64,000 nt of DNA from an uncultured Verrucomicrobiae bacterium (GTDB lineage Bacteria; Verrucomicrobiota; Verrucomicrobiia; Chthoniobacterales; JAATET01). The DNA is taken from assembly GCA_963749035.1 (NCBI GenBank), contig CAVVKW010000004.1, positions 1,335,550 through 1,399,549 of the forward strand, read 5' to 3'. The stretch's first letter is position 1. Each line of letters begins with the position of its first letter. The notes under the pieces were generated by a model. The model did not search any database. It saw nothing but the letters and a program-made list of their open reading frames with translations, and was not told the origin of the DNA. Shown in pieces: positions 1 through 64,000 of this stretch. Position numbers and translations under genes: made by a program.

Positions 1-122
1 GCGCCGCCTTTTTCTCGATGTCCCACGTGGAGGAATGGCTACGGAACACCCCCGCTGATTTCAGCCCCGTCTTCCGCCTCGTCTTCCCCCGACTCGTCAC
101 CTCGGCGCGAGCATGATTTTCG

Positions 123-1655
123 TCAACCCCCGGCGTCCCCCGTCCCTTCAGGATCGCCTCCATCCGCCAGATCGACCGCCGATGTCCGGCTGACCCGCAG
201 TCCTAATTCGACCGCAAATCCCCGCGGCTGCCGATTCCAACACCGCACGGTCCCCTCGCAAGCCTCGACCGCGCTCTTCACGATCGCCAGCCCCAGCCCG
301 ACCCCGCCCGTTTCACGATCACGCGATTCGTCCACCCGGTAGAACGGATCGAACAACTTCCCCACCGCCGCATCCGGCACCCCGGGCCCACCGTCCTCGA
401 CGATCAGATTCACCCGATCCCCATCTGCCGTCGCGCTCACCGTCACCGGCCCCGCGTCACCGGCGAAACGAACCGCGTTCCGCACCAGGTTCCCGACCGC
501 CCGCTCCAGCAAAGCGTCATCCGCGCGGACCACCAGCTCGTCGGGAACGGTGACCCGCACCGTGGCCTCTCCCACCTCCCGTTCGATCGCCGCTCGCACG
601 GCCAACGCCACGTTCACCGCCTCGAGCTTCACGCCCCCCGCGCTGATCGCTGCCTTCGAAAACGAGAGCAGCTCATTCACCAATCGCGACATCTCCTCGA
701 CCTCCTCGCGCAAATCATTCACCCGCTCCTGCTCCGGCTTACCCACCCGTTGCGCAAGGATTTCAACGGCGACCTGCCCCCGCGCGATCGGCGCGCAAAG
801 CTCGTGCGCAATGTCCCCCAGAAAACGCCGCTGCCCCGTCACGTATCCCTCCAACCGCCGCGCCATCGCCGCGATCGCCCTCGCCAGCTCCCCCAGCTCA
901 TCACGCCGCCGCAATGACCGCGCAAACCGCCCCTGCCAATCCGCGTCTTTCCCGATCAGATCGAAGTTCCCGCGAGCCACGCGGCCCGTCGCCGCCTCCA
1001 TCGCCGAGATCGATCCCGTGATCCGACGAACGAACGGGAACCACCACACCACCGACAAAAACGCCGCGAGCCCCACCCCCGCCAGCCACGGACGAAGATC
1101 CAGAAACAGCCCCCCCGCGCCCAGCGAATCCGAGCGCACCACCAGCCAGACCGGCGGCGGGCCGCCCCCCGGCCGCCCGCCAGCCGGCAACCGCTGCACC
1201 GACCAATAATGACCGTCGATCCGAGTCACTCCCCTTCTCGGCGGTCGACGCGCATCCACGACGTCGCGACCCAAACCCGGATCTCCCGCCCGACGCTCAC
1301 TCCGCTCCTCCCGCTCGGACCGCACCCGGTCCGCAATTTCCGCCGGCAGCGTCGTCGACGTTCCGACCAACTGCTCGCCCCGCGGCCCGAGCAGAATAAA
1401 TCGTACCCGATACGCCTCGTCATACCGCGCCACGATCTCATCCCACTCGTCCCGCGGCGCCCGCCGCAGGTCCGAGACGAGCAAGCGCCCCACGGAACCC
1501 ACCTGCCCCGCCGCGTCCGCCGTCAGCATCGCGGCCGGCCGAACTCCAAACCCGAACCACAGCGTCATCGCCAGTGCCGCCACCAGCAGCACGGCGTTCA
1601 ACGCCAGCCAACCCACGATCTTCGCGTAGAGTGGCAACGCCGTCCGCCCCATCAT
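123..1655 (-). CDS. Sensor histidine kinase (TM-periplasmic-TM, HAMP, HisKA, HATPase_c)
   Basis: 510-aa ORF with N-terminal TM LPLYAKIVGWLALNAVLLVAALAMTLWFGF. H-box FLGDIAHELCAPI; ATPase motifs LVRNAVRF, EDGGPGVP, GGVGLGLAIV. 4-nt overlap with the upstream response regulator gene. Confidence 0.88.
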   Translation of the reverse strand: MMGRTALPLYAKIVGWLALNAVLLVAALAMTLWFGFGVRPAAMLTADAAGQVGSVGRLLVSDLRRAPRDEWDEIVARYDEAYRVRFILLGPRGEQLVGTSTTLPAEIADRVRSEREERSERRAGDPGLGRDVVDARRPPRRGVTRIDGHYWSVQRLPAGGRPGGGPPPVWLVVRSDSLGAGGLFLDLRPWLAGVGLAAFLSVVWWFPFVRRITGSISAMEAATGRVARGNFDLIGKDADWQGRFARSLRRRDELGELARAIAAMARRLEGYVTGQRRFLGDIAHELCAPIARGQVAVEILAQRVGKPEQERVNDLREEVEEMSRLVNELLSFSKAAISAGGVKLEAVNVALAVRAAIEREVGEATVRVTVPDELVVRADDALLERAVGNLVRNAVRFAGDAGPVTVSATADGDRVNLIVEDGGPGVPDAAVGKLFDPFYRVDESRDRETGGVGLGLAIVKSAVEACEGTVRCWNRQPRGFAVELGLRVSRTSAVDLADGGDPEGTGDAGG

Positions 1656-2362
1656 TCCGGCCTCCGCAGTAGATAGCCCGCCGAACGCACCGTCCGAATG
1701 AACCGTGGGTCTCTCGCGTCGTCGCCCAGCTTTTTTCTTAACGCCGAGATGTGAACGTCCACCGACCGATCGTAGATGTCGTAATGCCGGTCCCGGATGT
1801 CTTCGATCAACTGCTCCCGCGACCTCACGCGACCCGCCGGTCGCGCCAGCGCCGCCAGCAGATCGAACTCAACTGGCGTCACCTCCACCGCTGTCCCATC
1901 GACCGCCACCGTTCGCGTATCGAGATCGATCCGCAGCCCCCCGACCTCCAGCACCCTCGCGTCCGCCTCGACCTGCGCATCCCTCCGCAGCCCTCGGCGA
2001 GTCACCGCCCGCAGCCGCGCCAGCAACTCGCGCGTCGAAAAAGTCTTCGGCAGATAATCGTCCGCGCCGATCTCCAGCCCCACGATCCGGTCCGCCTCTT
2101 CGCCCCGCCCCGTCAGCATGATCACCGGAACGTCCGAACCGGCCCGGATTCGCTTTAACACCTCAAACCCATCCAAGCCCGGTAACATCACGTCGAGAAT
2201 CACGACGTCGACCCCACCCGCCAGCGCCGCATCCGCCCCGGCCGGCCCCGCGTGCACCGACCGCACCACGTAACCCATCGGCTCGAGGTAATCCGCGACT
2301 AACCGGCAGAGTTTCCGATCGTCGTCGATCATGAGCACCTCGAGTCGTTCGTCCACCGCCAT
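1652..2362 (-). CDS. OmpR-family response regulator
   Basis: 236-aa ORF. Receiver motifs MIDDD, ILDVMLPGLDG, PVIMLTG; C-terminal winged-helix IRTVRSAGYLL. Overlaps the kinase start. Confidence 0.9.
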   Translation of the reverse strand: MAVDERLEVLMIDDDRKLCRLVADYLEPMGYVVRSVHAGPAGADAALAGGVDVVILDVMLPGLDGFEVLKRIRAGSDVPVIMLTGRGEEADRIVGLEIGADDYLPKTFSTRELLARLRAVTRRGLRRDAQVEADARVLEVGGLRIDLDTRTVAVDGTAVEVTPVEFDLLAALARPAGRVRSREQLIEDIRDRHYDIYDRSVDVHISALRKKLGDDARDPRFIRTVRSAGYLLRRPE

Positions 2363-2479
2363 CTCAGAAATCAGAAAATCACAGCCACCCCCTGAAAACG
2401 CCCCTTTTTACCAAACGCTGACAATTTTTCCCGCCATCCTCACACCTCCTTAACAATCCGCGGGTCTAATCCCATTGAA

Positions 2480-2860
2480 ATGAAAACACCAAACCTCACC
2501 CTCCTCGCCGCGACCGCGGCATTCCTCATCACCACAGCCGGCACCACGCTCGCCAAACCACCGGGCGGCAATGGCGGTCCCGGCAATGGCAGCCAACGCT
2601 CCGGCCACCAGGCCGCATCCGATCAACGCGGGGGTCATCAGCCCGGCGGCAGTCAGCAAGGCGGTGGCCAACGCGGCCCGCAAGGCGGACCGCCTCCCGT
2701 CCTCAAAGCACTCGACACCGATCAAGACGGTGTCGTCTCCGCGGAGGAAATTGCCGCCGCCTCCACCGCGCTCGCTACCCTCGACGCGAACGGCGACGGC
2801 GAACTCACGCGTGACGAACTCCGTCCACCGCGCGGCAAGCGCAGTCAGTCAGAGGAATAA
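2480..2860 (+). CDS. Secreted EF-hand calcium-binding protein
   Basis: 126-aa ORF with signal peptide MKTPNLTLLAATAAFLITTAGTTLA and a G/Q-rich linker. Two canonical EF-hand loops: DTDQDGVVSAEE and DANGDGELTRDE. Confidence 0.75.
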   Translation: MKTPNLTLLAATAAFLITTAGTTLAKPPGGNGGPGNGSQRSGHQAASDQRGGHQPGGSQQGGGQRGPQGGPPPVLKALDTDQDGVVSAEEIAAASTALATLDANGDGELTRDELRPPRGKRSQSEE

Positions 2861-3076
2861 CCCCCACCCGGATTCCCGGGCCGCGCACTCGCCGGCCCGG
2901 GAACTCCCGGCCTCCATCACCCCGGTCGACCGAGCCCACTCGGCCGCTCGACCCCCGTCCTCCGCCAGATTGCGATCACCGCGATTGCATCTCGGCGCAA
3001 CGTTTCGCCATCGCGCCTTCATTTCCCTCGGAAATGCGCTACCGTTTTGGTGCCCAAGCGTCCGCCACCAAGCCGC

Positions 3077-3217
3077 ATGTTTCAACTCACCCGTCAGGAG
3101 AGAATTCTCGTCGTCGCCATCCTCCTCGCCTTCGTCACCGGCCTGATCGTAAAATCCTACCGCTCGCAAGCCGCTTTCTCCCAGACGCCCGCTCAAACGC
3201 AAAATGCAGACCAATAG
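3077..3217 (+). CDS. Possible 46-aa single-pass membrane peptide (not in ORF track)
   Basis: Read by hand: ATG 3077, MFQLTRQERILVVAILLAFVTGLIVKSYRSQAAFSQTPAQTQNADQ, stop TAG 3215-3217. One hydrophobic helix; overlaps the ATG of the next gene by 14 nt. No homology evidence. Confidence 0.25.
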   Translation: MFQLTRQERILVVAILLAFVTGLIVKSYRSQAAFSQTPAQTQNADQ

Positions 3218-3632
3218 TTTCTCCGAATCCCTCGACGCCATCTGCCAGCAAGACCCACGCTACGATCGCGCCGCCTACGTCTTTCTGCGCGACGCCCTCG
3301 AGGACACCATCAAACGCCGCCGCAAGTCCCGCAAGGAAACCCCCTCCGACGTCGGTGCCGCCGAGCTCCTCGACGGCTTCCGCGTTTACGCCCTCAAGGA
3401 ATACGGCCCGATGGCCGCCACCGTCCTCGAATACTGGGGCGTGCGCTCCACCACCGACGTCGGCAATCTCGTCTTCAATCTCGTCGACGCTCAGGTCTTC
3501 AGCAAAACCGATCGCGACACCCCGGAAGCCTTCGCGGACGCCTACGACTTTGACGCCGCCTTCCAGGCTCCGTTCCGACCGTCTGGAAAAAGATTGAGCA
3601 AATTCCCCGAGCGCGATGTCAAACGCGCCTGA
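3204..3632 (+). CDS. Conserved hypothetical protein; resembles the Planctomycetes/Verrucomicrobia-restricted Minf_1886 family (TIGR04138-like, from memory)
   Basis: 142-aa ORF in good coding context. Motifs DPRYDRAAYVFLRDAL, LEYWGVRSTTDVGNLVFNLV. Its stop TGA shares one base with the ATG of the downstream M16 gene (TGATG at 3630-3634). Confidence 0.5.
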   Translation: MQTNSFSESLDAICQQDPRYDRAAYVFLRDALEDTIKRRRKSRKETPSDVGAAELLDGFRVYALKEYGPMAATVLEYWGVRSTTDVGNLVFNLVDAQVFSKTDRDTPEAFADAYDFDAAFQAPFRPSGKRLSKFPERDVKRA

Positions 3633-6310
3633 TGTATCGAAGACCTCTCTTTTGCGCAGTATTTTACATGGCCCTTTCCCTATCTCCCGCTTTTTCAAAG
3701 ACCACACCCACGGTCACGCCCACCAATTCCCCGACCCTCCCGTCGAGCTCCGCACAGGTCTTCACGCTGGAGAATGGCCTCACCCTAATCGTCGACGAGG
3801 ACCGCAGCACTCCGGTCGCCAGCGTCCAGGGCTGGTGCGAGACCGGCAGCATCGATGAAGGCAAATGGACCGGTGCCGGCCTCTCCCACATCCTCGAGCA
3901 CATGCTCTTCAAGGGCACCGACAAACGAGGCAAGGGCGTCATCGACAGCACCGTCCAAAGCCTGGGTGGCTACATCAACGCCTCCACCTCCTTCGACCGC
4001 ACCATCTACTACATCGACATTCCTGCCGACGGAGTTGCCGAAGCCGTCGACATCGTTTGCGACGTCATGGTCAACGCCAACATTCCCGCCGACGAGTATG
4101 ACAAGGAGCAGGAAGTCATCCGCCGCGAATTCGCGATGGGTTTTGACAACCCCGACCGCGTGAGTTCGCGACTCCTCTTCAGCACCGTCTTCACCGAGAG
4201 CCCCTACCGCCACCCCGTCATCGGATACCTCGACGTTTACAACAAACTCACCCGCGAGGACGTCGTCGAATACTACAAGGCCCGCTACGTCCCGAATAAC
4301 ATGTTTCTCGTCGTGGTCGGCGACGTGGACGCCCTCGCGATCAAGGATCAGGTCGAAAAATTCTTTGCCGACCATCCGCGCGTCGCGCTCCCGCCGGTTT
4401 ACATTCCCACCGAGCCCCAGCAGACCGGTCGCCGAGAAGCCCACGAGGAATTTCCGACCGAACTCACCCGACTCAACCTCGCCTGGCGCACCCCGCCCGT
4501 CACGGCACCGGAGATGCCGGCACTCGACCTCCTCAGCACCGTCCTCGGTGGCGGCGTGAGTAGCCCGCTCTACCAGGACGTTCGGGAAGATCAGGGCCTC
4601 GTCTCCAGCATTGGTGCCGGATGTTACGCTTTGGCCAACGAAGGTCTTTTCGTCATCCGGGCCGTGACCGAACCCGGCAAACGCCAGGCCGCGACCGACG
4701 CCGCGCTCGCGAACGTCGAGCGCATCAAAGCCGAAGGCGTCAGCGAAGCCGACCTCACGAAAGCGCGGAATTCCCTGCTCTCCTCCCAGCTTGGCGCCCT
4801 CACCACCGTCAGCGGCATGGCCTCCGACCACGGCTCGAATTGGCTCCTCACCCGTAACCTGAATTTTTCCCGCGACTACCTCAACGCTCTGAACCGAACC
4901 ACCGTCGACGACCTCCAGCGCGTCGCTCAGCAGTATCTCACCGAGGACAACCTGACCGTCACTTCCCTGAATCCCGTCGGCTCCCTCGCCGCGCTCGAAG
5001 AGCAAGCCCCCGTCGCCGCCCGCGACGGTGAGATCAAGTCATTCACTCTTCCAAATGGCCTGGAGCTCATCGTTCGAGAAAACCATCGCCTCCCGCTCGT
5101 CTCCATGTCCGCCGTGTTCAAGGGCGGCGTCCTCGCCGAGACTCCGGCAAACAACGGCATCTCCGCCCTTCTTAGCCGCACCATCGTCAAGGGCACCGAT
5201 AGCCGCAGCGCGCGAGAGATCGCTTCCGCCATCGAATCCGTCGGCGGCACGATTGAAGGCAGCTCCGGCAATAACAGCGTGACGGTCTCCGTCGACGTCA
5301 TGAAACCCGACCTTTCGCTCGGATTGGAACTCCTCGCCGACGTGCTGAAGAACGCCACCTATCCCGACTCCGAAGTCGTTCGGGAAAAGGAAGCTCAGGT
5401 CGCGGAAATCAAGCGGGACGAGGATCAGATGACCGGCGTCGCCCGCAACGTCGTCCGCGAAAACCTTTTTCCCCATCACCCATACGGGCTCCGCAGCACC
5501 GGCACGACGGAGACGGTGAATGAACTCACCCCCAAACAGCTCCGGGATTTTCACCAGAAAATTATCAACGGCCAGAATGGCGTGCTAGCGGTCTTCGGCA
5601 ACGTCGACGCCGACGACGTTTACGAGCAGGTGAAGGCCATGCTCTCCGAGCTGCCACCCGGCCAGGACGTCTTCGCCGAGCTCCCCAATCCGCCGGCGCC
5701 GACCACCGACGAATCCTTCACCGAGATCCGCGAGAAAAACCAGGCTATCGTCATGATCGGTTACCCCGGCGTCGACATCTTCACCCCAGACCGCGCCGTC
5801 ATGGAGCTCATCGACACCGCCTCCAGTGATCTCGGCTCCCGGTTCTTCAACCGCATCCGCGAAGAGCTTGGCCTCGCCTACTTCGTTGGCACCACTCAGC
5901 TCATCGGACCCACCCCGGGCATGCTCGTCTTCTACCTCGGAACCGATCCGGCCAAGGTCGACGAAGTCCGCCGTGCGTTTAAGGACGAGATCGCCAATCT
6001 CGCCAAGCAGGGCCTCACGCCCGAAGAGCTCACCAAAGCCAAGAAAAAACTCCTCGGTGCCGAAGCGATCCGCGACCAGAGCGACGCCGCCATGGCGCAA
6101 GCCATCGCGCTCGACGTGCTCTTCGGCCTCGGGACCGATTTCCGCGACAAACGCCGCGCCGCCGTCGACGAAATCACCGTGGAGGATACCCAACGCGTTT
6201 CCAGTCAGTATTTCGGCAGCCCCGGCAGCGTGGAAGCCGTCGTCATGCCCCAACCCACACCGGAGTCGACCCCGACACCGTCCCCCATCCCCGCAGGCAC
6301 ACCTGAATAA
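3632..6310 (+). CDS. M16 (pitrilysin) family zinc peptidase, double-length (two M16 pairs)
   Basis: 892-aa ORF. Inverted zinc motif HILEHMLFKG with downstream EVIRREF. A second M16-like module starts near FTLPNGLELIVRENHRLP. Confidence 0.88.
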   Translation: MYRRPLFCAVFYMALSLSPAFSKTTPTVTPTNSPTLPSSSAQVFTLENGLTLIVDEDRSTPVASVQGWCETGSIDEGKWTGAGLSHILEHMLFKGTDKRGKGVIDSTVQSLGGYINASTSFDRTIYYIDIPADGVAEAVDIVCDVMVNANIPADEYDKEQEVIRREFAMGFDNPDRVSSRLLFSTVFTESPYRHPVIGYLDVYNKLTREDVVEYYKARYVPNNMFLVVVGDVDALAIKDQVEKFFADHPRVALPPVYIPTEPQQTGRREAHEEFPTELTRLNLAWRTPPVTAPEMPALDLLSTVLGGGVSSPLYQDVREDQGLVSSIGAGCYALANEGLFVIRAVTEPGKRQAATDAALANVERIKAEGVSEADLTKARNSLLSSQLGALTTVSGMASDHGSNWLLTRNLNFSRDYLNALNRTTVDDLQRVAQQYLTEDNLTVTSLNPVGSLAALEEQAPVAARDGEIKSFTLPNGLELIVRENHRLPLVSMSAVFKGGVLAETPANNGISALLSRTIVKGTDSRSAREIASAIESVGGTIEGSSGNNSVTVSVDVMKPDLSLGLELLADVLKNATYPDSEVVREKEAQVAEIKRDEDQMTGVARNVVRENLFPHHPYGLRSTGTTETVNELTPKQLRDFHQKIINGQNGVLAVFGNVDADDVYEQVKAMLSELPPGQDVFAELPNPPAPTTDESFTEIREKNQAIVMIGYPGVDIFTPDRAVMELIDTASSDLGSRFFNRIREELGLAYFVGTTQLIGPTPGMLVFYLGTDPAKVDEVRRAFKDEIANLAKQGLTPEELTKAKKKLLGAEAIRDQSDAAMAQAIALDVLFGLGTDFRDKRRAAVDEITVEDTQRVSSQYFGSPGSVEAVVMPQPTPESTPTPSPIPAGTPE

Positions 6311-6342
6311 TCGGCCGCCGTCGCACGTCCACCCACCACACC

Positions 6343-6642
6343 ATGGCCCAGTTGCAAAAATCCCAAGCGAACGATGGCGACATGACGCAGCGCTTCATCG
6401 AATTCGTCATGATGCAGGGCCAGCAGGTCGCCCTCTTCCTCGGTCGCACCCCAAACCCGCAGACCGGAGAACTCGAAGTCAATCTGCCCATCGCTCGGAT
6501 GGTCATCGATCAGCTCGAAATGCTCCGGGAAAAAACCCGCGGCAACCTCAATCACGAAGAAGACGAGATCCTCCAAAGTATCCTCACCGACCTTCAGCAG
6601 GCCTACGCCGCCGTCGAGCGCGGTGCTGAGTTCGCCGCTTAA
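6343..6642 (+). CDS. DUF1844 domain protein
   Basis: 99-aa ORF. FIEFVMMQGQQVALFLG ... IDQLEMLREKTRGNL matches my recollection of the DUF1844 signature. Confidence 0.6.
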   Translation: MAQLQKSQANDGDMTQRFIEFVMMQGQQVALFLGRTPNPQTGELEVNLPIARMVIDQLEMLREKTRGNLNHEEDEILQSILTDLQQAYAAVERGAEFAA

Positions 6643-6748
6643 GACGCGTTGGCAGTCACTCCAGCAACGCCTCGCTCGGCGTTTCCGGCGTTCTCCCGAC
6701 CCGACCTCAGACATCGACGCCGCGGAATTTCGCAATATCATCCGCCGC

Positions 6749-7639
6749 ATGTCCGCCAGCTCCGGAAAAGTCAAAGTCGGTCTCATTCAAAGCCGCAGCG
6801 TCGCTGATCCGAAAGGGAACCTCGCCATCGCCGAGCGCGGCATCCGCTCCGCCGCCGAACGCGGCGCGCAAATCATCTGTCTGCAAGAACTCTTCCTGAC
6901 TCCCTACTTTTGTCAGAGCGAGGACCACGCAAATTTCGAACTCGCCGAACCCATCCCCGGCCCGACCACGGAGACCCTCTCCGCCGTCGCCGGCGAGCTG
7001 GGCGTCGTCCTCGTTGCCTCGCTCTTTGAGCGCCGCGCCCCCGGCGTTTACCACAACACCGCCGCCGTCATCGACGCCGACGGCACCTACCTTGGGAAAT
7101 ATCGAAAGATGCACATTCCCGACGACCCGCTCTTCTACGAAAAGTTCTATTTCACCCCCGGCGACCTCGGCTTCCAGGCCTACGAGACCCGCTTCGGCAA
7201 AATCGGCGTATGCGTCTGTTGGGACCAGTGGTATCCCGAGGCCGCCCGCCTGACCGCACTCCGCGGCGCGCAAATTCTTTTCTATCCGACCGCCATCGGC
7301 TGGCACCCCACCGAAAAGGCAGAATACGGCAGCCGCCAGCACAGCGCCTGGGAAACCGTCCAGCGCGGTCACGCCGTCGCCAATGGCTGCTACGTCGCCG
7401 CCCCGAACCGCGTCGGACTCGAAACTCCCATCGGAGGAGACGGAATCGAATTTTGGGGACAATCCTTCATCTGTGATCCCTCCGGCGTGATTCTCGACAA
7501 GGCCCCCGACGACGAAGAATCCATTCTCGTCACCGAGGTCGATCTGGCCTCCGTCGACACCCAGCGCACTCACTGGCCTTTCCTTCGCGACCGCCGGATC
7601 GATGCCTACGGCGAGATCACCCGCCGCCTCATCGACTGA
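6749..7639 (+). CDS. aguB: N-carbamoylputrescine amidase / carbon-nitrogen hydrolase
   Basis: Nitrilase-superfamily E-K-C triad context: ICLQELF, GKYRKMHIP, GVCVCWDQWYPE. Start moved to ATG 6749 (MSASSGKVKVGLIQ); the track ORF from 6623 overlaps the DUF1844 gene. Confidence 0.8.
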   Translation: MSASSGKVKVGLIQSRSVADPKGNLAIAERGIRSAAERGAQIICLQELFLTPYFCQSEDHANFELAEPIPGPTTETLSAVAGELGVVLVASLFERRAPGVYHNTAAVIDADGTYLGKYRKMHIPDDPLFYEKFYFTPGDLGFQAYETRFGKIGVCVCWDQWYPEAARLTALRGAQILFYPTAIGWHPTEKAEYGSRQHSAWETVQRGHAVANGCYVAAPNRVGLETPIGGDGIEFWGQSFICDPSGVILDKAPDDEESILVTEVDLASVDTQRTHWPFLRDRRIDAYGEITRRLID

Positions 7640-7646
7640 CGCATCG

Positions 7647-8426
7647 ATGGCTCGCCCACCCTTGATCCGCGCAGATCGCTCCCACGATTACCGCTACCTC
7701 ATTCGCCGTTGGCGAGCCGCCCTCCGCTCCACTCCGCTCGTTTTTCGGAAGTTCGGTGAGGCTTCCGGTTATCCGCTCCATTACGCCGAGACCCGCCGAC
7801 CGATCGCCGGGCGGCCCTGGCTCTACTTCTCCGCCGGTATCCACGGCGACGAATCCGCCGCCACCGAGGGTCTCGTCACCTGGATGGAAAGACACGGCTC
7901 GAAAGACCTCGACCGCTACAATTTCCTCATCTTCCCGTGCCTCAACCCGTGGGGCCTCGTGAATAACTGCCGCCTCGACGCCGAGAGCCGCGATCTCAAC
8001 CGCACCTACCACGACGAAACCACCCCCCAGACCGCTGCCCACAAGGCCGTCTTCCGCGGTCGCCGATTTCTCTTCGCCGTCGCTCACCACGAGGACTACG
8101 ACGCGCCGGGTGCCTACGTTTACGAGATTCAGCATCGAGGCCGTCCCTGGGGGGAGGAACTCCTCGACGCGGCGTCGCGACACGTCCCCGTCGACAACCG
8201 CAAATCCATCGAAGGCAGCCGCGCCCGCACCGGGCTGATCCGACGTCGCATCCAGCTCGACACCATGTCCGAGCACCCCGAAGCCTTCACCCTCCACTTC
8301 GAAAATGCCGACCGCACCTTCACCCTCGAAACACCGTCGGAATACGCGATCGACGCCCGCGTCAACGCTCACGTCGCCTGCATCCGACGGCTCATCAAAC
8401 TCGCCGGATCGACCGACAGGAAATGA
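7647..8426 (+). CDS. M14-family zinc carboxypeptidase-like protein (MpaA / succinylglutamate desuccinylase-like)
   Basis: HxxE motif GIHGDES, then FPCLNPWG and RDLNRTY typical of the M14 fold. Start set to ATG 7647, just after the aguB stop. Confidence 0.7.
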   Translation: MARPPLIRADRSHDYRYLIRRWRAALRSTPLVFRKFGEASGYPLHYAETRRPIAGRPWLYFSAGIHGDESAATEGLVTWMERHGSKDLDRYNFLIFPCLNPWGLVNNCRLDAESRDLNRTYHDETTPQTAAHKAVFRGRRFLFAVAHHEDYDAPGAYVYEIQHRGRPWGEELLDAASRHVPVDNRKSIEGSRARTGLIRRRIQLDTMSEHPEAFTLHFENADRTFTLETPSEYAIDARVNAHVACIRRLIKLAGSTDRK

Positions 8427-8484
8427 CCCCGCGGAGTTTACAACCGCTCAGTTCTACCTAGTGTAATCTGGCAAATCTTACACC

Positions 8485-9600
8485 GTGCAGCGTCTATTCC
8501 TCCCTCTCTTCGTCGTTCTCCTCGCTTCCACCGCCCTCGCTGATTCCGTTATCACCAAATCGGGCCAACGCATCGAGGGCAAGGTGCTCTCCGAAAACGA
8601 TAACTTCGTCGTCATCGAAGTCCCGTTTTCCAAGACAATCATGGAGAAAAAAACCATTCCTCGCGACCAGGTCGTCGCCGTCGAGCGGGAATCCAAAGAC
8701 AAACTCGCATTCGACCGCCTCGAAAAAATTCCGACGCCCGACACCGCCCTCGACGTCGACGCACGCACCGACCTTCTCGAAGGTCACCTCCGCCCATTCG
8801 TCGAGAGCTATCCTAATTCTCCCTACGCGCTCGACGTCAAAAACCGCATCGCCCCCCTCGAAGAGGAAGTCGCCAAGCTGGAAGCGGGCAGCATTCTCCT
8901 CTTCGGTCGCTGGCTGACCCCGGAAGAACAGGCCGACGAAACGTATCAAATCGAAGCCGCCCGCCTTTACCTCGAGATCAAGAAACACGTTGCCGCCGAC
9001 GAATTCGGCGCAGCCTTGAATCAGTTTGAAGTTCTCGCCAAAAAATACCCGGGCTCCGTCGCTTACGTCCGCACCGTTCCACTCGCGCGACGGGCCGTCG
9101 AAGCCTTCACCAAGAAAGTCACCTTCGAACTCCGCAACCTTCCGAACGTCATGGCCGAGCGCAAACAGAGCATCGACCGCGCTGGAGTGGCCGAACGACC
9201 GCAGATCGAAGCCGCCATCGTCCAACAAGACGCCTTCGCCAAGGAAGCCGCCGAGCGTGCCCGTGCGGCTCGGGTCAAATTCTATCAAATTCTCCCCTAC
9301 GATGAGAAAGGTATGACCGACATGCAGAAATCGGCCCGCAGCGTGGCAGGCGACCTCGACGAGATCGACCTTGCCTCGCTCGAGCGCGCCACGAAGCTCG
9401 TCAACGAGACCGCCAATCGTCTCCGGAAAGGTGACGCCCGGGGAGCCGAACAATCCCTGGCATCGCTCGACGATGCTTGGTCGAAATACGAGGGACTTTC
9501 GCGATTCAAAAGTCATGTCGCTGACCTCGACCGCTCCGCCAAGGCCGCCGCCGACGCCGAAGCCAAGGCCGCGAAAGAAGCCGAAAAGCAAAAGCCCTGA
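8485..9600 (+). CDS. Secreted hypothetical protein (helical, K/A/E-rich C-terminus)
   Basis: 371-aa ORF with GTG start and signal peptide MQRLFLPLFVVLLASTALA. Small N-terminal module ITKSGQRIEGKV is shared with the ORF at 41588. No recognisable catalytic motif. Confidence 0.6.
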   Translation: MQRLFLPLFVVLLASTALADSVITKSGQRIEGKVLSENDNFVVIEVPFSKTIMEKKTIPRDQVVAVERESKDKLAFDRLEKIPTPDTALDVDARTDLLEGHLRPFVESYPNSPYALDVKNRIAPLEEEVAKLEAGSILLFGRWLTPEEQADETYQIEAARLYLEIKKHVAADEFGAALNQFEVLAKKYPGSVAYVRTVPLARRAVEAFTKKVTFELRNLPNVMAERKQSIDRAGVAERPQIEAAIVQQDAFAKEAAERARAARVKFYQILPYDEKGMTDMQKSARSVAGDLDEIDLASLERATKLVNETANRLRKGDARGAEQSLASLDDAWSKYEGLSRFKSHVADLDRSAKAAADAEAKAAKEAEKQKP

Positions 9601-9759
9601 TCGGAGCTTCATCCGGGACCAGGACGCTCGAAAACCGCTTCAGCATCGACCGGGACGAAGGAGTGAAGTCGGCCTCCGCCCCGCAAAACCTCCCTTGCTC
9701 TTCCGCCTTCCATCATCCACATTCGCGCCGCTCAGCAACAACCACGGCCCTTCGTTCTC

Positions 9760-10389
9760 ATGAATCACCAACTTTCTCGTTTTCTCACCACCGGCACCCT
9801 CGTCGTCGCCGCGCTCGCCCTCGGAGCCTGCGCCACGACGACTACCCTCAGCGGTCGCGCCAACGCCTTCACTTTCGACCCCGACGTCAAGGAGCCGACG
9901 AATCGCTCCAACGTGAAGGTCAAACTTAGCACCAGCGCCCAAAAACTTTACGTCGTCGAAGGGGACAAAGTCCTCCTCGCCACCCCCGTTTCCGTTGGCA
10001 CGGCGGCGACTCCCACCCCCAAGGGCACTTTCCCTGTCCGAGCCAAGGTTGCCGAACGCCGTCGCGTCAGCAGTCCCGGGGCCGGCTATCCCATGCCCTA
10101 TTGGATCGAATTTTACGGCCCGGCCTACGGAATGCACTGGGGCTTCGTCAAGCCCTACCCCAGCACGATGGGCTGCGTTCGCATGCCGCTGAAGTCTGCG
10201 AAAAAAGTCTTCAACCTCGTGAGCGTCGGCACTCCGATCAACATCGCGACCACCCAACCGGAAGACCAAACCATCGGCAAAACGCTCCCCGTCCTCGACG
10301 ACGGCCCGCTTCCGAACCCACCCGATTCCTACATGCTCAGCTCGCAAGCCATGGCCGATATTCGCCAGGGCAAGCTCTGGAAATTCTAG
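9760..10389 (+). CDS. L,D-transpeptidase (YkuD domain) lipoprotein
   Basis: Lipobox LALGAC. YkuD active-site context GMHWGFVKPYPSTMGCVRM (His ... Cys). Confidence 0.85.
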   Translation: MNHQLSRFLTTGTLVVAALALGACATTTTLSGRANAFTFDPDVKEPTNRSNVKVKLSTSAQKLYVVEGDKVLLATPVSVGTAATPTPKGTFPVRAKVAERRRVSSPGAGYPMPYWIEFYGPAYGMHWGFVKPYPSTMGCVRMPLKSAKKVFNLVSVGTPINIATTQPEDQTIGKTLPVLDDGPLPNPPDSYMLSSQAMADIRQGKLWKF

Positions 10390-10528
10390 AGCGCGGACTC
10401 GCCGCACAAGCTTGGTTCGGACCCAGGCGCTCACTCGAGTCGCCCGGGCCTGAACCCGACGTCCTCCTTCCCCAAGGTTTCGCTCGTTCTCACCTAACTG
10501 ACGCCAAGCCACACCCCGTTTCCGTTCC

Positions 10529-13144
10529 ATGGCCGAGATCTCCAAAGGTTACGAACCTCAGTCCGTCGAAGACAAATGGTATGACCAGTGGCTCGCGGAC
10601 GGCAATTTCGCCGCCGACCCCGCGTCCCCAAAGCCCGCTTATTCGATCGTTATCCCCCCGCCAAACGTCACTGGCGTCCTGACCCTCGGTCACGTTCTGA
10701 ACAATACCATCCAGGACATCCTTGCCCGTCGAGCCCGCCTCACCGGCCACGAAGTCCTTTGGCTTCCCGGCACCGACCACGCCGGCATCGCCACCCAGAC
10801 CGTCGTCGAACGACGACTCCGCAAAGAGGAGAAGAAAACTCGCCACGACCTCGGCCGCGACGTCTTTCTGGAACGCGTCTGGGCGTGGAAAGAACAGCAC
10901 GGCGGCATCATCATCAACCAACTCAAGAAGCTCGGTTGCTCCTGCGACTGGGAACGTGAGCGCTTCACGATGGACGCAGCCTACGCCCGCTGCGTGCAGG
11001 AAACTTTCGTCGACCTCCATCGCAAAGGTCTCATCTACCGCGGCAAGCGGATGGTGAACTGGTGCCCCGCTTCCCTCACCGCCCTCAGTGACGAGGAGGT
11101 CATCCCGACCCCGCAGAAAAGTTTCCTCTACCATTTCCGCGTCGAGGTCGTCGAGGAACCCGGAACCTTTCTCGAGATCGCCACCACCCGACCCGAGACC
11201 ATCATGGGAGACAGCGGCGTCGCCGTGAATCCTGCCGACCCACGCTTCGCGGCCTACGTCGGCAAACACGTTCGTCGTCCACTCCCGCTCACCGACCAGA
11301 TTGCCATCCCGATCGTCGCGGACGAATCCGTCGACTTCGAATTCGGGACTGGCGTTCTCAAAGTCACCCCCGCTCACGACAAGGTCGATCACGAGATCGG
11401 CCTCCGGCACGGTCTCAAGGTCATCGACGTCATCAATCCCGATGGAACGATGAACGACCTCGCCGGCCCCGACTTCGCCGGCCTTGATCGGTTCGAGGCC
11501 CGCAAGAAAGCCGCGACCCAACTCGTCGAGCTCGAACTTCTCGTCAAGGAAGAGCCTTACCAGAATACCGTCGGTTTCTCCGAACGCGCCGGCGTTCCCA
11601 TCGAGCCTCGTCTGAGCGAGCAGTGGTTTCTCAAGTATCCGAAGACCGCGGAGGCGCGCGACACCGTTCGCGATCACCTCATCCGCTTCTTCCCCGAGCG
11701 CTGGGAAAAAGTTTACGACCACTGGCTCGAGAACATCCAGGACTGGTGCATTTCTCGCCAACTCTGGTGGGGCCACCGCATCCCCGTCTGGTATCCGCCC
11801 GCCGCGGAAGACCAATCCGAAATCCGCGTTCAAGTCGACAGTCCCGGCGCTGGCTGGACTCAGGACCCCGACGTCCTCGACACCTGGTTCTCGTCCTGGC
11901 TCTGGGCCCACGAGACGATGGACGAACCGACTCGGGCAAAATTCTACCCGACGTCAGTCCTCGTCACCGGTCCCGACATCATCTTCTTCTGGGTCGCCCG
12001 CATGATCATGGCCGGGCTCGAATACACGGACGCCATCCCGTTTCGCGACGTTTACTTCACCGGCATCATTCGGGACAAAGGCGGAAAGAAGATGTCGAAG
12101 TCTCTCGGCAACTCCCCCGACCCACTCGACCTCATCGCCAAATTCGGCGCCGATGGCCTCCGCTTTGGCCTCATGCGGATCGCCCCGCAAGGTCAGGACA
12201 TCAAATTCGACGAGCAACAAATCGTCGAAGGCCGAAACTTCTGCAACAAGTTCTGGAACGCTTGCCGCTTCCGCCTCCTCCAAGGCCCGATCGACCCCAA
12301 CGCCTCCCCCGATCGCGACACCCTCTCGGTTTTCGCCCGCGATCTGCTGAACAAGCTCGACGCCACCCTGACTCGTATCGACGACGGTTACTCGAACTAT
12401 CGTTTCAGCGAAATCGCCCAGTCACTCTATGATTTTATCTGGGGCGATTTTTGCGATCGGTTCATCGAATCAGCCAAATCCGATTTTTTCTCCGACGATC
12501 CCGAGACAGCCGACCGTAAGGCCGGCACCCTCGCGGCTATTGATTACACGATCCGCCGCGTCCTCCTCGTCCTTCACCCCTACACGCCATTCCTCACCGA
12601 AGAACTCTGGCACGGGCTCGGATTTGGCGACAACACGATCCAATTCGAGCCCTGGCCTGCCGCCAGCGGGACCGCTGACGTCGAAGCCACCCGACGCGCA
12701 GCCGAGTTCTACGAAGCCGTTTCCGCCGCCCGCACGCTTCGCGCGACGTTCAACCTGCCGTCGAGCCAAAAGCTCCCGTGGCGGATTCGACCCTCCGTCG
12801 ATTGGGTCACCCGCGAACTTCCGGTCCTCTCGACGCTTCTCAACGCCAAGTCCCTCGACCTCGAATCCTCCGAGTCCCCGAGCGGCATGGCCGTCTGCGC
12901 CACCGCCATCGGTGAAATTTTCCTCCCCCTCGAAGGCCTCGTCGACCCGACCTCCGAACGCGTTCGTCTCGACGCGGAAATGGAGAAGGTCCGTGCCGAA
13001 ATCACCAAGGTCGACCGCAAACTCTCCAGCGAGAAGTTCGTCAAAAACGCCCCACCGGAGATCATCGCCGAGCACCGCGAGCGCCAGAAAAATTGGGCCG
13101 ACCGGCTGAAGACTCTGCAACGCGCCCAGGCCGCCCTCGGCTGA
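10529..13144 (+). CDS. valS: Valine--tRNA ligase
   Basis: 871 aa. Class I motifs PPPNVTGVLTLGH and KMSKSLGN; ValRS-type editing region; C-terminal coiled coil. Confidence 0.96.
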   Translation: MAEISKGYEPQSVEDKWYDQWLADGNFAADPASPKPAYSIVIPPPNVTGVLTLGHVLNNTIQDILARRARLTGHEVLWLPGTDHAGIATQTVVERRLRKEEKKTRHDLGRDVFLERVWAWKEQHGGIIINQLKKLGCSCDWERERFTMDAAYARCVQETFVDLHRKGLIYRGKRMVNWCPASLTALSDEEVIPTPQKSFLYHFRVEVVEEPGTFLEIATTRPETIMGDSGVAVNPADPRFAAYVGKHVRRPLPLTDQIAIPIVADESVDFEFGTGVLKVTPAHDKVDHEIGLRHGLKVIDVINPDGTMNDLAGPDFAGLDRFEARKKAATQLVELELLVKEEPYQNTVGFSERAGVPIEPRLSEQWFLKYPKTAEARDTVRDHLIRFFPERWEKVYDHWLENIQDWCISRQLWWGHRIPVWYPPAAEDQSEIRVQVDSPGAGWTQDPDVLDTWFSSWLWAHETMDEPTRAKFYPTSVLVTGPDIIFFWVARMIMAGLEYTDAIPFRDVYFTGIIRDKGGKKMSKSLGNSPDPLDLIAKFGADGLRFGLMRIAPQGQDIKFDEQQIVEGRNFCNKFWNACRFRLLQGPIDPNASPDRDTLSVFARDLLNKLDATLTRIDDGYSNYRFSEIAQSLYDFIWGDFCDRFIESAKSDFFSDDPETADRKAGTLAAIDYTIRRVLLVLHPYTPFLTEELWHGLGFGDNTIQFEPWPAASGTADVEATRRAAEFYEAVSAARTLRATFNLPSSQKLPWRIRPSVDWVTRELPVLSTLLNAKSLDLESSESPSGMAVCATAIGEIFLPLEGLVDPTSERVRLDAEMEKVRAEITKVDRKLSSEKFVKNAPPEIIAEHRERQKNWADRLKTLQRAQAALG

Positions 13145-13183
13145 TCCCCACTCAACCATGAACTCTCAACGACTCCCTCAAAA

Positions 13184-14233
13184 GTGAACCTCTTCATTTT
13201 TGTCATGGCCGGCGGCACCGGCGAACGCTTCTGGCCAATGAGCCGGGTCCGCACCCCCAAGCACCTTCTCCGTCTCTTCAGCGAAAAGACGCTGCTGGAG
13301 GAAGCCGTCGACCGCGCGCTCGGAGTCGTTCCCACCGATCACGTCTTCGTGCTCACCAACGCGGCTCAACTCGATTCCTGCCGCGCCGCCGTCCCAAATT
13401 TGCCCGCCGAAAACTTCATCGCCGAACCCGCAAAACGCGACACCGCCCCCGCGGCCGCTCTCGCCACGGGTTTCGCCCGGGCTCGCGCCGAGGATGCCGT
13501 CGTCGCTCTCCTGCCAGCCGACGCGATGATCCACGACACCGCGACCTTCCAGAGCCAGCTCCGGTCCGCCGCGCAAGCCGTCGACGGCACCGACGCCGTC
13601 CTCACGTTCTCCATTTCGCCGAGCTACCCGGCGACCGGATTTGGCTACCTCGAGCTGGGCGACGCCCTGCCCGATCTCGCGCCCGACGCTTGCTCCGTCG
13701 TCCGTTTCGTCGAGAAGCCGAACATCGATCTCGCCGATACCTACTTCAAGAGCGGTCAATTCGGCTGGAACGCCGGAATGTTTCTCTGGAGCGCCTCGAC
13801 CTTCCTCGCAGAATGTGATCGCGAAGTCCCGGAGCTCGCCGAGTTCATCCGCAACTTCCCCACCGGCAACCCCAAGGCTTACCTTGCCGAGGCTTTCGCC
13901 TCGCTTCCGAAGATTTCCGTCGATTACGCCATCATGGAACGCGCGGAAAAAGTCATCGCCATCCGCGCCGCCTTCGACTGGGACGACGTCGGCACCTGGA
14001 CCGCCCTCCCCACCCACCTCGGAAAGGGCTCGAATGGCAACACGGCACGCGGCCCGGCCGTTTCCGTCGACAGTCACAACAACATCACCGTGTCGAATGG
14101 CCGCACCATCGCCCTCTGCGGCGTCAGCGACCTCGTCGTTGTGGAAACGGACGACGCCATCCTGGTCTGCCACCGAAATTCCGCGCAGAACGTCAAACAA
14201 CTCCAGTCCGAGCTCCGCGACGAACTTCGCTGA
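13184..14233 (+). CDS. Mannose-1-phosphate guanylyltransferase (nucleotidyltransferase domain only)
   Basis: 349 aa. N-terminal MAGGTGERFWPMSR sugar-nucleotidyltransferase motif and FVEKP motif. GTG start. Confidence 0.82.
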   Translation: MNLFIFVMAGGTGERFWPMSRVRTPKHLLRLFSEKTLLEEAVDRALGVVPTDHVFVLTNAAQLDSCRAAVPNLPAENFIAEPAKRDTAPAAALATGFARARAEDAVVALLPADAMIHDTATFQSQLRSAAQAVDGTDAVLTFSISPSYPATGFGYLELGDALPDLAPDACSVVRFVEKPNIDLADTYFKSGQFGWNAGMFLWSASTFLAECDREVPELAEFIRNFPTGNPKAYLAEAFASLPKISVDYAIMERAEKVIAIRAAFDWDDVGTWTALPTHLGKGSNGNTARGPAVSVDSHNNITVSNGRTIALCGVSDLVVVETDDAILVCHRNSAQNVKQLQSELRDELR

Positions 14234-14262
14234 CTCCCGACTTCACCTTCGTCCCGTCGCCG

Positions 14263-14706
14263 CTACAACTCCGCTTTGATCTTCTTCAACAGCACACCGT
14301 ATCGCGCACCCTGCACGTCGAAATTTTCCTCGTCGACCGTTTCGCCAAACGTGTCGCGAATCACGACCGACCGCGCCCGCAAGGCGTAAACCTCAGGTTC
14401 CCGCCGCGTGACGAACACCGTCACCCGCGTGTAAGTGTCCTCACCCTGCCAGTTGCCGTAGAGCACGTTCTCGATCGTCCCCCCGGCCCGCTTGAAGACC
14501 AGCCGACCGCCGTCCGCGCTTTCGAAGCTGAAACCGTGCCGGAAAAACACCTCCTGCGCCTTCATCGTGATCTCTCCCTCCGAATGCCCGACGATCACCA
14601 CCTGCGCCTGCCCGGTGGGCGCTCCTCCCCCCACGCTCGAACACCCCGCAAGCCCCGCCAACATCCCAACCACCAACAAACACAAACTTTTCATCATCAT
14701 TTTCAC
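14263..14706 (-). CDS. Hypothetical lipoprotein
   Basis: 147 aa. Lipobox MLAGLAGCSS. Convergent with the guanylyltransferase gene and downstream of tatC. Confidence 0.6.
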   Translation of the reverse strand: MKMMMKSLCLLVVGMLAGLAGCSSVGGGAPTGQAQVVIVGHSEGEITMKAQEVFFRHGFSFESADGGRLVFKRAGGTIENVLYGNWQGEDTYTRVTVFVTRREPEVYALRARSVVIRDTFGETVDEENFDVQGARYGVLLKKIKAEL

Positions 14707-14738
14707 GAATAACTAGGAACCAACTACCGACCCGCGAC

Positions 14739-15575
14739 TCAATCCCGATCATCCTCGCGATCTGCGAGCACTTCGATCTCGTCGTGAGCCACCCCGACCT
14801 TCTCCCGCTTCGCGGTGATCACCGCGATCACGATACAAATCTCGTAAAGCAGATACATCGGGCCGCCCATCATCAACATCGTGATCATGTCCGTCGTCGG
14901 CGTCAAAATCGCCGAGAAGATCATTACCGCAACGAAAGCCTGGGGCCGCAGACGACGCAGATCCGGCGCTGCGATCAGACCCAGTTTCACCAACAACAGC
15001 ACCACCAACGGCAGCTCGAATGCCAGCCCAAACGCGATGATGAACTGCGTGGTGAACGAATAGTATTCGCGCACCGTCCACTCCGGCACCCACCCCAGCG
15101 ACTTCGCGTCGTTGTAAAAGAATTGCAGCGCCTGCGGGAGGACGAACGTGTAGGCAAACACCACGCCCGTCAGAAAAAGACCAAACCCGATCCCCGCCGC
15201 GGGCATCACGTATCCGCGCTCGCTCTTCGTCAGCGCGGGCAAAACGAATCCCGCTAGAAAATAAACGAGGAAAGGAAACGCCAGGACGATCCCCGCGTAA
15301 AACGCCAGCTCGAGCGAAATCGAAAACGAATCGACCACCCCCAGCGACCGCAGCCGGCCCAATTGATCGGGATCGACCTCGAGCAGCGGACGCTGAATCA
15401 CGCCAAATAGCCACGTCCGACCCAAAAAGCTCAGGACCATCGCCGACCCCAGTGCGAGGACCATTTTGATGACCATTTTCCGCAGATCCTCGATGTGATC
15501 GAGGAACGGCTTCGGTTCATCGGCCAACTCGCGGAACTGAAACAGCCTCTGCCGCCAACGTTGTGGTTTCGCCAT
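14739..15575 (-). CDS. tatC: Twin-arginine translocase subunit TatC
   Basis: 278 aa with six hydrophobic segments. N-terminal FLDHIEDLRKMVI is the typical TatC start. Confidence 0.9.
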   Translation of the reverse strand: MAKPQRWRQRLFQFRELADEPKPFLDHIEDLRKMVIKMVLALGSAMVLSFLGRTWLFGVIQRPLLEVDPDQLGRLRSLGVVDSFSISLELAFYAGIVLAFPFLVYFLAGFVLPALTKSERGYVMPAAGIGFGLFLTGVVFAYTFVLPQALQFFYNDAKSLGWVPEWTVREYYSFTTQFIIAFGLAFELPLVVLLLVKLGLIAAPDLRRLRPQAFVAVMIFSAILTPTTDMITMLMMGGPMYLLYEICIVIAVITAKREKVGVAHDEIEVLADREDDRD

Positions 15576-15578
15576 CGC

Positions 15579-16151
15579 CTAAAACAATCCCAATGCCGTC
15601 ATTCTCGCGACCGAACACAACGTGTTCGCGTCACAAATCTCTCCCGACGCGATCATCGCGACGAGTTCCTCCCGCGCAAATTCGCGACACTCCGTAATTC
15701 CCTCGTTCTCGTCGAGTGCCACCCCTCCAGCTCGGGGCACCACGTCCGTCGCGAGAAACAAATGACACCACTCGTCCGTGAATCCCGGCGACGAAAAGTA
15801 GTAACCCATGGGAATCAACTCCCCCCCAATCTCGTAACCCGTCTCTTCCCCTAACTCGCGCACCGCCGTCTTCCGAATCGCCGCCTCGTCAACGTCAGTC
15901 TCGTCAACCTGTCCCGCCGCAAATTCCCAAAACTCCCGCCGCACCGGAATCCGCTCCTGCCGGACCATCAAATAATTTCCCTCCGGCGTGCGCGCCGAAA
16001 TGATCGCCGCCTGCTTCCGCCGCACCACCATCCAGTTCAGACCCTCCGGCCGAGTCGGCGTCACCACCACCTCGCGATTGACCTCCAGGTAAGGCGTCTT
16101 CGCCACCGCCTCGCTTTCGAGCACCTGCCAATCCCCCGTCCCGACACTCAC
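15579..16151 (-). CDS. NUDIX hydrolase (ADP-ribose pyrophosphatase-like)
   Basis: Nudix box GQVDETDVDEAAIRKTAVRELGEETGY. 4-nt overlap with argH. Confidence 0.85.
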   Translation of the reverse strand: MSVGTGDWQVLESEAVAKTPYLEVNREVVVTPTRPEGLNWMVVRRKQAAIISARTPEGNYLMVRQERIPVRREFWEFAAGQVDETDVDEAAIRKTAVRELGEETGYEIGGELIPMGYYFSSPGFTDEWCHLFLATDVVPRAGGVALDENEGITECREFAREELVAMIASGEICDANTLCSVARMTALGLF

Positions 16152-17512
16152 GCCAACCGCTCCTTCCAGTGAGCAATCCGCGCCGCGACGTTCTCCGGCG
16201 ACGGCGCACCCGGTGCCCGCCGCGCCGCCAACGCGTTCCGTAGTTCGAATAATTCGCTCACGCCGCCGGCGAAATGCTCCGACGCTTCCGCGAACGTCTC
16301 GTCCGGCAACTTGTTCAATGGCGTTCCGCTCCGCGCCGCCTCGCCCACCAGACGACCAACGACCTCGTGAGCCTCGCGGAACGGCACCCCGCCCCGAACC
16401 AAGTGGTCCGCCAGATCCGTCGCTAGCAACAACGGATCACTCACCGCCTCCGCCGCCCGCCCCGCGTCGAAGCTCGCGGCCTCCACCATCTCGGCAAACA
16501 ACGCCAAAGTCGCCTTCAGCGTATCGACCGAATCGAAGACCGGCTCTTTGTCCTCCTGCAAATCGCGATTGTAGGTCATCGGCAACCCCTTCAGCACCGT
16601 CAGCAACGACACCAGGTTCCCGTAGAGCCGCCCCGTCTTCCCCCTCGCCAGCTCGGCGATGTCCGGATTCTTCTTCTGCGGCATCAGGCTCGACCCCGTC
16701 GTGTGCCGATCGCTCAACTTCAAAAACCCAAACTCCGCCGACGCCCACAGCACAACGTCCTCGCTCAGCCGAGAAACGTGCATCCCGCAGATCGCGATCA
16801 CGGACAGCAACTCCGCCGCAAAATCCCGGTCAGACACCGCGTCCATGCTGTTCTGCGTCATCCCGTCGAATCCCAGCCGCTCCGCTAAAAACGCCCGGTC
16901 CACGATGATCGTCGACCCCGCGATCGCCCCCGACCCCAGCGGCAGCACGTTCGCCCGTTTCCGACAATCCACCAGCCGGTCCGCGTCCCGCGACAGCATC
17001 TCGACGTAAGCCAGCAGGTGGTGAGCGACCGGCACCGGCTGCGCCCGCTGGAGGTGCGTGTAGCCCGGAATGATCACGTCCTCGTGCCGCTCCGCCAGCC
17101 CCACCAGCGCGCGTTGCAGCCCCGCTATCAGGTCGATCAATTCATCGATCGCCCCGCGCAGAAACATCCGCAGATCGACCGCGACCTGATCGTTCCGGCT
17201 CCTCCCCGTGTGCAGCTTCGCCCCCGGCGCACCGATCCGCCGGGTCAACTCAGCCTCGATGTTCATGTGGATGTCCTCGAGGTCCGTCCGGAAAGGAAAG
17301 TCCCCGCGAGCGATCTCGTCCCGGATCTCCTTCAATCCGGTCGTGATCGCTTCCCGCTCGTCCGCCCTCAGCACCCCGGCCCGCTCCAACGCCTCGGCGT
17401 AAGCACAACTACCTTCGACGTCGCACGCGTAGAGCCGCCAATCGAACGAGATCGACTCGCTGTAAGCCACCAGCCGATCCGACTGCTCTTCTTCAAAACG
17501 TCCCTTCCACAT
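16148..17512 (-). CDS. argH: Argininosuccinate lyase
   Basis: 454 aa. Fumarate-lyase signature GSSLMPQKKNP; ArgH-type N-terminus WKGRF. Confidence 0.95.
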   Translation of the reverse strand: MWKGRFEEEQSDRLVAYSESISFDWRLYACDVEGSCAYAEALERAGVLRADEREAITTGLKEIRDEIARGDFPFRTDLEDIHMNIEAELTRRIGAPGAKLHTGRSRNDQVAVDLRMFLRGAIDELIDLIAGLQRALVGLAERHEDVIIPGYTHLQRAQPVPVAHHLLAYVEMLSRDADRLVDCRKRANVLPLGSGAIAGSTIIVDRAFLAERLGFDGMTQNSMDAVSDRDFAAELLSVIAICGMHVSRLSEDVVLWASAEFGFLKLSDRHTTGSSLMPQKKNPDIAELARGKTGRLYGNLVSLLTVLKGLPMTYNRDLQEDKEPVFDSVDTLKATLALFAEMVEAASFDAGRAAEAVSDPLLLATDLADHLVRGGVPFREAHEVVGRLVGEAARSGTPLNKLPDETFAEASEHFAGGVSELFELRNALAARRAPGAPSPENVAARIAHWKERLA

Positions 17513-17542
17513 GATCGATCTCCCGTCGCCGTCCCGTCGCGG

Positions 17543-18076
17543 TCAGCGCGCGGACGCCGCGTCCGCCTTCCGGCACGTTCCCTTCAACTTCAATTCGTCA
17601 CACGTTCCCTCGATCCGCACCATCTTGTTCGCCGGCGAGAATCCCAGTCGCCGCGTGATACAATTCTCCAACAACTCCATGTTCGTATCTTCGAATTCGA
17701 TGATCTTGTCACAGTCCACGCAGATCAGGTGATTGTGAGTCGGATGCTCCAGGAAATTCGGGTCGTAGAACTTCACGTCCCGACCCAGATCCAACTCCCG
17801 CAGCAGCCCGCTACTCACCAGCAGCGGGATCGTCCGATACACCGTCGCCCGCGAGACCGACTTGTCGATCGCTTTCGCCATCTCCAGCAGCTCCTCGGCG
17901 TGAAAGTGATCCTTCGTGCCCAGAACCGCCTCGATGATCGCTTCCCGCTGCGCCGTCCGCCTCAGCCCCTGCTCGGCAAGGTACGTATAGATGGTTTCGC
18001 GAACGGACGGTTCCACTCGGGCAACGGTAGGATGTCCCGAACGGGAGTCAAGAGCCGGTGCACCCCGGCAAGCCAA
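17543..18076 (-). CDS. Fur-family metalloregulator (Fur/Zur type)
   Basis: Winged-helix region RATVYRTIPLL; metal-site motifs HNHLICVDCDKIIEF and a C-terminal Cys. The true start is probably the internal GTG at 18016. Confidence 0.85.
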   Translation of the reverse strand: MACRGAPALDSRSGHPTVARVEPSVRETIYTYLAEQGLRRTAQREAIIEAVLGTKDHFHAEELLEMAKAIDKSVSRATVYRTIPLLVSSGLLRELDLGRDVKFYDPNFLEHPTHNHLICVDCDKIIEFEDTNMELLENCITRRLGFSPANKMVRIEGTCDELKLKGTCRKADAASAR

Positions 18077-18224
18077 CGCAGGAAAGGGGGAGAAGTGCCA
18101 GAGAACTACGGCAAAGAGGAGCGAGTTACCGTTGCTGCATTCCTGCCCTGGCGGGGTTCACCCGTCCGCAGTCCATAGCCCCTGGCAGCGGTGACAATAC
18201 GAATCCTCCGCCGCCGCGCAACCC

Positions 18225-18554
18225 CTATGTCGTCTCTGCACCATCCGAATCCCGCACCCTGCATTTCTCAAATCGCGATTTCAAATCGGCCTCATCGATC
18301 TCACTCCCGATCGCCACGACTTGAGAAACGCGCTGTCGGCCTCCCCATTCCCCCAAGGGCTCCAACGTCGTCCGACGCCCGACCACCTGCAGGGCGTAGC
18401 GCACCCCCGGATCATCACGAATACCAACGATCCCCTTGCACCGGAACACGGTCTCCGGCAGTTCCCGACGCACCATCTCCACGAGCCGCTCCCGGTCAAA
18501 CGGATCTCGCGACTCGAAGGCCCAGGTCTGAAATTGCTCGCTCTTCGGCACCAA
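18225..18554 (-). CDS. Stand-alone CobW C-terminal domain protein
   Basis: 109 aa. FRCKGIVGIRD ... RVSQVVAIG pattern of the CobW_C domain. No GTPase P-loop domain is possible upstream, because the plus-strand M16 gene starts at 18613. Confidence 0.6.
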   Translation of the reverse strand: MVPKSEQFQTWAFESRDPFDRERLVEMVRRELPETVFRCKGIVGIRDDPGVRYALQVVGRRTTLEPLGEWGGRQRVSQVVAIGSEIDEADLKSRFEKCRVRDSDGAETT

Positions 18555-18612
18555 TTAGAAGTTTGTCCCCCTTCCCGCACCCGGTAGTCTGCCCGGTCTC
18601 ACGCGACCAAAG

Positions 18613-19881
18613 ATGAAAACGGATCAGACAATTTTGGATAACGGACTCCGCGTCATCACGTGCGAAATGCCTCACACCGAATCCGTCACCTACGGAGTCT
18701 GGGCCGCCGTGGGAGGTCGTCACGAGCCAAAACGCCTCGCGGGCATCTCCCACTTCATCGAGCACATGCTCTTCAAGGGCACCGTCCGCCGCACCGCGCG
18801 ACAGATCGGTCAGGAAATCGAAAGCGTCGGCGGTTACCTCAACGCCACCACCACCCAAGACCACACGCTCTACTACGGGGCCGCCCCGGCCAACTACTTC
18901 CGGCGCCTCAGCGGAGTGCTCGGCGACATGGTCCTCTCCCCGCGTTTTGCAGAACTCGACATCAAACGCGAACGCAGCGTCATCGGTGAGGAAATTCTCA
19001 TGTATGAGGACGAGCCCTCCGAGATGGTTCAAGAAGGGCTCTGGGAGGACCTCTGGCCCGGACACGCCCTCGGCCGACCCCTCACCGGCACGCTCAAATC
19101 AATCGCCAGCTACGGCCGACCGGAATTTCTCGACTACCGCGCCAGGCACTACCACGGCGGCAACGTCGTCGTTTCCGCCGCTGGCAAGGTCACCCACGCC
19201 GAAGTCGTCGCCCGCACCGCCGCCCTCCTGGGCGAACTCCCCGCCGGGCGGCGCCGCCGACCCACCCCCGCTCCCGAGCTGCCAAAAGCTCCCCGCCTCC
19301 GCACCATCCGCCGCGACACCCAGCAGACCCACGTCGCCTTCGCCGTTCCTGCCTGCACCCTGTCCGACCCCGACCGCCACGCCGTCCACCTCCTCAACGT
19401 CCTTCTCGCCGGGAACATGAGCTCCCGACTCTTCCAGGATCTCCGCGAAAAACGTGGCCTCTGCTACACCATCAGCTCGGGCGTTTCCCTCTACGAAGAC
19501 ACCGGCGTCATCCATTTCTACGTCGGACTCGATCAACGCAACCTCGAGAAATCCCTCACCCTCATCGGCCGCGCCTTCACCCGACTCCGCGACGAACCCG
19601 TCCCCGCCGCCGAACTCCGCCGCGCCAAGGAGTTCGCCATCGGATCAAACCGCATGTCGCTCGAACGCACCTCGGCCCAAAACAGTCGCATCGGCTACTC
19701 CGCCCTCTTCTACGGCGACGCCACCCCGCCGGAAGAAACCCACGACGTCCTCCGCCGCCAGACCGCCGAAGACCTCCAGCGAGTCGCCCGCCGCTACCTC
19801 GACCCCCGCCAACTCACGATGACCGTCGTCGGGCCGCTCGACGAACTCAGTTCCGCCGATCTCGGTGAGCTCGCAGTCTGA
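18613..19881 (+). CDS. M16 family zinc peptidase
   Basis: 422 aa. HFIEHMLFKG zinc motif with downstream ERSVIGEE. Confidence 0.88.
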   Translation: MKTDQTILDNGLRVITCEMPHTESVTYGVWAAVGGRHEPKRLAGISHFIEHMLFKGTVRRTARQIGQEIESVGGYLNATTTQDHTLYYGAAPANYFRRLSGVLGDMVLSPRFAELDIKRERSVIGEEILMYEDEPSEMVQEGLWEDLWPGHALGRPLTGTLKSIASYGRPEFLDYRARHYHGGNVVVSAAGKVTHAEVVARTAALLGELPAGRRRRPTPAPELPKAPRLRTIRRDTQQTHVAFAVPACTLSDPDRHAVHLLNVLLAGNMSSRLFQDLREKRGLCYTISSGVSLYEDTGVIHFYVGLDQRNLEKSLTLIGRAFTRLRDEPVPAAELRRAKEFAIGSNRMSLERTSAQNSRIGYSALFYGDATPPEETHDVLRRQTAEDLQRVARRYLDPRQLTMTVVGPLDELSSADLGELAV

Positions 19882-20596
19882 ATCGGCGAACTGCCCCACA
19901 AAGCACTCCTCCTCCTGCAGCGACCGCCAGGAAGCCCAGCGTTCCGGGTTCCGGAATCACCGCGAGTTCCGTGAAGATCAAATCTTCCGGTCGGAGTTGA
20001 TTTGTCAGCAGCGGCATCGTGTCGAAGGCACTTCCTAACGCCTCGGTGGCATTGTAAACACCACGCCCGCCGCTCCCTTGCTGATTGAACGTCGTGTTGA
20101 AAGATTCCAGCACCTCGAACCCAGCGATCACCCGCCCGAAGACGGTGAATCCCCCGTTCTGATTGTCGAGGTTCGCACTGTTGTCCCCGAGATTGATGAA
20201 CCATTCCGAAGTCGCGGAATCCGGATCACCGCCGATCTTCGCCATCGCGATCGTTCCGTAAAGATTGCTGAACCTCGGGTCGTTGGTGAACTCGTTTGCC
20301 ACCGGCGCGAAGGCCTCCACCCGAGTCACCGTATTTTCCCTCAGCGCATACCCTCCCGTTTGCAGCACAAAGCCCGGCTCAAGCCGATGAGCGAACAGGT
20401 TCTCGTAGCGCCCGCTGTTTAGATAACTGAGAAAATTGCTGACCGTCTGAGGCTTCTCCGCGTCGTCGAGTTCCAACGTCATCGCGCCGACCGGCGTATT
20501 GAGAGAAATCAGAGTGCCCGCCCGCGACTCGCCTTTCAATGCAAAGAGAAAAACACCAACGAAGATCGCCGAAAGAAATTGCAAATGGTTACGCAC
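19847..20596 (-). CDS. Cyclophilin-type peptidyl-prolyl isomerase with signal peptide and PEP-CTERM anchor
   Basis: Cyclophilin motifs FHRLEPGFVLQTGG-like (AHRLEPGFVLQTGG) and FTVFGRVIAGFEVL. C-terminus IPEPGTLGFLAVAAGGGVLCGAVRRFR. Start set to in-frame GTG 20596, giving a signal-like N-terminus (V)RNHLQFLSAIFVGVFLFAL. Confidence 0.8.
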   Translation of the reverse strand: MRNHLQFLSAIFVGVFLFALKGESRAGTLISLNTPVGAMTLELDDAEKPQTVSNFLSYLNSGRYENLFAHRLEPGFVLQTGGYALRENTVTRVEAFAPVANEFTNDPRFSNLYGTIAMAKIGGDPDSATSEWFINLGDNSANLDNQNGGFTVFGRVIAGFEVLESFNTTFNQQGSGGRGVYNATEALGSAFDTMPLLTNQLRPEDLIFTELAVIPEPGTLGFLAVAAGGGVLCGAVRRFRLRAHRDRRN

Positions 20597-20620
20597 GGAT
20601 CGAAAGGAGAAATCTCCGAC

Positions 20621-20941
20621 ATGCCCACCCCCTTTCAAGAAAAAGTTTACGAGGTTACCCGCACCATCCCCCGCGGGCACGTCGTCAGCTACAAAACCCT
20701 CGCCGAAGCCGTCGGCTGCCGTGCCCCGCGGGCCATCGGCCAGGCCATGCGGGCAAATCCCTACGCGCCCGGGGTTCCCTGCCACCGTGTCATTGCCGCC
20801 GACCGCACCCTTGGCGGATTCGGCGGAGATCGGGAAGGTGAAGCGATCACTCGCAAGATCGCCCTCCTCAGATCGGAGGGCGTGACCTTCGATCCCGATG
20901 GAAGGGTCAACGCCAAATCGGTTCTCCCAACCGTCCCCTAG
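20621..20941 (+). CDS. MGMT-family protein (methylated-DNA-protein-cysteine methyltransferase DNA-binding/active-site domain only)
   Basis: 106 aa from ATG 20621. Active-site PCHRV motif; helix-turn-helix region VSYKTLAEAVG. Confidence 0.8.
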   Translation: MPTPFQEKVYEVTRTIPRGHVVSYKTLAEAVGCRAPRAIGQAMRANPYAPGVPCHRVIAADRTLGGFGGDREGEAITRKIALLRSEGVTFDPDGRVNAKSVLPTVP

Positions 20942-20997
20942 TCTCCCGCCATCGGCTGCCCATCCAAGCCCCTCTCGATGATCGTATTCTCATCGTT

Positions 20998-21213
20998 ATG
21001 ATACAGACCGGCACCAAAGTGAAATGGACGTGGGGCAATGGCTCCGCGCAGGGCAAAGTCACCGAGATTCACCACGAGAAAGTGACTCGAAAAACCAAGG
21101 GATCCGAGATCACCCGCAACGGTTCCCAGGACGATCCCGCCTACGTGATCGAGCAGGACGACGGCACCGTCGTTCTCAAGCTCCAGAGCGAGGTTTCCCG
21201 AGCGGATTCCTAG
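20998..21213 (+). CDS. DUF2945 (Tudor-like) small protein
   Basis: 71 aa. KVKWTWGNGSAQGKVTEI ... GSQDDPAYVIEQDDG matches the remembered DUF2945 pattern. Confidence 0.65.
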   Translation: MIQTGTKVKWTWGNGSAQGKVTEIHHEKVTRKTKGSEITRNGSQDDPAYVIEQDDGTVVLKLQSEVSRADS

Positions 21214-21299
21214 CCCCGCGGATCGCGTCAAAATAATCCTCGGCTGCAAATGAATAAACCCCACCCATTTGCAGTCAACGGAGGCACACCCTAACTCCA

Positions 21300-23144
21300 A
21301 TGAAGTCCCTCACCTCCGTCCTCCTTGCCGCTGTCACCACGTTGGTGTTCGCGACGCCAACTCAACAAGCTCGGGCCGACGTCGACGTCTCGCTCGACTT
21401 CTTCTACGACGAACTCGATCCCGACGGAGATTGGTTCTACGTCGAAGACTACGGCTACTGCTGGCAACCCGCCGCAATCAGCGCGTCGTGGCGGCCCTAC
21501 AGCGATGGATCCTGGGTTTACACCGACGTCGGCTGGACCTGGAACTCCTACGAGGACTACGGCTGGGCGACCTACCACTACGGACGCTGGGCCAATCTCG
21601 GCGGACGTGGCTGGGTCTGGGTCCCCGGTTACGAGTGGGCACCCGCCTGGGTTTCCTGGCGCTCCGGTGGAGATTACGTCGGTTGGGCACCACTACCGCC
21701 CGAAGCCATCTACCGTCCTTCGGTCGGTATCAGCATCGGGTTCAGCTTCGGCATCGGACCCGCCAACTACAACTTCTGCCGCTACCGCGACTTCGGATAC
21801 TCGAACGTCGGCAACCACTTCGTACCCTACCGTGACAACGTCAACATCATCAACGAGACGACGAACATCACCAACATCACGAACGTCAACAACACCACCA
21901 TTTACAACGGCGGCCCGAACTACGACGAACTCCAGAGCCGCAGTCGCCAGTCGATTCCCCGGGCCAAACTCGAGCGCGTCAAACTCGCCGACAAACCGGG
22001 TCGAGGACTCGCCAAACCCAGCAACTCCCTCGCGGGAGATCGCCTCCGGGTCGTCTCGCCCAACGTGAAGCGTAACGAAAACGCCAAACCGAAACGGCTC
22101 GCCGAACGCGTCTCAAAAAAGAACGTCCAGGACGGCTGGTCCAACGTGAGTGACCAGAAAAAGGCCGCCCGCATCCGCGAACAGGTGCGCGAACAAGACC
22201 GCACCGTCGCCCAACGCCAGCGCGAACCGAAACCGGACAACTCCGCCGAGCGCACCGCCAACAACCCGCGCAAACCAGACGACCGGAAGGCCAACGCCCA
22301 AGCCGACAACCAGAACCGCGCTCAACGCAGCGACGGCCTGAAACCCTTCCTCTCCGATCGCGGCGCTCGGGATGACAACAACTCGCGCAACGCGGATTCC
22401 GATCCCGCCACCGACCGCCAGCGGGCCGAGCGGCAGAAAGCCGACGAGCGAGCTCAACGCCAACGCCAGGAAGACCGCGAGAAACAAGCCCGACAGGACG
22501 AAAAGGCTCGCGAACAGCGCCAAGCCGCCCGCCAGCAGGAGGAGCCCCGGAAGCCCACCCTCGACGAACGTAACCGGCAGCAACAGGCCTCCCGCCAACC
22601 GAAAGACCCACGCGCCCAGCAGCAGGAACAGCAGCGAGCCGAGCGTCAGCAAGACGCCCAGCGTGCCCAACGCCAGCAGGACGAACAGCGCGCCGAGCGC
22701 CAACGGGTCGAAGCGCGTGCCCAACAGCAGCACCAAGCCGAGCGCCAACAACAGGCCCGTCGCGAAGCATCCCAGCGTCCGCCAGCCCAGACCCAGCGCC
22801 CGCCCCAGTCGCAAAGCCGCCAGCCAGACGGCCGCGGGGTTCAGGCTCAACGCGAGATCGCTGAACGCCAGCAGGCCCAACGGCAAGCCCAGCAACGCCA
22901 GGCTCAACAGCGTCAACCGCAGCAACGCCAAGCGCAGGCCGCTCAAGCGGACGAGCGCGAGCAGAAGGAACGTCAGCAACGGCAACAACAGCGCCAGCAG
23001 CAACAATATCGGCCGCAACAGCAACAATACCGCCCGCAGCAGCAACGTCCGCAATCCAACCAGCAGCAGCGCCAGCAGCAGCCGAACCCCTACGGTCCCG
23101 GCGGACCCGGCAGGCCCTACGATCCCACGCAACCCCGCCGGTAA
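21300..23144 (+). CDS. Secreted protein: W/Y/G-repeat N-terminal domain (YXWGXW/DUF6600-like) plus about 370-aa Q/R/E/A-rich low-complexity tail
   Basis: 614 aa with signal peptide MKSLTSVLLAAVTTLVFA. Repeats GYCWQP, GSWVYTDVGWTW, YGWATYHYGRWA, GWVWVPGYEWAPAWVSW. The tail carries QRQAQQRQ and QQQYRPQQ reiterations. Confidence 0.7.
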   Translation: MKSLTSVLLAAVTTLVFATPTQQARADVDVSLDFFYDELDPDGDWFYVEDYGYCWQPAAISASWRPYSDGSWVYTDVGWTWNSYEDYGWATYHYGRWANLGGRGWVWVPGYEWAPAWVSWRSGGDYVGWAPLPPEAIYRPSVGISIGFSFGIGPANYNFCRYRDFGYSNVGNHFVPYRDNVNIINETTNITNITNVNNTTIYNGGPNYDELQSRSRQSIPRAKLERVKLADKPGRGLAKPSNSLAGDRLRVVSPNVKRNENAKPKRLAERVSKKNVQDGWSNVSDQKKAARIREQVREQDRTVAQRQREPKPDNSAERTANNPRKPDDRKANAQADNQNRAQRSDGLKPFLSDRGARDDNNSRNADSDPATDRQRAERQKADERAQRQRQEDREKQARQDEKAREQRQAARQQEEPRKPTLDERNRQQQASRQPKDPRAQQQEQQRAERQQDAQRAQRQQDEQRAERQRVEARAQQQHQAERQQQARREASQRPPAQTQRPPQSQSRQPDGRGVQAQREIAERQQAQRQAQQRQAQQRQPQQRQAQAAQADEREQKERQQRQQQRQQQQYRPQQQQYRPQQQRPQSNQQQRQQQPNPYGPGGPGRPYDPTQPRR

Positions 23145-23201
23145 GCCGAATCAGGCAAAACCGCATCCTCCGGGTTCGAACACCTCAACGAGACACCAAA
23201 G

Positions 23202-23234
23202 AAGGGGCGGCCATCCAGCCGCCCCTTTTGTGTT
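23202..23234 (+). terminator. Rho-independent terminator after the 21300-23144 gene
   Basis: Perfect 10-bp stem AAGGGGCGGC / GCCGCCCCTT with loop CATCCA, followed by TTGTGTT. Confidence 0.7.
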
Positions 23235-23270
23235 CCCCTCCCGCCCCTCACCGATTCACGATCCACCCGA

Positions 23271-23804
23271 GTGGAAAAGTCGCGAGCCATCCTGATCCGC
23301 CGATACCGCTTCTCCGAAACGAGCCTCATCTGCGTCTGGATCACCGACCGACACGGCAAGGTCAAGACGTCCGCCCGCGGAGCCCTTCAGCCCAAAAGCC
23401 CCTTCCGCGGCAAACTCGACCTCTTCTTCGACAACGACATCGCCTTCGATCCCCCCCGCACCGGCGACCTGAATTCCCTCCGCGAAGCCGTCATCCGTCA
23501 CCCCTTCGACGGCCTCGGCACGCAATACGCCAATCTAAGCACCGCCGCCTACTTCGGTGACCTCACCGATCTCGCGACCGAATCCGGCGCACCCGCCGAC
23601 GACATCTTCGATCTCCTCGAACGAGCCGTCACCTACCTCCGCCGCACCCCGTCAAACCTCCGAGCCATCGCCCACTTCGAGACCTCGCTCTGCCGAGTCA
23701 TCGGAATCTTTTCCGAATCCGGCGACCCGCTCCACACCCTCGCCTCCCACTGCGGCCGCATCCCAAAAACCCGCGCCGCCGCCCTCAAAGCTTTCGCAAC
23801 CTGA
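23271..23804 (+). CDS. recO: DNA repair protein RecO (short form)
   Basis: 177 aa. N-terminal OB-fold pattern AILIRRYRFSETSLICVW ... ARGA. Shorter than the E. coli RecO I recall, with no C-terminal extension. Confidence 0.7.
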   Translation: MEKSRAILIRRYRFSETSLICVWITDRHGKVKTSARGALQPKSPFRGKLDLFFDNDIAFDPPRTGDLNSLREAVIRHPFDGLGTQYANLSTAAYFGDLTDLATESGAPADDIFDLLERAVTYLRRTPSNLRAIAHFETSLCRVIGIFSESGDPLHTLASHCGRIPKTRAAALKAFAT

Positions 23805-23845
23805 GCCCATTGCAGTGCCAACCGACCGCATCCGGTCGCAAGGCC

Positions 23846-23866
23846 CTCAACTCTCAACTCTCAACC
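23846..23866. repeat. Heptamer tandem repeat CTCAACT x3
   Basis: CTCAACT CTCAACT CTCAACC, read directly. Lies in the recO/nuoD convergent spacer and is followed by decayed units AATAACT ATAAACT. Confidence 0.8.
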
Positions 23867-23886
23867 AATAACTATAAACTACCCAG

Positions 23887-25134
23887 CTACCGATCACACT
23901 CACCCATCACGAAGTCGACGCTCCCCAGGATGCTCACGCAATCGCTCACGAGATGACCCGGCAACAGCTTCGGAAGAATGCTCAGATTCACGAAGGAAGG
24001 GGCGCGGATCTTCAAGCGATACGGCACCCCGCCGCCCTTGCTGCAGATGTAAAATCCCAGCTCGCCCTTCGGATTTTCCGCGCCGAAGTAAACTTCGCCC
24101 CGAGGCGCGTCGATGCCCTCCGTCGTGACAATGAAATGGTGGATCAGCTCCTCCATCTTTGTCATCACGTCCACCTTCGACGGCAGCGAGCTCTTCGGAT
24201 CGAAGTAATTGATCGGCCCCGTCGGCAAATCATCGAGCGCCTGACGCAGGATTCGGCAACTCTGCCGCATCTCCTCCATCCGCACCAGATACCGATCGTA
24301 GCAATCACCCACTTCCCCGATCGGAATCTCAAAATCGTATTTCTCGTAATCCAGATAAGGGTTTGCCCGCCGCACGTCGTGTTCGATTCCGCTTCCGCGT
24401 AAATTCGGCCCCGAGATGGCGTAGCCGATCGCGTCCTCCTTCGAGATCACGCCCACGTCCTTCGTCCGATCCACGAAGATCCGGTTGCGACTCAGCAAAC
24501 TGTCCAACTCATCCCAGACCGGTAGGAACGAATCGATGAACTCCCGCACCTGCGCTGGAAACGTGTCCGGCAAATCGCGCGTCTGACCACCCACGCGAGT
24601 GTAGCTCGTCGTAAAGCGCGCCCCCGTCAGTTGCTCGATCAAGTTATAAATCTTCTCCCGCTCCGTGAACGTGAACAAAAAGACCGACGTCGCGCCCAGA
24701 TCCAATCCGTAAGCCCCGATCCCCAGCAAATGCGCCGAGATCCGCGCCAGCTCACACGCGATCACGCGAATCGACTTCCCCCGCGGCGGCAGCTCCCACC
24801 CCATCAATTTCTCGACCGCCATCGCGTAAGCAACGTTGTTCGCCAGCGGTGCCAGGTAATCCAACCGATCCGTGTAGGGGACGAACTGATTGTATTGCAT
24901 GTTCTCCGCGATCTTCTCGTCGCCCCGATGCAAGTAACCGCAATCCGGCGTCGCCTTCGTGATGATCTCGCCGTCCATTTCCAGAATCAACCGCAACACA
25001 CCGTGCGTCGACGGATGCGACGGACCCATGTTCAGCGTGAGAGTCTCGCCCAGCAGCTCACCAGCCTCCTGCGAAGACTCGAGGTTTTGCAGGCTGCGGG
25101 TCAGCGTATCGGGTTGCTCGTAGGTCGTGGGCAT
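23887..25134 (-). CDS. nuoD: NADH-quinone oxidoreductase subunit D (49-kDa subunit)
   Basis: 415 aa from ATG 25134 (MPTTYEQ). Motifs NMGPSHPSTHGVLRL and C-terminal VMGECDR typical of NuoD. No other nuo genes are adjacent. Confidence 0.9.
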   Translation of the reverse strand: MPTTYEQPDTLTRSLQNLESSQEAGELLGETLTLNMGPSHPSTHGVLRLILEMDGEIITKATPDCGYLHRGDEKIAENMQYNQFVPYTDRLDYLAPLANNVAYAMAVEKLMGWELPPRGKSIRVIACELARISAHLLGIGAYGLDLGATSVFLFTFTEREKIYNLIEQLTGARFTTSYTRVGGQTRDLPDTFPAQVREFIDSFLPVWDELDSLLSRNRIFVDRTKDVGVISKEDAIGYAISGPNLRGSGIEHDVRRANPYLDYEKYDFEIPIGEVGDCYDRYLVRMEEMRQSCRILRQALDDLPTGPINYFDPKSSLPSKVDVMTKMEELIHHFIVTTEGIDAPRGEVYFGAENPKGELGFYICSKGGGVPYRLKIRAPSFVNLSILPKLLPGHLVSDCVSILGSVDFVMGECDR

Positions 25135-25204
25135 GTCGGATTTTCGTTTGGCGCTCAGACAGTTTTTACGTCCGAAACAGGAATCGAGGTTGCCATTGTC
25201 AGAC

Positions 25205-25224
25205 TTTGTGAAAAATTTCACAAA
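25205..25224. promoter_or_regulatory. CRP/FNR-family-type operator palindrome (TGTGA-N6-TCACA)
   Basis: TTTGTGAAAAATTTCACAAA: 9-bp perfect arms and AT-rich within GC-rich DNA. It sits in the 98-bp nuoD/ndh divergent spacer and ends 8 nt before the ndh ATG. Confidence 0.5.
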
Positions 25225-25232
25225 CTCCTGCC

Positions 25233-26528
25233 ATGACTGCTGCCACTTTGTCGCCCGACTCGAAAAAATCAAGCCTCCCCGTGGTTGCCATCATTGGCTG
25301 CGGATTCGGAGGCCTCTCGGCGGCCCGTGCGCTCAAGAACGCGCCCGTCACCGTGGTCCTCATCGATCGCACCAATCACCACCTCTTCCAGCCGCTCCTC
25401 TACCAGGTGGCCACCGCCGGCCTTTCGCCCGCCGACATCGCCAAGCCGGTCCGATCCATTCTCCGCGGCCAGCGGAACGTCACCTGCGTCATGGCCGAGA
25501 TTACCGGCATCGACGTCGACAGTCGCGAACTCACCAGCCCGCAGGGCAATCTGACTTACGACTACCTCATCGTGGCCACCGGCGCTCGCCATTCCTATTT
25601 CGGCAATCCCGAGTGGGAAAAGATCGCTCCCGGCCTGAAGAGTCTCGGCGACGCCACCGAGATTCGCCGCCGCATCCTGACTGCGTTCGAGGAAGCGGAA
25701 AAAATCGAGGACGAAGCTCGTCGCAAAGCTCGCATGACCTTTGTCGTCGTCGGCGGCGGCCCGACCGGCGTCGAAATGGCCGGAGCCATCAGCGAGCTCG
25801 CGCGTCACACGCTCAGCGACGACTTCCGCCACATCGACCCGAAGCACACTCGCGTCGTCCTCGTCGAAGCCACCGACCGCATCCTCGCGACCTACACCGA
25901 GGACCTCTCGGCCAGCGCCGTCGAACAGCTCGAATCCCTCGACGTCGAAGTTCGCCTTTCCGATCCAGTAGAGAATCTCGAACCCGGCACCGTGACGTTG
26001 AAGAGCGGACCGATCCCGTGCGACACCGTCATCTGGGCCGCCGGCACCGAGGCCTCCGGACTGGCCAGGAAAATCCCCGTCGAAACCGACAAACCTGGCC
26101 GCGCCAAGGTCAACCAAGACCTCACCATCCCGGACCATCCGGAGATTCAGGCCGTGGGCGACATCATCACCGTCAAAGACAAGGAAGGCAAACCCGTCCC
26201 CGGAGTCGCGCCAGCCGCCATGCAGGCAGGCAAACACGCTGCCGAAAACATCCTCCGTCAACTTGACGAAAAACCGCCGACCGACTTCTGGTATTTCGAC
26301 AAAGGCAACCTCGCCACCATCGGTCGGCACCGCGGCATCGGCGACCTCGGGTTTGCCAAGGTCACCGGGACCATCGCCTGGCTTGCCTGGGCCTTCATTC
26401 ACCTCTTCTTCCTCATCGGCTTCCGGAATCGCATCCTGGTGTTTTTCCAATGGGCTTACGCCTACGTCACCTACGCCCGCGGCGCCCGCCTCATCGGCCC
26501 AAAAGCACCGGGCGACCGGGAAGAGTAA
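25233..26528 (+). CDS. ndh: Type II NADH dehydrogenase (NDH-2)
   Basis: 431 aa. Two dinucleotide folds, IIGCGFGG and VVGGGPTGVE; C-terminal membrane-anchoring hydrophobic segment. Confidence 0.9.
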   Translation: MTAATLSPDSKKSSLPVVAIIGCGFGGLSAARALKNAPVTVVLIDRTNHHLFQPLLYQVATAGLSPADIAKPVRSILRGQRNVTCVMAEITGIDVDSRELTSPQGNLTYDYLIVATGARHSYFGNPEWEKIAPGLKSLGDATEIRRRILTAFEEAEKIEDEARRKARMTFVVVGGGPTGVEMAGAISELARHTLSDDFRHIDPKHTRVVLVEATDRILATYTEDLSASAVEQLESLDVEVRLSDPVENLEPGTVTLKSGPIPCDTVIWAAGTEASGLARKIPVETDKPGRAKVNQDLTIPDHPEIQAVGDIITVKDKEGKPVPGVAPAAMQAGKHAAENILRQLDEKPPTDFWYFDKGNLATIGRHRGIGDLGFAKVTGTIAWLAWAFIHLFFLIGFRNRILVFFQWAYAYVTYARGARLIGPKAPGDREE

Positions 26529-26608
26529 GCCCCGCCGAACCACGCTTCCGACCGCCGAAGTGTCCGCTCCGCGATCCCGCAGAGATCCCGCGCGCCGTCG
26601 CGCCAGGC

Positions 26609-27505
26609 TCAGGAAGCCTTGACCGCCGTCGGATCAAAATCCGCCGCGTGGTAACTACTTCGCACCAGCGGACCGCTTGCGACAAAATCGAAACCCTTGT
26701 TCTCCGCGATCTCACGATAGAGGTCGAACGTCTCGGGCCGAACGTATTCCACGACCGGCAGGTGCTCCGGCGTCGGCCGCAAATACTGACCCATCGTCAG
26801 CACCTGCACGTTCGCCTCGCGCAGGTCGTCCATTGCCTGGAAAATCTCCGTCTCAGTCTCCCCCAGCCCAAGCATCAACCCGCTCTTGGTCACCAGGTCC
26901 GGACCCAACTCCTTGGCCCGCTGCAGAAACTCAAGCGAGAGAGAATATTTCGCCCGCGAACGCACCAGCGGCGTCAGCCGCTCGACCGTTTCGAGGTTGT
27001 GATTGAAGACGTGGGGCCGCGCATCGACGACCTTCTGCAACGAAGAATCCTTGCCGTTGAAATCCGGAGTCAGCACCTCGATCACGATCGACTCGTCGAC
27101 CTGGCGAATGGCCTCGATCGTCCGCGCAAAGTGCTCCGCCCCGCCGTCCGCCACGTCGTCCCGCGCCACCGCGGTGATCACCACGTGCTTGAGCTTCAAC
27201 CGCCGAATCGCCTCCGCCACCCGCGCCGGCTCGTCTTCTTCTAATTCAAGCGGCTTCATCGTCGACACCGCGCAAAATCCACACGCCCGCGTGCACCGTT
27301 CGCCCGCGATCATGAACGTCGCCGTCCCCGCGCTCCAGCACTCCCACCGATTCGGACACTGCGCGCTCTCGCACACCGTGTGGAGCTTCAGGTCGGAGAT
27401 CAGCCCTTTCGTGGAAAAGAAAACGGGATTCGACGGCAGCCGAACCTTGATCCATTCCGGCTTCTTCGCAATGTGCAACGACGGGTCGATCTTCGCTAAA
27501 GGCAT
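26609..27505 (-). CDS. lipA: Lipoyl synthase
   Basis: 298 aa. N-terminal cluster CESAQCPNRWEC and radical-SAM CTRACGFC. Confidence 0.95.
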   Translation of the reverse strand: MPLAKIDPSLHIAKKPEWIKVRLPSNPVFFSTKGLISDLKLHTVCESAQCPNRWECWSAGTATFMIAGERCTRACGFCAVSTMKPLELEEDEPARVAEAIRRLKLKHVVITAVARDDVADGGAEHFARTIEAIRQVDESIVIEVLTPDFNGKDSSLQKVVDARPHVFNHNLETVERLTPLVRSRAKYSLSLEFLQRAKELGPDLVTKSGLMLGLGETETEIFQAMDDLREANVQVLTMGQYLRPTPEHLPVVEYVRPETFDLYREIAENKGFDFVASGPLVRSSYHAADFDPTAVKAS

Positions 27506-27585
27506 ATCTCCGCGACTATCACCCAGCTCGCCGGGAATTCCAACAATTTGAAACGATCACCTCGTCGAAATCCACTGCCACTGCC

Positions 27586-28581
27586 CTACGCCGCCAGAGC
27601 ATCCCTCACCACGTCGTCCGGCGACACCCCCTCGGCCTCGCCCTCGAAATTCATCACCACTCGGTGACGCAGCGCCGGCAGCGCCACCGCCCGGATGTCC
27701 TCCCGCGCCACGTGATACCGCCCCGCCAGCAACGCCTCGATTTTCGCGCACAAGACCAACGCCTGCGCCCCTCGCGGACTCGACCCGTAACGGACAAACC
27801 GCCGCCCCGACTCCGCCCCAGCCTCCGGGTGCGTGGCCAACACCAGCCGCACCGCCTCTTCCTGCACCTCCCGCACGATCGGAACCTCCCGAATCAAACG
27901 CTGACTCGCCCGCAACACGTCCCCGGAAGCCACGACCTCCGACCCCGCCCCGTCCACCGTCGATGTCGTGCGATCCAGAATCGCGTGCAGCTCGTCACCC
28001 GTCGGATAATCGACCAGCAGCTTCAGTAAAAACCGATCCAACTGCGCCTCCGGCAACGGATACGTCCCCTCCATCTCCAACGGATTCTGCGTCGCCAACA
28101 CCAAAAACGGATCGGGCACCTCGCGCGTCTCCCCGCCCACCGTCGCGTGCCGCTCCTGCATCGCCTCCAGCAGCGCACTCTGGGTCTTTGGCGTCGCCCG
28201 GTTGATCTCATCCGCCAGCAAAATGTTCGTAAAAATCGGCCCCGGCTGAAATTCAAACCGCTTCGCACCGCCGTCGTCCAAAATCAAACTCGTCCCCACG
28301 ATGTCCGCCGGCATCAGGTCCGGCGTGAACTGCACCCTCGAAAACTCCAGCCCCGTCACGTCACCCAGTGTCCGCACCAGCAGCGTCTTCCCCAGCCCCG
28401 GTGCCCCCTCCAGCAAGACGTGCCCGCCCGCGAAAAGCGCCAGCAGCAAACCCCGCACCGTCTCGCGCTGGCCGACCACAACCCGTGCCAACGCCGACTC
28501 GAGCGAACCGAAGAGCTTTCGAAACTCCTCCACCCGCTCCCGCGTCTCGTCCGATTCTTCCACGCCCCGACTCAACCGCAT
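27586..28581 (-). CDS. MoxR-family AAA+ ATPase
   Basis: 331 aa. Walker A EGAPGLGKT, Walker B ILLADEINR; MoxR-type C-terminal helical region. Confidence 0.9.
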   Translation of the reverse strand: MRLSRGVEESDETRERVEEFRKLFGSLESALARVVVGQRETVRGLLLALFAGGHVLLEGAPGLGKTLLVRTLGDVTGLEFSRVQFTPDLMPADIVGTSLILDDGGAKRFEFQPGPIFTNILLADEINRATPKTQSALLEAMQERHATVGGETREVPDPFLVLATQNPLEMEGTYPLPEAQLDRFLLKLLVDYPTGDELHAILDRTTSTVDGAGSEVVASGDVLRASQRLIREVPIVREVQEEAVRLVLATHPEAGAESGRRFVRYGSSPRGAQALVLCAKIEALLAGRYHVAREDIRAVALPALRHRVVMNFEGEAEGVSPDDVVRDALAA

Positions 28582-28606
28582 CGCGCCGGAATCGTCCAGC
28601 GCGGCG

Positions 28607-29026
28607 TCATTCCCCGATCACGACCACGTCCAGCGTCCGCCGGTGCGACGCCCGCCGATGCTCGAAAACGAAGATCCCCTGCCACGTCCCGAGCGACGTC
28701 CGCCCTTTGACCACCGGCACGGTTTCACTCGACCGCGTCAACGCCATCCGCAAGTGACTCGTCGTGTCGTCCGAACCCTCCGCCGTGTGCACCCAGCCCG
28801 GATCATCCTCCGGCACCAGCTCTTCGAAGTATCGGTGCAAATCTTCCCGCGCCGACGGATCTGCGTTCTCGTAGATCACGAGACTCGCACTCGTGTGCCG
28901 CAGAAACACGGTCACCAGCCCGGTCTGCACCTTGCTCTCCCGCACGATCCGCTCGACGTCCGCCGTGATTTCGTAAGTCCCCTTCCCCGAGGTCCGCACC
29001 TCGATCCGTTCGCTTTTCGTTTTCAT
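28607..29026 (-). CDS. YjbQ-family protein (secondary thiamine-phosphate synthase enzyme, UPF0047)
   Basis: 139 aa. LRHTSASLVIYENADP and LGTWQGIFVFEHR signatures. Confidence 0.85.
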   Translation of the reverse strand: MKTKSERIEVRTSGKGTYEITADVERIVRESKVQTGLVTVFLRHTSASLVIYENADPSAREDLHRYFEELVPEDDPGWVHTAEGSDDTTSHLRMALTRSSETVPVVKGRTSLGTWQGIFVFEHRRASHRRTLDVVVIGE

Positions 29027-29033
29027 TGCGCCT

Positions 29034-29378
29034 TCATTTCCCTCGAAACAACAGCAAACCCCACCCCGCGATCAACGCCGTTCCACCGATCGGAGTGATC
29101 GCCCCCAGCCAACCCACGTTCGTCACCGCCAGCAGGTAAAGCGATCCCGAGAACACCAGCACGCCGCCCGTCCAGAGCCCCGTCATCCAGCGATCCGCCC
29201 GACCCGCCAACGCAAGCGCCAGCAGTGCCACGGCGTGGACCAAATGGTAAAACGCCGCGGTCTCCCAGTTACCTACCCGCCCGTTCGCCTCCAGCAGCCC
29301 CGCCAAACCGTGTGCGCCGAAAGCCCCCAGTGCCACACCGGTCAGGCCAAGCACCGCCGCGATGCGAATCGCACTCAT
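29034..29378 (-). CDS. DUF423 (YgdD-like) membrane protein
   Basis: 114 aa with four hydrophobic helices. GVALGAFGAHGL motif. Confidence 0.75.
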   Translation of the reverse strand: MSAIRIAAVLGLTGVALGAFGAHGLAGLLEANGRVGNWETAAFYHLVHAVALLALALAGRADRWMTGLWTGGVLVFSGSLYLLAVTNVGWLGAITPIGGTALIAGWGLLLFRGK

Positions 29379-29478
29379 TCCGCGGGGACCGCGAGCTTCC
29401 AGCTCGCCGACGCGGGCATCCTGCCCGCGACCTCACCCCAACAGCGAAGCTGCACTTCCCCCCACTCAGTGCCCCGCC

Positions 29479-30459
29479 TCACAGCAGATCCGCCACCATC
29501 TCGCGCTCCTGCCGAAGCTCCTCGACGGTCGCGTCGACCTTGGTCTGGCTGAATTCCGACAGCTTCACGTCTTGCACGATCTCGACCTTGTTGCCGTCCG
29601 ACCGCACCGGGAAGGAGCACATCAATCCCTCTTCGATCCCGTAGCTTCCGTCGGAACACACCGCGACGCTGTGCCAGTCGTCGCCCTTCGTCGGAGTCAC
29701 GATCGACTGGATGGTCTCGATCGCCGCGTGCGCCGCCGAAGCCGCCGACGACAACCCGCGTGCCGCGATGATCGCCGCACCCCGCTGCTGCACCGTCTTG
29801 ATGAACTCGCCCTCCAAATATGCGGTATCCGTGATCACTTCTCCGACCGGTTTTCCGTCGATGCGCGCATTCCCGAAGTCCGGGTAGAGCGTCGCAGAAT
29901 GATTACCCCAGATCGCCAGCCGATCCACGTCGCTCCAATGCTTCCCAGCCTTCAGTGCCAACTGCGTCTTCGCCCGATTTTCGTCGAGCCGCGTCATCGC
30001 GAACCAACGATCCGCCGGCAGGTCTTTCCCGTTGTTCATCGCGATCAGGCAGTTCGTGTTGCAGGGATTTCCCACCACCAGCACGCGAGCATCCGCCGCC
30101 GCGTTCTTGGCAATCGCCTCGCCCTGACCCACGAAAATCTTCCCGTTGATCCCCAGCAGATCTTTGCGCTCCATCCCCGCCTTGCGCGGCACGCTGCCGA
30201 CCAGCATCGCCCAGTTCACACCGTCAAACCCCGCGTCGAGATCCGAAGTCCCGTCCACGTCCGCCAAGAGCGGAAACGCGCAATCGTGCAGTTCCATGAT
30301 CACGCCCTCGAGCGCCTTCATTCCCGGCTCGATCTCGATCAAACTCAGTGAAACCGGTTGGTCAGGACCAAAAACACCGCCGGACGCGATCCGGGGAAGA
30401 AGTGAATAACCGATCTGGCCCGCCGCACCGGTGACCGCAACTTTAATGGGAGCTTTCAT
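29479..30459 (-). CDS. mdh: Malate dehydrogenase
   Basis: 326 aa. NAD fold [10 protein letters not shown], substrate Arg context, IWGNHS motif of the LDH-like/cytosolic-type MDH. Confidence 0.95.
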
Positions 30460-30616
30460 ACCGACCTAGATTGCCTGAATCGCCCCAATTCACGAAAGCA
30501 CAATTCCGCAACGATCCCGTCACCACCGATCTTTCCCACATTTTTCAAGACCACCCCGCCCTTTCCTGATTCAGTTCGCGAAAGTCCCGGGACGAACAAA
30601 CCCAACGAATCACCCC

Positions 30617-31801
30617 ATGCAAGACGTCAGCTTCAACGGCAAAACCTTTCGCGCCGCCTTCGTCCTCGTCCTGGTTCTTGGTATCAGCCTGCTCTTCCTC
30701 GCGGTCACCTGGCCCTTTCTCCAAGCCCTTCTTCTCGGCGCGATCTTCGCCGGGCTCTGCACTCCGATCTACCGGTGGCTGGTCAAGATCTTCCGCGGCC
30801 GCCGCTCACTCGCCTCCGGTGTCACGCTCCTCATCCTGTTTCTAATCATCGTCGGGCCGCTCAGTGCCTTTCTCGGCATCGTCGTCAAGCAGGCCATCGG
30901 CGTCAGCGACACCGCCATCCCCTGGGTCCAAGCGCAGTTCTCAAACTCCGACACCCTCGATCCACACGCCTGGCTCGTCGAGCGCCTCCCCGTCGCCGCT
31001 GATCTCGTTCCCAGCAAGGAAGAGATCATGAAAAACGTCAGCATCGCCGTGCAGGGAGCCGGCACCTTTCTCGTCAGCAGTGCTTCGAGGCTGACCGCTG
31101 GCACCGCCGGACTGCTTCTCGATTTCTTCGTCATGTTCTACGCGATGTTTTTCTTCCTGAAAGACGGTTCCCGCATCCTCGAGAAGATCTTCTACTACAT
31201 GCCGCTCAGCCACGATGACGAGGTTCGCATGTTGGAGCGCTTCATCTCCGTGACCCGGGCCACGATCAAAGGCACGCTCCTCATCGGCCTCATCCAAGGC
31301 AGCTTGGCCGCATTCTCCTTCTGGCTCGCCGGCATCCAGGGCATCGCGTTCTGGGGCACGGTCATGGTCATCCTCTCGGTCATCCCCGGCATCGGCTCCG
31401 CCCTCGTCTGGATCCCCGCCGTCATCTACCTCTACATCTCCGGCGAACCCTTCAAAGCCACCGCCGTAGCCATCTGGTGCGCCGCCATCGTCGGCACGGT
31501 CGACAACGTTCTTCGGCCCATTCTGGTCGGCAAGGACGCCAAAATGCCCGACCTCCTCATCCTCGTCGGCACGCTCGGCGGCTTGTTTCTCTTCGGCCCG
31601 ATCGGCTTTATCGTCGGTCCCGTCGTCTGCGGTCTGTTTCTGACCGCCTGGGACATTTACGGCACCGCCTTCGCGGAAATCCTGCCCCCGGTCAAAAAAC
31701 TCCGTCTCGGCCAAGGCGTCCGCAAGAAAGTGGATGAGCCGAGCTGGTCCGAGCCGCCCCCCATCAAGCCGGACGACGCCCCGAACGATACCGAACGATA
31801 G
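30617..31801 (+). CDS. AI-2E family transporter (PerM-like permease)
   Basis: 394 aa with about 8 TM segments. Conserved C-terminal block DNVLRPILVGK ... LGGLFLFGPIGFIVGPV. Confidence 0.85.
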   Translation: MQDVSFNGKTFRAAFVLVLVLGISLLFLAVTWPFLQALLLGAIFAGLCTPIYRWLVKIFRGRRSLASGVTLLILFLIIVGPLSAFLGIVVKQAIGVSDTAIPWVQAQFSNSDTLDPHAWLVERLPVAADLVPSKEEIMKNVSIAVQGAGTFLVSSASRLTAGTAGLLLDFFVMFYAMFFFLKDGSRILEKIFYYMPLSHDDEVRMLERFISVTRATIKGTLLIGLIQGSLAAFSFWLAGIQGIAFWGTVMVILSVIPGIGSALVWIPAVIYLYISGEPFKATAVAIWCAAIVGTVDNVLRPILVGKDAKMPDLLILVGTLGGLFLFGPIGFIVGPVVCGLFLTAWDIYGTAFAEILPPVKKLRLGQGVRKKVDEPSWSEPPPIKPDDAPNDTER

Positions 31802-31832
31802 CCGGGGCGGCGCCGAGCCGTCTCGCCGGAAA

Positions 31833-33437
31833 ATGGCCTCGTCCCCCTCCCCGCCGTGTGATTCCATCCCGCGGACCGTGAAACCGTATTTCATCACCAC
31901 CGCGATCGACTACACCAACGGCGCCCCGCACACCGGGCACGCCTACGAAAAGGTCCTCGCCGATGCCCTCGCCCGCTTCCAACGCCAGTCTGGACGCGAC
32001 GTGTTCTTCCTGACCGGCGTCGACCAGCACGGCCAAAAAGTCCAGCAATCTGCCGAAAAACTCGGCATCCAACCCGCCGAATTTGTCGAAAATCTCACCG
32101 CCCAGTTCCGCTCCCTCTGGAGCGATCTCGCCATCAGCAACAATGCCTGGGCCGCCACCACCGACCCGCTCCACGTCCGCTGCGTGCAAGGCATCCTTCA
32201 GCAACTTTTCGACGCTGGCCAGATCTACCGCAGCACCCAGACCGGCCACTACAGCGTCCGCCAGGAACAATTCGTCACCGACAAGGAACGCGGACCCGAC
32301 GGCGAATTCGGCCCCGAGTGGGGCGAAGTCACGCTCATCGAGGAAGAGAACTACTACTTCCGCCTCGAGAAACACCGCGACTGGCTCCTCGACTACGTCG
32401 ACACCCACCCCAACTTCATCACTCCCGAATTCCGTCGGACCGAACTCCGCAACGCCGTCGAAAAGCTCACCGGCGACCTCTGCATCTCCCGCCCCAAGTC
32501 CCGCCTCCAGTGGGGCATCGAGCTCCCCTTCGACCCCGACTTCGTCACCTACGTCTGGTTCGACGCCCTCATCAACTACATCTCCTTCGCCGGCTACGAA
32601 CCCTCATCCCCACTCAACACTCAACTCTCAACACTCAACTTCACCTGGCCCGCGCTCCACGTCATCGGCAAGGACATTCTCATCCCCGCCCACGGCGTTT
32701 ACTGGCCCATCATGCTTCACGCCATCGGCTTCCCCGACGACGCCATCCCACCGCTCCTCGTTCACGGCTGGTGGAACATCTCCGGCGCGAAGATGAGCAA
32801 AAGCCTCGGCAACGTCGTCGCCCCCACCGAACTCATCGAACGCTACGGCGCCGATGCCGTCCGCTATTATCTGCTCGCCGACATCGTCACCGGACGCGAC
32901 GCCGACTTCAACCCGACCCGCCTCGAAGAGCGCTACAACTCCGATCTCGCCAACGGCATCGGCAACCTCCTCAACCGCACGCTGAACATGGCGAAAAAGT
33001 ATCGCGAAGGAGTCCTCCGATCCGACACCACCGACGGACTCCGCCCCGCCGCCGAGTCCGCCGTCGCGGCCTACACCGCCGCCTTCGAGCGGTCCGATCC
33101 TCGCGCCGCCATCGACGCCATCGTCGACCTCGCCAACGCCGCCAACCAACACGTCGACCAGTCCGCCCCGTGGAAACTTGCCAAGTCTGAGAGTGACGCC
33201 GCCGCTCTCGACACCGTCCTCTACCACCTCGCCGAAACGACCCGCATCCTCGCCATCCTCCTCAACCCCATCGTCCCGACCGCAGCGGAGAAGATCGCCA
33301 CCCAACTCGCCATCGACCCCGCCACCCTCACGATGGCCAACGCGACCTGGGGCGGCCTCCCCGACGGCCACACCCTCTCCGCCCCATCGCCGGTCTTCCC
33401 CCGAATCGACACGACGAAGTCGAGTGTTGAAAGTTGA
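31833..33437 (+). CDS. metG: Methionine--tRNA ligase
   Basis: 534 aa from ATG 31833. HIGH-type HTGHAYE and KMSKSLGN. The track ORF from 31734 overlaps the preceding permease. Confidence 0.95.
   Translation: MASSPSPPCDSIPRTVKPYFITTAIDYTNGAPHTGHAYEKVLADALARFQRQSGRDVFFLTGVDQHGQKVQQSAEKLGIQPAEFVENLTAQFRSLWSDLAISNNAWAATTDPLHVRCVQGILQQLFDAGQIYRSTQTGHYSVRQEQFVTDKERGPDGEFGPEWGEVTLIEEENYYFRLEKHRDWLLDYVDTHPNFITPEFRRTELRNAVEKLTGDLCISRPKSRLQWGIELPFDPDFVTYVWFDALINYISFAGYEPSSPLNTQLSTLNFTWPALHVIGKDILIPAHGVYWPIMLHAIGFPDDAIPPLLVHGWWNISGAKMSKSLGNVVAPTELIERYGADAVRYYLLADIVTGRDADFNPTRLEERYNSDLANGIGNLLNRTLNMAKKYREGVLRSDTTDGLRPAAESAVAAYTAAFERSDPRAAIDAIVDLANAANQHVDQSAPWKLAKSESDAAALDTVLYHLAETTRILAILLNPIVPTAAEKIATQLAIDPATLTMANATWGGLPDGHTLSAPSPVFPRIDTTKSSVES
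32611..32638. repeat. Heptamer tandem repeat CACTCAA x4 inside the metG coding sequence
   Basis: CACTCAA CACTCAA CTCTCAA CACTCAA, read directly. Translates in frame as part of PLNTQLSTLN. Confidence 0.85.
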
Positions 33438-33495
33438 GTGTTGAGTGGAGAGCCCTCTGCATCTCAGGCCACTCAACACTCAACACTCAACACTC
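33422..33495. repeat. Long hairpin built from inverted heptamer arrays (TTGAGTG)n / (CACTCAA)n spanning the metG stop
   Basis: Arms 33422-33448 and 33469-33495 pair at 25 of 27 positions around a 20-nt loop. The metG stop TGA (33435-33437) lies inside the 5-prime arm. No U-tract follows. Confidence 0.8.
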
Positions 33496-33512
33496 ATCAC
33501 ACCCCCGCCACA

Positions 33513-34502
33513 GTGCCCTCCGACCTAGCCAGTTTCCCCTCCGCGAAGCGCCTCCGCTACCGCCTGGAACACGCCGCGCTCCGGGCCGCCGCAGACATCG
33601 TCCCCCTCCTTCCCTACGAAGCGCTCGAACCACTCGCCAACGCGATCGGCTCCGCCGCCTACCACCTCGATGCCCGCGGCCGCAACACCGCCCACGCCAA
33701 CCTCGCCGTCGTCTTCCCCGAACGTAGCGCCGACGACCGCGCCCGCATCGCCCGCGGCAGTTACCAGAGCTTCGCCCGCGCGATGCTCTGCCTCTTCTGG
33801 TCTCCCAATCTCAACCCCGGCACCCTCGATCACTACGTGTCCATCGAGGGCCTGCACGATCACCCCATCCACCTCGACCCGACCCGAGCCGGACTCTACT
33901 ACACGTTTCATTTTTCGAATTTCGAATGGTTCGGCCACGCCAGTGCCAACGCCGTCACCCCCGGCCTCATCGTCACCCAGCAATTCAAAAATCCCCTCAT
34001 CGGCCCCATCTTCGATTCCCTGCGTTCGAACTGCGGTCACACCGTCGTTCCCCAGACCCGCGCCATCATCCGGATCCTCAAACATCTCAAAGCCGGCAAG
34101 AAAACCGGCGCCGTCACCGACCTCAGCCTCGACCCGAAGCACGGTGCCATCCCCATCAAATGCTTCGGCCTCTGGACGCCAGCCAGCCCCCTCCTCTCCG
34201 TCATCGTCGAGCGCACCGACGCCCTCCTGGTTCCCTCACAGACTTTCCCTGATCCCAACGGACGCTTCCGCCTCCGCTACCATCCCCCGGTCGAACTTCC
34301 CCCGAACCCCACACCGCAGCAAGTCACTCAAGCGGCCTGGGACGTGATGGAGGTCGGCATCCGTTCCCACCCCGAATGCTGGCTCTGGGCCTACAAGCAA
34401 TGGCGCTTCCGCCCGACCGACACCGAGGGCAAAACTTACCCGACCTACGCAAATACCGCCAAACGCTTCGACAAACTCCTCGCCGAACACCGGGGAGAAT
34501 AG
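33513..34502 (+). CDS. Lipid A biosynthesis (LpxL/HtrB-type) lysophospholipid acyltransferase
   Basis: HFSNFEW acyltransferase motif; family-typical N-terminus RYRLEHAALRA. Start uncertain: GTG 33513 was chosen because the track start at 33438 lies inside the hairpin repeat. Confidence 0.72.
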   Translation: MPSDLASFPSAKRLRYRLEHAALRAAADIVPLLPYEALEPLANAIGSAAYHLDARGRNTAHANLAVVFPERSADDRARIARGSYQSFARAMLCLFWSPNLNPGTLDHYVSIEGLHDHPIHLDPTRAGLYYTFHFSNFEWFGHASANAVTPGLIVTQQFKNPLIGPIFDSLRSNCGHTVVPQTRAIIRILKHLKAGKKTGAVTDLSLDPKHGAIPIKCFGLWTPASPLLSVIVERTDALLVPSQTFPDPNGRFRLRYHPPVELPPNPTPQQVTQAAWDVMEVGIRSHPECWLWAYKQWRFRPTDTEGKTYPTYANTAKRFDKLLAEHRGE

Positions 34503-34507
34503 CCCCA

Positions 34508-34539
34508 CGCGAAGGCGCGAAGGCGCGAAGGCGCGAAGA
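34508..34539. repeat. Octamer tandem repeat CGCGAAGG x4, 5 nt after the acyltransferase stop
   Basis: CGCGAAGG CGCGAAGG CGCGAAGG CGCGAAGA, read directly. Confidence 0.85.
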
Positions 34540-34650
34540 GCATTTCCCAGCAAAGAGTCCGTCACGAATCTCTCCACGGGTCGACCAGCTTCGAGAGCGT
34601 TCATGAAAACCTCAACACTGAAGTGGAGCCGAAAAAGTGGACAGGGGAAG

Positions 34651-35577
34651 TTAGTCTGTTTTGGTTGTTAGGTTATTGAGTGAGTTTTCGTATTCGAGGG
34701 GTGATTGGTAGTCGAGGGAGCTATGGAGTCGGCGTGGATTGTAGAAGGTGTCGATGTAGTCGAAGAGCATCGCGTCGGCTTGGGCTCGGGTGGCCGGAGG
34801 GCCGGCGTGGAAGCATTCGGTTTTGAGAGTGGACCAGAACGACTCCATGGCGGCGTTATCATAGCAGTTGGCGCGTCGGCTCATGCTCGGCGTCACGCCG
34901 TGGGAGTCGAGCAGGGAGCGGAAAGCCCCAGCGGCGTACTGGCTGCCGCGGTCGGAATGGTGGAGTTGTGGACGAGTTCCTGAGAGCAAGACGGCGCGGC
35001 TGAAGGCGCTTTCGACGAGGGTGCTCTCCATGGTTGATCCCGTTTTCCAGCCAACGATCCGACGGGAAGCGAGGTTCATTTCGGCAGCCAGATAATGCCA
35101 GCCTTCATCGGTGGGTAGGTAGGTGATGTCAGCCACCTATGTCTGCCCAGGGGTAGACGAGGTCGTGTTGGTCGTATCGGACAAGAGCCGATTCGGGGCG
35201 ATGGGATGAGGGTGGCGGCTGTCGGTCGTGCGGGGCCGATAACGACCCTTGCGCAAGGCACATAGTCCTTTCTGGGACATCAAGCGCGAGATACGTCGTC
35301 GCCCGCAGACTTGCCCTTCTCGATCAAGGACGACGCGCAGCCGACGGGTCCCGTAGGTTCGGCGGTTCTCGTGGAAAGCCGCTTCGATCCGATCACTCAG
35401 ATCGGCGTCTTCGCGCTGGCGCAGACCTTCGGTCTTTTTCCCGTGGGCGTAGTAGCCGCTGCGACTGACTTCCAGAGCCAGGCAAAGCTCCTTGAGGGTA
35501 AAGGTGTTCTTTTCCATCGTCTCGATCAGCGCGAAGCGTTCCACGGTTCCTGACCCAAAATGGCGCAGGCTTTTTTT
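34651..35577 (-). pseudogene. IS3-family transposase OrfB (DDE/rve integrase core) interrupted by an in-frame TAG
   Basis: The two track ORFs (35137-35745 and 34651-35136) are in the same frame and contiguous. Sequence reads ...CAG ACA TAG GTG GCT GAC ATC ACC = PGQT*VADITY, where family members carry W (PNQxWxxDITY). DDE residues are otherwise intact (ADITY, HSDRGSQY, NAAMESFW). Confidence 0.8.
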
Positions 35578-35876
35578 AAAATGTCTCGTTGGCGGGTGGT
35601 GAACTCCAGTTCCCTTCTCAGGCGAGCGTTCTCGCTGGCGAGGTCCTGGGGCCGCCCCGCCGCCGGGACGGGTCCTCCTCCCCCCTCCGGACCCGTCCCG
35701 GCGGCGGTTCTCCCGTAAAGCTTCTTCCACCTGCCCAGGCTCCACGTCGAGATCCCCAGCTCAAGCGCCAGTTGTGTCGCGCTTCGCGTTCCGCTTTCCA
35801 GCATTTCCACGGCGCTTCGTTTGAACTCTTCGTCAAATCGTCGCCCCTTGTTCGTTTCTCTTGGTTTTTCGTTCAC
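35526..35876 (-). CDS. IS3-family transposase OrfA (HTH)
   Basis: 116 aa, GTG start. FKRSAVEMLESGTRSATQLALELGIS helix-turn-helix and a leucine-zipper-like C-terminus. Confidence 0.85.
   Translation of the reverse strand: MNEKPRETNKGRRFDEEFKRSAVEMLESGTRSATQLALELGISTWSLGRWKKLYGRTAAGTGPEGGGGPVPAAGRPQDLASENARLRRELEFTTRQRDILKKACAILGQEPWNASR
35571..35577 (-). promoter_or_regulatory. Programmed -1 frameshift slippery site (A AAA AAA) of the IS3 element
   Basis: Minus strand reads GAC ATT TTA AAA AAA GCC in the orfA frame. A -1 shift gives KKSLRHFGSGTVERF, continuous with the orfB frame. Confidence 0.7.
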
Positions 35877-35953
35877 GGCTTTTTCTTGGTCTATCCCGTG
35901 TCCGCATTTTCAGCACCACCTCAACACTGCTCTCGTCGAACCAACTCATCCCC

Positions 35954-35977
35954 CTTCGCGTCTTCGCGTCTTCGCGT
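35954..35977. repeat. Octamer tandem repeat CTTCGCGT x3 (= ACGCGAAG on the minus strand), just after the methyltransferase stop
   Basis: Read directly. It is the inverted orientation of the 34508-34539 array. Confidence 0.85.
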
Positions 35978-35985
35978 GAGAAAAC

Positions 35986-36771
35986 TCAGCCCTTCCGCGC
36001 CACCAAGTGCAGACGGTGCCAAAGCCAGACAACCTTCCCGTCTTCCGCCGCAACCTCGAACGCCTCCCGCGCCGCATCGGGAACCGTCCGCACCAACTCC
36101 CGCACCGCCACGCGATTCGCCTCCGAAGTCGCCGCCGTCTCGAAATACCATTCCAAATCCGGCTGCTTCAGCCGACCCACTTCGCACCGCTCCACGGCCA
36201 GACCCGCCGCATCACAAAACCCGCGCCACTCGACGGGCGGAATCAATCGGCCGTGGCTGGGATCGCGCAACTTCTCGACCTCGTGCGCCCAATTGGCCGC
36301 CACCGGATCGCCATCGGGAACCGTTCCATCGATCGCGATCAGCCACCCGCCCGGCTTCAGGACTCGTCCCACCTCCCTCACGAACGCCCCCGGATCGCTA
36401 AAATGGTGTGCCGCCACCCGGCAGCTCACCACGTCGAAACTCTCTTCGGAATCCGGCAACTCCTCCGCCGGATGGGCTTGCGTTTCGCACTTGAAACCCT
36501 CCTCCCGCAACAACCCCGAAGCGTTCTCCAGCATCCGCTCGGACACATCCGCCAGCACCAAGTCAAACCCCCGCCGCGCCAGCCACAACGCCGCGTGACC
36601 TCCGCCAGTCGCCACGTCCAGCGCTCGCCGACCCGACCCTCCGGGAAAATCCAAACCCGCCACCGCTGCTTCGAGATCCGACACGTCCGCCAACACGTGA
36701 GTCCGCCCGTAGCGCGCACTCTGGCGGTCAAACTGCTCCCGGGCCGCTCGCTGACCCGAATCCAGACTCAT
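35986..36771 (-). CDS. Class I SAM-dependent methyltransferase
   Basis: 261 aa from ATG 36771. SAM motif I ALDVATGGGHAAL and LKPGGWLI post-I region. Its ATG overlaps the stop of the upstream gene (ATGA). Confidence 0.8.
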   Translation of the reverse strand: MSLDSGQRAAREQFDRQSARYGRTHVLADVSDLEAAVAGLDFPGGSGRRALDVATGGGHAALWLARRGFDLVLADVSERMLENASGLLREEGFKCETQAHPAEELPDSEESFDVVSCRVAAHHFSDPGAFVREVGRVLKPGGWLIAIDGTVPDGDPVAANWAHEVEKLRDPSHGRLIPPVEWRGFCDAAGLAVERCEVGRLKQPDLEWYFETAATSEANRVAVRELVRTVPDAAREAFEVAAEDGKVVWLWHRLHLVARKG

Positions 36772-37214
36772 CGCACCTCCATCACGAAGATCAACCGTCC
36801 CTTCCCCCACTGCGGCCCGCGGATGAACAACGGCGCGTCCCGCGCCAACTCCACGTCCGAAGTCAGAATAAACCGATCTTCCGCGTATAACTCGATGTTC
36901 AACCGGTATGCCGTTTCCGTCCGCTCCGTGCAACGAAGCTTGAGGAAAAATTTCTTCGTGGGAACCACCCATTCCTCCGTGCCCTCGAGGATCTTCTCCT
37001 TCTTCTGACGCAGCAGATAGTAGCTATTGTAACCGAAGATCTCGCGGATCTCGTCGACGAACGGCTCCAGATCCTCCTCCACCGGTTTCGCCGGCTCCTC
37101 GGTCGTCGCCAGCACCAGACCGGTCCAGATCTTATCGGCACCAGACGCCGTCGGCACACCCAGTGCCGCGCACCAGACCAACCCAACCAGCAGGACCGAC
37201 AGCCGCATTTGCAT
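36768..37214 (-). CDS. Small secreted hypothetical protein
   Basis: 148 aa from ATG 37214. Signal peptide MQMRLSVLLVGLVWCAALGVPTASG. ATGA overlaps at both ends tie it to the anti-sigma and methyltransferase genes. Confidence 0.55.
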   Translation of the reverse strand: MQMRLSVLLVGLVWCAALGVPTASGADKIWTGLVLATTEEPAKPVEEDLEPFVDEIREIFGYNSYYLLRQKKEKILEGTEEWVVPTKKFFLKLRCTERTETAYRLNIELYAEDRFILTSDVELARDAPLFIRGPQWGKGRLIFVMEVR

Positions 37215-37738
37215 CAGAGCCGTTCGGTGGGTGGAATGTAACCCGCACCCTCGATCCAAAGGACCGTCCCCCGACCACTCGGAGCCTGGAACACGTAAGC
37301 CTCCGCCGCCGGATCCTGCGCCTCCGCGGCAATGACTCGGCTGATCAACTGATCGTTCCCCGGCCCGCCCGAATTTCCGAAAATCCAGATCCCCGAGAGC
37401 ACCGCCGCGATCGCGACAAGCGCCCCTCCGCCCCACGCCATTCGCCAGAGCGGAAACAAGCCACGGGACTCTTCCCTCCCCTTCGTCTCCTCCCCGGTCC
37501 GTCGCTCATCCTGGCGAATGGCCTCCAAAACCTGCGAATTCACGAAATCCTCGTGCGGCAGACTCGCCGTCGGCACCGCCTCGCGCAGCCGCGACCGGAG
37601 CGCCTGCCAGCCCGCCCGCTCGCGCTCGGCTTCCGCTGCGTTCGGCAATTCGCGCTCGAACGCCGCGCGCTCGGACTCCTCCATCGTGCCATCCACCCAG
37701 GCGGTGTGGCGTTCCTCGAAGCTCATCTCATAGCTCAT
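37214..37738 (-). CDS. Putative single-pass anti-sigma factor
   Basis: 174 aa. N-terminal cytoplasmic helix region, one TM GGGALVAIAAVLSGIWIF, periplasmic C-terminus. Overlaps the 3-prime end of the ECF sigma gene by 11 nt. No HxxxCxxC zinc motif. Confidence 0.6.
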   Translation of the reverse strand: MSYEMSFEERHTAWVDGTMEESERAAFERELPNAAEAERERAGWQALRSRLREAVPTASLPHEDFVNSQVLEAIRQDERRTGEETKGREESRGLFPLWRMAWGGGALVAIAAVLSGIWIFGNSGGPGNDQLISRVIAAEAQDPAAEAYVFQAPSGRGTVLWIEGAGYIPPTERL

Positions 37739-38315
37739 CGTAAAGGTCCTTCAGTTCACTTTGCATTTTCTTCCGGGCGTAAAACAACCGGGACATCACC
37801 GTCCCGATCGAACACCCGATGACTTCAGCGATCTCTTTGTAGGAAAGGTCCTCGACCTCCTTCAAAACGATCACTTCCCGGTGATCCGCGCTCAGCGTTG
37901 TCAGCGCCTGCTCGAATCTCTCTCGAATCTCCCCACGCTCGACCCCCAGTCCCGGCCGCTCCGGCTCGGCGGGCGTTGTCTTCGAAGCCGCGTCGATCGA
38001 CATCGGCCCGACGTCGAATTCCGCCTGCGGTCGCGCCTGCTTCTTTCTCAACAGATCAATCGACGCATTCCGCGCAATCCGACTCAACCAAGCGCCGAAC
38101 TGCGTATTCCCGTCGAGCTTGCCCAGCGACTTCCACGCACGAATGAACGTCTCCTGCGTGAGATCGAGGGCGTCCTCGGAGTTTCGGATGATGGAATACG
38201 TGACCATGTAAACGCGGTTTCGGTGGCGAGTGATCAATTCGTCGAACGCCGACAGATCCCCCTCCCGACTCCGGGCGATCAGGGATTCGTCTTCGACGGC
38301 GACTTCAGCACTCAT
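37728..38315 (-). CDS. ECF-type RNA polymerase sigma factor
   Basis: 195 aa. Region 2 DALDLTQETFIRAWK ... FGAWLSRIARN; region 4 LSYKEIAEVIGCSIGTVMSRLFYARKKM. Confidence 0.9.
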   Translation of the reverse strand: MSAEVAVEDESLIARSREGDLSAFDELITRHRNRVYMVTYSIIRNSEDALDLTQETFIRAWKSLGKLDGNTQFGAWLSRIARNASIDLLRKKQARPQAEFDVGPMSIDAASKTTPAEPERPGLGVERGEIRERFEQALTTLSADHREVIVLKEVEDLSYKEIAEVIGCSIGTVMSRLFYARKKMQSELKDLYDEL

Positions 38316-38357
38316 TGGTTACCAACGGCTCCGCGCCACGCGTTATTCAACACGGCC

Positions 38358-39062
38358 TTAGCGTTCCCCACGGAGACGGCTCAATTTCTGCCGGTAATCG
38401 CGCATGAGATCGACGATCTCCTCCCGCACCGGGAAGAGCAACTCCGTCAGCGAGCGCAGATCCTCGACGCTGAGCACACCAGCATCGTGCAACCGGCACG
38501 CGGCGTTCAACGCGTCCGTCGCCGCCTTCAGGCTCCGCTTGAGATACGCGATCGTCATTCCGATCTCCGATTGATCGTCCCCGCAGAGCGCCGCCGCCAA
38601 CTTCGCCGCGCAGATCGCGATCCGCGTCGCCATCTCTCCCGCGTCCGCGTTGTCCCGCAAATCCTCGCGTTCCTCGACCATCGCGAAGACGCGCCGGTTC
38701 AATTCCATGCTCTGGACGTAAACCGTCGAATTCTGCAACTCGGCAAATTCCGCGTCATCATCCTCTTCGTCCTCGTCAAAATCCAGAACTTCGCTCTCCG
38801 CCTCGTCGTCCTCTGCTTCGTCGTCGATCTCGAAGTCACCGACCGCGCTCCACGGCTCCTCGAGTTCGCCTTCCTCCTCGTCGTCCTCGCCACCTTGGTT
38901 CCAACCCATCTCGCGGGCAATGATCTCGTCGCGATCCGGGTCGTTCGCGTATTTTTCGAAGAGCGCAAAGTATTGCTCCGTCTTCTGATCCTGCTGCTGA
39001 AGGAAGCGCTCCCAGTCGTATTCGTCCCACAGCTCGGGAACTCCGAAATCGTCGCTCGCCAT
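38358..39062 (-). CDS. Highly acidic hypothetical protein
   Basis: 234 aa from ATG 39062. Central D/E tract EDDEEEGELEE ... DEAEDDEAESEVLDFDEDEEDDDAEF and a helical C-terminal half. Lies between rlmN and the ECF sigma gene. Confidence 0.55.
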   Translation of the reverse strand: MASDDFGVPELWDEYDWERFLQQQDQKTEQYFALFEKYANDPDRDEIIAREMGWNQGGEDDEEEGELEEPWSAVGDFEIDDEAEDDEAESEVLDFDEDEEDDDAEFAELQNSTVYVQSMELNRRVFAMVEEREDLRDNADAGEMATRIAICAAKLAAALCGDDQSEIGMTIAYLKRSLKAATDALNAACRLHDAGVLSVEDLRSLTELLFPVREEIVDLMRDYRQKLSRLRGER

Positions 39063-39075
39063 TTGTAGAAATTTT

Positions 39076-40164
39076 TTAGAGCACGACCGTTGCGTCTGCA
39101 ACGGGTTTTTCCACCCGCTCCGTCTGCAATCGCAACTGCCCGCACGCCGCCGAGATGTCGTGACCCTTCTCCCGCCGCAACGTCGCCGCTACCTTGCCAG
39201 CGTGCAAAATGTCGACGAAGGCCTCCATCACCTCCTCCGCGGGCCTCACCCACTCGAGCCCATCCACCGTGTTGTAGGGGATCAGATTCACCTTCGCGTT
39301 CAACTTCCGAACCAGCCGTGACAACGCGATCGCCTGATCCGTCGAGTCGTTCACGCCCTCGATCAGGATGTATTCGAACGTGATTTTCTGCTTCTTCCGC
39401 TCGCAAAAATACGCGCACGCCGCCAGCAACTCCTCCAGCGGATGCTTCCGGTTCACCGGCATGATGCGATCCCGCACCTCGTCCGTCGCCCCGTGTAGCG
39501 ACACCGCCAACCGCACCTGCAACGGCTGATCGGCCAGGTCTCGAATCCTCGGAGCCAATCCACTCGTCGACACCGTCACGTGCCGCGCCCCGACGTTCGG
39601 CCCCCACGGAGCGTTGATGATCGTGACCGCTTTCATCAACTGCTCGAAGTTTGCAAACGGCTCCCCCATTCCCATGAACACGATGTTGTCCACCCGCTCA
39701 CCCGCAATCTCCTCCGCCTGCAGCAACTGATCGACGATCTCGCCCGCGTCCAAATTCCGCTTCCACCCGTCCAGCCCACTCGCGCAAAACCGGCACCCGT
39801 ACGCACACCCCACCTGCGACGACACGCACAGCGTCCGCCGCCCGGCCACGTCTCCATCCGCCCCCCGCGACGCCGGGATGAGAACCGTCTCGATCAACTG
39901 CCCGTCGTTCAGCCGAAACAAAAATTTCCGCGTCGTGTCGACCGACCCGATCGTTCGCACCAACTCCAGCGGTCGGTCCGTGTATTCCTCCGTCAACCGA
40001 TCCCGCAAGGCCGCCGGCAAATTCGTCATTCCGCGAAAATCCCGCACGCGCTTCTCGTAAAGCCACTGGATCACCTGCTTCGCCCGGTAGCCCGGCTCGC
40101 CCGCCGCCACGAATCGCTCCGTCAGCTCATCGAGCGTCAACGATTTGATCGAATTCATCACCAT
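39076..40164 (-). CDS. rlmN: 23S rRNA/tRNA adenine-C2 methyltransferase RlmN (radical SAM)
   Basis: 362 aa. CAYGCRFC cluster, GMGEP motif, and a C-terminal catalytic Cys context. Confidence 0.95.
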   Translation of the reverse strand: MVMNSIKSLTLDELTERFVAAGEPGYRAKQVIQWLYEKRVRDFRGMTNLPAALRDRLTEEYTDRPLELVRTIGSVDTTRKFLFRLNDGQLIETVLIPASRGADGDVAGRRTLCVSSQVGCAYGCRFCASGLDGWKRNLDAGEIVDQLLQAEEIAGERVDNIVFMGMGEPFANFEQLMKAVTIINAPWGPNVGARHVTVSTSGLAPRIRDLADQPLQVRLAVSLHGATDEVRDRIMPVNRKHPLEELLAACAYFCERKKQKITFEYILIEGVNDSTDQAIALSRLVRKLNAKVNLIPYNTVDGLEWVRPAEEVMEAFVDILHAGKVAATLRREKGHDISAACGQLRLQTERVEKPVADATVVL

Positions 40165-40206
40165 TCACCGGCCCCGTCGCAACGCATCCGCGTATTCTTC
40201 ACCAAC

Positions 40207-41562
40207 CTACTCCCGCACCTTCGCCCGCAGGTTTCCGTATCGCCGGATCAGATTCCGGTAAAAATAACCCGACGGCTCCAGCGTCCGCTCCTTCGTGTCC
40301 GGATCCATGATCGAAAGACCGAAGTTCGCGTCATACCCCTCGTGCCACTCGTAATTGTCCACCAGCGTCCAGGCAAAGTATCCCCGCATGTCCGCACCGT
40401 CCGCCATCGCCCGTCGCATCTGGTTGATGTGGTCGCGGAAGTATTTGATCTTCTTCTGCTCGTTCAACGTCCCGATCCCGTTTTCCATGATCATCATCGG
40501 TTTTTTGTAACGACCCCAGACGTCCATGATCAGCTCATAAAACGACTCGGGATCGATGACCCATCCCATCTGCGTGTAGCTCTCGCTCTGCTCACCACGC
40601 CCCGCGTAGAAGAAATCCGCAAACGTCGCGTTCTGACTGTAGTAAAAGTTAAACCCGACGATGTCGCACACGTCGTAAATGCCGTCCAAGTGGTCGTAAC
40701 AAACCCGCCGCATCGCGTTGTAAACCATCGCCGTCGGATCGAAAATCCGGTCCCGCTTCCACCACGGCAACGCCTGCACGCTCATGATCAACGCATCCGG
40801 TCGAATCTCGCGGATGATCCCCACCGCCTCGCGAAACTGCGCCACCGCCGCGTTCAAAGCCTTCCGGTAATTCCGCGTCTGCAACAATCCGGTCGGCGGC
40901 CAATGGTCCGCCAGATACGAGAGCGGCAGCATCCCATTCGGCTCGTTCTGCGGCGCGTAGATCCGCACCGTCGGTGCCAGCGCCGTCGTCATCTTCGTCA
41001 CGTAATCCCGCCAATGCTCATCCGCCAGCGGGTGCAGCCAATGGGACTTCCCCGGATTGTCCATGTCCGTCAGCCAATCCGGAAACGTGAAATGCCATAA
41101 CGTGACGATCGGCTCGATCCCCGCCGCCCGCACCCGCTTCGCCATGCGAACGTAGCGCGCGATTGCCTCCTCGTTGTAAACCCCCGGAGCCGGTTCCACC
41201 CGAGCCCATTCCACGCCGAAGCGATAATGGTTCACCCCGATCGCCTGCAAGAGCCGCACGTCGCGATCAAACTCCGTCCACGAGAACGTCGCCTGCCCCC
41301 GCTCCGGCGCTCGACCCCGCTCGATGTAGAGATCCCAGTCCGTCTGAAAATACCCACTCTGCCCCGGCTTCGCCACCCGGTCCTCCGTCTGATAGCCACT
41401 CGTCGAAACGCCCCACCAGAACGGCCCCGTCTCCACCTTCCTCGACTCCGCCGCCTCCGTCGCACTCACCATCGGCGTCGGCGGTGCCGACACGCACCCT
41501 CCCAGCAGACCCACGAGCAGCAGAGCGTAAACGGACGGGAGAAAAGAAAGCTTAATTGGCAT
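40207..41562 (-). CDS. GH1 beta-glucosidase with lipoprotein signal peptide
   Basis: 451 aa from ATG 41562. Lipobox LLGGC. GH1 motifs FWWGVSTSGYQTED, acid/base QNEPN, nucleophile MENGIG. Confidence 0.85.
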   Translation of the reverse strand: MPIKLSFLPSVYALLLVGLLGGCVSAPPTPMVSATEAAESRKVETGPFWWGVSTSGYQTEDRVAKPGQSGYFQTDWDLYIERGRAPERGQATFSWTEFDRDVRLLQAIGVNHYRFGVEWARVEPAPGVYNEEAIARYVRMAKRVRAAGIEPIVTLWHFTFPDWLTDMDNPGKSHWLHPLADEHWRDYVTKMTTALAPTVRIYAPQNEPNGMLPLSYLADHWPPTGLLQTRNYRKALNAAVAQFREAVGIIREIRPDALIMSVQALPWWKRDRIFDPTAMVYNAMRRVCYDHLDGIYDVCDIVGFNFYYSQNATFADFFYAGRGEQSESYTQMGWVIDPESFYELIMDVWGRYKKPMMIMENGIGTLNEQKKIKYFRDHINQMRRAMADGADMRGYFAWTLVDNYEWHEGYDANFGLSIMDPDTKERTLEPSGYFYRNLIRRYGNLRAKVRE

Positions 41563-41587
41563 CAGATTTTCGCGTAGGGAAGGCCTC

Positions 41588-42448
41588 GTGATTTCCCGCC
41601 AACGCATAAACGGCCTCACCGCCCAGCGCAAACCTCTGGTCCATTTTCTCGCCTCTCTCGCGGTTATCGTTTTCCTACCGACCGCGGGCGCCGTTGACGA
41701 AGTCCTTCTCAAAAGTGGCCAACGCGTCTCCGGCACCATCGTCGCCCAATCCAAAGACCAGGTCGTCATGCAGGTCGGAGAAGGCAGCATCGTTTACCCC
41801 AAGCGCGCCATCCGTCGCATCTACGATGGCATCACCCGGGACTCACCCGTCGTCGAGATTCCCGCCGGTGACGAGCTTCCACCCTGGTGGATTCCCCTCA
41901 CCGACCTCTACTCCGCCGACTGGGTGAACTCCGTCGAAAGCATCCCGGCCACCCCCATCACCTCCGGCCCCTTCGAAAACGTCCCCTACCTCTCGTTCCG
42001 CGCCAACGCGAACTACGAGCTGAACGTCTTCGGCGATCCGGCCGACCCCGCCGGATTCGGAATCGGCTACAACTCCCGCTCGAAGCCCCGCCGCGACGTC
42101 ATCGAAAACTGCCGCAACTTCCTCTTCTCCTACCTCACCGAACTCGATCAGATCAACGCCTTCTACGACCTCGACCCCAGCGGCGGCACCCGCTCCGCCA
42201 AAGGTCTCACCATCGAGATCACACCCCCGGGCTCCGAGAGCCCCTTCGCCGACTGGGGAATTCTTATCTACGATCCCGATCGACTGGCCGCCGCCCGCAG
42301 CAGCACCCGCTCCGAATTTACAAAAACCTCCTCCCGCTACCTCGACGTCGTTCGCAACTCCACCGACAACGTCTTGAAATGGCAAAAATGGGAACTCACC
42401 GACGCCCTCGAGCGCCTCATCCCCATGGAGAACGTCAACGTCCGTTGA
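41588..42448 (+). CDS. Secreted hypothetical protein
   Basis: 286 aa, GTG start, hydrophobic signal-anchor LVHFLASLAVIVFLPTAGA. N-terminal module LLKSGQRVSGTI resembles that of the 8485 ORF. Confidence 0.55.
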   Translation: MISRQRINGLTAQRKPLVHFLASLAVIVFLPTAGAVDEVLLKSGQRVSGTIVAQSKDQVVMQVGEGSIVYPKRAIRRIYDGITRDSPVVEIPAGDELPPWWIPLTDLYSADWVNSVESIPATPITSGPFENVPYLSFRANANYELNVFGDPADPAGFGIGYNSRSKPRRDVIENCRNFLFSYLTELDQINAFYDLDPSGGTRSAKGLTIEITPPGSESPFADWGILIYDPDRLAAARSSTRSEFTKTSSRYLDVVRNSTDNVLKWQKWELTDALERLIPMENVNVR

Positions 42449-42453
42449 TCACC

Positions 42454-42488
42454 AATCCGAAATCCAAAATCCGAAATCCAAAATTCCC
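42454..42488. repeat. Heptamer tandem repeat AATCCRA x5 filling the spacer before trpA
   Basis: AATCCGA AATCCAA AATCCGA AATCCAA AATTCCC, directly followed by the trpA GTG at 42489. Confidence 0.85.
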
Positions 42489-43301
42489 GTGAGTCGTATT
42501 GAAGCCACCTTCGACCGCCTTCGCGCCGCCGATCAGACCGGCTTCGTCGCCTACGTCACCGGCGGCGACCCGTCGCGCGAAGCCACCGTCGAGATCGCCT
42601 GCGCTCTCGCCGACTGCGGAGTCGACGTCCTCGAGCTCGGCGTCCCCTTTTCCGACCCCCTCGCCGACGGTGCCACCATCCAAGCCGCCGCCGGCCGCGC
42701 CCTCGCCGCCGGCATCACCGTATCCAACCTACTCGAGTCTCTCCGCGTCATCCGCGACCGCTGCCCCGATCTCGCCATCGTCCTCTTCACTTACCTGAAC
42801 CCCGTTTACACCTACGGCTTCGAGCGCTTCCACGCCGACGCCGCAGCCGCCGGGGCCGACGGCCTTCTCATCCTCGACCTTCCGCCCGACGAAGCCGAGC
42901 GAAACGCCGAACTCGCCGGCACCCACGGCATCCAGACCATCCGACTCATCGCCCCAACCACCCCACCGCACCGAATGACCCGCATCGCCACCTCCGCGGC
43001 AGGCTTCATCTACTACGTCTCCCGCGAAGGCGTCACCGGCGAACAAACCGAACTCTCCGCCACGATCGAGTCCCAAGTCGCCGAACTCCGCCGTCACACC
43101 AAGCTCCCGATCGCCGTCGGTTTCGGTATCTCCACCCCCGAACAAGCCGCCGACGTCGCCCGTCACGCCGACGCCGTCGTCGTCGGCAGTGCCATCGTCC
43201 GCCGCATCGCCGAGCACGCCAAGGCCCCCGACCTTCCGCAGAAAATCGCCGACTTCGTCCGTCCCTTGGTGGACGCTACCAAATCCAAAAACCCGTGCTA
43301 G
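42489..43301 (+). CDS. trpA: Tryptophan synthase alpha chain
   Basis: 270 aa. YVTGGDPS, ELGVPFSDPLADG and GFGIS motifs. No trpB is adjacent. Confidence 0.95.
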   Translation: MSRIEATFDRLRAADQTGFVAYVTGGDPSREATVEIACALADCGVDVLELGVPFSDPLADGATIQAAAGRALAAGITVSNLLESLRVIRDRCPDLAIVLFTYLNPVYTYGFERFHADAAAAGADGLLILDLPPDEAERNAELAGTHGIQTIRLIAPTTPPHRMTRIATSAAGFIYYVSREGVTGEQTELSATIESQVAELRRHTKLPIAVGFGISTPEQAADVARHADAVVVGSAIVRRIAEHAKAPDLPQKIADFVRPLVDATKSKNPC

Positions 43302-43311
43302 ATTCCCAGCC

Positions 43312-43557
43312 ATGCTAGCCCGCCTCTTCGCCGCCGCCCTCGCCCTCAGCCTCACCGCCTGCATCTCCATCGACATGCTCGCCCGCGCCGAAGGCCGGAT
43401 CCCCCCATCCGAAGCCAACAATCCCCGCGCCGTCGCCTACCCGCCCCAGCCCGCCTACTACGCCCTCGTCCCGCTGACGCTCCCCCTCGACCTGATCACC
43501 TTCCCCGCCCAATACATCTACTTCAACACCGGCGACCGAAGAGCCCCCCAGTATTGA
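43312..43557 (+). CDS. Small hypothetical lipoprotein
   Basis: 81 aa from ATG 43312. Lipobox LSLTAC. Lies 10 nt after the trpA stop. Confidence 0.5.
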   Translation: MLARLFAAALALSLTACISIDMLARAEGRIPPSEANNPRAVAYPPQPAYYALVPLTLPLDLITFPAQYIYFNTGDRRAPQY

Positions 43558-43616
43558 GGAATAGACCCAGGCAATTGACTCGTTCGCTCCGGTAGCCGCC
43601 TGACTCCAGGGCTCCG

Positions 43617-43643
43617 TTAATCCTGACAATCCTGTTAATCCTG
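43617..43643. repeat. Nonamer tandem repeat WWAATCCTG x3 abutting the recD2 stop
   Basis: TTAATCCTG ACAATCCTG TTAATCCTG, then T and the stop codon complement CTA at 43645-43647. The gene-sense strand reads CAGGATT x3. Confidence 0.85.
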
Positions 43644-43644
43644 T

Positions 43645-45813
43645 CTAGTTAGAGACCCCCGCCAGCCGAACCCCCAGCCCCCCACACCGCTCGCGCACGC
43701 GGTTATTTCGCACCGCCGCCGCCAGTGCCTTCCGCTGGCCGACCACGATCACCAGCGACTTCCCCCGCGTGATCGCCGTGTAGATCAGATTCCGCTGCAG
43801 CAGCACAAACTGCTCCATCGCCACCGGCACGATCACGCACGGAAACTCCGAGCCCTGGCTCTTGTGCACCGTGATCGCCCACGCCGGATCCAGTTCGTCC
43901 AGTTCGCCAAAATCATAGACGATCCGTCGCCCCTCGAACTCCACCACCGCCTCCCGCTCGCCCCCGTCCACCGCCCGCACCACCCCGATGTCCCCGTTGA
44001 ACACCTCCTTGTCGTAGTTGTTCCGCGTCTGGATCACTTTGTCGCCCTCGCGGAAAACAACTCCAAACCGCTCCACCTCCCCCGCACCCTCCCGCTTCGG
44101 GTTCAACTCCCCCTGCAGCCGAGTATTCACGTTCCGCACCCCGAGTTTCCCCTTGTTCATCGGCGCGAGCACCTGAACGTCCCGCACCGGATCAAACCCA
44201 AACTTCCCCGGCACCCGCCGCGCCGCCACCTCGACCAGCGTCTCCAAAGCCGCGTCCGTATCCTCCCGCTCGATGAAGAAAAAATCCCCACCCTCCCGGT
44301 GCGTCAGATCGGGAAGCGCACCGGCGTTGATCGAATGGGCCGCCGTCACGATCCCACTCGCCTCCGCCTGACGAAACACCACGTCCAGCCGCGCCGCCGG
44401 GACGGCCCCACTCCCGATTACGTCCCGCAGAACCAGTCCCGGCCCCACACTCGGCAACTGATCCGCGTCCCCCACCAGCAGCACGTTCCCCCGCCCCGGC
44501 ACCGCCCGCAAAAACCGCGCCATCAACGGCACGTCGACCATCGACACCTCGTCCATCACGAACAAATCTCCCGGGAGCGGGTTCCCCTCGTGCCGCTTGA
44601 ACCCCCCGCCCCGCTCCGGCTCCAGCAGCCGATGAATCGTCATCGCCTCCATTCCCGTCGACTCCGCCAGCCGCTTCGCCGCCCGCCCCGTCGGCGCACA
44701 CAGCACGCACCGCACCCCCTTCGCCCGCAAAATCTTCAGCACCGAATTCACCAGCGTAGTCTTCCCCACCCCCGGTCCACCCGTCACCACCGCCACCGCC
44801 CGCGTCACCGCCACCCGCAGCGCCGCCGCCTGCGAATCCGACAACGTCTTCCCCGTCCGTTCCTGCACCCAACCCAGCGCCCGCTCCACGTCCATTTCCG
44901 GATACCCCGTCACCTCGCGCCCCGCCAGCACCCGCAACCGCTCCGCCACCATCCGCTCCGCCGCGCGCATCGGCGGCAGATAGATCAACTCCCGCCCGCC
45001 CAACGTCTCCGCCACCAGCTCCTCCCGCTCCACCGCCCCCGCCAGCACCCGTTCTGCCAATTCCTCCCCCACCTCCAGCAGCTCCACCGCCGCCCGCACC
45101 AGATCCCGCCGCACCATCGCGCAATGACCCTCCCCGCCCGCCTCGTCCAGGCAGTGCGCCAACCCCGCCCGCACCCGCAGCACCGAGTCGCCCGCCAGCC
45201 CCAGCTTCCCCGCGATCCCGTCCGCGCTCTTGAACCCAATCCCCCGAATGTCCCGCGCCAGGCAGTAGGGATCGGTTCGAATCCGCTCGATCGCCTCCTC
45301 CCCGTAGCTCTTGTAAACCCGCACCGCCCGACTCGTGCTCACCCCGTTCGCGTGCAGGAACACCATGATCTCCCGCACCACCCGCTGCTCCGCCCACGCC
45401 GCCTTGATCGACCGCCGCCGCTCCGTCCCGATTCCCCCGACCTCGCTCAGTCGCCCGGACTCGTTCTCGATCACCGAAAACACCTCCTCGCCAAAAGCCG
45501 CCACCAGCTTCTTCGCGTAAACCGGCCCAATCCCCTTGATCATCCCGCTCGCCAGATACTTCTCGATCCCCTCCCGGCTGTCCGGCGGCTGCGTCTCCAC
45601 CCTCTCCGCCTTCAATTGCATCCCGTGCTCCCGATCGCGCACCCACCGACCCTCCGCCGTGATCCATTCCCCCGGCGACACCACCGCGACGTTCCCGATC
45701 ACCGTCACCAATTCCCGCCGCCCGCGCACGTCGACGCGCAACACCGCAAACCCCGTCTCCTCGTTGTGAAACGTCACCCGCTCCACCACACCCCGCACAC
45801 CATCGTCCGTCAT
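43645..45813 (-). CDS. recD2: RecD2-type SF1 ATP-dependent DNA helicase
   Basis: 722 aa from ATG 45813. Walker A GGPGVGKTT, DEVSMVD, LLVGDADQLPSVGPG; C-terminal SH3-like region and YTAITRGK. Confidence 0.9.
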   Translation of the reverse strand: MTDDGVRGVVERVTFHNEETGFAVLRVDVRGRRELVTVIGNVAVVSPGEWITAEGRWVRDREHGMQLKAERVETQPPDSREGIEKYLASGMIKGIGPVYAKKLVAAFGEEVFSVIENESGRLSEVGGIGTERRRSIKAAWAEQRVVREIMVFLHANGVSTSRAVRVYKSYGEEAIERIRTDPYCLARDIRGIGFKSADGIAGKLGLAGDSVLRVRAGLAHCLDEAGGEGHCAMVRRDLVRAAVELLEVGEELAERVLAGAVEREELVAETLGGRELIYLPPMRAAERMVAERLRVLAGREVTGYPEMDVERALGWVQERTGKTLSDSQAAALRVAVTRAVAVVTGGPGVGKTTLVNSVLKILRAKGVRCVLCAPTGRAAKRLAESTGMEAMTIHRLLEPERGGGFKRHEGNPLPGDLFVMDEVSMVDVPLMARFLRAVPGRGNVLLVGDADQLPSVGPGLVLRDVIGSGAVPAARLDVVFRQAEASGIVTAAHSINAGALPDLTHREGGDFFFIEREDTDAALETLVEVAARRVPGKFGFDPVRDVQVLAPMNKGKLGVRNVNTRLQGELNPKREGAGEVERFGVVFREGDKVIQTRNNYDKEVFNGDIGVVRAVDGGEREAVVEFEGRRIVYDFGELDELDPAWAITVHKSQGSEFPCVIVPVAMEQFVLLQRNLIYTAITRGKSLVIVVGQRKALAAAVRNNRVRERCGGLGVRLAGVSN

Positions 45814-45910
45814 AAAACCCAACCGCCCGGGGACCGCGACCTTCCAGATCGCCACGCGCGCCTTCCAGCCGCGCGCCCCAACCCAACGGCAAAGCCGCAC
45901 TTCCCCCGCC

Positions 45911-47143
45911 TCACAGCTCCCGCCGCAACCGATCCAAGGCCGCCTGGGTCACCAGCTGCTTGAACGTCGCCCGGTCCGTCGGGAACGACTCCCGCCACAC
46001 CTCGACCTCCCCACCCCGCTTCGCCAGCGCGATAAAAACCGTCCCCACCGGCTTCTCGTCCGTCCCGCCGCCCGGCCCAGCGACCCCCGTCGTCGCCAAA
46101 GCGAAGTCCGTCCCCGCCCGCTCGCACGCCCCCGCCGCCATCGCCCGCGCCACCTCCGCGCTCACCGCCCCCTTCGCCCCGATCAACTCCGCGTCCACCC
46201 CCAGTTCCCCCACCTTCGCCTCGTTCGCGTAAGTCACCCACCCCCGCAGATACACCGCCGACGACCCCGGCACGTCCGTCACCCGACTGGCCAGCAACCC
46301 CCCCGTGCACGACTCCGCCGTCGCCAGCGTCAACCCCCGCTCGACCAACCGACCCACCACGACTGTTTCCAACCCCTCCCCGCCCAGTGTAACCAAATAT
46401 TCCCCCAGCTCCGCCCTCACCTCCGCCTCGACGGAATCCAATACCGCCGACTCCCCGATCAACCGCAGATCCACCTCGTTCGGTCTCGCGCAATACCCGA
46501 CCTCCAGCCCCGCCACGGCATTCAGCCGAGCGCCGAGCCTCGCCTCCACCACCGACTCCCCGATCCCCACGCAACGGAACGTCCGACACTCCCGCACCGC
46601 CGCGCCCGCGTTCAGGTCCGCCAACCGCGGCAACACCTCCGCCTCAAACATTCTCCGCAGTTCCCGCGGCGGCCCCGGCAGCAAAAACAGATGCGGCGAC
46701 CGCCAACTCGGAGCCTCCACCGCCGACAGATACAACCCCGGTGCCGTCCCACTCGCGTTCGGCAGCACCACCGCACCTTCCGGCACCATCGCCTGACGCC
46801 CCATTCGCTCCTGAAAAGCGAACCCCCGTCCTTTGCAAAGCGCGCGGATTCCCGCCAGCACCCCGTCGTCCCGCACCAACCGCCGCCCCAGCAACTCCGC
46901 GACGATCTCCCGCGTCAAATCATCCGACGTCGGCCCCAGTCCGCCCGTCACCAGAACGACGTCCGGATCCCGTTCGAACGCATTCAACAAAGCGTCCCGG
47001 ATCGCCGCCCCGTCCGGTACCGTCACCTGCCAATCCACCCGCAGTCCGATCCCAAACAAGCGCTCCCCAAAATAAGCGAGGTGCGAATTCACCACTGCCC
47101 CCAGCAGCAGCTCCGTCCCCGTGTTAACGACCTCGACCCGCAT
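45911..47143 (-). CDS. cinA: CinA (competence/damage-inducible; MoCF-binding plus nicotinamide-nucleotide amidase domains)
   Basis: 410 aa. N-terminus VVNTGTELLLG ... TGGLGPTSDD and C-terminal ESCTGG motif. Confidence 0.9.
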   Translation of the reverse strand: MRVEVVNTGTELLLGAVVNSHLAYFGERLFGIGLRVDWQVTVPDGAAIRDALLNAFERDPDVVLVTGGLGPTSDDLTREIVAELLGRRLVRDDGVLAGIRALCKGRGFAFQERMGRQAMVPEGAVVLPNASGTAPGLYLSAVEAPSWRSPHLFLLPGPPRELRRMFEAEVLPRLADLNAGAAVRECRTFRCVGIGESVVEARLGARLNAVAGLEVGYCARPNEVDLRLIGESAVLDSVEAEVRAELGEYLVTLGGEGLETVVVGRLVERGLTLATAESCTGGLLASRVTDVPGSSAVYLRGWVTYANEAKVGELGVDAELIGAKGAVSAEVARAMAAGACERAGTDFALATTGVAGPGGGTDEKPVGTVFIALAKRGGEVEVWRESFPTDRATFKQLVTQAALDRLRREL

Positions 47144-47204
47144 CCTTCAAAGCCGCGAAGCGGCCCGCCATTTCACATTCAGCATTCCGAGATTGCGGAG
47201 CGAT

Positions 47205-48026
47205 CTAGGCCGTCAGCACACGAATCCATCCATCGACCAGCGCGTGCTTCTCCGCGTCCTGCCGCAGATCGTAAACGTAAAGCAGATTCGCCAACACCCG
47301 GATCAAGACCTGCCGCCCACTCGCATCCGCGAGATGCGTGTCGCTCAGCTCCAGGTTCTGCTTCGTCAATATCGCCTGGCAATCCGCCTTCGACATGATC
47401 CGCCCCCGGTGAAACGGATCGAAAAACAAATCCCCGTGCCGCGCGATAAAGTGCCCCGGCAGATTCACCCCCGCCACGCCCATCCCCGCCCGTGCCGCCA
47501 CCATCCGGTAAAGCAGCGTCAGCGTGATCGGGATGCCCATCCGCGATTCGATCACCCCCGGCAGCAGACAATTTCGCTCGCTGTAGTAATCGTCCGTGTT
47601 CCCCCGAAAGCCCAGCTCCCCCGCCATGAAACGCGACAACAGCAGCACCCGCTCCCGGCTCGAGACCGCCCCGCTGCTCTTGATCAAAAACTGCCGCCCC
47701 CACGCGTTCACCTTCGTTTCCATCTGCTCGATCTCGTCCTCCGGCACCAGCGCCCGCGCCAGCATCCAATTCGCCCGCTCCAGATCGTTCTGATCCCCGA
47801 AGAAATGACACAGCAACCCAAAGTCGTCCGACGCCTCGCGTCCCTCGATCGTCTTCAGCACGTCCCGCGCGTGACCCGCCGCCGGTCCGCAGCCACCTCC
47901 CAGGTCGAGGAGCTGATCCCTCGCCTCCTCTCCAGCCTTGACCAGCTGCTCCTTCACGAGCCGAACCGTTTCCGGATCATCGTCCTCCAACAAACGGACA
48001 ATCGCCTCACTCTGACCAGGAATCAT
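47205..48026 (-). CDS. SirB1/YchA-like transglutaminase-like plus TPR-like protein
   Basis: 273 aa. GNTDDYYSERNCLLPGVIESRMGIPITL ... NLPGHFIARH pattern of the UPF0162 family. Confidence 0.7.
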   Translation of the reverse strand: MIPGQSEAIVRLLEDDDPETVRLVKEQLVKAGEEARDQLLDLGGGCGPAAGHARDVLKTIEGREASDDFGLLCHFFGDQNDLERANWMLARALVPEDEIEQMETKVNAWGRQFLIKSSGAVSSRERVLLLSRFMAGELGFRGNTDDYYSERNCLLPGVIESRMGIPITLTLLYRMVAARAGMGVAGVNLPGHFIARHGDLFFDPFHRGRIMSKADCQAILTKQNLELSDTHLADASGRQVLIRVLANLLYVYDLRQDAEKHALVDGWIRVLTA

Positions 48027-48076
48027 ATCTCAAACCGTTAGTCCACAACCCACCACAGCGCAACTTCTCAAGCCTC

Positions 48077-48262
48077 TCAATCCGCCGAAATGTCCACGCT
48101 CAGCACCGCACCCGGCTCACACCGCACCCGCACCGTCGCCGGACGGCAACACACCGCGCAATCCTCCACCACCACCAACTCGGCCGTCGTCGTCTCCACT
48201 TCGATAAAAAATTCCTCCCCGCAGTTCGGACACCCAATCCCGATTTCTTCAACGACGTCCAT
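48077..48262 (-). CDS. CPXCG-motif cysteine-rich small protein
   Basis: 61 aa. CPNCG ... EDCAVCCRP zinc-ribbon-like arrangement. Confidence 0.7.
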   Translation of the reverse strand: MDVVEEIGIGCPNCGEEFFIEVETTTAELVVVEDCAVCCRPATVRVRCEPGAVLSVDISAD

Positions 48263-48276
48263 CGAATCCCTCTCAA

Positions 48277-48636
48277 CTACAAACTCTCAACTTCCAACTC
48301 TAACCGCGGCGCATCCCCCCACAAATCCTCCAGCGAGTAAAACTCGCGCGACTCGTGATGAAACACGTGCACCACGACTTGCGCGTAATCGATCACGATC
48401 CACCGACTCCCCGCCGCCCCGTCCTCCGCGTAAGGACCAAAGCCAAACCGCTCCCTGACCCCCGAGCGCACCGAGGCCCCGATCGCCCGGAGTTGCGGGT
48501 CCGACATCCCGCTACACACCACGAAATAGTCGCAAAACGACGACTTCCCACGCAGGTCCAGCACCGCAATGTCTTCCGCTTTCCGGTCCGCCGCGTATTC
48601 CGCGCAAGCCCTCGCCAGCGATTCCGCCTCACTCAT
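48277..48636 (-). CDS. rsfS: Ribosome silencing factor RsfS
   Basis: 119 aa. DYFVVCSG ... WIVIDYAQVVVHVF ... FYSLEDLW family pattern. Confidence 0.9.
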   Translation of the reverse strand: MSEAESLARACAEYAADRKAEDIAVLDLRGKSSFCDYFVVCSGMSDPQLRAIGASVRSGVRERFGFGPYAEDGAAGSRWIVIDYAQVVVHVFHHESREFYSLEDLWGDAPRLELEVESL

Positions 48637-48725
48637 TCCCCGCCCACGCTCCCCCGGCTAAAATCGTCACAACGCATCCCGCACACAGCTAAGGCAACAC
48701 CCCACCTCACGCAACGCCATTTCAT

Positions 48726-48778
48726 AAATCCGAAATCCAAAATCCCGAATCCGAAATCCTCAATCCGAAATCCAAAAC
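48726..48778. repeat. Heptamer tandem repeat AAATCCN x7-8 between nadD stop and rsfS
   Basis: AAATCCG AAATCCA AAATCCC GAATCCG AAATCCT CAATCCG AAATCCA AAAC. It runs straight into the nadD stop codon complement at 48779-48781. Confidence 0.85.
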
Positions 48779-49342
48779 TCACCCCCCCCGGTAAAGCCCC
48801 TCCCGCTCGATCACCGCCAACACTCCCTCCGGCACCAGATACCGGATCGACAACCCGCTCGCCACCCGCCCCCGCACCCCCGTCGACGAAATGTCGATCA
48901 TCCGCGTCACCACCGGCATCCCCTCCGGCACCACCACGTCCCGCCGCGTCAGCACGACAAACGTCACCAACCGCCGCAACTCGTCGATCTCCCGCCACTT
49001 CTCCAGGTCGGCCAAATTGTCGTCCCCGATCAAATAATAGAGCTCCGCCGCCGGCCACCGCGCCCCCAGCTCCCGCACCGTCTCGATCGCAAACGTCGCC
49101 CCCTCCCGCCAAATCTCCAGCTCGCTGACCTCAAACCCCCGCTCCCCCGCCACCGCCGCCCGCACCATCTCCAGCCGCACCGCCGCCGAAGCTGGCGGCG
49201 CCTCCAGCTTAAACGGCGACACCCCCGCCGGAATCAGCACCACCCGATCCAGACCAAGCCGCTCCCCCGCCTCCCGCGCCAAAATCAGATGCCCGCAGTG
49301 AATCGGATCAAAACTCCCACCAAAAAGTCCAATTCGCTCCAT
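48779..49342 (-). CDS. nadD: Nicotinate-nucleotide adenylyltransferase
   Basis: 187 aa from ATG 49342 (MERIGLFGGSFDPIHCGHL). The upstream extension in the track ORF is a translation of the heptamer repeat. Confidence 0.9.
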   Translation of the reverse strand: MERIGLFGGSFDPIHCGHLILAREAGERLGLDRVVLIPAGVSPFKLEAPPASAAVRLEMVRAAVAGERGFEVSELEIWREGATFAIETVRELGARWPAAELYYLIGDDNLADLEKWREIDELRRLVTFVVLTRRDVVVPEGMPVVTRMIDISSTGVRGRVASGLSIRYLVPEGVLAVIEREGLYRGG

Positions 49343-49362
49343 CACCACGCAGTATTCCCTTC

Positions 49363-49397
49363 CAATCCAAAATCCAAAATCCAAAATCCAAAATCAA
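49363..49397. repeat. Heptamer tandem repeat AAATCCA x5 filling the nadD/nagZ divergent spacer
   Basis: CAATCCA AAATCCA AAATCCA AAATCCA AAATCAA, directly followed by the nagZ ATG at 49398. The whole spacer is only 55 bp. Confidence 0.85.
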
Positions 49398-50486
49398 ATG
49401 ATTGGCCAAACTCTCCTCGTCGGCGTCCCCGGCAAGACTCTCGACTCCGACACCGCCGCCCTCCTCCGCCGCATTCAGCCCGGTGGCTTCATCATTTTCT
49501 CGCGCAACATCGAGAGCCCCACCCAGCTCCGCCAGCTCCTCGACGACCTCCGCGCCATTTCCGACGTCGAACCCATCATCACCATCGACCAGGAAGGCGG
49601 CCGCGTCTCCCGCCTCCGCGAGATCGGGCACGAACCGCCAAACGCCCAGCAACTCCGCCAAAAAGGCGACCTCGACCTCATCACCTGGCACGGCCGACTC
49701 ACCGGCCACCTCCTCCGCCTCTTCGGGTTCAACCTCGACCTCTGCCCCGTTCTCGACATCTCCTTCGACGACGAGGCCGACAACTCCGTCAAAGGCCGCT
49801 GCTACGGCACGAACGTCGCCCAGGTCATCCAACTCGCCGGAGCCTTCAACGACGCCCTCCGCGGCACCGGCATCCTCAGTTGCGGCAAGCACTTCCCCGG
49901 CTACACCTCCGCGGGACTCGACCCCCACCACGAACTCCCCGCCATCAGCCGCTCCAAGGAACTCATGGAGGAGCACGAGCTCGCCGTCTTCCGCTACTTC
50001 GCCGACAAGGTCGATTCCATGATGACCGGCCACATCGCCATCGACGGCCTCGACACCTCCGGCCTCCCCGCCTCCCTCTCGCCCGCCATCACCACCGACC
50101 TCCTCAAAAAAGACGTCAAATTCGCCGGCCTCACCATGACCGACGACCTCGACATGGGCGCCATCCTCAACCACTACGGCCTCCCCGACACCCTCCGCAT
50201 GGCCCTCGAAGCCGGCAACGATCTCCTCATGATCTGTCATCGCGTCGAGATGATCGCCGAAGCCTACGACATCGTCAAAGCGCTCCCCGCCAGTGCCGTC
50301 GATCCCGCCCTGGAAAACATCGCCAAATTCAAGCGCCACCTCGCCCCACCCGACGCGTTCAGCATCGCAGCCCACACCGAACTCGACGGCGAGGTGCGAA
50401 AACTCCGAGCCGCGACGCTGGGCGAAGCCGAAGCCGACCGACACAGCCCAGAAGACGGCAAACGCAGCCCCGTCGAGCTCTACTAA
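49398..50486 (+). CDS. nagZ: Beta-N-acetylhexosaminidase (GH3, NagZ-like)
   Basis: 362 aa. IDQEGGRVSRL, KHFPGY and MTDDLDM motifs. Confidence 0.85.
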   Translation: MIGQTLLVGVPGKTLDSDTAALLRRIQPGGFIIFSRNIESPTQLRQLLDDLRAISDVEPIITIDQEGGRVSRLREIGHEPPNAQQLRQKGDLDLITWHGRLTGHLLRLFGFNLDLCPVLDISFDDEADNSVKGRCYGTNVAQVIQLAGAFNDALRGTGILSCGKHFPGYTSAGLDPHHELPAISRSKELMEEHELAVFRYFADKVDSMMTGHIAIDGLDTSGLPASLSPAITTDLLKKDVKFAGLTMTDDLDMGAILNHYGLPDTLRMALEAGNDLLMICHRVEMIAEAYDIVKALPASAVDPALENIAKFKRHLAPPDAFSIAAHTELDGEVRKLRAATLGEAEADRHSPEDGKRSPVELY

Positions 50487-50570
50487 GAGCGTGTAAATCA
50501 GTGACGAGGCGCGCGACCTCCGCATTTCCGAATTCACACCCTCGCTCATTCCCGGTATCCCGATGAGCCC

Positions 50571-52082
50571 GTGACCGCCCGCAGTTTTCTTCGGCCCGAA
50601 GCCCTCATTCTCATTGCCGCCGTGATTTTCCGGCTCGTCGCGCTGGACATCAAACCCGCGCACTTCGACGAGGGCGTCAATGGCTGGTTCGCCGACCGCA
50701 TCGCCGAGCAGGGTTACTACCACTACGACCCCACGAACTACCACGGACCGCTGCACATGTATGCCGTCTTCGTGTCGCAGCAACTCCTCGGTCGCAACCT
50801 CTTCGCCCTCCGCCTCCCGGCCATCCTCGCCAGCCTCGCCGCGGTCTGGATGACCCTGCAATTTGGCCGTTTCCTCGGCACCGCCACCGCCCGCTGGGCC
50901 GCCATCATCATGGCCGTCTCGCCCGCCTTCACCTTCTACGGACGTTACTCGATCCACGAGTCCGGCCTCGTCTTCTTCCTCCTTCTCACCACCTGGGGAA
51001 TCTTCAGCGTCTGGACCTCAGGGAGCCGCCGCGGACTCTTCGCGCTGGCCGGCGGGATCACCGGCATGATCCTCACGAAGGAAACCTACATCATCCATCT
51101 CGCCTGCTTCGCGCTCGCGTTTCCCGCCCTGATCTTCTGGCAAAAGCTCCGCCCCTCCGACCCTCCCGCCGCCCGCGCCAAACCAAAGTGGTCCCTCGCC
51201 GACCTCGTCGCCGCCATCGCGGGCGGGATCTTCCTCATCGTCCTCTTCTACTCCGGCACCTTCCTCGACTGGGGCAGCCTCAAGGGCCTCTATCAGACCT
51301 TCGCCGCCTGGTTCTCCACGGGTATCGAGAAGGGCGGCCACGCGAAAACCGACTACGGAATCGGTCCGTTGAACTACTACTGGCTCTACCTCATGGCGCG
51401 GTATGAGTTCCTTTACCTGCTCGGCCTTCTCGCGTCGTTCTACGTCCTCCTGCGCCCGGCACCCGCGCTTCTGCGTTACCTCGCCATCCTCGGCGCCGGC
51501 ACCCTAGTCGCCTACACCATCATTCCCTACAAAACCCCGTGGCTCCTCATCGTCATGCTCTGGCCCTTCGGATTTGTCCTCGGAGCCGTCGTCGCCGAGT
51601 TCTCGAAATACGCCACCGTTCCCCGCGTCGCCGCCGTACTCATCGGCGTCTCGTCACTCCTCGCGTTCCGTCTGAACATCCTCGAATTCGCCAACCCCCG
51701 CGAGCCCTACGCCTACGTCCAAACCTTCCCGCAGATTCGACGTTTCATCGATCCCATCCTCAAACTCGCCGCGCGAGACCCCGCCGCCTACCACCTCCGC
51801 GGCGAGATCATTCTCGATAGCTACTACCCGCTCCCGTGGATGCTCGGTGACTTCACGAACGTCGGCTATTACAAGGATGGCGTCGGTTCCTCCACCGACG
51901 CCCCCGATTTCGCCGCCACCGTCGTCGCTGACTCCGCGAAGCTCGAAAGTCGCTTCTCGGAGCCCTATTACAAACGACCCTTCCGACTCCGCGACGCCCA
52001 GGACGATTGCGTCGCCTACTTCCGAGCCGCCACGTTCCGAGACGTCCTCGGCGACGAACCCACCGTCGGCCCCACCCAATAA
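50571..52082 (+). CDS. GT-C-like polytopic membrane protein (TIGR03663-like; PMT/ArnT-type N-terminus)
   Basis: 503 aa, GTG start, many TM helices. N-terminal loop motifs HFDEGVNGW (DE) and YHGPLHMY (HGP) match my recollection of TIGR03663 invariant residues. Confidence 0.65.
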   Translation: MTARSFLRPEALILIAAVIFRLVALDIKPAHFDEGVNGWFADRIAEQGYYHYDPTNYHGPLHMYAVFVSQQLLGRNLFALRLPAILASLAAVWMTLQFGRFLGTATARWAAIIMAVSPAFTFYGRYSIHESGLVFFLLLTTWGIFSVWTSGSRRGLFALAGGITGMILTKETYIIHLACFALAFPALIFWQKLRPSDPPAARAKPKWSLADLVAAIAGGIFLIVLFYSGTFLDWGSLKGLYQTFAAWFSTGIEKGGHAKTDYGIGPLNYYWLYLMARYEFLYLLGLLASFYVLLRPAPALLRYLAILGAGTLVAYTIIPYKTPWLLIVMLWPFGFVLGAVVAEFSKYATVPRVAAVLIGVSSLLAFRLNILEFANPREPYAYVQTFPQIRRFIDPILKLAARDPAAYHLRGEIILDSYYPLPWMLGDFTNVGYYKDGVGSSTDAPDFAATVVADSAKLESRFSEPYYKRPFRLRDAQDDCVAYFRAATFRDVLGDEPTVGPTQ

Positions 52083-52088
52083 ATTCCG

Positions 52089-53807
52089 ATGTCCCGCGCC
52101 CTCTTCGGAATCCTCACCGCCACCGCCGCGGCCAACGTCACCGCTGTGCTGCTCGGCATCCTCTGCTCCGGCCTCGGACCCGTCACCGCTTGGATCTCGC
52201 TCATCGCCGGCCTCGGCGCCGGCGGCGTCACCGTCTGGCAAACGAGCGGCTCAGCGCCGCCGTCCGCCCGCCCGTCCCGCACCGAGTGGTTCGTCATCAT
52301 CGCTTTCGTCCTCGCCTGCCTCCGTGCCTTTCTCTGGCTGATCTACCAAAAAAACGGCCGCTGGTTCGTCCTTTCCCCCTACAACCTCGGCGACCTCTCT
52401 CTCCACCTCGGCCTCATCAACTATCTCGCGTCGGGCGTCCCGTTCTGGCCCGACAGTCTCATTCTCATCGGCGACACCCTCCGCTACCCGATCGGCGCTG
52501 ACCTTTTCAATTCCCTCCTGCTCCTCGCCGGCCTGCCGGCCGTCCAAGGCCTCGTTCTCGTCGGCTTCACCGGCGCGATCATCACCGGCTGCGCCCTCTG
52601 GCTCTGGGGTCGAGGGTTCGCCATTGCCGCTCTTCTCTTCAGCGGCGGCCTCGCTGCGTTCCTTCTCCTCGGCGGCGAGAATGGCTGGAAACCTCAGGAT
52701 TTCCAGGCGGCCGCCGAATGGCCGTGGAAGAATTTTTTCCTCACCATGCTCATCACCCAGCGCGGTCTGCTCTTCGCGCTCCCCACCGGCCTCCTGCTGC
52801 TCGCCGACTGGCGCGCTCGCTGGCTGACCAAGACCCCGACAGCCGCTCTCCCGACGTGGGCCGCCGTCCTCCTCTACGCGACGATGCCGCTCACGAACGT
52901 TCACACGTTCCTCTTCCTTAGCTTTGTCCTCCTCGGCATCTACCTGCTCGCGCCCCTCACAACCGACCGCCAGGCGACGCGGAAGTTCGTCGTCATTTCC
53001 GTTCTCCCCGCCACCGTCACCCTCGCCCTCGTCACCGGCCTCTTCTCCGCCGGGGGCGGCGTCCACTGGCAACCCGGCTGGCTGCAGGACGAAGAACCGG
53101 TCTGGTTTTGGATCCGAAATTTCGGACTCGTTCCGTTTCTCTGGATCGCCACCTTGCTCGTCGCCGTCGTCCGCCGCGACCGCCGGGCGCTCGCGATCCT
53201 CGCCCCGGCGACGGCCTTCTTCCTCGTCTGCTGCTTCGTCTCGTTCGCCCCGTGGCCCTGGGACAACGTCAAACTCATGCTTTGGTGCTGGCTCGCCGCC
53301 GTTCCGTTCGTCTGGCAATTTATTCTCCGTCCTTTGCCTCTCATTGCCCGCGCTCCCATCCTCTTCGTGCTCTTCTTCAGCGGCGCAATCTCACTCTTGG
53401 GCGGACTCGACGGTCGGCACGGCTACAGCTTGATCCCCCGCGCTGATCTCGACCGCGCCGCGTCCGCCCTTCGTCAACTCCCGCCCACCGCGCGCGTCGC
53501 CGTTTCACCCGACTACAACCACCCCGTCCTCATCGCGGGTCAGCCCGTCGTCACCGGTTACGAAGGACACCTCTGGAGTCACGGCCTCGACTACCGCGAC
53601 AAGTCGGACGCGCTCGATGATTTGATGAACAAACGCCGCGGCTGGCGCGAGCAGGCGAAAAGCCTGGGAGTCGACTACCTCTACTGGGGAAAACCCGAGC
53701 GCCAGGCCTACGGCTACAACCAGAGCAAATGGAGAAGCGACCTCCCGATCGTCGTCCAAGGCGAAGGCTTCACCATCTACGACCTCCGCGAACCCGCGCA
53801 GGAATAG
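52089..53807 (+). CDS. Polytopic membrane protein of unknown function (about 13 TM plus soluble C-terminal domain)
   Basis: 572 aa, starting 7 nt after the preceding gene. Hydrophobic throughout to about residue 440, then a soluble tail with PVVTGYEGHLWSHG. Confidence 0.6.
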   Translation: MSRALFGILTATAAANVTAVLLGILCSGLGPVTAWISLIAGLGAGGVTVWQTSGSAPPSARPSRTEWFVIIAFVLACLRAFLWLIYQKNGRWFVLSPYNLGDLSLHLGLINYLASGVPFWPDSLILIGDTLRYPIGADLFNSLLLLAGLPAVQGLVLVGFTGAIITGCALWLWGRGFAIAALLFSGGLAAFLLLGGENGWKPQDFQAAAEWPWKNFFLTMLITQRGLLFALPTGLLLLADWRARWLTKTPTAALPTWAAVLLYATMPLTNVHTFLFLSFVLLGIYLLAPLTTDRQATRKFVVISVLPATVTLALVTGLFSAGGGVHWQPGWLQDEEPVWFWIRNFGLVPFLWIATLLVAVVRRDRRALAILAPATAFFLVCCFVSFAPWPWDNVKLMLWCWLAAVPFVWQFILRPLPLIARAPILFVLFFSGAISLLGGLDGRHGYSLIPRADLDRAASALRQLPPTARVAVSPDYNHPVLIAGQPVVTGYEGHLWSHGLDYRDKSDALDDLMNKRRGWREQAKSLGVDYLYWGKPERQAYGYNQSKWRSDLPIVVQGEGFTIYDLREPAQE

Positions 53808-53956
53808 CTTTCGTCGTCTCATCGATAGGCCAGTGCCATTCGCGGCCGGGACCGATCAATGACGAACCCGCCCACTTCTCAAACGGTGTACTCAGACTCC
53901 AGGCACCGCCACCGCGCGACAATCAATCCTTTGCGACGCAAGCCGCACAGCAAAAA

Positions 53957-53983
53957 GAAATCCTAATAATCCCGTAAATCCTG
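53957..53983. repeat. Nonamer tandem repeat WWAATCCYN x3 next to the stop of the 53992 gene
   Basis: GAAATCCTA ATAATCCCG TAAATCCTG, ending 8 nt before the stop codon complement TCA at 53992-53994. Same core and orientation as 43617-43643. Confidence 0.8.
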
Positions 53984-53991
53984 TCCAACCC

Positions 53992-54696
53992 TCACTCCTC
54001 AACTGGAGGGGCATCTTCAACCGAAGCTTCCGCGTCAGACGAACCCGCCACTCGCGCCAGCGACCGCAGCGAATCGAACACCTGCACCGCGCTCTGTCCC
54101 GCGACCGTGTTCGCGTATTGGTTTTCCAATTTCTGAAACGACCGCAGCGCCCCATTTCGATCGGCCGAGGAGAGTTCCAGCTCCGCCTTGAACAGCAACG
54201 CGGGTGCCGCCGTGAACGAGCTCGCGTTCGCATCGGCCACGCCCTGAAAATCCGTCACGGCCTTCTCGACGTCACCGGCCAACGCAGCGTTCTCCGCCAA
54301 CGCGATTCCTGCCAGCGGAGCAAACGGGTGATCTGGCTGCGAGTCGCGAAATTCCTGAAGCACGGCGTTCGCCTCGTCCAGCTTCTCCTCCTCCCGCAGG
54401 GTCGCAGCCAGCAGCATCGCCGCGTTCCCAGCCACCACGGACGCGCCATGATCGTCGATCACCGCGCGCAATTCCTCAGCCGACGTCGCCCCCGCCAACT
54501 GCTCCTCAGCCGCGATCCGCGCCGAGTGCGAGTAAGCCATCCACCCGAATATCGCCAAGAGCCCGACGACGATCGCAAGCGCACCAGCGATGATGGCGAC
54601 CTTGTATTTCGCCCAAAGAATCTCGAAGGAATCCGGACCGACGTCGTAAATTGGTTCGTCGGTCGCAGCTGAAGCAGGGGTTGGTTCGTTTGCCAT
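53992..54696 (-). CDS. Membrane-anchored TPR-like protein (YfgM-like)
   Basis: 234 aa. N-terminal anchor VAIIAGALAIVVGLLAIFGWMAY followed by an Ala/Leu-rich helical repeat region. Confidence 0.6.
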   Translation of the reverse strand: MANEPTPASAATDEPIYDVGPDSFEILWAKYKVAIIAGALAIVVGLLAIFGWMAYSHSARIAAEEQLAGATSAEELRAVIDDHGASVVAGNAAMLLAATLREEEKLDEANAVLQEFRDSQPDHPFAPLAGIALAENAALAGDVEKAVTDFQGVADANASSFTAAPALLFKAELELSSADRNGALRSFQKLENQYANTVAGQSAVQVFDSLRSLARVAGSSDAEASVEDAPPVEE

Positions 54697-54700
54697 AAAA

Positions 54701-55669
54701 TTATCCTCCGGAGACTTCCGCCCGGGCTTCTTCGGCCAGCGGGGTGCTCAAATACCGCTCACCGGTCGAGCAGGCTACCGTGACGATCAGCTTGCCCGCG
54801 TTCTCCGGACGTTTGGCCAGCTCGACCGCCGCGTGCACGTTGGCACCCGAGCTGATCCCGGCCAACATCCCCTCCTCCTTCGACAAACGCCGTGCCATCG
54901 CGAAGGCGTCGTCGTTACTGACCTGCACGACCTCGTCGACGATGTCCAGGTGCAGGTTGTTCGGCACAAATCCCGCCCCGGCACCCTGAATCTTGTGCGG
55001 CCCAGGCTTCAAAGTCTCACCCGCCCGGGTCTGCGTGATCACCGGCGAATCCTTCGGCTCGACCGCCACCGCCACGAAGCTCGGCTTACGCTGTTTCAAG
55101 ACTTCCGCCACGCCCGTGATCGTTCCGCCCGTCCCCACCGCCGCAACCAGCATGTCGATCGCCCCGTCGGTGTCCTCCCACAATTCCTCCGCCGTCGTCC
55201 TCTGGTGAATTGCCGGATTGGCCGGATTGTTAAACTGCTGCGGCATCCACGCGTTCGGCGTCTCCTCGACGATCGCTTCCGCCTTCGCAATGGCCCCCTT
55301 CATCCCCTCCGGACCGGGCGTCAGCACCAACTTCGCACCCAGCATCGCCAGCAAGGTCCGACGCTCGACGCTCATCGTTTCCGGCATGGTCAAAATCAAC
55401 TTGTAGCCCTTCGACGCCGCGACGAACGCCAGCGCGATCCCCGTATTCCCACTCGTCGGCTCGACGATCACGGTATCAGGCTTGAGCACACCCCGCTCCT
55501 CCGCATCCTCGATCATCGCCATCCCGATTCGATCCTTCACGCTGCCCAGCGGGTTGAAAAACTCACACTTCACGGCAATGGTCGCCGGAAGGCCTTCGGT
55601 GATGTGATTGAGTCGAACGAGCGGCGTGCGACCGACCGTTTCCACGATGTTGTTGTAAATTTTGCCCAT
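54701..55669 (-). CDS. cysK: Cysteine synthase A (O-acetylserine sulfhydrylase)
   Basis: 322 aa from ATG 55669. PLP-lysine motif [25 protein letters not shown]. Confidence 0.95.
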
Positions 55670-55749
55670 GAAATTCGTCGGGTTGAGGAGCGGCAAAACT
55701 ACCGAAGGCCACTTGGCAGAGCAAAATAAATCTCCTAGCGTCCCGTTCC

Positions 55750-56031
55750 ATGGCCGCTCTCCTCCCCGAAACCGAAATTTCCCAACGACTCGACTCGCTT
55801 TCCGGCTGGACCCGCGACGGCGACGCCATCACCGCGACCTTCGAATTCAAGGGCTTCGCCGGCGCGATGGAATTTGTCAACGAAGTCGCCGACCTCGCCG
55901 AGGACGCCAACCACCACCCCGACGTCGACATCCGCTGGAACAAAGTCACCCTGACCCTCAGCACCCACAGTTCTGGAGGCCTCACCGAAAACGACACCGA
56001 CCTCGCCGCCAAGATCAACGAACTCCGGTAA
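55750..56031 (+). CDS. phhB: 4a-hydroxytetrahydrobiopterin (pterin-4a-carbinolamine) dehydratase
   Basis: 93 aa. [24 protein letters not shown] family signature. Confidence 0.9.
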
Positions 56032-56058
56032 GCTCGCGCAAGTCGGCCCAGCTGATAT

Positions 56059-56138
56059 CTCTGCCTCTCCCTGCCTCTCTGCGCCTCTGCGCGAGACCCC
56101 GTCGTCTCATCCTGCTTCGCGTTTTCGCGTCTGCGCGT
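56059..56138. repeat. Pyrimidine-rich octamer repeats (CTCTGCSY and YTTCGCGT types) in the phhB/RND convergent spacer
   Basis: CTCTGCCT CTCCCTGCCT CTCTGCGC CTCTGCGC (56059-56092) and CTTCGCGT TTTCGCGT CTGCGCGT (56115-56138). The second block resembles 35954-35977, including the flanking GGATGAG on the minus strand. Confidence 0.8.
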
Positions 56139-56161
56139 GAACCTTTCTCCCTCCGCATGAG

Positions 56162-59100
56162 CTAAGACGCCTTCGGGACCGGCTCGCCCGGCGGCGGCAA
56201 TTCCGGCCCTTGCCCGCGCTTCTTCCGCTTCTCGGCCAACTTCTCGACGACGTAAAACGCCACCGGCACCAGGAAAATCCCGATCAACGTCGACGCCAGC
56301 ATCCCGCCGATCACCGCCGTTCCCAAAATCCGCCGCGACACCGCGCCCGATCCCACCGCGATCCACAGCGGCACGCAGCCCAGAATGAACGCGAACGCCG
56401 TCATCAAGATCGGCCGCAATCTCAGCCTCGCACCCGCCAACGCCGCGTCGTAAACCGACTTCCCTTTCTCCAGTTCGGCCTTCGCAAATTCCACGATCAG
56501 AATCGCGTTCTTCGCGCTCAACCCAATCAGCATCACGAGGCCGATCTGCGTGTAAACGTCGTTCTCGTAAAACCCATTCTGGAACCGCCGCAGCAACAAC
56601 GCCGCAAACGCGCCAAAAACCGCCACCGGCGTCGCCATCAAAACCGAGAACGGCAGACTCCAGCTCTCGTATTGCGCCGCCATGATCAAAAATACGAACA
56701 GCAACGACAACGCGAAGATCACCCCCGGCGACACGCCTTCCGCCGCCTGCTTCTCCTGAAACGACATCCCCGAATAGTCGTAACCCATTTCTTTCGGCAT
56801 CGTCTCCGCAAAGACCTCCTCGAGCGCCGTCATCGCCTGCCCGCTGCTGTAACCCTCCGTCGCCGTCGCGTTGATCTGCGCCGACCGATACATGTTGTAG
56901 CGCATCGTGAACTCCGGCCCCGTCCTCTGCTCGACACTCACCAGCGCGCTCAACGGCACCGGCTCCCCGTCCGAATTCCGCACGTAAAACAATCCGAGAT
57001 TTTCGATCGAATTCCTAAAATCCCCGTCCGCCGCCAGATACACCTGCCACTGCAATCCGAAGCGGTTGAAGTAATTGATGAACACACCCCCCAGAAACGC
57101 CTGCAGCGTCTGGTAAACGTCCTCGATCTGCACCCCCTGCTTCAGCACCTTCTGCACGTCGACGTCGACCCCGAGCTGCGGCACGGACGGCAGCAACGTC
57201 GTCGTCACCCGCTGCAGCTCGGGCCGTTTCTCCGCGGCTTCGATAAACGTTTGCGTCTGCTCAGCCAGAAACTCGACCGACCCTCCCGACCGATCCTCGA
57301 GGATGAAAGTCGCCCCGCCCGACGTTCCAATTCCGGGAATCGCCGGCGGCGGAAACGCAAACGCCATCGCGCTCGGAATCTGCGAAAACTCCCGGTTCAA
57401 ATGCTTCAGAATCGCCGGGACCTGGGTCTCGGGAGTGTGCCGCTCGCTCCATTCCTCCAGCGTAATGAAGAAAAACGCGCTGTAGGTCATCGTGACCTGA
57501 CTCATCAGATCGTATCCCAAAACCGTCGTCACCGAGTCGACGCCATCGGTCGCTTCGATGATCTTTTCCAGCTCCGTCGCCACCTCGCCGGTCCGTTGCA
57601 ACGACGACGCGTTCGGCAGCTGCGCCAACCCAAAGACGTATCCCTGATCGTCGTTCGGAATGAAGCCCGGCGGCAGCTTCCAGCCCATGAACACCGTCCC
57701 GGCGACCAGCAAAAGCAGTCCCAACAACGTCAACACGCACTTGCGGATCAAGAGTCCCGACGTCTTCACGTAACCATCCGTCGCCCGTCCAAACATCCGG
57801 TTAAACCAACCAAAGAACCTCGCCAGCAACCCGTTCGATTCTTTCTTCGGCTTCAGCAACATCGCTGCCAAGGCCGGGCTCAAGGTCAGCGCGTTAAACG
57901 CCGAGATCGCCACCGAGATCGCGATCGTCACCGCAAACTGCTGATACATCTCACCCGTGATCCCCGGGATGAAGATCGTCGGCACAAACACCGCGATCAT
58001 CACCAGCGCAATGGCCACCACCGGCCCCTGCACCTCTTCCATTGCCTTGAACGAAGCCTCGCGAGGCGTGAGCCCCTTCTCAATGTGCTGCTCCACGGCC
58101 TCGACCACGACAATGGCGTCATCCACCACCAACCCGATCGCCAGCACCAAGCCGAACATCGACAGCGTGTTCACCGAGAACCCAAACAACGGAAAAAACG
58201 CGAACGTTCCGATCAACGACACCGGCACCGCGATCAGCGGAATCAACGTCGCCCGCCACCCCTGCAAAAAGATGAACACCACGATGATCACCAAAACGAT
58301 CGCCTCGAAGAGCGTCTTGACGATGTCGCGCATGCTCTCCGTCACCGCCAACGTGGTGTCGAGCGCGACGTCGTATTCCAAATCTTCCGGGAATCTCTCC
58401 GCCGCCGTCGCCATGATCTTCCGCGCCGCCGCCGCCGCGTCCAAGGCGTTTGACCCCGCCTGCTGATACAACGCGATCACCGCCGAAGGCTGACCGTTAA
58501 ACCGCCCCTGAATCGCGTAATTCTGGGCGCCAAGCTCGATCCGCGCGACGTCACCCAATGTCACGTTGGACCCATCGGGATTCTCGCGGATCACGATCCC
58601 GCCGAACTCCTCCTCCGTCACCAACCGCCCCTGCGCGATCACCGAATACGTGAATTCCTGCCCCTGCGGCACCGGCGACCCGCCGATCTGGCCGGCCGGA
58701 TTCACGGTATTCTGCGCGTTCACCGCGCTCAGGATTTCCTTCACCGTGATGTTTAACTTCGCCAACGCGTCGGGCCGCACCCAGAAACGCATCGCGTATT
58801 GCCCGGCACCGAAAACGTTCACGTTACCGACGCCGTTCACCCGCGCCAGGTCGTTCGTCAGATTGATGTAGGAGTAGTTCGCCAGAAACGTCGCGTCGAA
58901 CGTCCCCTTCGGCGAATAGAGCGCGAAGACCAACAACGGAGCCGACGTTGCCTGATTCACCGTCACGCCGAAATTCCTCACGTCCGTCGGCAACTGCGAA
59001 CTCGCCTGCCCCTGCCGCATCTGGGTCAAAATCTGATCCGTCGTGCTGTCCGTCTCCACGCCGAAGAACACGTTCAGGGTCATCTGACCGTTGTTCGCGT

Positions 59101-59344
59101 TCACGGAATACATGTATTCCATGTCTTGAACGCCATTGACCTGCTGCTCGATCGGCGTCGCGACCGACTGCTCGACCGTCAACGCATCCGCACCGACGTA
59201 AGTCGTCGCCACCTGAATCTGCGGCGGCACGATGTTCGGGAATTGCGCAATCGGCAGCCCGACCAGACTCACCAACCCGATGATCACGAGGATGATCGAG
59301 ATGACGATCGCGACGATCGGCCGATTGATGAAAAATTTCGACAT
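56162..59344 (-). CDS. RND efflux transporter permease (AcrB/HAE1 family)
   Basis: 1060 aa, 12-TM architecture with two large periplasmic loops. N-terminus [17 protein letters not shown] is typical. Confidence 0.95.
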
Positions 59345-60717
59345 CAGTTCGCCGTCGCGGGTGTCGTCTCGGACTCAGGCGTCGAAGCCGCCTCCGGCAA
59401 CGGAGAACCATCCGGCGTCGCCGCCGCACCATCCGGCGTCGCTGTCGCGACCGGCCCCGGCGTATCCGCGGCCACGCCTCCTCCCGGCTCGGGCGTCGTG
59501 TCCGGCGTCAGCGTCGTGTCGCCGGTCGGCTTCCCGTCCGCGGGCTGGATCGAATCCTTTTCCGCCTCATCCATCTCATAGGGCGCCGTGCGCACCACCG
59601 CGCCATCCTTCAATTTCTGCAGCCCCTCGACCACGATCACGTCGCCAGCCTTCAAGCCCTCCTCGACCACCTGCAGACTTCCGATCGTCCGACCCACCGT
59701 GACCGGCGTCATCGTCACCTTGTTTCCATCGCCGAGCAACCCCACCCGGCTGATCCCCTGCAAATCCCCGATCGCCCTCTGCGGGACCGCGACTCCGTCT
59801 GGCAAGACCTGCGTCACCGCCGTCACCAGCCCAAATTGACCCGGCCGCAGCAAATTGCCCGGGTTCGGAAAGATCCCCTGCAACGAGAGCGAACCCGTCC
59901 CGACGTTCACCGTGCTGTTCACCGCCGTCAGTTCGCCCAACTTCGGATAAACGAGACCGTTCACCAGCGTCAACGTCAGCTCCGTCATCCCCTTCTGGCC
60001 GTCGGGCTTCCCGATCGGAGACTTCGACGGATCGTCGAAGAATTGCTTGATGAAACTAATGTATTCCTGCTCCGCCGCCGAGAAATTCACCTTGATCGGA
60101 TCCACCGTCGTCACCGTCGCCAAGACCCCCGTCGACGGGCCGACCAGATCACCGACCTGAGCCGTCGCGATGCTCGAAACGCCGTCGATCGGAGACTCGA
60201 CCTCCGTGAAGTTCAGGTTGAGCTGCGCGGACTCGACCGCCGCCGTCGCCGACTCTTCCGCCGCCTTGCTCGCCTCGTATTGCTGAAGCGTATCGTCGTA
60301 TTGCTGCCGACTGATCACCTGCTTCTTGTAGAGTTCGGCCGACCGGTCCGCGTTCAGTTTGTCCTTCGTCAACTGCGCCTGCGCCTGCGCCTGACTGCCC
60401 TTGGCTTGATCCAACGACGCTTGAAAGGGCCGCGGATCGATTTTGAAAAGCACGTCTCCCTTTTTGACGAGCGACCCGTTCTGATAAACTTGCTCCAGGA
60501 GATAACCGCTGACCTGCGCACTGATCGCCGCGTTCACGTCCCCGTCCAGCGTCCCGACCCAGGTGTGCGTCAACGGGATCCGCTGTCCCTCCACCGTCAT
60601 CACCTGCACGAGCGGTGGTGGCGGCGCGGCACCTTCCTTTTTCTCGTCACAACCCACGACCGCAATCACCGCGGGAAGCAGCCATACTCGATGCCAAATC
60701 CGTAGAAACTGCCTCAT
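59344..60717 (-). CDS. RND efflux periplasmic adaptor (MFP) lipoprotein with P/T/D-rich C-terminal tail
   Basis: 457 aa from ATG 60717. Lipobox AVVGC, coiled-coil hairpin region, beta-barrel domain. The last ~75 aa are low complexity ([27 protein letters not shown]...). 1-nt overlap with the pump gene. Confidence 0.9.
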
Positions 60718-61169
60718 CACGCGATAGGTTCTAGCCACCCGCCGCGTTCCGACAACCGAAAAAGCGGGAAGAGATCCACGGATGGAATCGAAGCACCGCA
60801 AATTCTCGCCGCGAGCAAATCAGATAATGATTCCCCGCCTCCTTCCCCTTCGCCTTCGACTCAGTCCCAACGGCCACCACTCGAAAGCAATCCATCCGAG
60901 ATCCACGACCAGATTCGACTTCGAAGCCACCACCAGTCCCGAGAAAAAAACCTGACCAACGGCGTTTTCATTTTCGGCTCGGCCAAACTCACCGACCAGA
61001 CCCTCTCGGCACGGAAATCGCTGTATTCGGACGTCATAACGAACGTCCACTAGACATCCGACCAAGTCATCAAATACCGAATTCCCCCCCCGGCACCGGC
61101 CGCCATCACGCTCCGGTCGCATTCCAGATTGGATCTTCGATCCATTCCCGTCGCATTCTTGCCTGAACC

Positions 61170-64000
61170 GTGAAATCCCGCCCCTGGTTGATCGCCGCAA
61201 CGATCCTGTTACTCCTCGCCGCCGCCTCGATCGCGCCGTCACTCATGTCACCGCGGACCACCACCGCCGCGCCCCGTCAATCTGATCCGTCAACCTCCTC
61301 CCGGCCCAGCCCCGCAGCGACGACCTCACCAACTCCATCTGCCACGGCATCTCACCCGACTCCGTCCGCTTCACCCTCTCCCCCGCTACAATTTCCCCTC
61401 ACGCTCGAAGACGCCGGCACCACCCGCCCCTTCGAACCCGCCCTCGACGAGATCGTCCGCCGCCACCCCGACGGCACCGAGCAAACGATCCCCCTCCCGA
61501 CCCAACCCGATTTCGCCAGCCTCCGCGCCACCGCTGCCGCCCTCCCCGCCGCCAGCTCAGGCACCCTCCTTCCGGTCTTCTACGAGCCAGACGCCCACCG
61601 GAACTCCACCACCCGCCGCCTCGCCACCCCCGAGATCCGCGTCGAACTCACCCCCGGCTCCGCCCTCCCCACGTCCATTCCCGACAACGTCGAAGTCACC
61701 CGGCCCGACTACGCCCCCGACTTTGCCGTCCTTCGGTTCCCCGACGCCTTCACCGCTCTCGACCGCCTCGCTCTCGTCCGCTCCCTCCCCGGAGTCCGCC
61801 GCGCCGACGTTCTCCTCGCCCGCCAACAAACCCGCCGCGCCCTTCCTAACGACCCCCTCGTCACCAGCCAGTGGCACCTGAAAAATACCGGCCAAAGTAG
61901 CGGCACCGTCGGCTCCGACATCAACGTCGAATCCGTTTGGAACTACCCCGCCAGCGGCATCCGCGGCGCCGGTCTCATCGTTGGCGTCGTCGACGATGGA
62001 CTGGAAACCTCCCACCCCGACCTCGCCACCAACGTTCGCACCGATATCGACCACGATTGGAATGACTCCACCCCCAACGATCCCTCACCCGGACCTGACG
62101 ACGACCACGGCACCGCCTGCGCCGGCAACGTCGCCGCCATCGGCAACAACAATCTCGGCGTCGTCGGCAGTGCTCCCGAGGCCAAGATCGTCGGCCTTCG
62201 ACTCATCGCCGCCTCCACCACCGACTCTCAGGAAGCCGAAGCCATGGCTTGGCGCAACGACCTCATCCACGTCAAATCGAACAGCTGGGGTCCCTCAGAC
62301 GACGGCCGCACGCTCGAAGCCCCCGGCAGCCTCACCAAAGCCGCCTTCGCCAACGCCGTCACCACCGGTCGCTCGAATCGCGGCACCATCATTCTCTGGG
62401 CCGGTGGCAACGGACGCAGCTCATCCGACAACTCCAACAACGACGGTTACGCCAACTCCATCCACACCATCGCGGTCGGCGCCAGCACGAACCGAGACGC
62501 TCAAGCCCCCTACGGCGAACCCGGCGCCAATCTCGTCGTCGTCGCCCCGTCCAGCGGAGGCACCCTCGACATCACCACCGTCGATCGCTCCGGCTCCGCC
62601 GGCTACAACTCCGCCTCCGGCTCCGCCGGAAATTACGCGACCGACTTCGGCGGCACCTCGTCCTCCACCCCCACCGTCGCGGGCGTCGTCGCCCTCATGC
62701 TTCAACGCAATCCCACCCTCGGCTGGCGCGACGTTCAGGAGATCCTCATCAAGTCCGCCGCCAAGATCAGCCCCGCCGACTCCGATTGGACCACCAACTC
62801 CGGCGGCTACCGCTTCAACCACAAGTTCGGCGCCGGACTCGTCGACGCCGCCGCGGCCGTCACCGCCGCCGCCACGTGGACCAACCTCGGCACCCCCACC
62901 ACCGCCCTCTCGACTCAATCGAACTCCACCACCATCCCCGACAACAACGCCACCGGCATCACCCGCACCTTCGACCTCGGGTCCAGCAACCTCCGGGTCG
63001 AACACGTCACCCTCCGCCTCGACGTCAATCACACCTCCCGCGGTAATCTCACCGTTACCCTCACGTCCCCCAGCGGCACCCAAAGCCGCCTCACCGAACT
63101 CCACTCCGACTCCGGCAACAACTATTCCGACTGGACCTTCATGACCGTCCGGAACTGGAGCGAAAATTCCAGCGGCACCTGGACACTCAAGATCGCCGAC
63201 CGCAGCACCGCCGGCAATTCCACCGGCGGCACCCTCACCGCCGCCGAACTCACCGTTTTCGGCGTCACCGCCGAACCGGTCAACCCCGCCCCCGTCGTCC
63301 AACTCACGACTCCCGACGACCAGTCGATCTTCAGCCCCGGCGCTCCCATCGACCTTGCCGCCACCGCGACCGACCTCACCATCGACGGTCAACCCGGCGT
63401 CGTCACCGGCGTCGAATTCCTCGTCAACGGCATCCCGGTCGGGTCCGACACCACCAGCCCCTACTCCATCACCTACACCCCGCCCACCACCGGCACCTAC
63501 ACCGCCCAAGCCCGCGCCACCGACAGCGAAGGAGCCGTCGGCAATTCCGGCACGCGCACCTTCACCGTCGCCAACCAGCCCCCCGTCATCGCCTCGGCCT
63601 CCCTCTCATCCACCGATCAGGGATTCAGCGACGAGCCCCTCAGCGTCACCGACCTCACCGCCTCCGACCCCGAAAGCTCCCCCGTCGCCATCGCCTACCA
63701 ATGGCAATCCTCCACCGACGGAATCAACTTCACCGACGCCATCAGCCGCAACACCGCAACGATCACGGCAACCCCCGGCCACGTCTGGCGCTGCGTCCTC
63801 ACGCCTTCCGACGGCGAAATCGTGGGCGAGCCGTTCACCACCGCCGCCACGATGATCCTCACCCGCCCACCATCCACCGTCGTCGCGGGCTCCGACTACG
63901 CCCACACCAGCGATCTCGTTCTCCGGAGCACCTCCGCCTCGTTCGCTTGCTCCGCCATCATTAACGAGTTCAGCCAGGGACCCAGCGGCGGCACCGCGGA
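61170..64000 (+). CDS. Secreted subtilisin/kexin-like S8 serine protease with proprotein-convertase P domain and Ig-like repeats (3-prime partial)
   Basis: Not in the ORF track because no stop occurs before the window end; translated by hand in the frame of GTG 61170, which follows an in-frame TGA. Signal-anchor (V)KSRPWLIAATILLLLAAASIA. Catalytic D (GVVDDG), H (DDHGTACAGN), S (GGTSSSTPTVAG). P-domain block NLTVTLTSPSGT ... SGTWTLKIAD, then Ig-like VEFLVNGIPVGSDTTSPYSITYTP. Confidence 0.85.
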   Translation, partial: MKSRPWLIAATILLLLAAASIAPSLMSPRTTTAAPRQSDPSTSSRPSPAATTSPTPSATASHPTPSASPSPPLQFPLTLEDAGTTRPFEPALDEIVRRHPDGTEQTIPLPTQPDFASLRATAAALPAASSGTLLPVFYEPDAHRNSTTRRLATPEIRVELTPGSALPTSIPDNVEVTRPDYAPDFAVLRFPDAFTALDRLALVRSLPGVRRADVLLARQQTRRALPNDPLVTSQWHLKNTGQSSGTVGSDINVESVWNYPASGIRGAGLIVGVVDDGLETSHPDLATNVRTDIDHDWNDSTPNDPSPGPDDDHGTACAGNVAAIGNNNLGVVGSAPEAKIVGLRLIAASTTDSQEAEAMAWRNDLIHVKSNSWGPSDDGRTLEAPGSLTKAAFANAVTTGRSNRGTIILWAGGNGRSSSDNSNNDGYANSIHTIAVGASTNRDAQAPYGEPGANLVVVAPSSGGTLDITTVDRSGSAGYNSASGSAGNYATDFGGTSSSTPTVAGVVALMLQRNPTLGWRDVQEILIKSAAKISPADSDWTTNSGGYRFNHKFGAGLVDAAAAVTAAATWTNLGTPTTALSTQSNSTTIPDNNATGITRTFDLGSSNLRVEHVTLRLDVNHTSRGNLTVTLTSPSGTQSRLTELHSDSGNNYSDWTFMTVRNWSENSSGTWTLKIADRSTAGNSTGGTLTAAELTVFGVTAEPVNPAPVVQLTTPDDQSIFSPGAPIDLAATATDLTIDGQPGVVTGVEFLVNGIPVGSDTTSPYSITYTPPTTGTYTAQARATDSEGAVGNSGTRTFTVANQPPVIASASLSSTDQGFSDEPLSVTDLTASDPESSPVAIAYQWQSSTDGINFTDAISRNTATITATPGHVWRCVLTPSDGEIVGEPFTTAATMILTRPPSTVVAGSDYAHTSDLVLRSTSASFACSAIINEFSQGPSGGTA

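Follow-up and report, generated by a model that had tools for sequence, protein, structure and literature searches.

Between nuoD and ndh, two divergent genes for different NADH dehydrogenases in a 64,000-nucleotide stretch of DNA (the whole stretch that was analyzed, referred to in the following as the window), lies a short spacer that contains a perfect palindrome. The locus raises the question of which regulator would bind this palindrome, and what it would do to the two genes. The first-pass annotation had proposed a regulator of the CRP/FNR family, repressing one gene and activating the other. The genes and the spacer are as follows:

23271–23804: recO, convergent with nuoD
23887..25134, minus strand: nuoD, complex I 49-kDa subunit, 415 aa (Pfam Complex1_49kDa, 9.8e-113, 376 bits)
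25135..25232, no strand assigned: divergent nuoD/ndh spacer, 98 bp, holding both promoters
25233..26528, plus strand: ndh, encoding NDH-2, 431 aa (Pfam Pyr_redox_2, 5.7e-46, and NDH2_C), without a Shine–Dalgarno sequence

The palindrome, TTTGTGAAAAATTTCACAAA, is located at 25205–25224, with 9-bp perfect arms around a 2-nt center, and includes TGTGA-AAAATT-TCACA at 25207–25222. Its end is separated from the ndh ATG (25233) by 8 nt, CTCCTGCC, and its center (25214.5) is 80.5 nt from the nuoD ATG (25134, minus strand). These measurements bear out the initial description of a palindrome with 9-bp arms and an exact TGTGA-N6-TCACA, ending 8 nt before ndh and centered about 80 nt from the nuoD start. 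It had also been noted that no other part of the 98-bp spacer is strongly AT-rich, and this holds: the A+T content is 16/20 in the palindrome and at most 12/20 in the 20-nt segments of the spacer that are clear of it. The exact TGTGA-N6-TCACA motif occurred once in the 64-kb window versus 0.03 expected, and the 20-mer with up to three mismatches occurred once versus 0.04 expected. No further copies of the palindrome were found in the window when three mismatches were allowed, and because there is only this single site, a regulon could not be defined from the window alone.

GTDB genomes were searched with the Ndh protein of the window, and 80 ndh loci were taken. The search placed the window in Verrucomicrobiota, with the best matches to "uncultured Verrucomicrobiae" MAGs (77–79% identity), followed by Terrimicrobiaceae and "Spartobacteria" MAGs (64–66%); these loci are L001–L004. 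The divergent nuoD/ndh order and the palindrome were kept in all four, and no longer stretch of the spacer is unchanged among these loci, whose Ndh proteins are 64–79% identical to that of the window. Outside the palindrome, the spacer shared by the window, L001 and L002 differs from that of the L003/L004 subclade. A more distant Chthoniobacterales MAG (L015, Ndh 56%) has two operators, one by ndh and one by nuoDEF, and the same site is found upstream of ndh in four Gemmatimonadaceae genomes. Both 7-nt half-sites are invariant in L001–L004, in L015 and at the four Gemmatimonadaceae sites, and the motif is thus kept at orthologous loci. The ATG at 25233 is supported as the ndh start by an in-frame GTG (codon 17) that reads GTT in L004; this GTG was considered as the true start and rejected for that reason. 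In L004 itself, the sole possible ndh start lies 5 nt after the operator.

The pattern used in this comparison was TTGTGA-N6-TCACAA, with the inner A and T left free. It matched 10 sites in 9 of the 80 ndh loci, and the inner A and T were present in all 10, giving TTGTGAA-N4-TTCACAA without the pattern requiring it. The N4 varies (AAAT, ATTT, ATGC, GAGT, ATAT, ACTC, ACTT and ACAT). Since the inner A and T are constant while the central four bases are variable, the conserved unit is TTGTGAA-N4-TTCACAA. The distribution of mismatches upstream of ndh in the 80 loci was bimodal, with 0 in nine loci, 1–3 in none and at least 4 in the rest; among 924 background segments, the best match never had fewer than three mismatches.

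This pattern of conservation bears on the possibility that the palindrome is an RNA hairpin in the ndh leader, affecting translation or stability, or has no function. It could form an 8-bp stem with a 4-nt loop within a structure of moderate stability (−9.9 kcal/mol, z-score −1.97), and it is placed directly before a start codon that has no Shine–Dalgarno sequence. However, across 11 sites the stem never changes, not even by compensatory substitutions, while the loop varies; an invariant stem with a variable loop suggests sequence-specific recognition, rather than a structural constraint. The distance between the palindrome and neighboring genes also varies, as does the side on which it lies; Rfam gave no match, and most of the palindrome would not be transcribed if the ndh promoter predicted below is right. 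A functionless palindrome is further opposed by the chance expectation of 0.03–0.04 per window. We consider both of these explanations extremely unlikely.

The sequence TTGTGAA-N4-TTCACAA is the published operator of the redox-sensing repressor Rex, and the site in the window matches it at 14 of 14 specified positions. The operator has been given as TTGTGAANNNNTTCACAA (18 bp) in Streptomyces (PMC5355995) and as TTGTGAAW4TTCACAA in S. aureus (PMC2883068); the N4 of the window, AAAT, fits the A/T-only center of the latter. According to the literature, a Rex dimer binds TTGTGAA-N4-TTCACAA at low NADH/NAD+ and is released when NADH binds to its Rossmann domain. The palindrome is quite probably an operator for Rex, working as in the mechanism proposed below. 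The operator is described as follows:

25205..25224, no strand assigned: Rex-type operator (ROP); consensus match, unique in the window, invariant in L001–L004 and L015
25206–25223, within 25205..25224: 18-bp operator core, TTGTGAAAAATTTCACAA, with 9-bp perfect arms

Metagenome contigs were scanned for YTTGTGAANNNNTTCACAAR, yielding at least 120 loci. Of these, 75 were on contigs with at least 55% G+C, which weigh more because an A+T-rich 16-mer is least likely to occur there by chance. The genes flanking the sites were called, clustered and annotated, giving 114 site-flanking proteins. A rex gene, encoding the domain pair Put_DNA-bind_N (PF06971) and CoA_binding (PF02629), was present in at least 11 loci among the matches listed (seven identified via clustering, eleven after tblastn), and directly adjoins the site in at least eight of those eleven. 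Other neighbors among the matches listed were subunits of complex I (NuoB, 7; NuoF, 4; NuoC, NuoD and NuoG), NDH-2 (3), ATP synthase subunit a (3), multihaem and mono-haem cytochromes c (9), cupredoxins, Fe–S proteins, FAD-dependent oxidoreductases (11) and, by rex, arginine deiminase (5). The neighbors of the motif in the metagenomes are those of a Rex-type regulon.

Several of the metagenome loci could be connected to Verrucomicrobiota. The NuoF cluster of L119 and L173 has an NCBI member labelled Verrucomicrobiaceae, and the Ndh cluster of L153 has NCBI members labelled Akkermansiaceae and Luteolibacter. Among the operators by nuoDEF, that of L188 is located 91 nt upstream of the genes, and the separate one of L015 is 64 nt from the nuoD ATG.

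Two further observations concern the range of possible Rex targets. In five contigs (L087, L094, L140, L183 and L189), rex adjoins an arginine deiminase gene, and a single perfect operator lies between the two or close by; in the contigs for which both starts were called (L087, L094 and L189), the two genes diverge. The rex genes of these five contigs are 57–69% identical to rex with Gemmatimonadota as named relatives. The pairing suggests redox control of arginine catabolism. Lactate/malate dehydrogenase is a classic Rex target in Firmicutes, and the window contains such a gene at 29479–30465 (minus strand), where no Rex-type operator was found even at three mismatches, a point against the assignment to Rex.

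The proposal of a CRP/FNR-family regulator was based on the TGTGA-N6-TCACA core. In E. coli, ndh is repressed by FNR, and TGTGA-N6-TCACA is the CRP site. A CRP/FNR protein, or another non-Rex regulator sharing the palindrome, might act here in response to cAMP, oxygen or another signal. The exact core is indeed present, but it is also contained in the Rex consensus, and does not discriminate between the two. The bases that do discriminate are those around it: the presumed N6 begins with A and ends with T at every site, without exception, and on the outside the half-sites are flanked by TT/AA, unlike the AAA/TTT flanks of the E. coli CRP consensus. The conserved unit is thus a pair of 7-nt half-sites with a free N4, which is the Rex operator, and in metagenomes the motif adjoins rex. 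In Gemmatimonadota, rex is probably autoregulated through the identical motif, and the ndh orthologues of this phylum share the site. On the other hand, Actinobacterial CRP-family regulators (GlxR, mycobacterial Crp) control respiratory genes, positively or negatively, from TGTGA-N6-TCACA, which counts in favor of a CRP-type protein, as does the fact that many loci have the operator shortly before the −35 (described below), a position that would suit an activator.

A gene for a CRP/FNR-family protein was looked for in the window and in the other loci searched, and none came to light. Pfam searches of about 70 window ORFs and eight CRP-sized ORFs of related loci gave no cNMP_binding or HTH_Crp domains, and the CRP/FNR family was not among the 25 commonest Pfam families (at least three members) of the 114 site-flanking proteins. 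A phmmer search of all locus ORFs with E. coli CRP and FNR, which is a low-sensitivity search, gave no match. The FNR consensus TTGAT-N4-ATCAA is absent from the nuoD/ndh spacer. The regulators found in the window were an OmpR-type response regulator, a Fur-family protein and an ECF sigma factor. Taken with the form of the half-sites, these results make control of the site by a CRP/FNR-type or other non-Rex regulator quite improbable.

The main weak point of the assignment to Rex, which also speaks for a different regulator, is the lack of a rex gene among the Verrucomicrobial sequences examined. Searches by tblastn found no rex in the 64 kb of the window or among the 80 GTDB loci (9-kb loci of relatives), nor was a Rex protein found in any Verrucomicrobial sequence examined. 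Perfect operators had identified three rex lineages, and homologue searches from all three gave named relatives that were all Gemmatimonadota. A profile search against 1.84 billion representatives retrieved 1,902 representatives of the Rex family (50% identity, E ≤ 1e-30), for which the cluster look-up returned almost no organism names, and the literature searched gave no report linking Rex to Verrucomicrobiota. Rex is nevertheless the economical assignment, since Gemmatimonadota have rex and the identical operator lies on the orthologous ndh gene in both phyla; Rex is thus predicted to be encoded by the genome from which the window is derived.

We then infer the following promoter for ndh from the position of the operator and from the related loci:

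25190..25195, plus strand: TTGCCA, predicted ndh −35, 9 nt upstream of the operator, with TTGNNN at 9–10 nt in relatives
25209..25217, plus strand: TGaAAAATT, predicted extended −10 in the A+T-rich center of the operator, its TG being that of TGTGA, 16 nt from the −35

Seven of the sites examined have a TTGNNN hexamer 9–10 nt upstream of the operator: TTGCCA in the window, L001 and L002, TTGATC in L003, TTGACC in L004, TTGCGC at site b of L015 and TTGCAC in a Gemmatimonadaceae locus (L030). There was no general TTG enrichment upstream of all listed metagenome sites, and a generic scan of the spacer for sigma-70 promoters and terminators gave no match. The arrangement predicts that ndh transcription starts in the right arm, at about 25223–25225, with a leader of about 8–10 nt. 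The operator is 4–16 nt from the ndh start in the orthologues, which have no Shine–Dalgarno sequence, except for L015 (16 nt, AAGGAG). The short leader fits both this distance and the missing Shine–Dalgarno, and short or absent leaders would also fit the leaderless nuoF promoters predicted in related Verrucomicrobiota (see below). A leaderless ndh whose −10 would be provided by the right arm was also considered, and was rejected because the distance from the palindrome to the start varies from 4 to 16 nt.

The position of the operator argues for repression of ndh. A Rex dimer bound there would cover the predicted −10 and the start of ndh, and since the operator overlies these elements, bound Rex should block RNA polymerase and NADH should relieve the block. 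At low NADH/NAD+, ndh would be repressed, and as NADH accumulated, Rex would be released and ndh derepressed. NDH-2 oxidizes NADH, so that the result would be a homeostatic loop, like that of Rex and Ndh in B. subtilis, as far as the latter is described in the papers that cite the original work. Placement over promoter elements is also described for Rex in S. avermitilis, where its footprints cover core promoter elements and extend about 5 nt past the operator, with the atpI footprint spanning −50 to −22 (PMC5355995). The direct targets repressed by Rex in that species are nuoA-N, ndh2, the atp operon, cydABCD and rex itself (PMC5355995), and the yjlC-ndh operon of B. subtilis is likewise repressed by Rex (Gyan et al. 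2006, as cited in PMC5355995 and PMC2883068).

The same operator probably also controls nuoD, since there are separate operators for nuoDEF in L015 and L188 and for nuoF in L084. The nuoD gene of the window is 92–94% identical to those of L001 and L002, and 72% identical to that in the nuoDEF operon of L015. In the window, as in L001 and L002, it is monocistronic; L003, L004, L015 and L188 have nuoDEF instead. A Pfam scan of ORFs found no other nuo genes in the 64-kb window. In L084, which has the same GC skew signature as the window, nuoF stands alone, with a Rex-type operator directly in front of it. It seems that complex I has been scattered, each piece retaining its own operator. Since one kind of operator serves genes of both NDH-1 and NDH-2, co-derepression by NADH is the more likely outcome: with nuoD sharing the site, both NADH dehydrogenase routes would rise together when NADH builds up, rather than being exchanged.

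The skew shared with L084 extends over the whole window, where GC skew averages −0.25 and is negative in 32 of 32 two-kb bins (−0.05 to −0.41), with genes on both strands. This far exceeds the usual replication skew. The closest relatives, L001 (−0.20) and L002 (−0.23), share the skew, as do the metagenome loci L084 (−0.34) and L142 (−0.44); L201 is listed with them, and L003 and L004 do not have it. The window has several other features of its own. Tandem heptamers are found at 32611–32639, 33470–33500, 42454–42484, 48726–48777 and 49364–49395, with units CACTCAA (four copies, at two places) and AATCCAA or AAATCCG (four to seven copies); the nuoD/ndh spacer of L015 has four copies of GGAACCC (about 3930–3965). 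An IS3-like element at 34651–35745 (minus strand) consists of an HTH_21 ORF (35137–35745) followed by an rve integrase-core ORF (34651–35136), probably a frameshifted orfAB transposase. A bacterial small SRP RNA (18093–18187, minus strand; Rfam RF00169, 55.8 bits) adjoins a Fur-family gene (17543–18076), and there are no tRNA genes in the 64-kb window. A DUF6600 protein of 614 aa (21300–23144, plus strand) has a C-terminal half encoded by imperfect 15–27-nt repeats and rich in Q, R and A, and these repeats account for an AT skew of 0.42 in the 22–24 kb bin. The right end of the window cuts through an ORF of more than 943 aa (61167–64000, plus strand), whose N-terminus resembles a signal peptide and which has a low-complexity region rich in T, S and P; when ORFs reaching the end are left out of the ORF lists, what remains there is spurious frames only.

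The promoter on the nuoD side is less distinct than that of ndh. One candidate element was noted:

25197..25202, minus strand: CTGACA, weak −35-like hexamer on the nuoD strand, 2 nt after the operator; speculative

Relatives have TTGCGA (L001), TTGAGG (L003) and TTGCGG (L004) at this position. No convincing −10 was found after this TTG-like hexamer, which lies 1–3 nt past the operator on the nuoD strand. The arrangement resembles a layout shared by 16 loci (L084, L119, L173, L146, L165, L106, L133, L089, L111, L182, L169, L129, L167, L153, L188 and L015), in which the operator is followed after 4–7 nt by TTGNNN (often CTTGCCG) and, 16–17 nt further on, by a −10-like hexamer. In the nuoF promoters of this layout, GATAAT is separated by 5 nt from the ATG, which predicts a leaderless nuoF mRNA. 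The center of the operator falls near −50, and those members of the layout that carry a taxonomic label are all Verrucomicrobial.

A slot near −50 is commoner for activators than for repressors, and a Rex-type site might then act in two ways, repressing ndh and activating nuoD together with further genes for complex I, ATP synthase and cupredoxins. The first-pass annotation had contained the same idea in the form of a switch that represses NDH-2 and activates nuoD. In addition to the stereotyped layout in 16 loci, including nuoD of L015 and L188, such a dual role is favored by the ndh and nuoDEF sites of L015, which differ in geometry, one of each kind, and by the nuoD strand in the lineage of the window, which has a TTG-like hexamer without a good −10, a weak −10 being typical of activator-dependent promoters. 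However, geometry fails to separate NDH-2 from NDH-1, since ndh of L153 itself has the operator upstream of the −35, and activation of NADH-oxidizing complex I at low NADH would make little physiological sense. Rex is described as a repressor (PMC5355995, PMC2883068), and with footprints that reach −50 (PMC5355995), occlusion of the −35 and UP-element from a site near −50 is plausible. The layout is thus compatible with repression, as footprints exceed the operator and the A+T-rich operator fills the UP-element zone. Of the proposed switch, repression of ndh agrees with the position of the site, but activation of nuoD does not agree with what is described for Rex, and we regard the dual role as unlikely.

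In its most general form, this alternative holds that Verrucomicrobiota use two operator geometries, either over the −10 and start (ndh of the window and L015) or 4–7 nt upstream of the −35 of genes predicted to be leaderless or to have short leaders (nuoD, nuoF, nuoB, atp and cupredoxin genes), by which one NADH/NAD+ sensor, Rex or another regulator using the Rex motif, represses NDH-2 and activates the scattered complex I. This, too, is unlikely, and we favor Rex as a repressor of ndh and, with less certainty, of nuoD.

Rex is among the best-understood links between redox state and transcription, and has been studied mainly in Gram-positive bacteria. The mechanism proposed here is an ordinary and known one, and what is new is its setting in a little-studied phylum, Verrucomicrobiota. 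The results indicate that, in abundant soil members of Verrucomicrobiota and Gemmatimonadota, a perfect Rex-type operator accompanies the genes for NDH-2, the scattered complex I, ATP synthase and electron carriers and places them under its control, which offers a simple, testable handle on how respiration is tuned in these mostly uncultured bacteria. They also correct a mis-annotation: a TGTGA-N6-TCACA that reads TTGTGAA-N4-TTCACAA should be called Rex, not CRP. What the locus adds to the known mechanism is the scattering of nuo genes, each with its own operator, and the stereotyped promoter geometry.

Among known systems, the CRP/FNR sites of E. coli share with this one the TGTGA/TCACA core and a position upstream of ndh under global respiratory control, but the site described here has 7-nt half-sites and other flanks, and the regulator gene adjoining the motif, where there is one, is rex. 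The Rex (YdiH)–Ndh loop of B. subtilis, to the extent that it is described in papers citing it, is similar to what is proposed here in that an NADH-responsive operator lies on an NDH-2 gene whose product feeds back on the repressor. The B. subtilis consensus given there is looser, WWTGTGAANTNNTNNNCAAW, and the target is an operon in a Firmicute, whereas here the palindrome is perfect and lies in a divergent spacer with nuoD, in a lineage where no rex has been seen so far.

In S. aureus, the Rex regulon consists mainly of fermentation and nitrate respiration genes, while the regulon inferred here is that of the aerobic respiratory chain (PMC2883068). Streptomyces (S. coelicolor and S. avermitilis) has the same consensus and the same target classes as the regulon inferred here, namely complex I, NDH-2, ATP synthase and rex (PMC5355995). 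The targets there are nuoA-N, ndh2, atpIBEFHAGDC, cydABCD and rex-hemACD, with the operator overlapping the core promoter (PMC5355995), as is predicted here for ndh. The difference lies in gene organization and promoter architecture. Streptomyces has one operator for a 14-gene nuo operon, between or over the −35 and −10 (PMC5355995), whereas here the nuo genes are scattered (nuoD in the window, nuoF in L084, nuoDEF in relatives), with one operator per unit, and in related Verrucomicrobial loci the operator is placed just upstream of the −35 of promoters predicted to be leaderless or to have short leaders.

Follow-up and report, generated by a model that had tools for sequence, protein, structure and literature searches.

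On sequence comparison, nonamer triplets beside two verrucomicrobial stop codons belong to a 27-base repeat of three units that recurs with little change in the intergenic DNA of more than a dozen phyla

Introduction

The closest published phenomenon to the elements described here is the family of TAACTGA intergenic direct repeats, which occur as sets of two to six unstructured copies in Beggiatoaceae, Thiocystis, Cyanobacteria and Bacteroidetes (MacGregor 2015, PMC4679880). Most of these sets end only a few nucleotides short of a start codon; they are scattered sporadically across phyla with no evident mechanism of transfer, and show no functional pattern among their neighbor genes; S1, Csp or CsrA has been proposed as the RNA-binding reader (PMC4679880).

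The nonamer repeats analyzed in this work resemble the TAACTGA repeats in being short, unstructured, intergenic, sporadic across phyla and devoid of any neighbor-gene pattern, and a further, close likeness is provided by heptamer arrays in the same window (the whole 64-kb stretch of DNA that was analyzed), of which those at trpA and nagZ likewise lie within a few nucleotides of a start codon. They differ from the TAACTGA repeats in that the unit is 9 nt long, AATCCTGTN, the number of units is fixed at three, inverted pairs are frequent, and the two nonamer copies in the window follow stop codons rather than precede start codons. Cross-phylum identity of non-coding elements is rare, the examples being parS, dif, DnaA boxes, boxA and CIRCE, each of which led to a conserved protein partner. 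A literature search by repeat sequence strings returned no relevant paper and no description of the element.

A preliminary description of the window had pointed to two nonamer triplets next to stop codons and proposed them as CsrA/Rsm-type protein-binding sites in 3′ untranslated regions. Here we report that, as judged by sequence comparison, the triplets are copies of a 27-base repeat, built of three units, whose sequence hardly varies among the intergenic regions of more than a dozen phyla, and we weigh the readings that this distribution allows.

Results

Both triplets are present next to stop codons on the minus strand, with small corrections to their coordinates. Triplet 1 (43619-43645) consists of the units GACAGGATT, AACAGGATT and GTCAGGATT in minus sense and reads TAG|ACAGGATT AACAGGATT GTCAGGATT out of recD2 (43645-45813, minus strand), whose stop codon (43645-43647) overlaps the outer end of the triplet, the last base of TAG being the first G of the GACAGGATT-type element. 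Triplet 2 (53959-53985; units GACAGGATT, TACGGGATT and ATTAGGATT in minus sense) begins 6 nt past the TGA (53992-53994) of a YfgM-like gene (53992-54696, minus strand). The identities originally assigned to the two upstream genes were upheld, homologues of the first bearing the RecD2 domain set and the second matching TPR_21 (PF09976). Both triplets are solo arms of the family element described below and both lie in convergent intergenic regions. The 87-nt region of triplet 1 is bounded by recD2 and by a small lipoprotein-like ORF (43312-43557, plus strand) with an LTAC lipobox and no Pfam match, a gene call inferred from its signal peptide; a readthrough ORF (43315-43629), in frame past the recD2 TAG, was set aside as an antisense shadow of the lipoprotein gene. 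The 184-nt region of triplet 2 is bounded by the gene of a 572-aa membrane protein (52089-53807, plus strand), which runs toward the TPR_21 gene.

Chance does not account for the triplets: the spaced core AATCC-N4-AATCC-N4-AATCC occurs in the 64-kb window at the two triplet sites only, whereas 0.02 occurrences are expected and none of 100 shuffles reaches two. The block reported to be shared by both downstream regions was confirmed as an exact 9-mer, GACTCCAGG, the CCTGGAGTC block standing on the minus strand at 43602-43610, 8 nt beyond triplet 1, and at 53895-53903, 55 nt beyond triplet 2. Two matches to GACTCCAGG per 64 kb are unremarkable alone (0.56 expected; 10 of 100 shuffles reach two), and what is notable is that both fall inside the two triplet-bearing intergenic regions. 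Possibly, the CCTGGAGTC block beyond triplet 1 is the decayed terminal unit (AATCCTG-TC) of a lost inverted partner arm.

In transcript sense, the motifs at site 1 are CAGGAUU in all three units, and those at site 2 are CAGGAUU, CGGGAUU and UAGGAUU. The CsrA/Rsm model reads these as binding sites in 3′ UTRs, with GGA 9 and 18 nt apart, that act as targets or sponges, and repeated A(N)GGA/CAGGAxG-like motifs do stand on the transcript at both sites. CAGGAUU matches the CsrB repeat, CAGGA(U/A/C)G, at six of seven positions, and 18 nt is a favorable distance for a CsrA dimer. The estimate of about six GGA motifs per region was also correct (six in the first 100 nt at each site), but this is only about twofold above background, the great G-richness of the minus strand already giving 3.2 such motifs per 100 nt. 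The structure check likewise went against the model, as neither site folds better than shuffled sequences (z = +0.37 and +1.36) and no hairpin presents GGA in its loop at either. A terminator scan of both intergenic regions found no terminator-like site and no G+C-rich hairpin followed by a U tract, and Rfam gave no match at the arrays, either at gathering score for the window plus 16 family loci or at E ≤ 10 for site 1. A tblastn search with E. coli and B. subtilis CsrA found no match in the 64-kb window or the fetched loci, a result that is uninformative for a 64-kb sample.

Three heptamer arrays with the AATCC core accompany the nonamers in the window. The first, AATCC(G/A)A in 4.4 copies (42454-42484, plus strand), lies between the stop of the upstream plus-strand gene (42448) and the trpA GTG (42489), ends 4 nt (42485-42488) before that GTG, and reads AAUCC in gene sense. 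The second, seven copies of GGATTNN in gene sense (48726-48777, minus strand), stands directly 3′ of the nadD stop and upstream of rsfS and reads GGAUU in the sense of both genes. The third, AATCCAA in 4.6 copies (49364-49395, plus strand), fills the 55-nt divergent nadD/nagZ spacer (49343-49397) and ends 2 nt before the nagZ ATG, again in AAUCC sense; it is kept in three to four relatives (among them L285, L286 and L288) and decayed in L289. A heptamer scan of metagenomes was swamped by rumen-ciliate telomeres. The AATCC strand is the plus strand in all five window arrays, three heptamer and two nonamer, and all five fall into a single 11.5-kb part of the 64 kb (p = 0.0045). The trpA-proximal array had been called opposite in orientation to the triplets, which holds for gene sense only and fails for the strand. 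Against a GGA code on the transcript stand the trpA and nagZ heptamers, which read AAUCC in gene sense some 2-5 nt before the start codons.

The arrays might also be neutral slippage repeats in A+T-richer intergenic DNA, their orientation set by extreme strand bias. Consistent with slippage, the nadD-rsfS heptamer array has seven units in the window versus five in L285 (94% identity), several other short tandem families occur in the genome, and all arrays are C-rich on a C-rich strand. The nonamers behave otherwise, as the family census makes plain.

We scanned for the family with the pattern AATCCYRNNAATCCYRNNAATCCYR, one genome per species, and obtained at least 120 matches versus about 17 expected by chance. 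Once coding Asn-Pro-Asp/Glu repeats were set aside, 97 arrays remained among the matches listed, and the counts given here are samples, not totals. The family consensus, (T)n[T/A]GACAGGATT-N-ACAGGATT-N-ACAGGATT, is tighter than the pattern searched. Across the 97 arrays listed, conservation of the unit extends beyond the pattern to position 6 (T, 94%), position 7 (G, 97.5%) and position 8 (T, 82%), while position 9 varies freely (T 40%, A 33%, C 21%, G 5%); beyond the last unit come a T (93%), a C (75%) and an A-rich tract, in that order. Three units are found in 89 of these arrays, four in 6 and five in 2, and strict chains peak at three. Slippage does not predict a nonamer count fixed at three in 92% of the arrays listed, nor the recurrence of the same 8-nt core across phyla, and the units of one array are unlike each other at the free position and are therefore not recent slippage copies.

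By record title, carriers come from at least 15 phyla among the matches listed, a list that errors of MAG binning may inflate. They include Chthoniobacterales and other Verrucomicrobiota, Kiritimatiellota, Planctomycetota, Chloroflexota, Acidobacteriota, Gemmatimonadota, delta- and gammaproteobacteria, Bacteroidota, Chlamydiota, Armatimonadota, Leptospirales, two Firmicutes, several candidate phyla and one contig with an archaeal label, Methanoperedens. Cultured carriers and plasmids are represented by Thiobaca trueperi DSM 13587, the Thiodictyon syntrophicum Cad16T plasmid pTs485 and four Spirosoma oryzicola plasmids. Some phage-like IMG/VR contigs also carry the nonamer element; many matches of the viral scan, which fell in giant-virus genes coding for collagen-like GXY repeats, were left out, and a search of a phage collection gave no real match. 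The presence of Bacteroidota, Chlamydiota and one archaeal-labeled contig among the carriers, by record title, weighs against CsrA as the reader. To our knowledge, Bacteroidota, Chlamydiota and archaea lack CsrA.

The element is multicopy and nearly always intergenic, with two copies in the window, two more in L285, four in the 3.4-kb locus L109 and eight places on pTs485. An inverted partner stands 10-110 nt away in 33-36 of the 97 arrays listed, and the remainder, about two thirds, are solo arms. Polarity is fixed in nearly every pair, the G-arm coming first and the GACAGG ends lying outside. Paired copies span 63-160 bp with terminal inverted repeats of about 27 bp, and GGA would fall inside a long stem, not in loops, in this one third of copies, which is a further point against CsrA. 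Paired arms show no covariation, as the free positions are complementary in 29 of 72 cases versus 35% expected by chance, so each arm is selected for its sequence and not for pairing or a hairpin. The arm itself is three direct 9-mers without self-complementarity, with no internal palindrome and no GTAG head, and the T-run 5′ of each arm is the reverse of a terminator layout. The flanks of pairs carry no target-site duplication, TA being found on both sides in only 3 of 22 pairs. All-against-all BLAST of ORFs up to 2.5 kb from the arrays identified no recurrent neighbor genes, no family occurring in more than three loci, and hence no linked transposase or regulon; nor did this 2.5-kb neighborhood of any copy yield a gene for a RAYT or a binding protein.

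Gene contexts, which at most loci are heuristic ORF calls, reveal an asymmetry between the two ends of the arm. In 27 of the 97 arrays listed a long ORF on the same strand ends within 40 nt of the GACAGG end, versus 7 in the other sense at the other end; gene starts number 19 beyond the outer end versus 11 at the inner end, and 19 of the 97 arrays are placed 6-49 nt ahead of a start codon, the interval holding an A-rich leader and a Shine-Dalgarno sequence. Overall, genes adjoin the outer end 46 times and the inner end 18 times among the arrays listed (p = 0.0006), a pattern that would follow if solo arms derive from pairs that have lost one member. Gene-sense orientation is mixed in the same sample (38 GGAUU-sense versus 26 AAUCC-sense adjacencies, p = 0.17), and the asymmetry is one of outer versus inner end, not of sense versus antisense.

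Orientation to transcription that is not fixed argues against the CsrA model. The surplus of GGAUU-sense copies behind stop codons (27 versus 7) would favor it, but that bias vanishes once outer-end adjacency is allowed for, and in a relative one nonamer array lies between divergent genes, while a second, in AAUCC sense, follows a stop at a distance of 35 nt. The earlier reading is supported in part, by the non-randomness of the triplets, the retention of the recD2 copy in a relative and the resemblance of CAGGAUU to the CsrB repeat; a CsrA/Rsm-type code in 3′ UTRs is not supported, and we consider it very improbable.

The main rival to the reading that we develop below is a host RNA element, in which unstructured tandem GGAUU/AAUCC units would be bound by an oligomeric single-strand RNA-binding factor and would set mRNA 3′ ends, stability or the translation of neighboring cistrons. 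Candidate readers are Rho (the C-rich AAUCCUGU being rut-like and placed at the ends of convergent units), RNase E (GG|AUU fits RN|WUU), Hfq, S1, Csp and the ribosome. The AATCC core recurs at periods of both 9 and 7, which is easier to accommodate for a single-strand binder than for proteins arrayed on duplex DNA, structure prediction finds no fold in the arrays, many copies lie 0-20 nt past stops (27 of 97) or shortly before starts (19 of 97), and a universal reader is the easiest account of conservation across phyla. The sequence ACAGGAUUA is identical to a universal stretch of 16S rRNA helix 24. A like interpretation has been given to the published TAACTGA repeats (PMC4679880). These points are countered by the lack of a significant sense bias (38 versus 26) and by the inverted pairs, in which the motifs would be buried in a long stem, and on balance we regard a host RNA element as unlikely. 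We know of no requirement of Rho, RNase E, Hfq, S1, Csp or the ribosome for so specific an 8-nt motif.

Alternatively, the arm could be a compact promoter, or an operator for a ribbon-helix-helix (RHH)-type repressor like the inc18 omega heptads. A promoter would comprise the T-rich tract as an UP-like element, TTGACA/TAGACA in unit 1 as the -35 element and CAGGAT/TAGGAT in unit 3, 16 nt downstream, as a -10-like element. The promoter scan flagged TGGACA-16-TAGGAT at triplet 2 (53987-53960, minus strand; 9 of 12 positions), TTNACA recurs at every unit junction, and the L109 arrays stand 17-19 nt before start codons. For an operator speaks the heptamer array that fills the divergent nadD/nagZ spacer, and the omega heptad, WATCACW, resembles AATCCRA. 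The -10 is weak, however, with 3 of 6 positions in the family consensus; promoters in the window would transcribe the convergent genes in antisense, those of paired arms would be directed at one another, the conservation of the middle unit is left unexplained, and Bacteroidota, in which promoter elements differ, carry the nonamer element. A promoter or operator is accordingly improbable in our estimation. Several further identities (DnaA box, pho box, NarL heptamer, sigma-H promoter, boxA, tRNA T-arm, DNA uptake sequence) were rejected on account of partial resemblance and misfitting spacing.

RecD2 homologues at 71% identity bear Chthoniobacterales or Terrimicrobiaceae names, which places the window in Verrucomicrobiota. 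We compared six orthologous recD2 loci with gene calls (L285, 94% identity; L286, 86%; L287-L289, 84%; L290, 71%). The post-recD2 triplet recurs in L286, whose RecD2 is 86% identical at the protein level; it reads GACAGGATT GACGGGATT CTCAGGATT there, with the recD2 TGA inside the array, and is absent from L285 and L287-L290. The window and L286 triplets are identical at 24 of 27 bases, including an atypical third unit, TCAGGATT, that is common to both, while the flanks are unalignable; such identity amid unalignable flanks indicates common descent and purifying selection, and that the copy beside recD2 was kept suggests a recognition site with a function. The gene downstream of recD2 differs in each of L285-L289, although L286 and L289 both have dnaB, so the array sits at a recurrent synteny break. 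The post-TPR_21 site is empty in relatives of 70% and 53% identity (orthologous loci L003 and L004), and triplet 2 is identical in two independent samples (L001 and L002), the arrays being identical in two further samples of the same species (three samples in all). A second case of orthologous retention is given by L047 and L077, where the element is kept after the stop of the same gene. The two nonamer arrays added by L285 lie in one convergent and one divergent intergenic region.

Arrays identical in three independent samples and an orthologous copy conserved amid unalignable flanks are likewise at odds with slippage, which for the nonamers is largely refuted and which we rate as the most remote of the readings considered. 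Within the window's clade, which is strongly skewed, AATCC lies on the C-rich strand in 7 of 7 independent arrays (p = 0.016), and this uniform orientation fits a single-strand, replication-coupled mode of spread. Outside the clade, no significant link between orientation and GC skew was found (38 versus 24, p = 0.13).

Discussion

From the anatomy, distribution, fixed copy number, pair polarity, recD2-site retention and mixed gene orientation of the arrays we infer how they might be bound, how they might spread and what they might do locally. Our tentative preference, held at somewhat less than even confidence, is that the triplets are solo arms of a widespread REP/REPIN-like dispersed extragenic element, the arms being putative protein-binding iterons. 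Each arm would comprise a T-rich tract and exactly three head-to-tail 9-bp units with eight positions fixed and the ninth free, and a complete element would comprise two inverted arms, 10-110 nt apart, with the GACAGG ends outside. Three adjacent protomers or modules of one sequence-specific protein would read the GGATT/AATCC core on DNA, possibly single-stranded DNA. The reader protein, or an HUH- or transposase-like ancestor, may have spread arms within genomes and between phyla, single copies later being kept by selection at gene boundaries. At the convergent junctions of the window, a bound protein would mark or insulate the end of a transcription unit.

Several observations sit uneasily with a REP/REPIN-like element. 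The search near the copies revealed no gene for a binding protein, transposase or RAYT, the arms lack the two classical REP features, an internal palindrome and a 5′ GTAG, and REP and MITE families are normally species- or genus-specific, whereas this one extends over many phyla. The two-thirds share of solo arms would be unusual for MITEs, strong orthologous conservation points to a host function that a selfish element would not need, and orientation does not follow skew outside the window's clade. A further reading holds the arrays to be a near-universal, previously undescribed bacterial cis-element read by a conserved host machine and not by a mobile-element protein. A single-strand reader may then recognize the AAUCCUGU/ACAGGAUU core, identical to the universally conserved ACAGGAUUA of 16S rRNA helix 24, and gene ends in many phyla would be where the element sets the limits of transcripts or of translation. 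We think such a cis-element unlikely.

If the family is what it appears to be, a 27-nt element of fixed three-unit design, whose 8-nt core hardly varies, is common to Verrucomicrobiota, Chloroflexota, Proteobacteria, Bacteroidota, plasmids and phage-like contigs. Identification of its reader would lead either to a highly successful REP-like system that spreads horizontally and has a new type of end or to a conserved gene-boundary factor. Because several nonamer carriers are cultured isolates, the puzzle posed by TAACTGA-type repeats is now testable.

Compared with the CsrB/RsmZ sponges, the nonamer element shares tandem GGA-containing units and the similarity of CAGGAUU to CAGGA(U/A/C)G, but it has only three motifs, none of them in hairpin loops, and it occurs in both gene orientations, in long inverted pairs and in taxa beyond the range of CsrA. 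A closer structural parallel to the arm as we read it is offered by the iteron and heptad operators of RHH proteins, such as omega of pSM19035 and the MetJ metboxes, in which contiguous repeats of 7-9 bp without spacer stand in direct or inverted arrangement and one protomer pair occupies each unit, the model invoked here for the reading of the arm. Those operators belong to one regulon or plasmid, whereas the nonamer sites are dispersed in many phyla.

MITEs such as Correia/NEMIS, ERIC and RUP resemble the paired copies, which at 63-160 bp have terminal inverted repeats of about 27 bp and A+T-rich flanks, and the nonamer copies are likewise multicopy, intergenic, and near or overlapping gene termini. 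They differ from MITEs in that no target-site duplication, conserved internal sequence or parent IS was found and most copies are single arms. An IS3-family element in the window lies between two inverted tandem-repeat arms. IS1397 targets the loops of REP elements, and the IS3-family element is placed much alike. From REP/REPIN sequences the nonamer arm differs in its three direct 9-mers, which have neither palindrome nor GTAG head, in the conservation of its sequence across many phyla instead of one species, and in that no RAYT gene was seen. With REP/REPIN sequences it shares short (about 30 nt) dispersed extragenic units near gene ends, inverted doublets of fixed polarity together with many singlets, the lack of a target-site duplication, and copies that are kept at some orthologous sites.

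Nonamer arrays at the recD2 locus

Comparison of the recD2 loci of five relatives (L285-L289) revealed that the gene order nagZ-nadD-rsfS-CPXCG-transglutaminase-cinA-recD2 is largely kept, with not all genes present in every locus; nadD, for example, is absent from L287. The gene downstream of recD2 differs among all of these relatives, and the break in synteny coincides exactly with the position of the nonamer array, an element of three 9-bp units. In the relative of 86% identity (L286), recD2 extends into the array (12160-12190). Its TGA stop codon falls where unit 1 meets unit 2, and therefore the final RecD2 residues are encoded by the repeat.

The commonest nonamer unit, AACAGGATTA, is identical to what we take to be a universally conserved segment of 16S rRNA directly 5' of the 790 loop (...CAAACAGGATTAGATACCCTGGTAGTCC...). 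The array following recD2 in the window (43619-43645) continues as CAGGATTA-N6-CCCTGG-AGTC, versus CAGGATTA-GATA-CCCTGG-T-AGTC in what we presume to be the 16S rRNA sequence.

Specificity of the pattern scans

Giant-virus and other viral contigs (L127, L129, L130, L135, L138-L141, L144, L145, L148, L151, L154, L155 and L160) match the nonamer pattern through long coding repeats for collagen-like Gly-X-Y sequence, in which ACAGGATTT is read as T-G-F. These matches were rejected as false positives, and a pattern-based census of the nonamer element needs filtering of such collagen-like coding repeats. The heptamer scan of metagenomes (L167-L284) returned mostly short contigs from the rumen that are A+T-rich and carry an inward-facing (CCCCAAT)n array at each end. 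They presumably represent macronuclear chromosomes of rumen ciliates, each the size of a gene and terminated by telomeres, and we rejected them as unrelated to the window.

Coexisting tandem-repeat families

The window contains a second heptamer family, CACTCAA/TTGAGTG, at 33417-33500 and also at 32611-32639, 23846-23865 and 48270-48301. One inverted pair of this family, TTGAGTG x3.7 followed by CACTCAA x4.4, lies between two plus-strand genes and would fold into a long hairpin. Other copies lie partly within coding sequence, and one array encodes the C-terminus of RsfS, LELEVESL. Octamer-like arrays (CTCTGCG, CTCCGCG or CTTCGCG, then TGAG) are located at 56058-56138, 3' of the stop codon of a gene for a 1060-aa protein. 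Since very similar arrays adjoin nonamer elements in Kiritimatiellota and in phage-like contigs (L021, L088, L109, L117 and L133), this CTCTGCG-type family is suggested to be a second repeat family with shared members within the PVC group. A single locus of a Verrucomicrobiae metagenome-assembled genome (L051, 1100-1250) harbors a nonamer triplet, an array of (TGATGGAG)n and, in addition, three heptamer arrays of the type AATCCGC x4; coexisting short tandem-repeat families, as in the window, therefore recur in other Verrucomicrobiota.

Strand composition and SRP RNA

The plus strand of the window (1-64000) contains 25,135 C versus 15,116 G, and the GC skew is approximately -0.25 in every 1-kb bin, independent of gene strand. 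This strand asymmetry is extreme and far above the skews typical of bacteria. The skew in relatives is 0.18-0.32 (L003, L004, the two loci orthologous to the region of the second nonamer array, and L285-L289), and extreme skew seems to be a trait of the Chthoniobacterales-like clade. The minus strand also carries a bacterial small SRP RNA at 18093-18187 (Rfam RF00169, 55.8 bits).

An IS3-family element between inverted octamer arrays

An IS3-family insertion sequence with HTH_Tnp_1, HTH_21 and rve domains occupies 34540-35950 on the minus strand, and the GC skew changes sign locally within it. It is enclosed by two mutually inverted octamer arrays, CGCGAAGG x4 at 34508-34538 on one flank and CTTCGCGT x3 at 35954-35977 on the other, and a 12-nt direct repeat, ACCTCAACACTG, is found close to both of its ends. 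The element looks like an insertion in the spacer of a tandem-repeat hairpin, a counterpart in the window to IS1397, which inserts likewise into REPs.

Follow-up and report, generated by a model that had tools for sequence, protein, structure and literature searches.

The TAACTGA sets of marine Beggiatoaceae, which are also found in some Cyanobacteria and Bacteroidetes, consist of two to six copies in forward orientation that mostly end about 1 nt before a start codon without a ribosome-binding site (MacGregor, 2015; PMC4679880). These sets stand before unrelated and partly essential genes, a minority being located after stop codons or inside open reading frames (ORFs); their function is unsolved, and S1, Csp or Csr have been put forward as mediators of a role in translation initiation (PMC4679880). 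Cyanobacterial STRR and Nostoc heptamers, such as (TTCAAAA)3 and GGGGA(T/C)T, form several families per genome and are intergenic, often near starts or promoters (10.1101/2022.06.06.494920; PMC4692102). Deletion of one Nostoc array changed reporter expression (10.1101/2022.06.06.494920). The G-rich arrays of Xanthomonas and Nostoc have been discussed as G-quadruplex formers and display "extensive length and sequence variation" among close relatives (PMC4692102). Among long SSRs, heptanucleotide tandem repeats form the most over-represented class in many bacteria, and what STRR, GGGAATC or TAACTGA repeats do has been unsolved for decades.

Two further systems place heptads near promoters. The 7-bp repeats in the hmw promoter/5′ UTR of Haemophilus influenzae are long, perfect and hypervariable both between and within strains, and they control surface adhesins. 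The heptads of the Vibrio cholerae ctxAB promoter precede the core promoter; biotypes differ in how many they carry, with consequences for promoter activity. These TTTTGAT heptads are reported to recruit transcription regulators (10.1101/2021.05.14.444153).

Here we analyze three arrays of the unit AAATCCN that adjoin nagZ, trpA and nadD in a 64-kb stretch of Chthoniobacterales DNA (the window), which comes from a verrucomicrobial genome of soil/freshwater type. Structurally, they are heptamer repeats abutting start codons that have another unit and occur in another phylum, and we regard them as an analogue, not a homologue, of TAACTGA. As in the TAACTGA sets, the nagZ and trpA arrays are intergenic, forward-oriented tandem repeats of at least two copies of a 7-nt unit, with no Shine-Dalgarno (SD) sequence between the repeat and the start codon. 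The distance to the start codon is likewise similar (0 nt for the nagZ array; 5 nt for the trpA array, or 0 nt if its degenerate last unit is counted). Unlike the TAACTGA sets that precede starts, the array between nadD and rsfS follows a stop codon and is antisense. The unit (AAATCCN, or AAAATC-N) and the host (phylum Verrucomicrobia, order Chthoniobacterales) also differ. Of the AAATCCN sets, whose TAACTGA counterparts are dispersed through the genome, three were counted in the 64 kb covered here. Moreover, one locus could be followed here through seven lineages, with a fixed number of five units and apparent purifying selection at individual positions, which is unreported for TAACTGA.

The window resembles STRR/Nostoc genomes in its inverted array pairs, its period-7 enrichment and its several unit families. 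In contrast to the G-rich arrays of Xanthomonas and Nostoc, the nagZ array is A-rich, free of G-tracts and invariant in length. The ctxAB heptads share with it an AT-rich tandem arrangement in a short intergenic promoter region, and their reverse complement, ATCAAAA, resembles AATCNAA. The nagZ array differs in running up to the start codon with a fixed number of units. Like the hmw SSRs, the present arrays are 7-bp tandem units between promoter and start codon, but their tracts are short, conserved in length and located before housekeeping genes. The arrays belong to a known but functionally unsolved class, and the mechanism set out below is one that we infer.

Results

Three AAATCCN arrays adjoin gene boundaries

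The original prediction, which had been made from this sequence, placed three AAATCCN arrays against the nadD stop codon and the nagZ and trpA start codons, and our analysis confirmed both their positions and their neighbors (Table 1). The pattern AATCNNAAATCNNAAATC, with up to one mismatch, matched 11 times in the window, always inside the three AATCC arrays and always on the + strand, compared with 0.02 ± 0.14 matches expected from 100 dinucleotide shuffles. The same-unit sets in the window comprise these three, plus a 2-unit set within an ORF at position 11814. Arrays of at least three AATC at period 7 were absent from 1.3 Mb of control loci from other taxa.

Table 1. Positions of the arrays, their flanking genes and spacers, and the RNA gene found in the window.
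Feature	Position	Strand	Description or basis
SRP RNA	18093-18187		Rfam at gathering threshold
Conserved hypothetical 286-aa gene upstream of trpA	41588..42448	+	Syntenic 283-aa gene in L170 and L171
trpA leader array	42454..42488	+	AATCCGA AATCCAA AATCCGA AATCCAA AATTCCC; adjoins trpA GTG at 42489
trpA (tryptophan synthase alpha chain), GTG start	42489..43301	+	Pfam PF00290, E 2.9e-87
rsfS (ribosomal silencing factor)	48277..48636	-	Pfam PF02410, E 2.7e-30
Unique 89-bp rest of the lineage-specific nadD-rsfS spacer	48637..48725	-	Possible 30-codon ORF, ATG at 48725
nadD-rsfS array	48726..48778	+	7.4 degenerate AAATCCN units, directly after the nadD stop; antisense to nadD/rsfS transcription
nadD (nicotinate-nucleotide adenylyltransferase)	48779..49342	-	Pfam PF01467 (CTP_transf_like), E 2.7e-25; orthologues
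Non-repeat part of the divergent nadD/nagZ spacer	49343..49362	.	caccacgcagtattcccttc; CCTTCC conserved
nagZ leader array	49363..49397	+	C + (AATCCAA)x4 + AATCAA; adjoins nagZ ATG at 49398; conserved five-heptad module
nagZ (GH3 beta-N-acetylhexosaminidase)	49398..50486	+	Pfam PF00933 (Glyco_hydro_3); JGI names of homologues

We rejected a strand-composition artefact as the source of the arrays. The window is 63% G+C and its strands are extremely asymmetric, with a GC skew of -0.05 to -0.41 (mean about -0.25), and AATCC occurs 140 times as against 33 for GGATT. Because the skew alone predicts a ratio of about 3.2 to 1 (hand calculation), single AATCC copies are unremarkable. Composition does not account for the periodicity of the AATCC arrays.

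The three arrays differ in regularity, two being interrupted and the nagZ array, with 4.6 perfect AATCCAA units, being the perfect one. Alignment to orthologues placed the nadD ATG at 49342, which leaves a divergent nadD/nagZ spacer of 55 bp; as had been predicted, 35 bp of it is array. In the window and its three closest lineages (L083, L084, and L003), CCTTCC(A) stands directly before the array, and in the window CCTTCC runs one base into it. The trpA array has 4.4 units followed by TTCCC, with G and A alternating at one unit position. It begins 5 nt after the stop codon of the upstream 286-aa ORF and takes up 35 bp of the 40-bp spacer; the N-terminus of TrpA agrees with its orthologues. The nadD-rsfS array, which matches the unit at 77% of positions, extends to one base before the nadD stop codon (+ strand TCA, 48779-48781). 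On both sides, nadD is flanked by AAATCCN arrays in direct orientation. Across this array the nadD/rsfS mRNA reads (N)GGAUUU, and the dense GGA motifs foreseen on the sense strand are correct as sequence. The genes flanking the arrays (nadD, rsfS, nagZ, and trpA) are housekeeping genes.

The nagZ array is conserved in length and register

We compared orthologous nadD/nagZ loci drawn from species genomes, from an exact-protein look-up of NagZ homologues and from JGI metagenomes. An array of the same kind was found directly upstream of nagZ in seven lineages, the window included. The NagZ of the window is 100% identical to a protein that NCBI attributes to a Chthoniobacterales MAG, encoded on a contig of 1.78 Mb. 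Relative to the window (100%), NagZ identity is 88% in L083, 84% in both L084 and L003, 76% in L085, and 74% in both L091 and L088. Over this range the array remains at five units and measures 34 nt in the window, L083, L084, and L003, 33 nt in L091, and 35 nt in L085 and L088. It reaches the start codon in six of the seven lineages and ends 15 nt short of it in L088. In L003, the last 1.5 units are swapped for unrelated sequence, with both the array length and the distance from CCTTCC to the ATG kept.

Unit-position statistics cover 28 units, the first four of each of the seven nagZ arrays. They show no variation at positions 1, 3, and 7, almost none at positions 2 and 4, and little at position 6. 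Position 5 is free (C in 13 units, G in 11, T in three, and A in one; 1.56 bits). Since six positions are conserved and position 5 is free, the nagZ unit can be written as AAAATC with a single unconstrained base added. Between the nadD start and the array lie 12-22 nt, depending on the lineage, while the array and the nagZ start are 0 nt apart, and the constraint is therefore tied to nagZ. More distant relatives, with NagZ proteins 63-73% identical, have no array at this position; a spacer of 36-100 bp with other conserved motifs is found there.

The unit variant of the nagZ array is AATCC in the window, AATCG in L083 and L003, and AATCT in L084. Some units retain positional orthology, unit 3 being GA in L091, L085, and L003 and unit 4 being CA in the window, L091, and L085, which indicates that unit turnover is slow. 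Traces of homogenization are also visible, namely four successive CA units in the window and GT/GA alternation in L083.

Other strain assemblies (GCA_049793755.1 and Logan SRR28002962) are 99.8-99.94% identical to the window. The original prediction had raised copy-number variation between strains, but the nagZ array proved identical in GCA_049793755.1, which has seven SNPs in 4849 bp there (99.86% identity over 4.8 kb); this comparison covers one array and one other strain, the remaining short-read contigs breaking at the arrays.

Taken together, these alignments show that the nagZ copy is ancient and its length fixed. Such fixity of length and register, combined with position-specific conservation, is the opposite of what characterizes a contingency tract, and it is not the behavior of a neutral microsatellite either. 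Comparative evidence pointing to purifying selection on a fixed five-unit nagZ array is what the present analysis adds. When we searched all loci for further copies by nhmmer with a profile of the module, the relatives being sampled at roughly 20-40 kb per genome, we recovered only the nagZ copies, the window arrays and one array in L102.

The trpA and nadD-rsfS arrays are restricted to the window lineage

The trpA array consists of five units in 35 nt and joins the start codon through the same AATTCCC-start junction as the nagZ leaders of L085 and L088. Aligned with the L085 nagZ leader, 3′ junction included, it has seven mismatches in 39 nt (about 82% identity by our own count). The trpA orthologues in L170, L171, and L172 are preceded by array-free spacers of 146-154 bp in which a TTGACA-N17-TGGACT motif is conserved. 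The pairing of the hypothetical gene with trpA is syntenic in L170 and L171, and the TrpA orthologues are 80-86% identical. These comparisons show that the trpA copy is a recent acquisition of a nagZ-type module, which replaced an ancestral promoter-bearing spacer of about 150 bp in the window lineage only. Given that the trpA leader equals the nagZ-type module in units, length and junction, the module now precedes a second, unrelated and essential gene.

None of the relatives examined has the nadD-rsfS array. In six of them (L003, L083, L085, L005, L006, and L007), nadD and rsfS overlap, and in L084 they are 16 bp apart; a 142-bp spacer with an array is present in the window species only. This copy is likewise recent. 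It is longer, more degenerate and antisense, it split a formerly overlapping gene pair, and it probably has no role or a different one. An independent array in L102, TGA-(GGATTTN)n, has the same configuration after a stop codon.

The remaining 89 bp of the nadD-rsfS spacer contain a possible ORF whose terminal ATGA overlaps the start of rsfS. Strain L168 has three SNPs in this part, all of them non-synonymous, and the frame is still open there; a coding role is putative. The 89-bp part has no second copy in the window or among 172 loci, and we accordingly rejected a MITE or other mobile element. A tandem duplication of nadD together with its array was rejected as the origin of the nadD-rsfS array: the flanks are weakly similar by eye, and the small ORF is unlike the NadD N-terminus.

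Sequence context of the arrays

An SD core precedes seven of the 32 gene starts in the window, and GGAG, GAGG, and AGGA are all missing upstream of nagZ and trpA. Some Verrucomicrobia have been described as "SD-scarce" (PMC10783764).

Short-period arrays are frequent in the window, which contains six arrays of period 7 versus 0.4 in shuffles and four of period 8 versus 0.6. Period-7 arrays number 9.4 per 100 kb in the window. This density falls to 6.0 in the closest clade, to 1.8 in other Verrucomicrobia, and to 0.7 in distant taxa, over which the window is thus enriched about 13-fold, across several unit types. The period-7 units of the window are AAATCCN, CACTCAA, GAGTGTT, and CTCAACT, and the octamer units are CTTCGCGT, CGCGAAGG, and TCTCTGCC. 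Because period-7 and period-8 arrays with other units occur beside them, the AATCC arrays belong to a wider habit of the genome; AT-rich modules of heptanucleotide repeats such as these are common in this Chthoniobacterales lineage. Period-7 arrays were found in either orientation and as inverted pairs; some follow stop codons, and others even occur within MetRS, in frame, and at the rsfS 3′ end. In other Verrucomicrobia, AT-rich heptamer arrays with different units are located 1-7 nt before long ORFs, namely ACTTAAA (L125 and L128), GTCATTT (before nagZ in L148), and TTAAATG (L144). At another locus than nagZ, the numbers of ACTTAAA units in L125 and L128 differ by one.

We also scanned the loci for conventional elements. 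Using a strict sigma-70 consensus, we detected no promoter-like site between positions 42300 and 49600, and terminator-like sites in or near the arrays occurred at chance level, so that both a canonical sigma-70 promoter and an intrinsic terminator were rejected. The -35-like hexamer upstream of the module differs between copies (TTCCAA, CTCCAA, CAACAA, and CACCAA). Folding z-scores were not significant for the nadD-rsfS spacer (0.19), the nagZ leader (-0.63), or the trpA leader (0.27), and the predicted sense mRNA structures leave the arrays entirely unpaired. In L084 and L003, no compensatory change preserves the 6-bp CCAAUC/GAUUGG pairing by which the nagZ array is closed. We therefore rejected a significant RNA structure. 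We likewise rejected a known RNA family or tRNA-related element: at the gathering threshold, Rfam reported only the SRP RNA in the window, and ARAGORN reported nothing.

Discussion

We propose that the AT-rich, unstructured five-unit heptad module originates by slippage and serves as the proximal expression signal of the gene that it precedes, an explanation we consider evenly balanced between right and wrong. Replication slippage would create the arrays and at times homogenize their units, and purifying selection would keep the five-unit form, (N-AAAATC)x5 of about 34 nt, as the whole proximal upstream region, as its anatomy suggests. The array could then offer an A-rich, G-poor, structure-free and SD-less landing region for the ribosome that reaches up to the start codon. 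A stretch of about 34 nt upstream of the start codon is roughly that contacted by the 30S subunit with S1. Each unit also reads NAAAAT, which has the two key bases of a -10 hexamer, and may supply an AT-rich, -10-like melting element; with TTCCAA 16 bp upstream, the transcript would start a few bases before the ATG. This promoter part of the proposal is weak, because the strict scan finds nothing and the -35-like hexamer differs between copies.

The original prediction had reasoned that the arrays leave little room for a promoter or SD sequence and must carry expression signals or tolerate them. The concern about the SD sequence does not apply in a window where SD cores are found at so few starts. 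The remainder of the argument is supported, since the length, the position and six unit positions of the nagZ array are conserved; a tolerated filler would not show such conservation, and the array is thus likely to be part of the expression signals or their carrier. Against the leader reading, the nadD-rsfS array runs opposite to transcription and could not act as a leader in the same way, and the L088 array stands 15 nt away from its start codon. In addition, conservation of six of the seven positions in each unit is no obvious requirement of a leader that has only to be unstructured; this pattern fits a sequence-specific reader better or at least as well.

Slippage also figures in two other explanations, which differ from ours in what the repeats would do. 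In a contingency (phase-variation) locus, as the original prediction envisaged, slipped-strand mispairing would add or remove units at high frequency and so turn expression of the flanking genes on and off or adjust it. The 7-bp unit, the 4.6 perfect copies at nagZ and the location in a promoter or UTR would suit such a locus; the homogenized units of the window and L083 show slippage on evolutionary time scales, and L125 and L128 differ by one unit elsewhere. Yet the nagZ array has a constant length in seven lineages and the same sequence in a second strain, all tracts are either short or, in two of three cases, interrupted, and the flanking genes are housekeeping genes rather than surface, virulence or restriction-modification genes. 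In the absence of whole-unit length variation at nagZ, and considering the class of genes, we hold this explanation to be largely refuted and its probability to be very slight. The arrays might instead be neutral or selfish slippage products, heptamer microsatellites that persist without function in spacers where they are harmless. Period-7 arrays of many units are indeed enriched (6 versus 0.4 in shuffles; 9.4 versus 0.7 per 100 kb in distant taxa) and are scattered over both orientations, inverted pairs, sites after stop codons, the interior of MetRS and the rsfS 3′ end; only the nagZ array among the three AATCC arrays is old, the other two being young and lineage-specific; and heptamers are over-represented among bacterial SSRs, possibly owing to the geometry of polymerase slippage (PMC4692102). 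What neutrality cannot explain is a nagZ array that keeps its unit count, register and position-specific conservation at a NagZ identity of only 74-88%, or a trpA copy that took the place of the entire ancestral spacer, promoter included, before an essential biosynthetic gene. Overall, we rate the neutral explanation as rather improbable.

The arrays could also be binding sites, each heptad (AAAATC plus a free base) being bound as DNA or RNA by one protein or domain that co-regulates the flanked genes. Conservation of six of seven positions in each of five units, with one position free, is the usual look of a repeated recognition site, and the sharing of AATCC by the three window arrays, when orthologous nagZ arrays have AATCG (L083 and L003) or AATCT (L084), would fit co-evolution with a factor. 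The independent recurrence of TGA-(GGATTTN)n in L102 and the reported recruitment of regulators by the ctxAB heptads (10.1101/2021.05.14.444153) point the same way. An RNA version would involve a cold-shock-domain, S1 or CsrA-like protein, similar to the S1, Csp or Csr readers proposed for TAACTGA sets (PMC4679880). However, at roughly 20-40 kb per genome, relatives show the nagZ copy only, so that a regulon cannot be seen; no shared physiology evidently links nagZ, trpA and nadD/rsfS; and the many unrelated heptamer units in the same genomes point to a generic mechanism of origin rather than to one reader. On balance, we keep a dedicated heptad-binding protein as a serious alternative but consider such a binding-site array doubtful.

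A broader version of our proposal treats the 35-nt (N-AAAATC)x5 as a portable and self-contained gene-start cassette. Its reader would be either a dedicated heptad-binding factor or, in an SD-scarce bacterium, RNA polymerase or the 30S subunit itself. Purifying selection would have kept the cassette before nagZ across genera, and in the window lineage it would have been copied to trpA, displacing the native promoter region, and next to nadD. We put this forward as a speculative extension that is unlikely to hold in full. If true, it would be the first time that comparative evidence gave bacterial heptamer repeats a defined function. The locus also bears on how genes start in SD-poor, high-GC Verrucomicrobia. 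In either form, the nagZ locus is a clean handle on the problem, with one array in seven lineages, five units frozen and a free position as a built-in neutral control, and a second, recently transplanted copy stands before the essential gene trpA.

The arrays have a practical bearing too, as short-read assemblies break at them, exactly at gene starts. The short-read contigs of two other assemblies break at arrays, which suggests that the genome holds further array copies.

Contig ends at the repeat arrays

Short-read contigs from two closely related assemblies terminate exactly at or inside the arrays (Table), and we conclude that the arrays fragment assemblies at gene starts. From these contig ends, the array k-mers probably also have further copies at other genomic sites.

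Coordinates of arrays and associated features (window positions unless a comparison locus is named)
Feature	Position	Strand	Context
Small SRP RNA, bacterial	18093-18187	-	Rfam RF00169, 55.8 bits
(CACTCAA)x4	32611-32639		in frame within methionyl-tRNA synthetase gene
(GAGTGTT)n, then reverse complement (CACTCAA)n 22 nt on	33417-33500		directly past metG stop
Inverted heptamer-array pairs in comparison loci	L091 14369-14447; L144 11095-11198; L102 275-402
(CGCGAAGG)x4	34508-34538
Truncated integrase ORF	34651-35136		rve-type (IS3-like)
(CTTCGCGT)x3	35954-35977
(GTTAATCCT)x3.2	43616-43644		abuts recD2 stop codon
14/7-mer array CTCTCAACTACAAA x2.3	48270-48301		overlaps rsfS 3' end
30-codon ORF (MKWRCVRWGV...)	48633-48725	-	ATG directly past nadD-rsfS array
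Start of contig L168	48738
Start of contig L001	49398
Nonamer array AAATCCTAATAATCCCGTAAATCCTGT	53959-53985		convergent spacer
End of contig L002	53991
Third CTTCGCGT-type octamer array	56115-56138		adjoins (TCTCTGCC)n array at 56058
GTCATTT array	L148 2590-2616		upstream of nagZ
ACTTAAA array	L125 4847-4871; L128 4795-4826		upstream of 1085-aa ORF
TTGACA-N17-TGGACT	L170 about 9940-9975; L171 about 9935-9970		trpA upstream

Other repeat arrays in the window and in relatives

The two heptamer arrays past metG are inverted with respect to one another and together give a long hairpin made of heptamer arrays. The same architecture is found in three comparison loci, and such inverted pairs may be terminator-like elements built from simple sequence repeats. 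The octamers CGCGAAGG and CTTCGCGT are near reverse complements of one another, and their arrays border a 1.4-kb segment containing the truncated integrase ORF; a related array, (CGCAGAGG)x3, is present in the closely related lineage L003. The AATCC core is common to both nonamer arrays. L148, L125 and L128 have independent AT-rich heptamer arrays, made of other units and placed 3-7 nt before long ORFs; L125 and L128 differ from each other by a single unit of the ACTTAAA array.

Upstream of trpA, relatives (L170 and L171) carry a conserved TTGACA-N17-TGGACT sequence. Many other Verrucomicrobia have a recurring TT(C/G)GACA ... AAATCTGGTTT(T)CCCC block in the region before nagZ. Both are candidate clade-specific promoter signals.

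Arrays in coding sequence and a possible short ORF

The in-frame (CACTCAA)x4 array encodes part of 'SSPLNTQLSTLN' in methionyl-tRNA synthetase, and the loop that holds this sequence is longer than its counterpart in the solved structure 2csx. The CTCTCAACTACAAA array encodes the C-terminal tail of RsfS, LELEVESL. With tblastn, the RsfS match to the L003 orthologue reaches only to residue 112 of 119, which leaves the greater part of this tail without a counterpart in L003.

The 30-codon ORF in the nadD-rsfS spacer terminates in an ATGA that overlaps the rsfS start, and this putative ORF might restore translational coupling after insertion. It might also be a product of chance. In the closely related strain represented by L168, the ORF remains open despite three SNPs, all of which are non-synonymous.

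RNA genes and strand composition

When the whole window was searched against Rfam at the gathering threshold, there was no match besides the small SRP RNA.

The strand compositional asymmetry of the window is extreme. Across positions 1-64000, GC skew ranges from -0.05 to -0.41, with a mean of about -0.25, and is independent of gene orientation; at third codon positions, the skew is -0.54 for plus-strand genes and +0.44 for minus-strand genes. This asymmetry is absent in the more distant Chthoniobacterales compared and is common to the closest relatives, with values of 0.26 in L003, 0.22 in L084 and 0.17 in L083.
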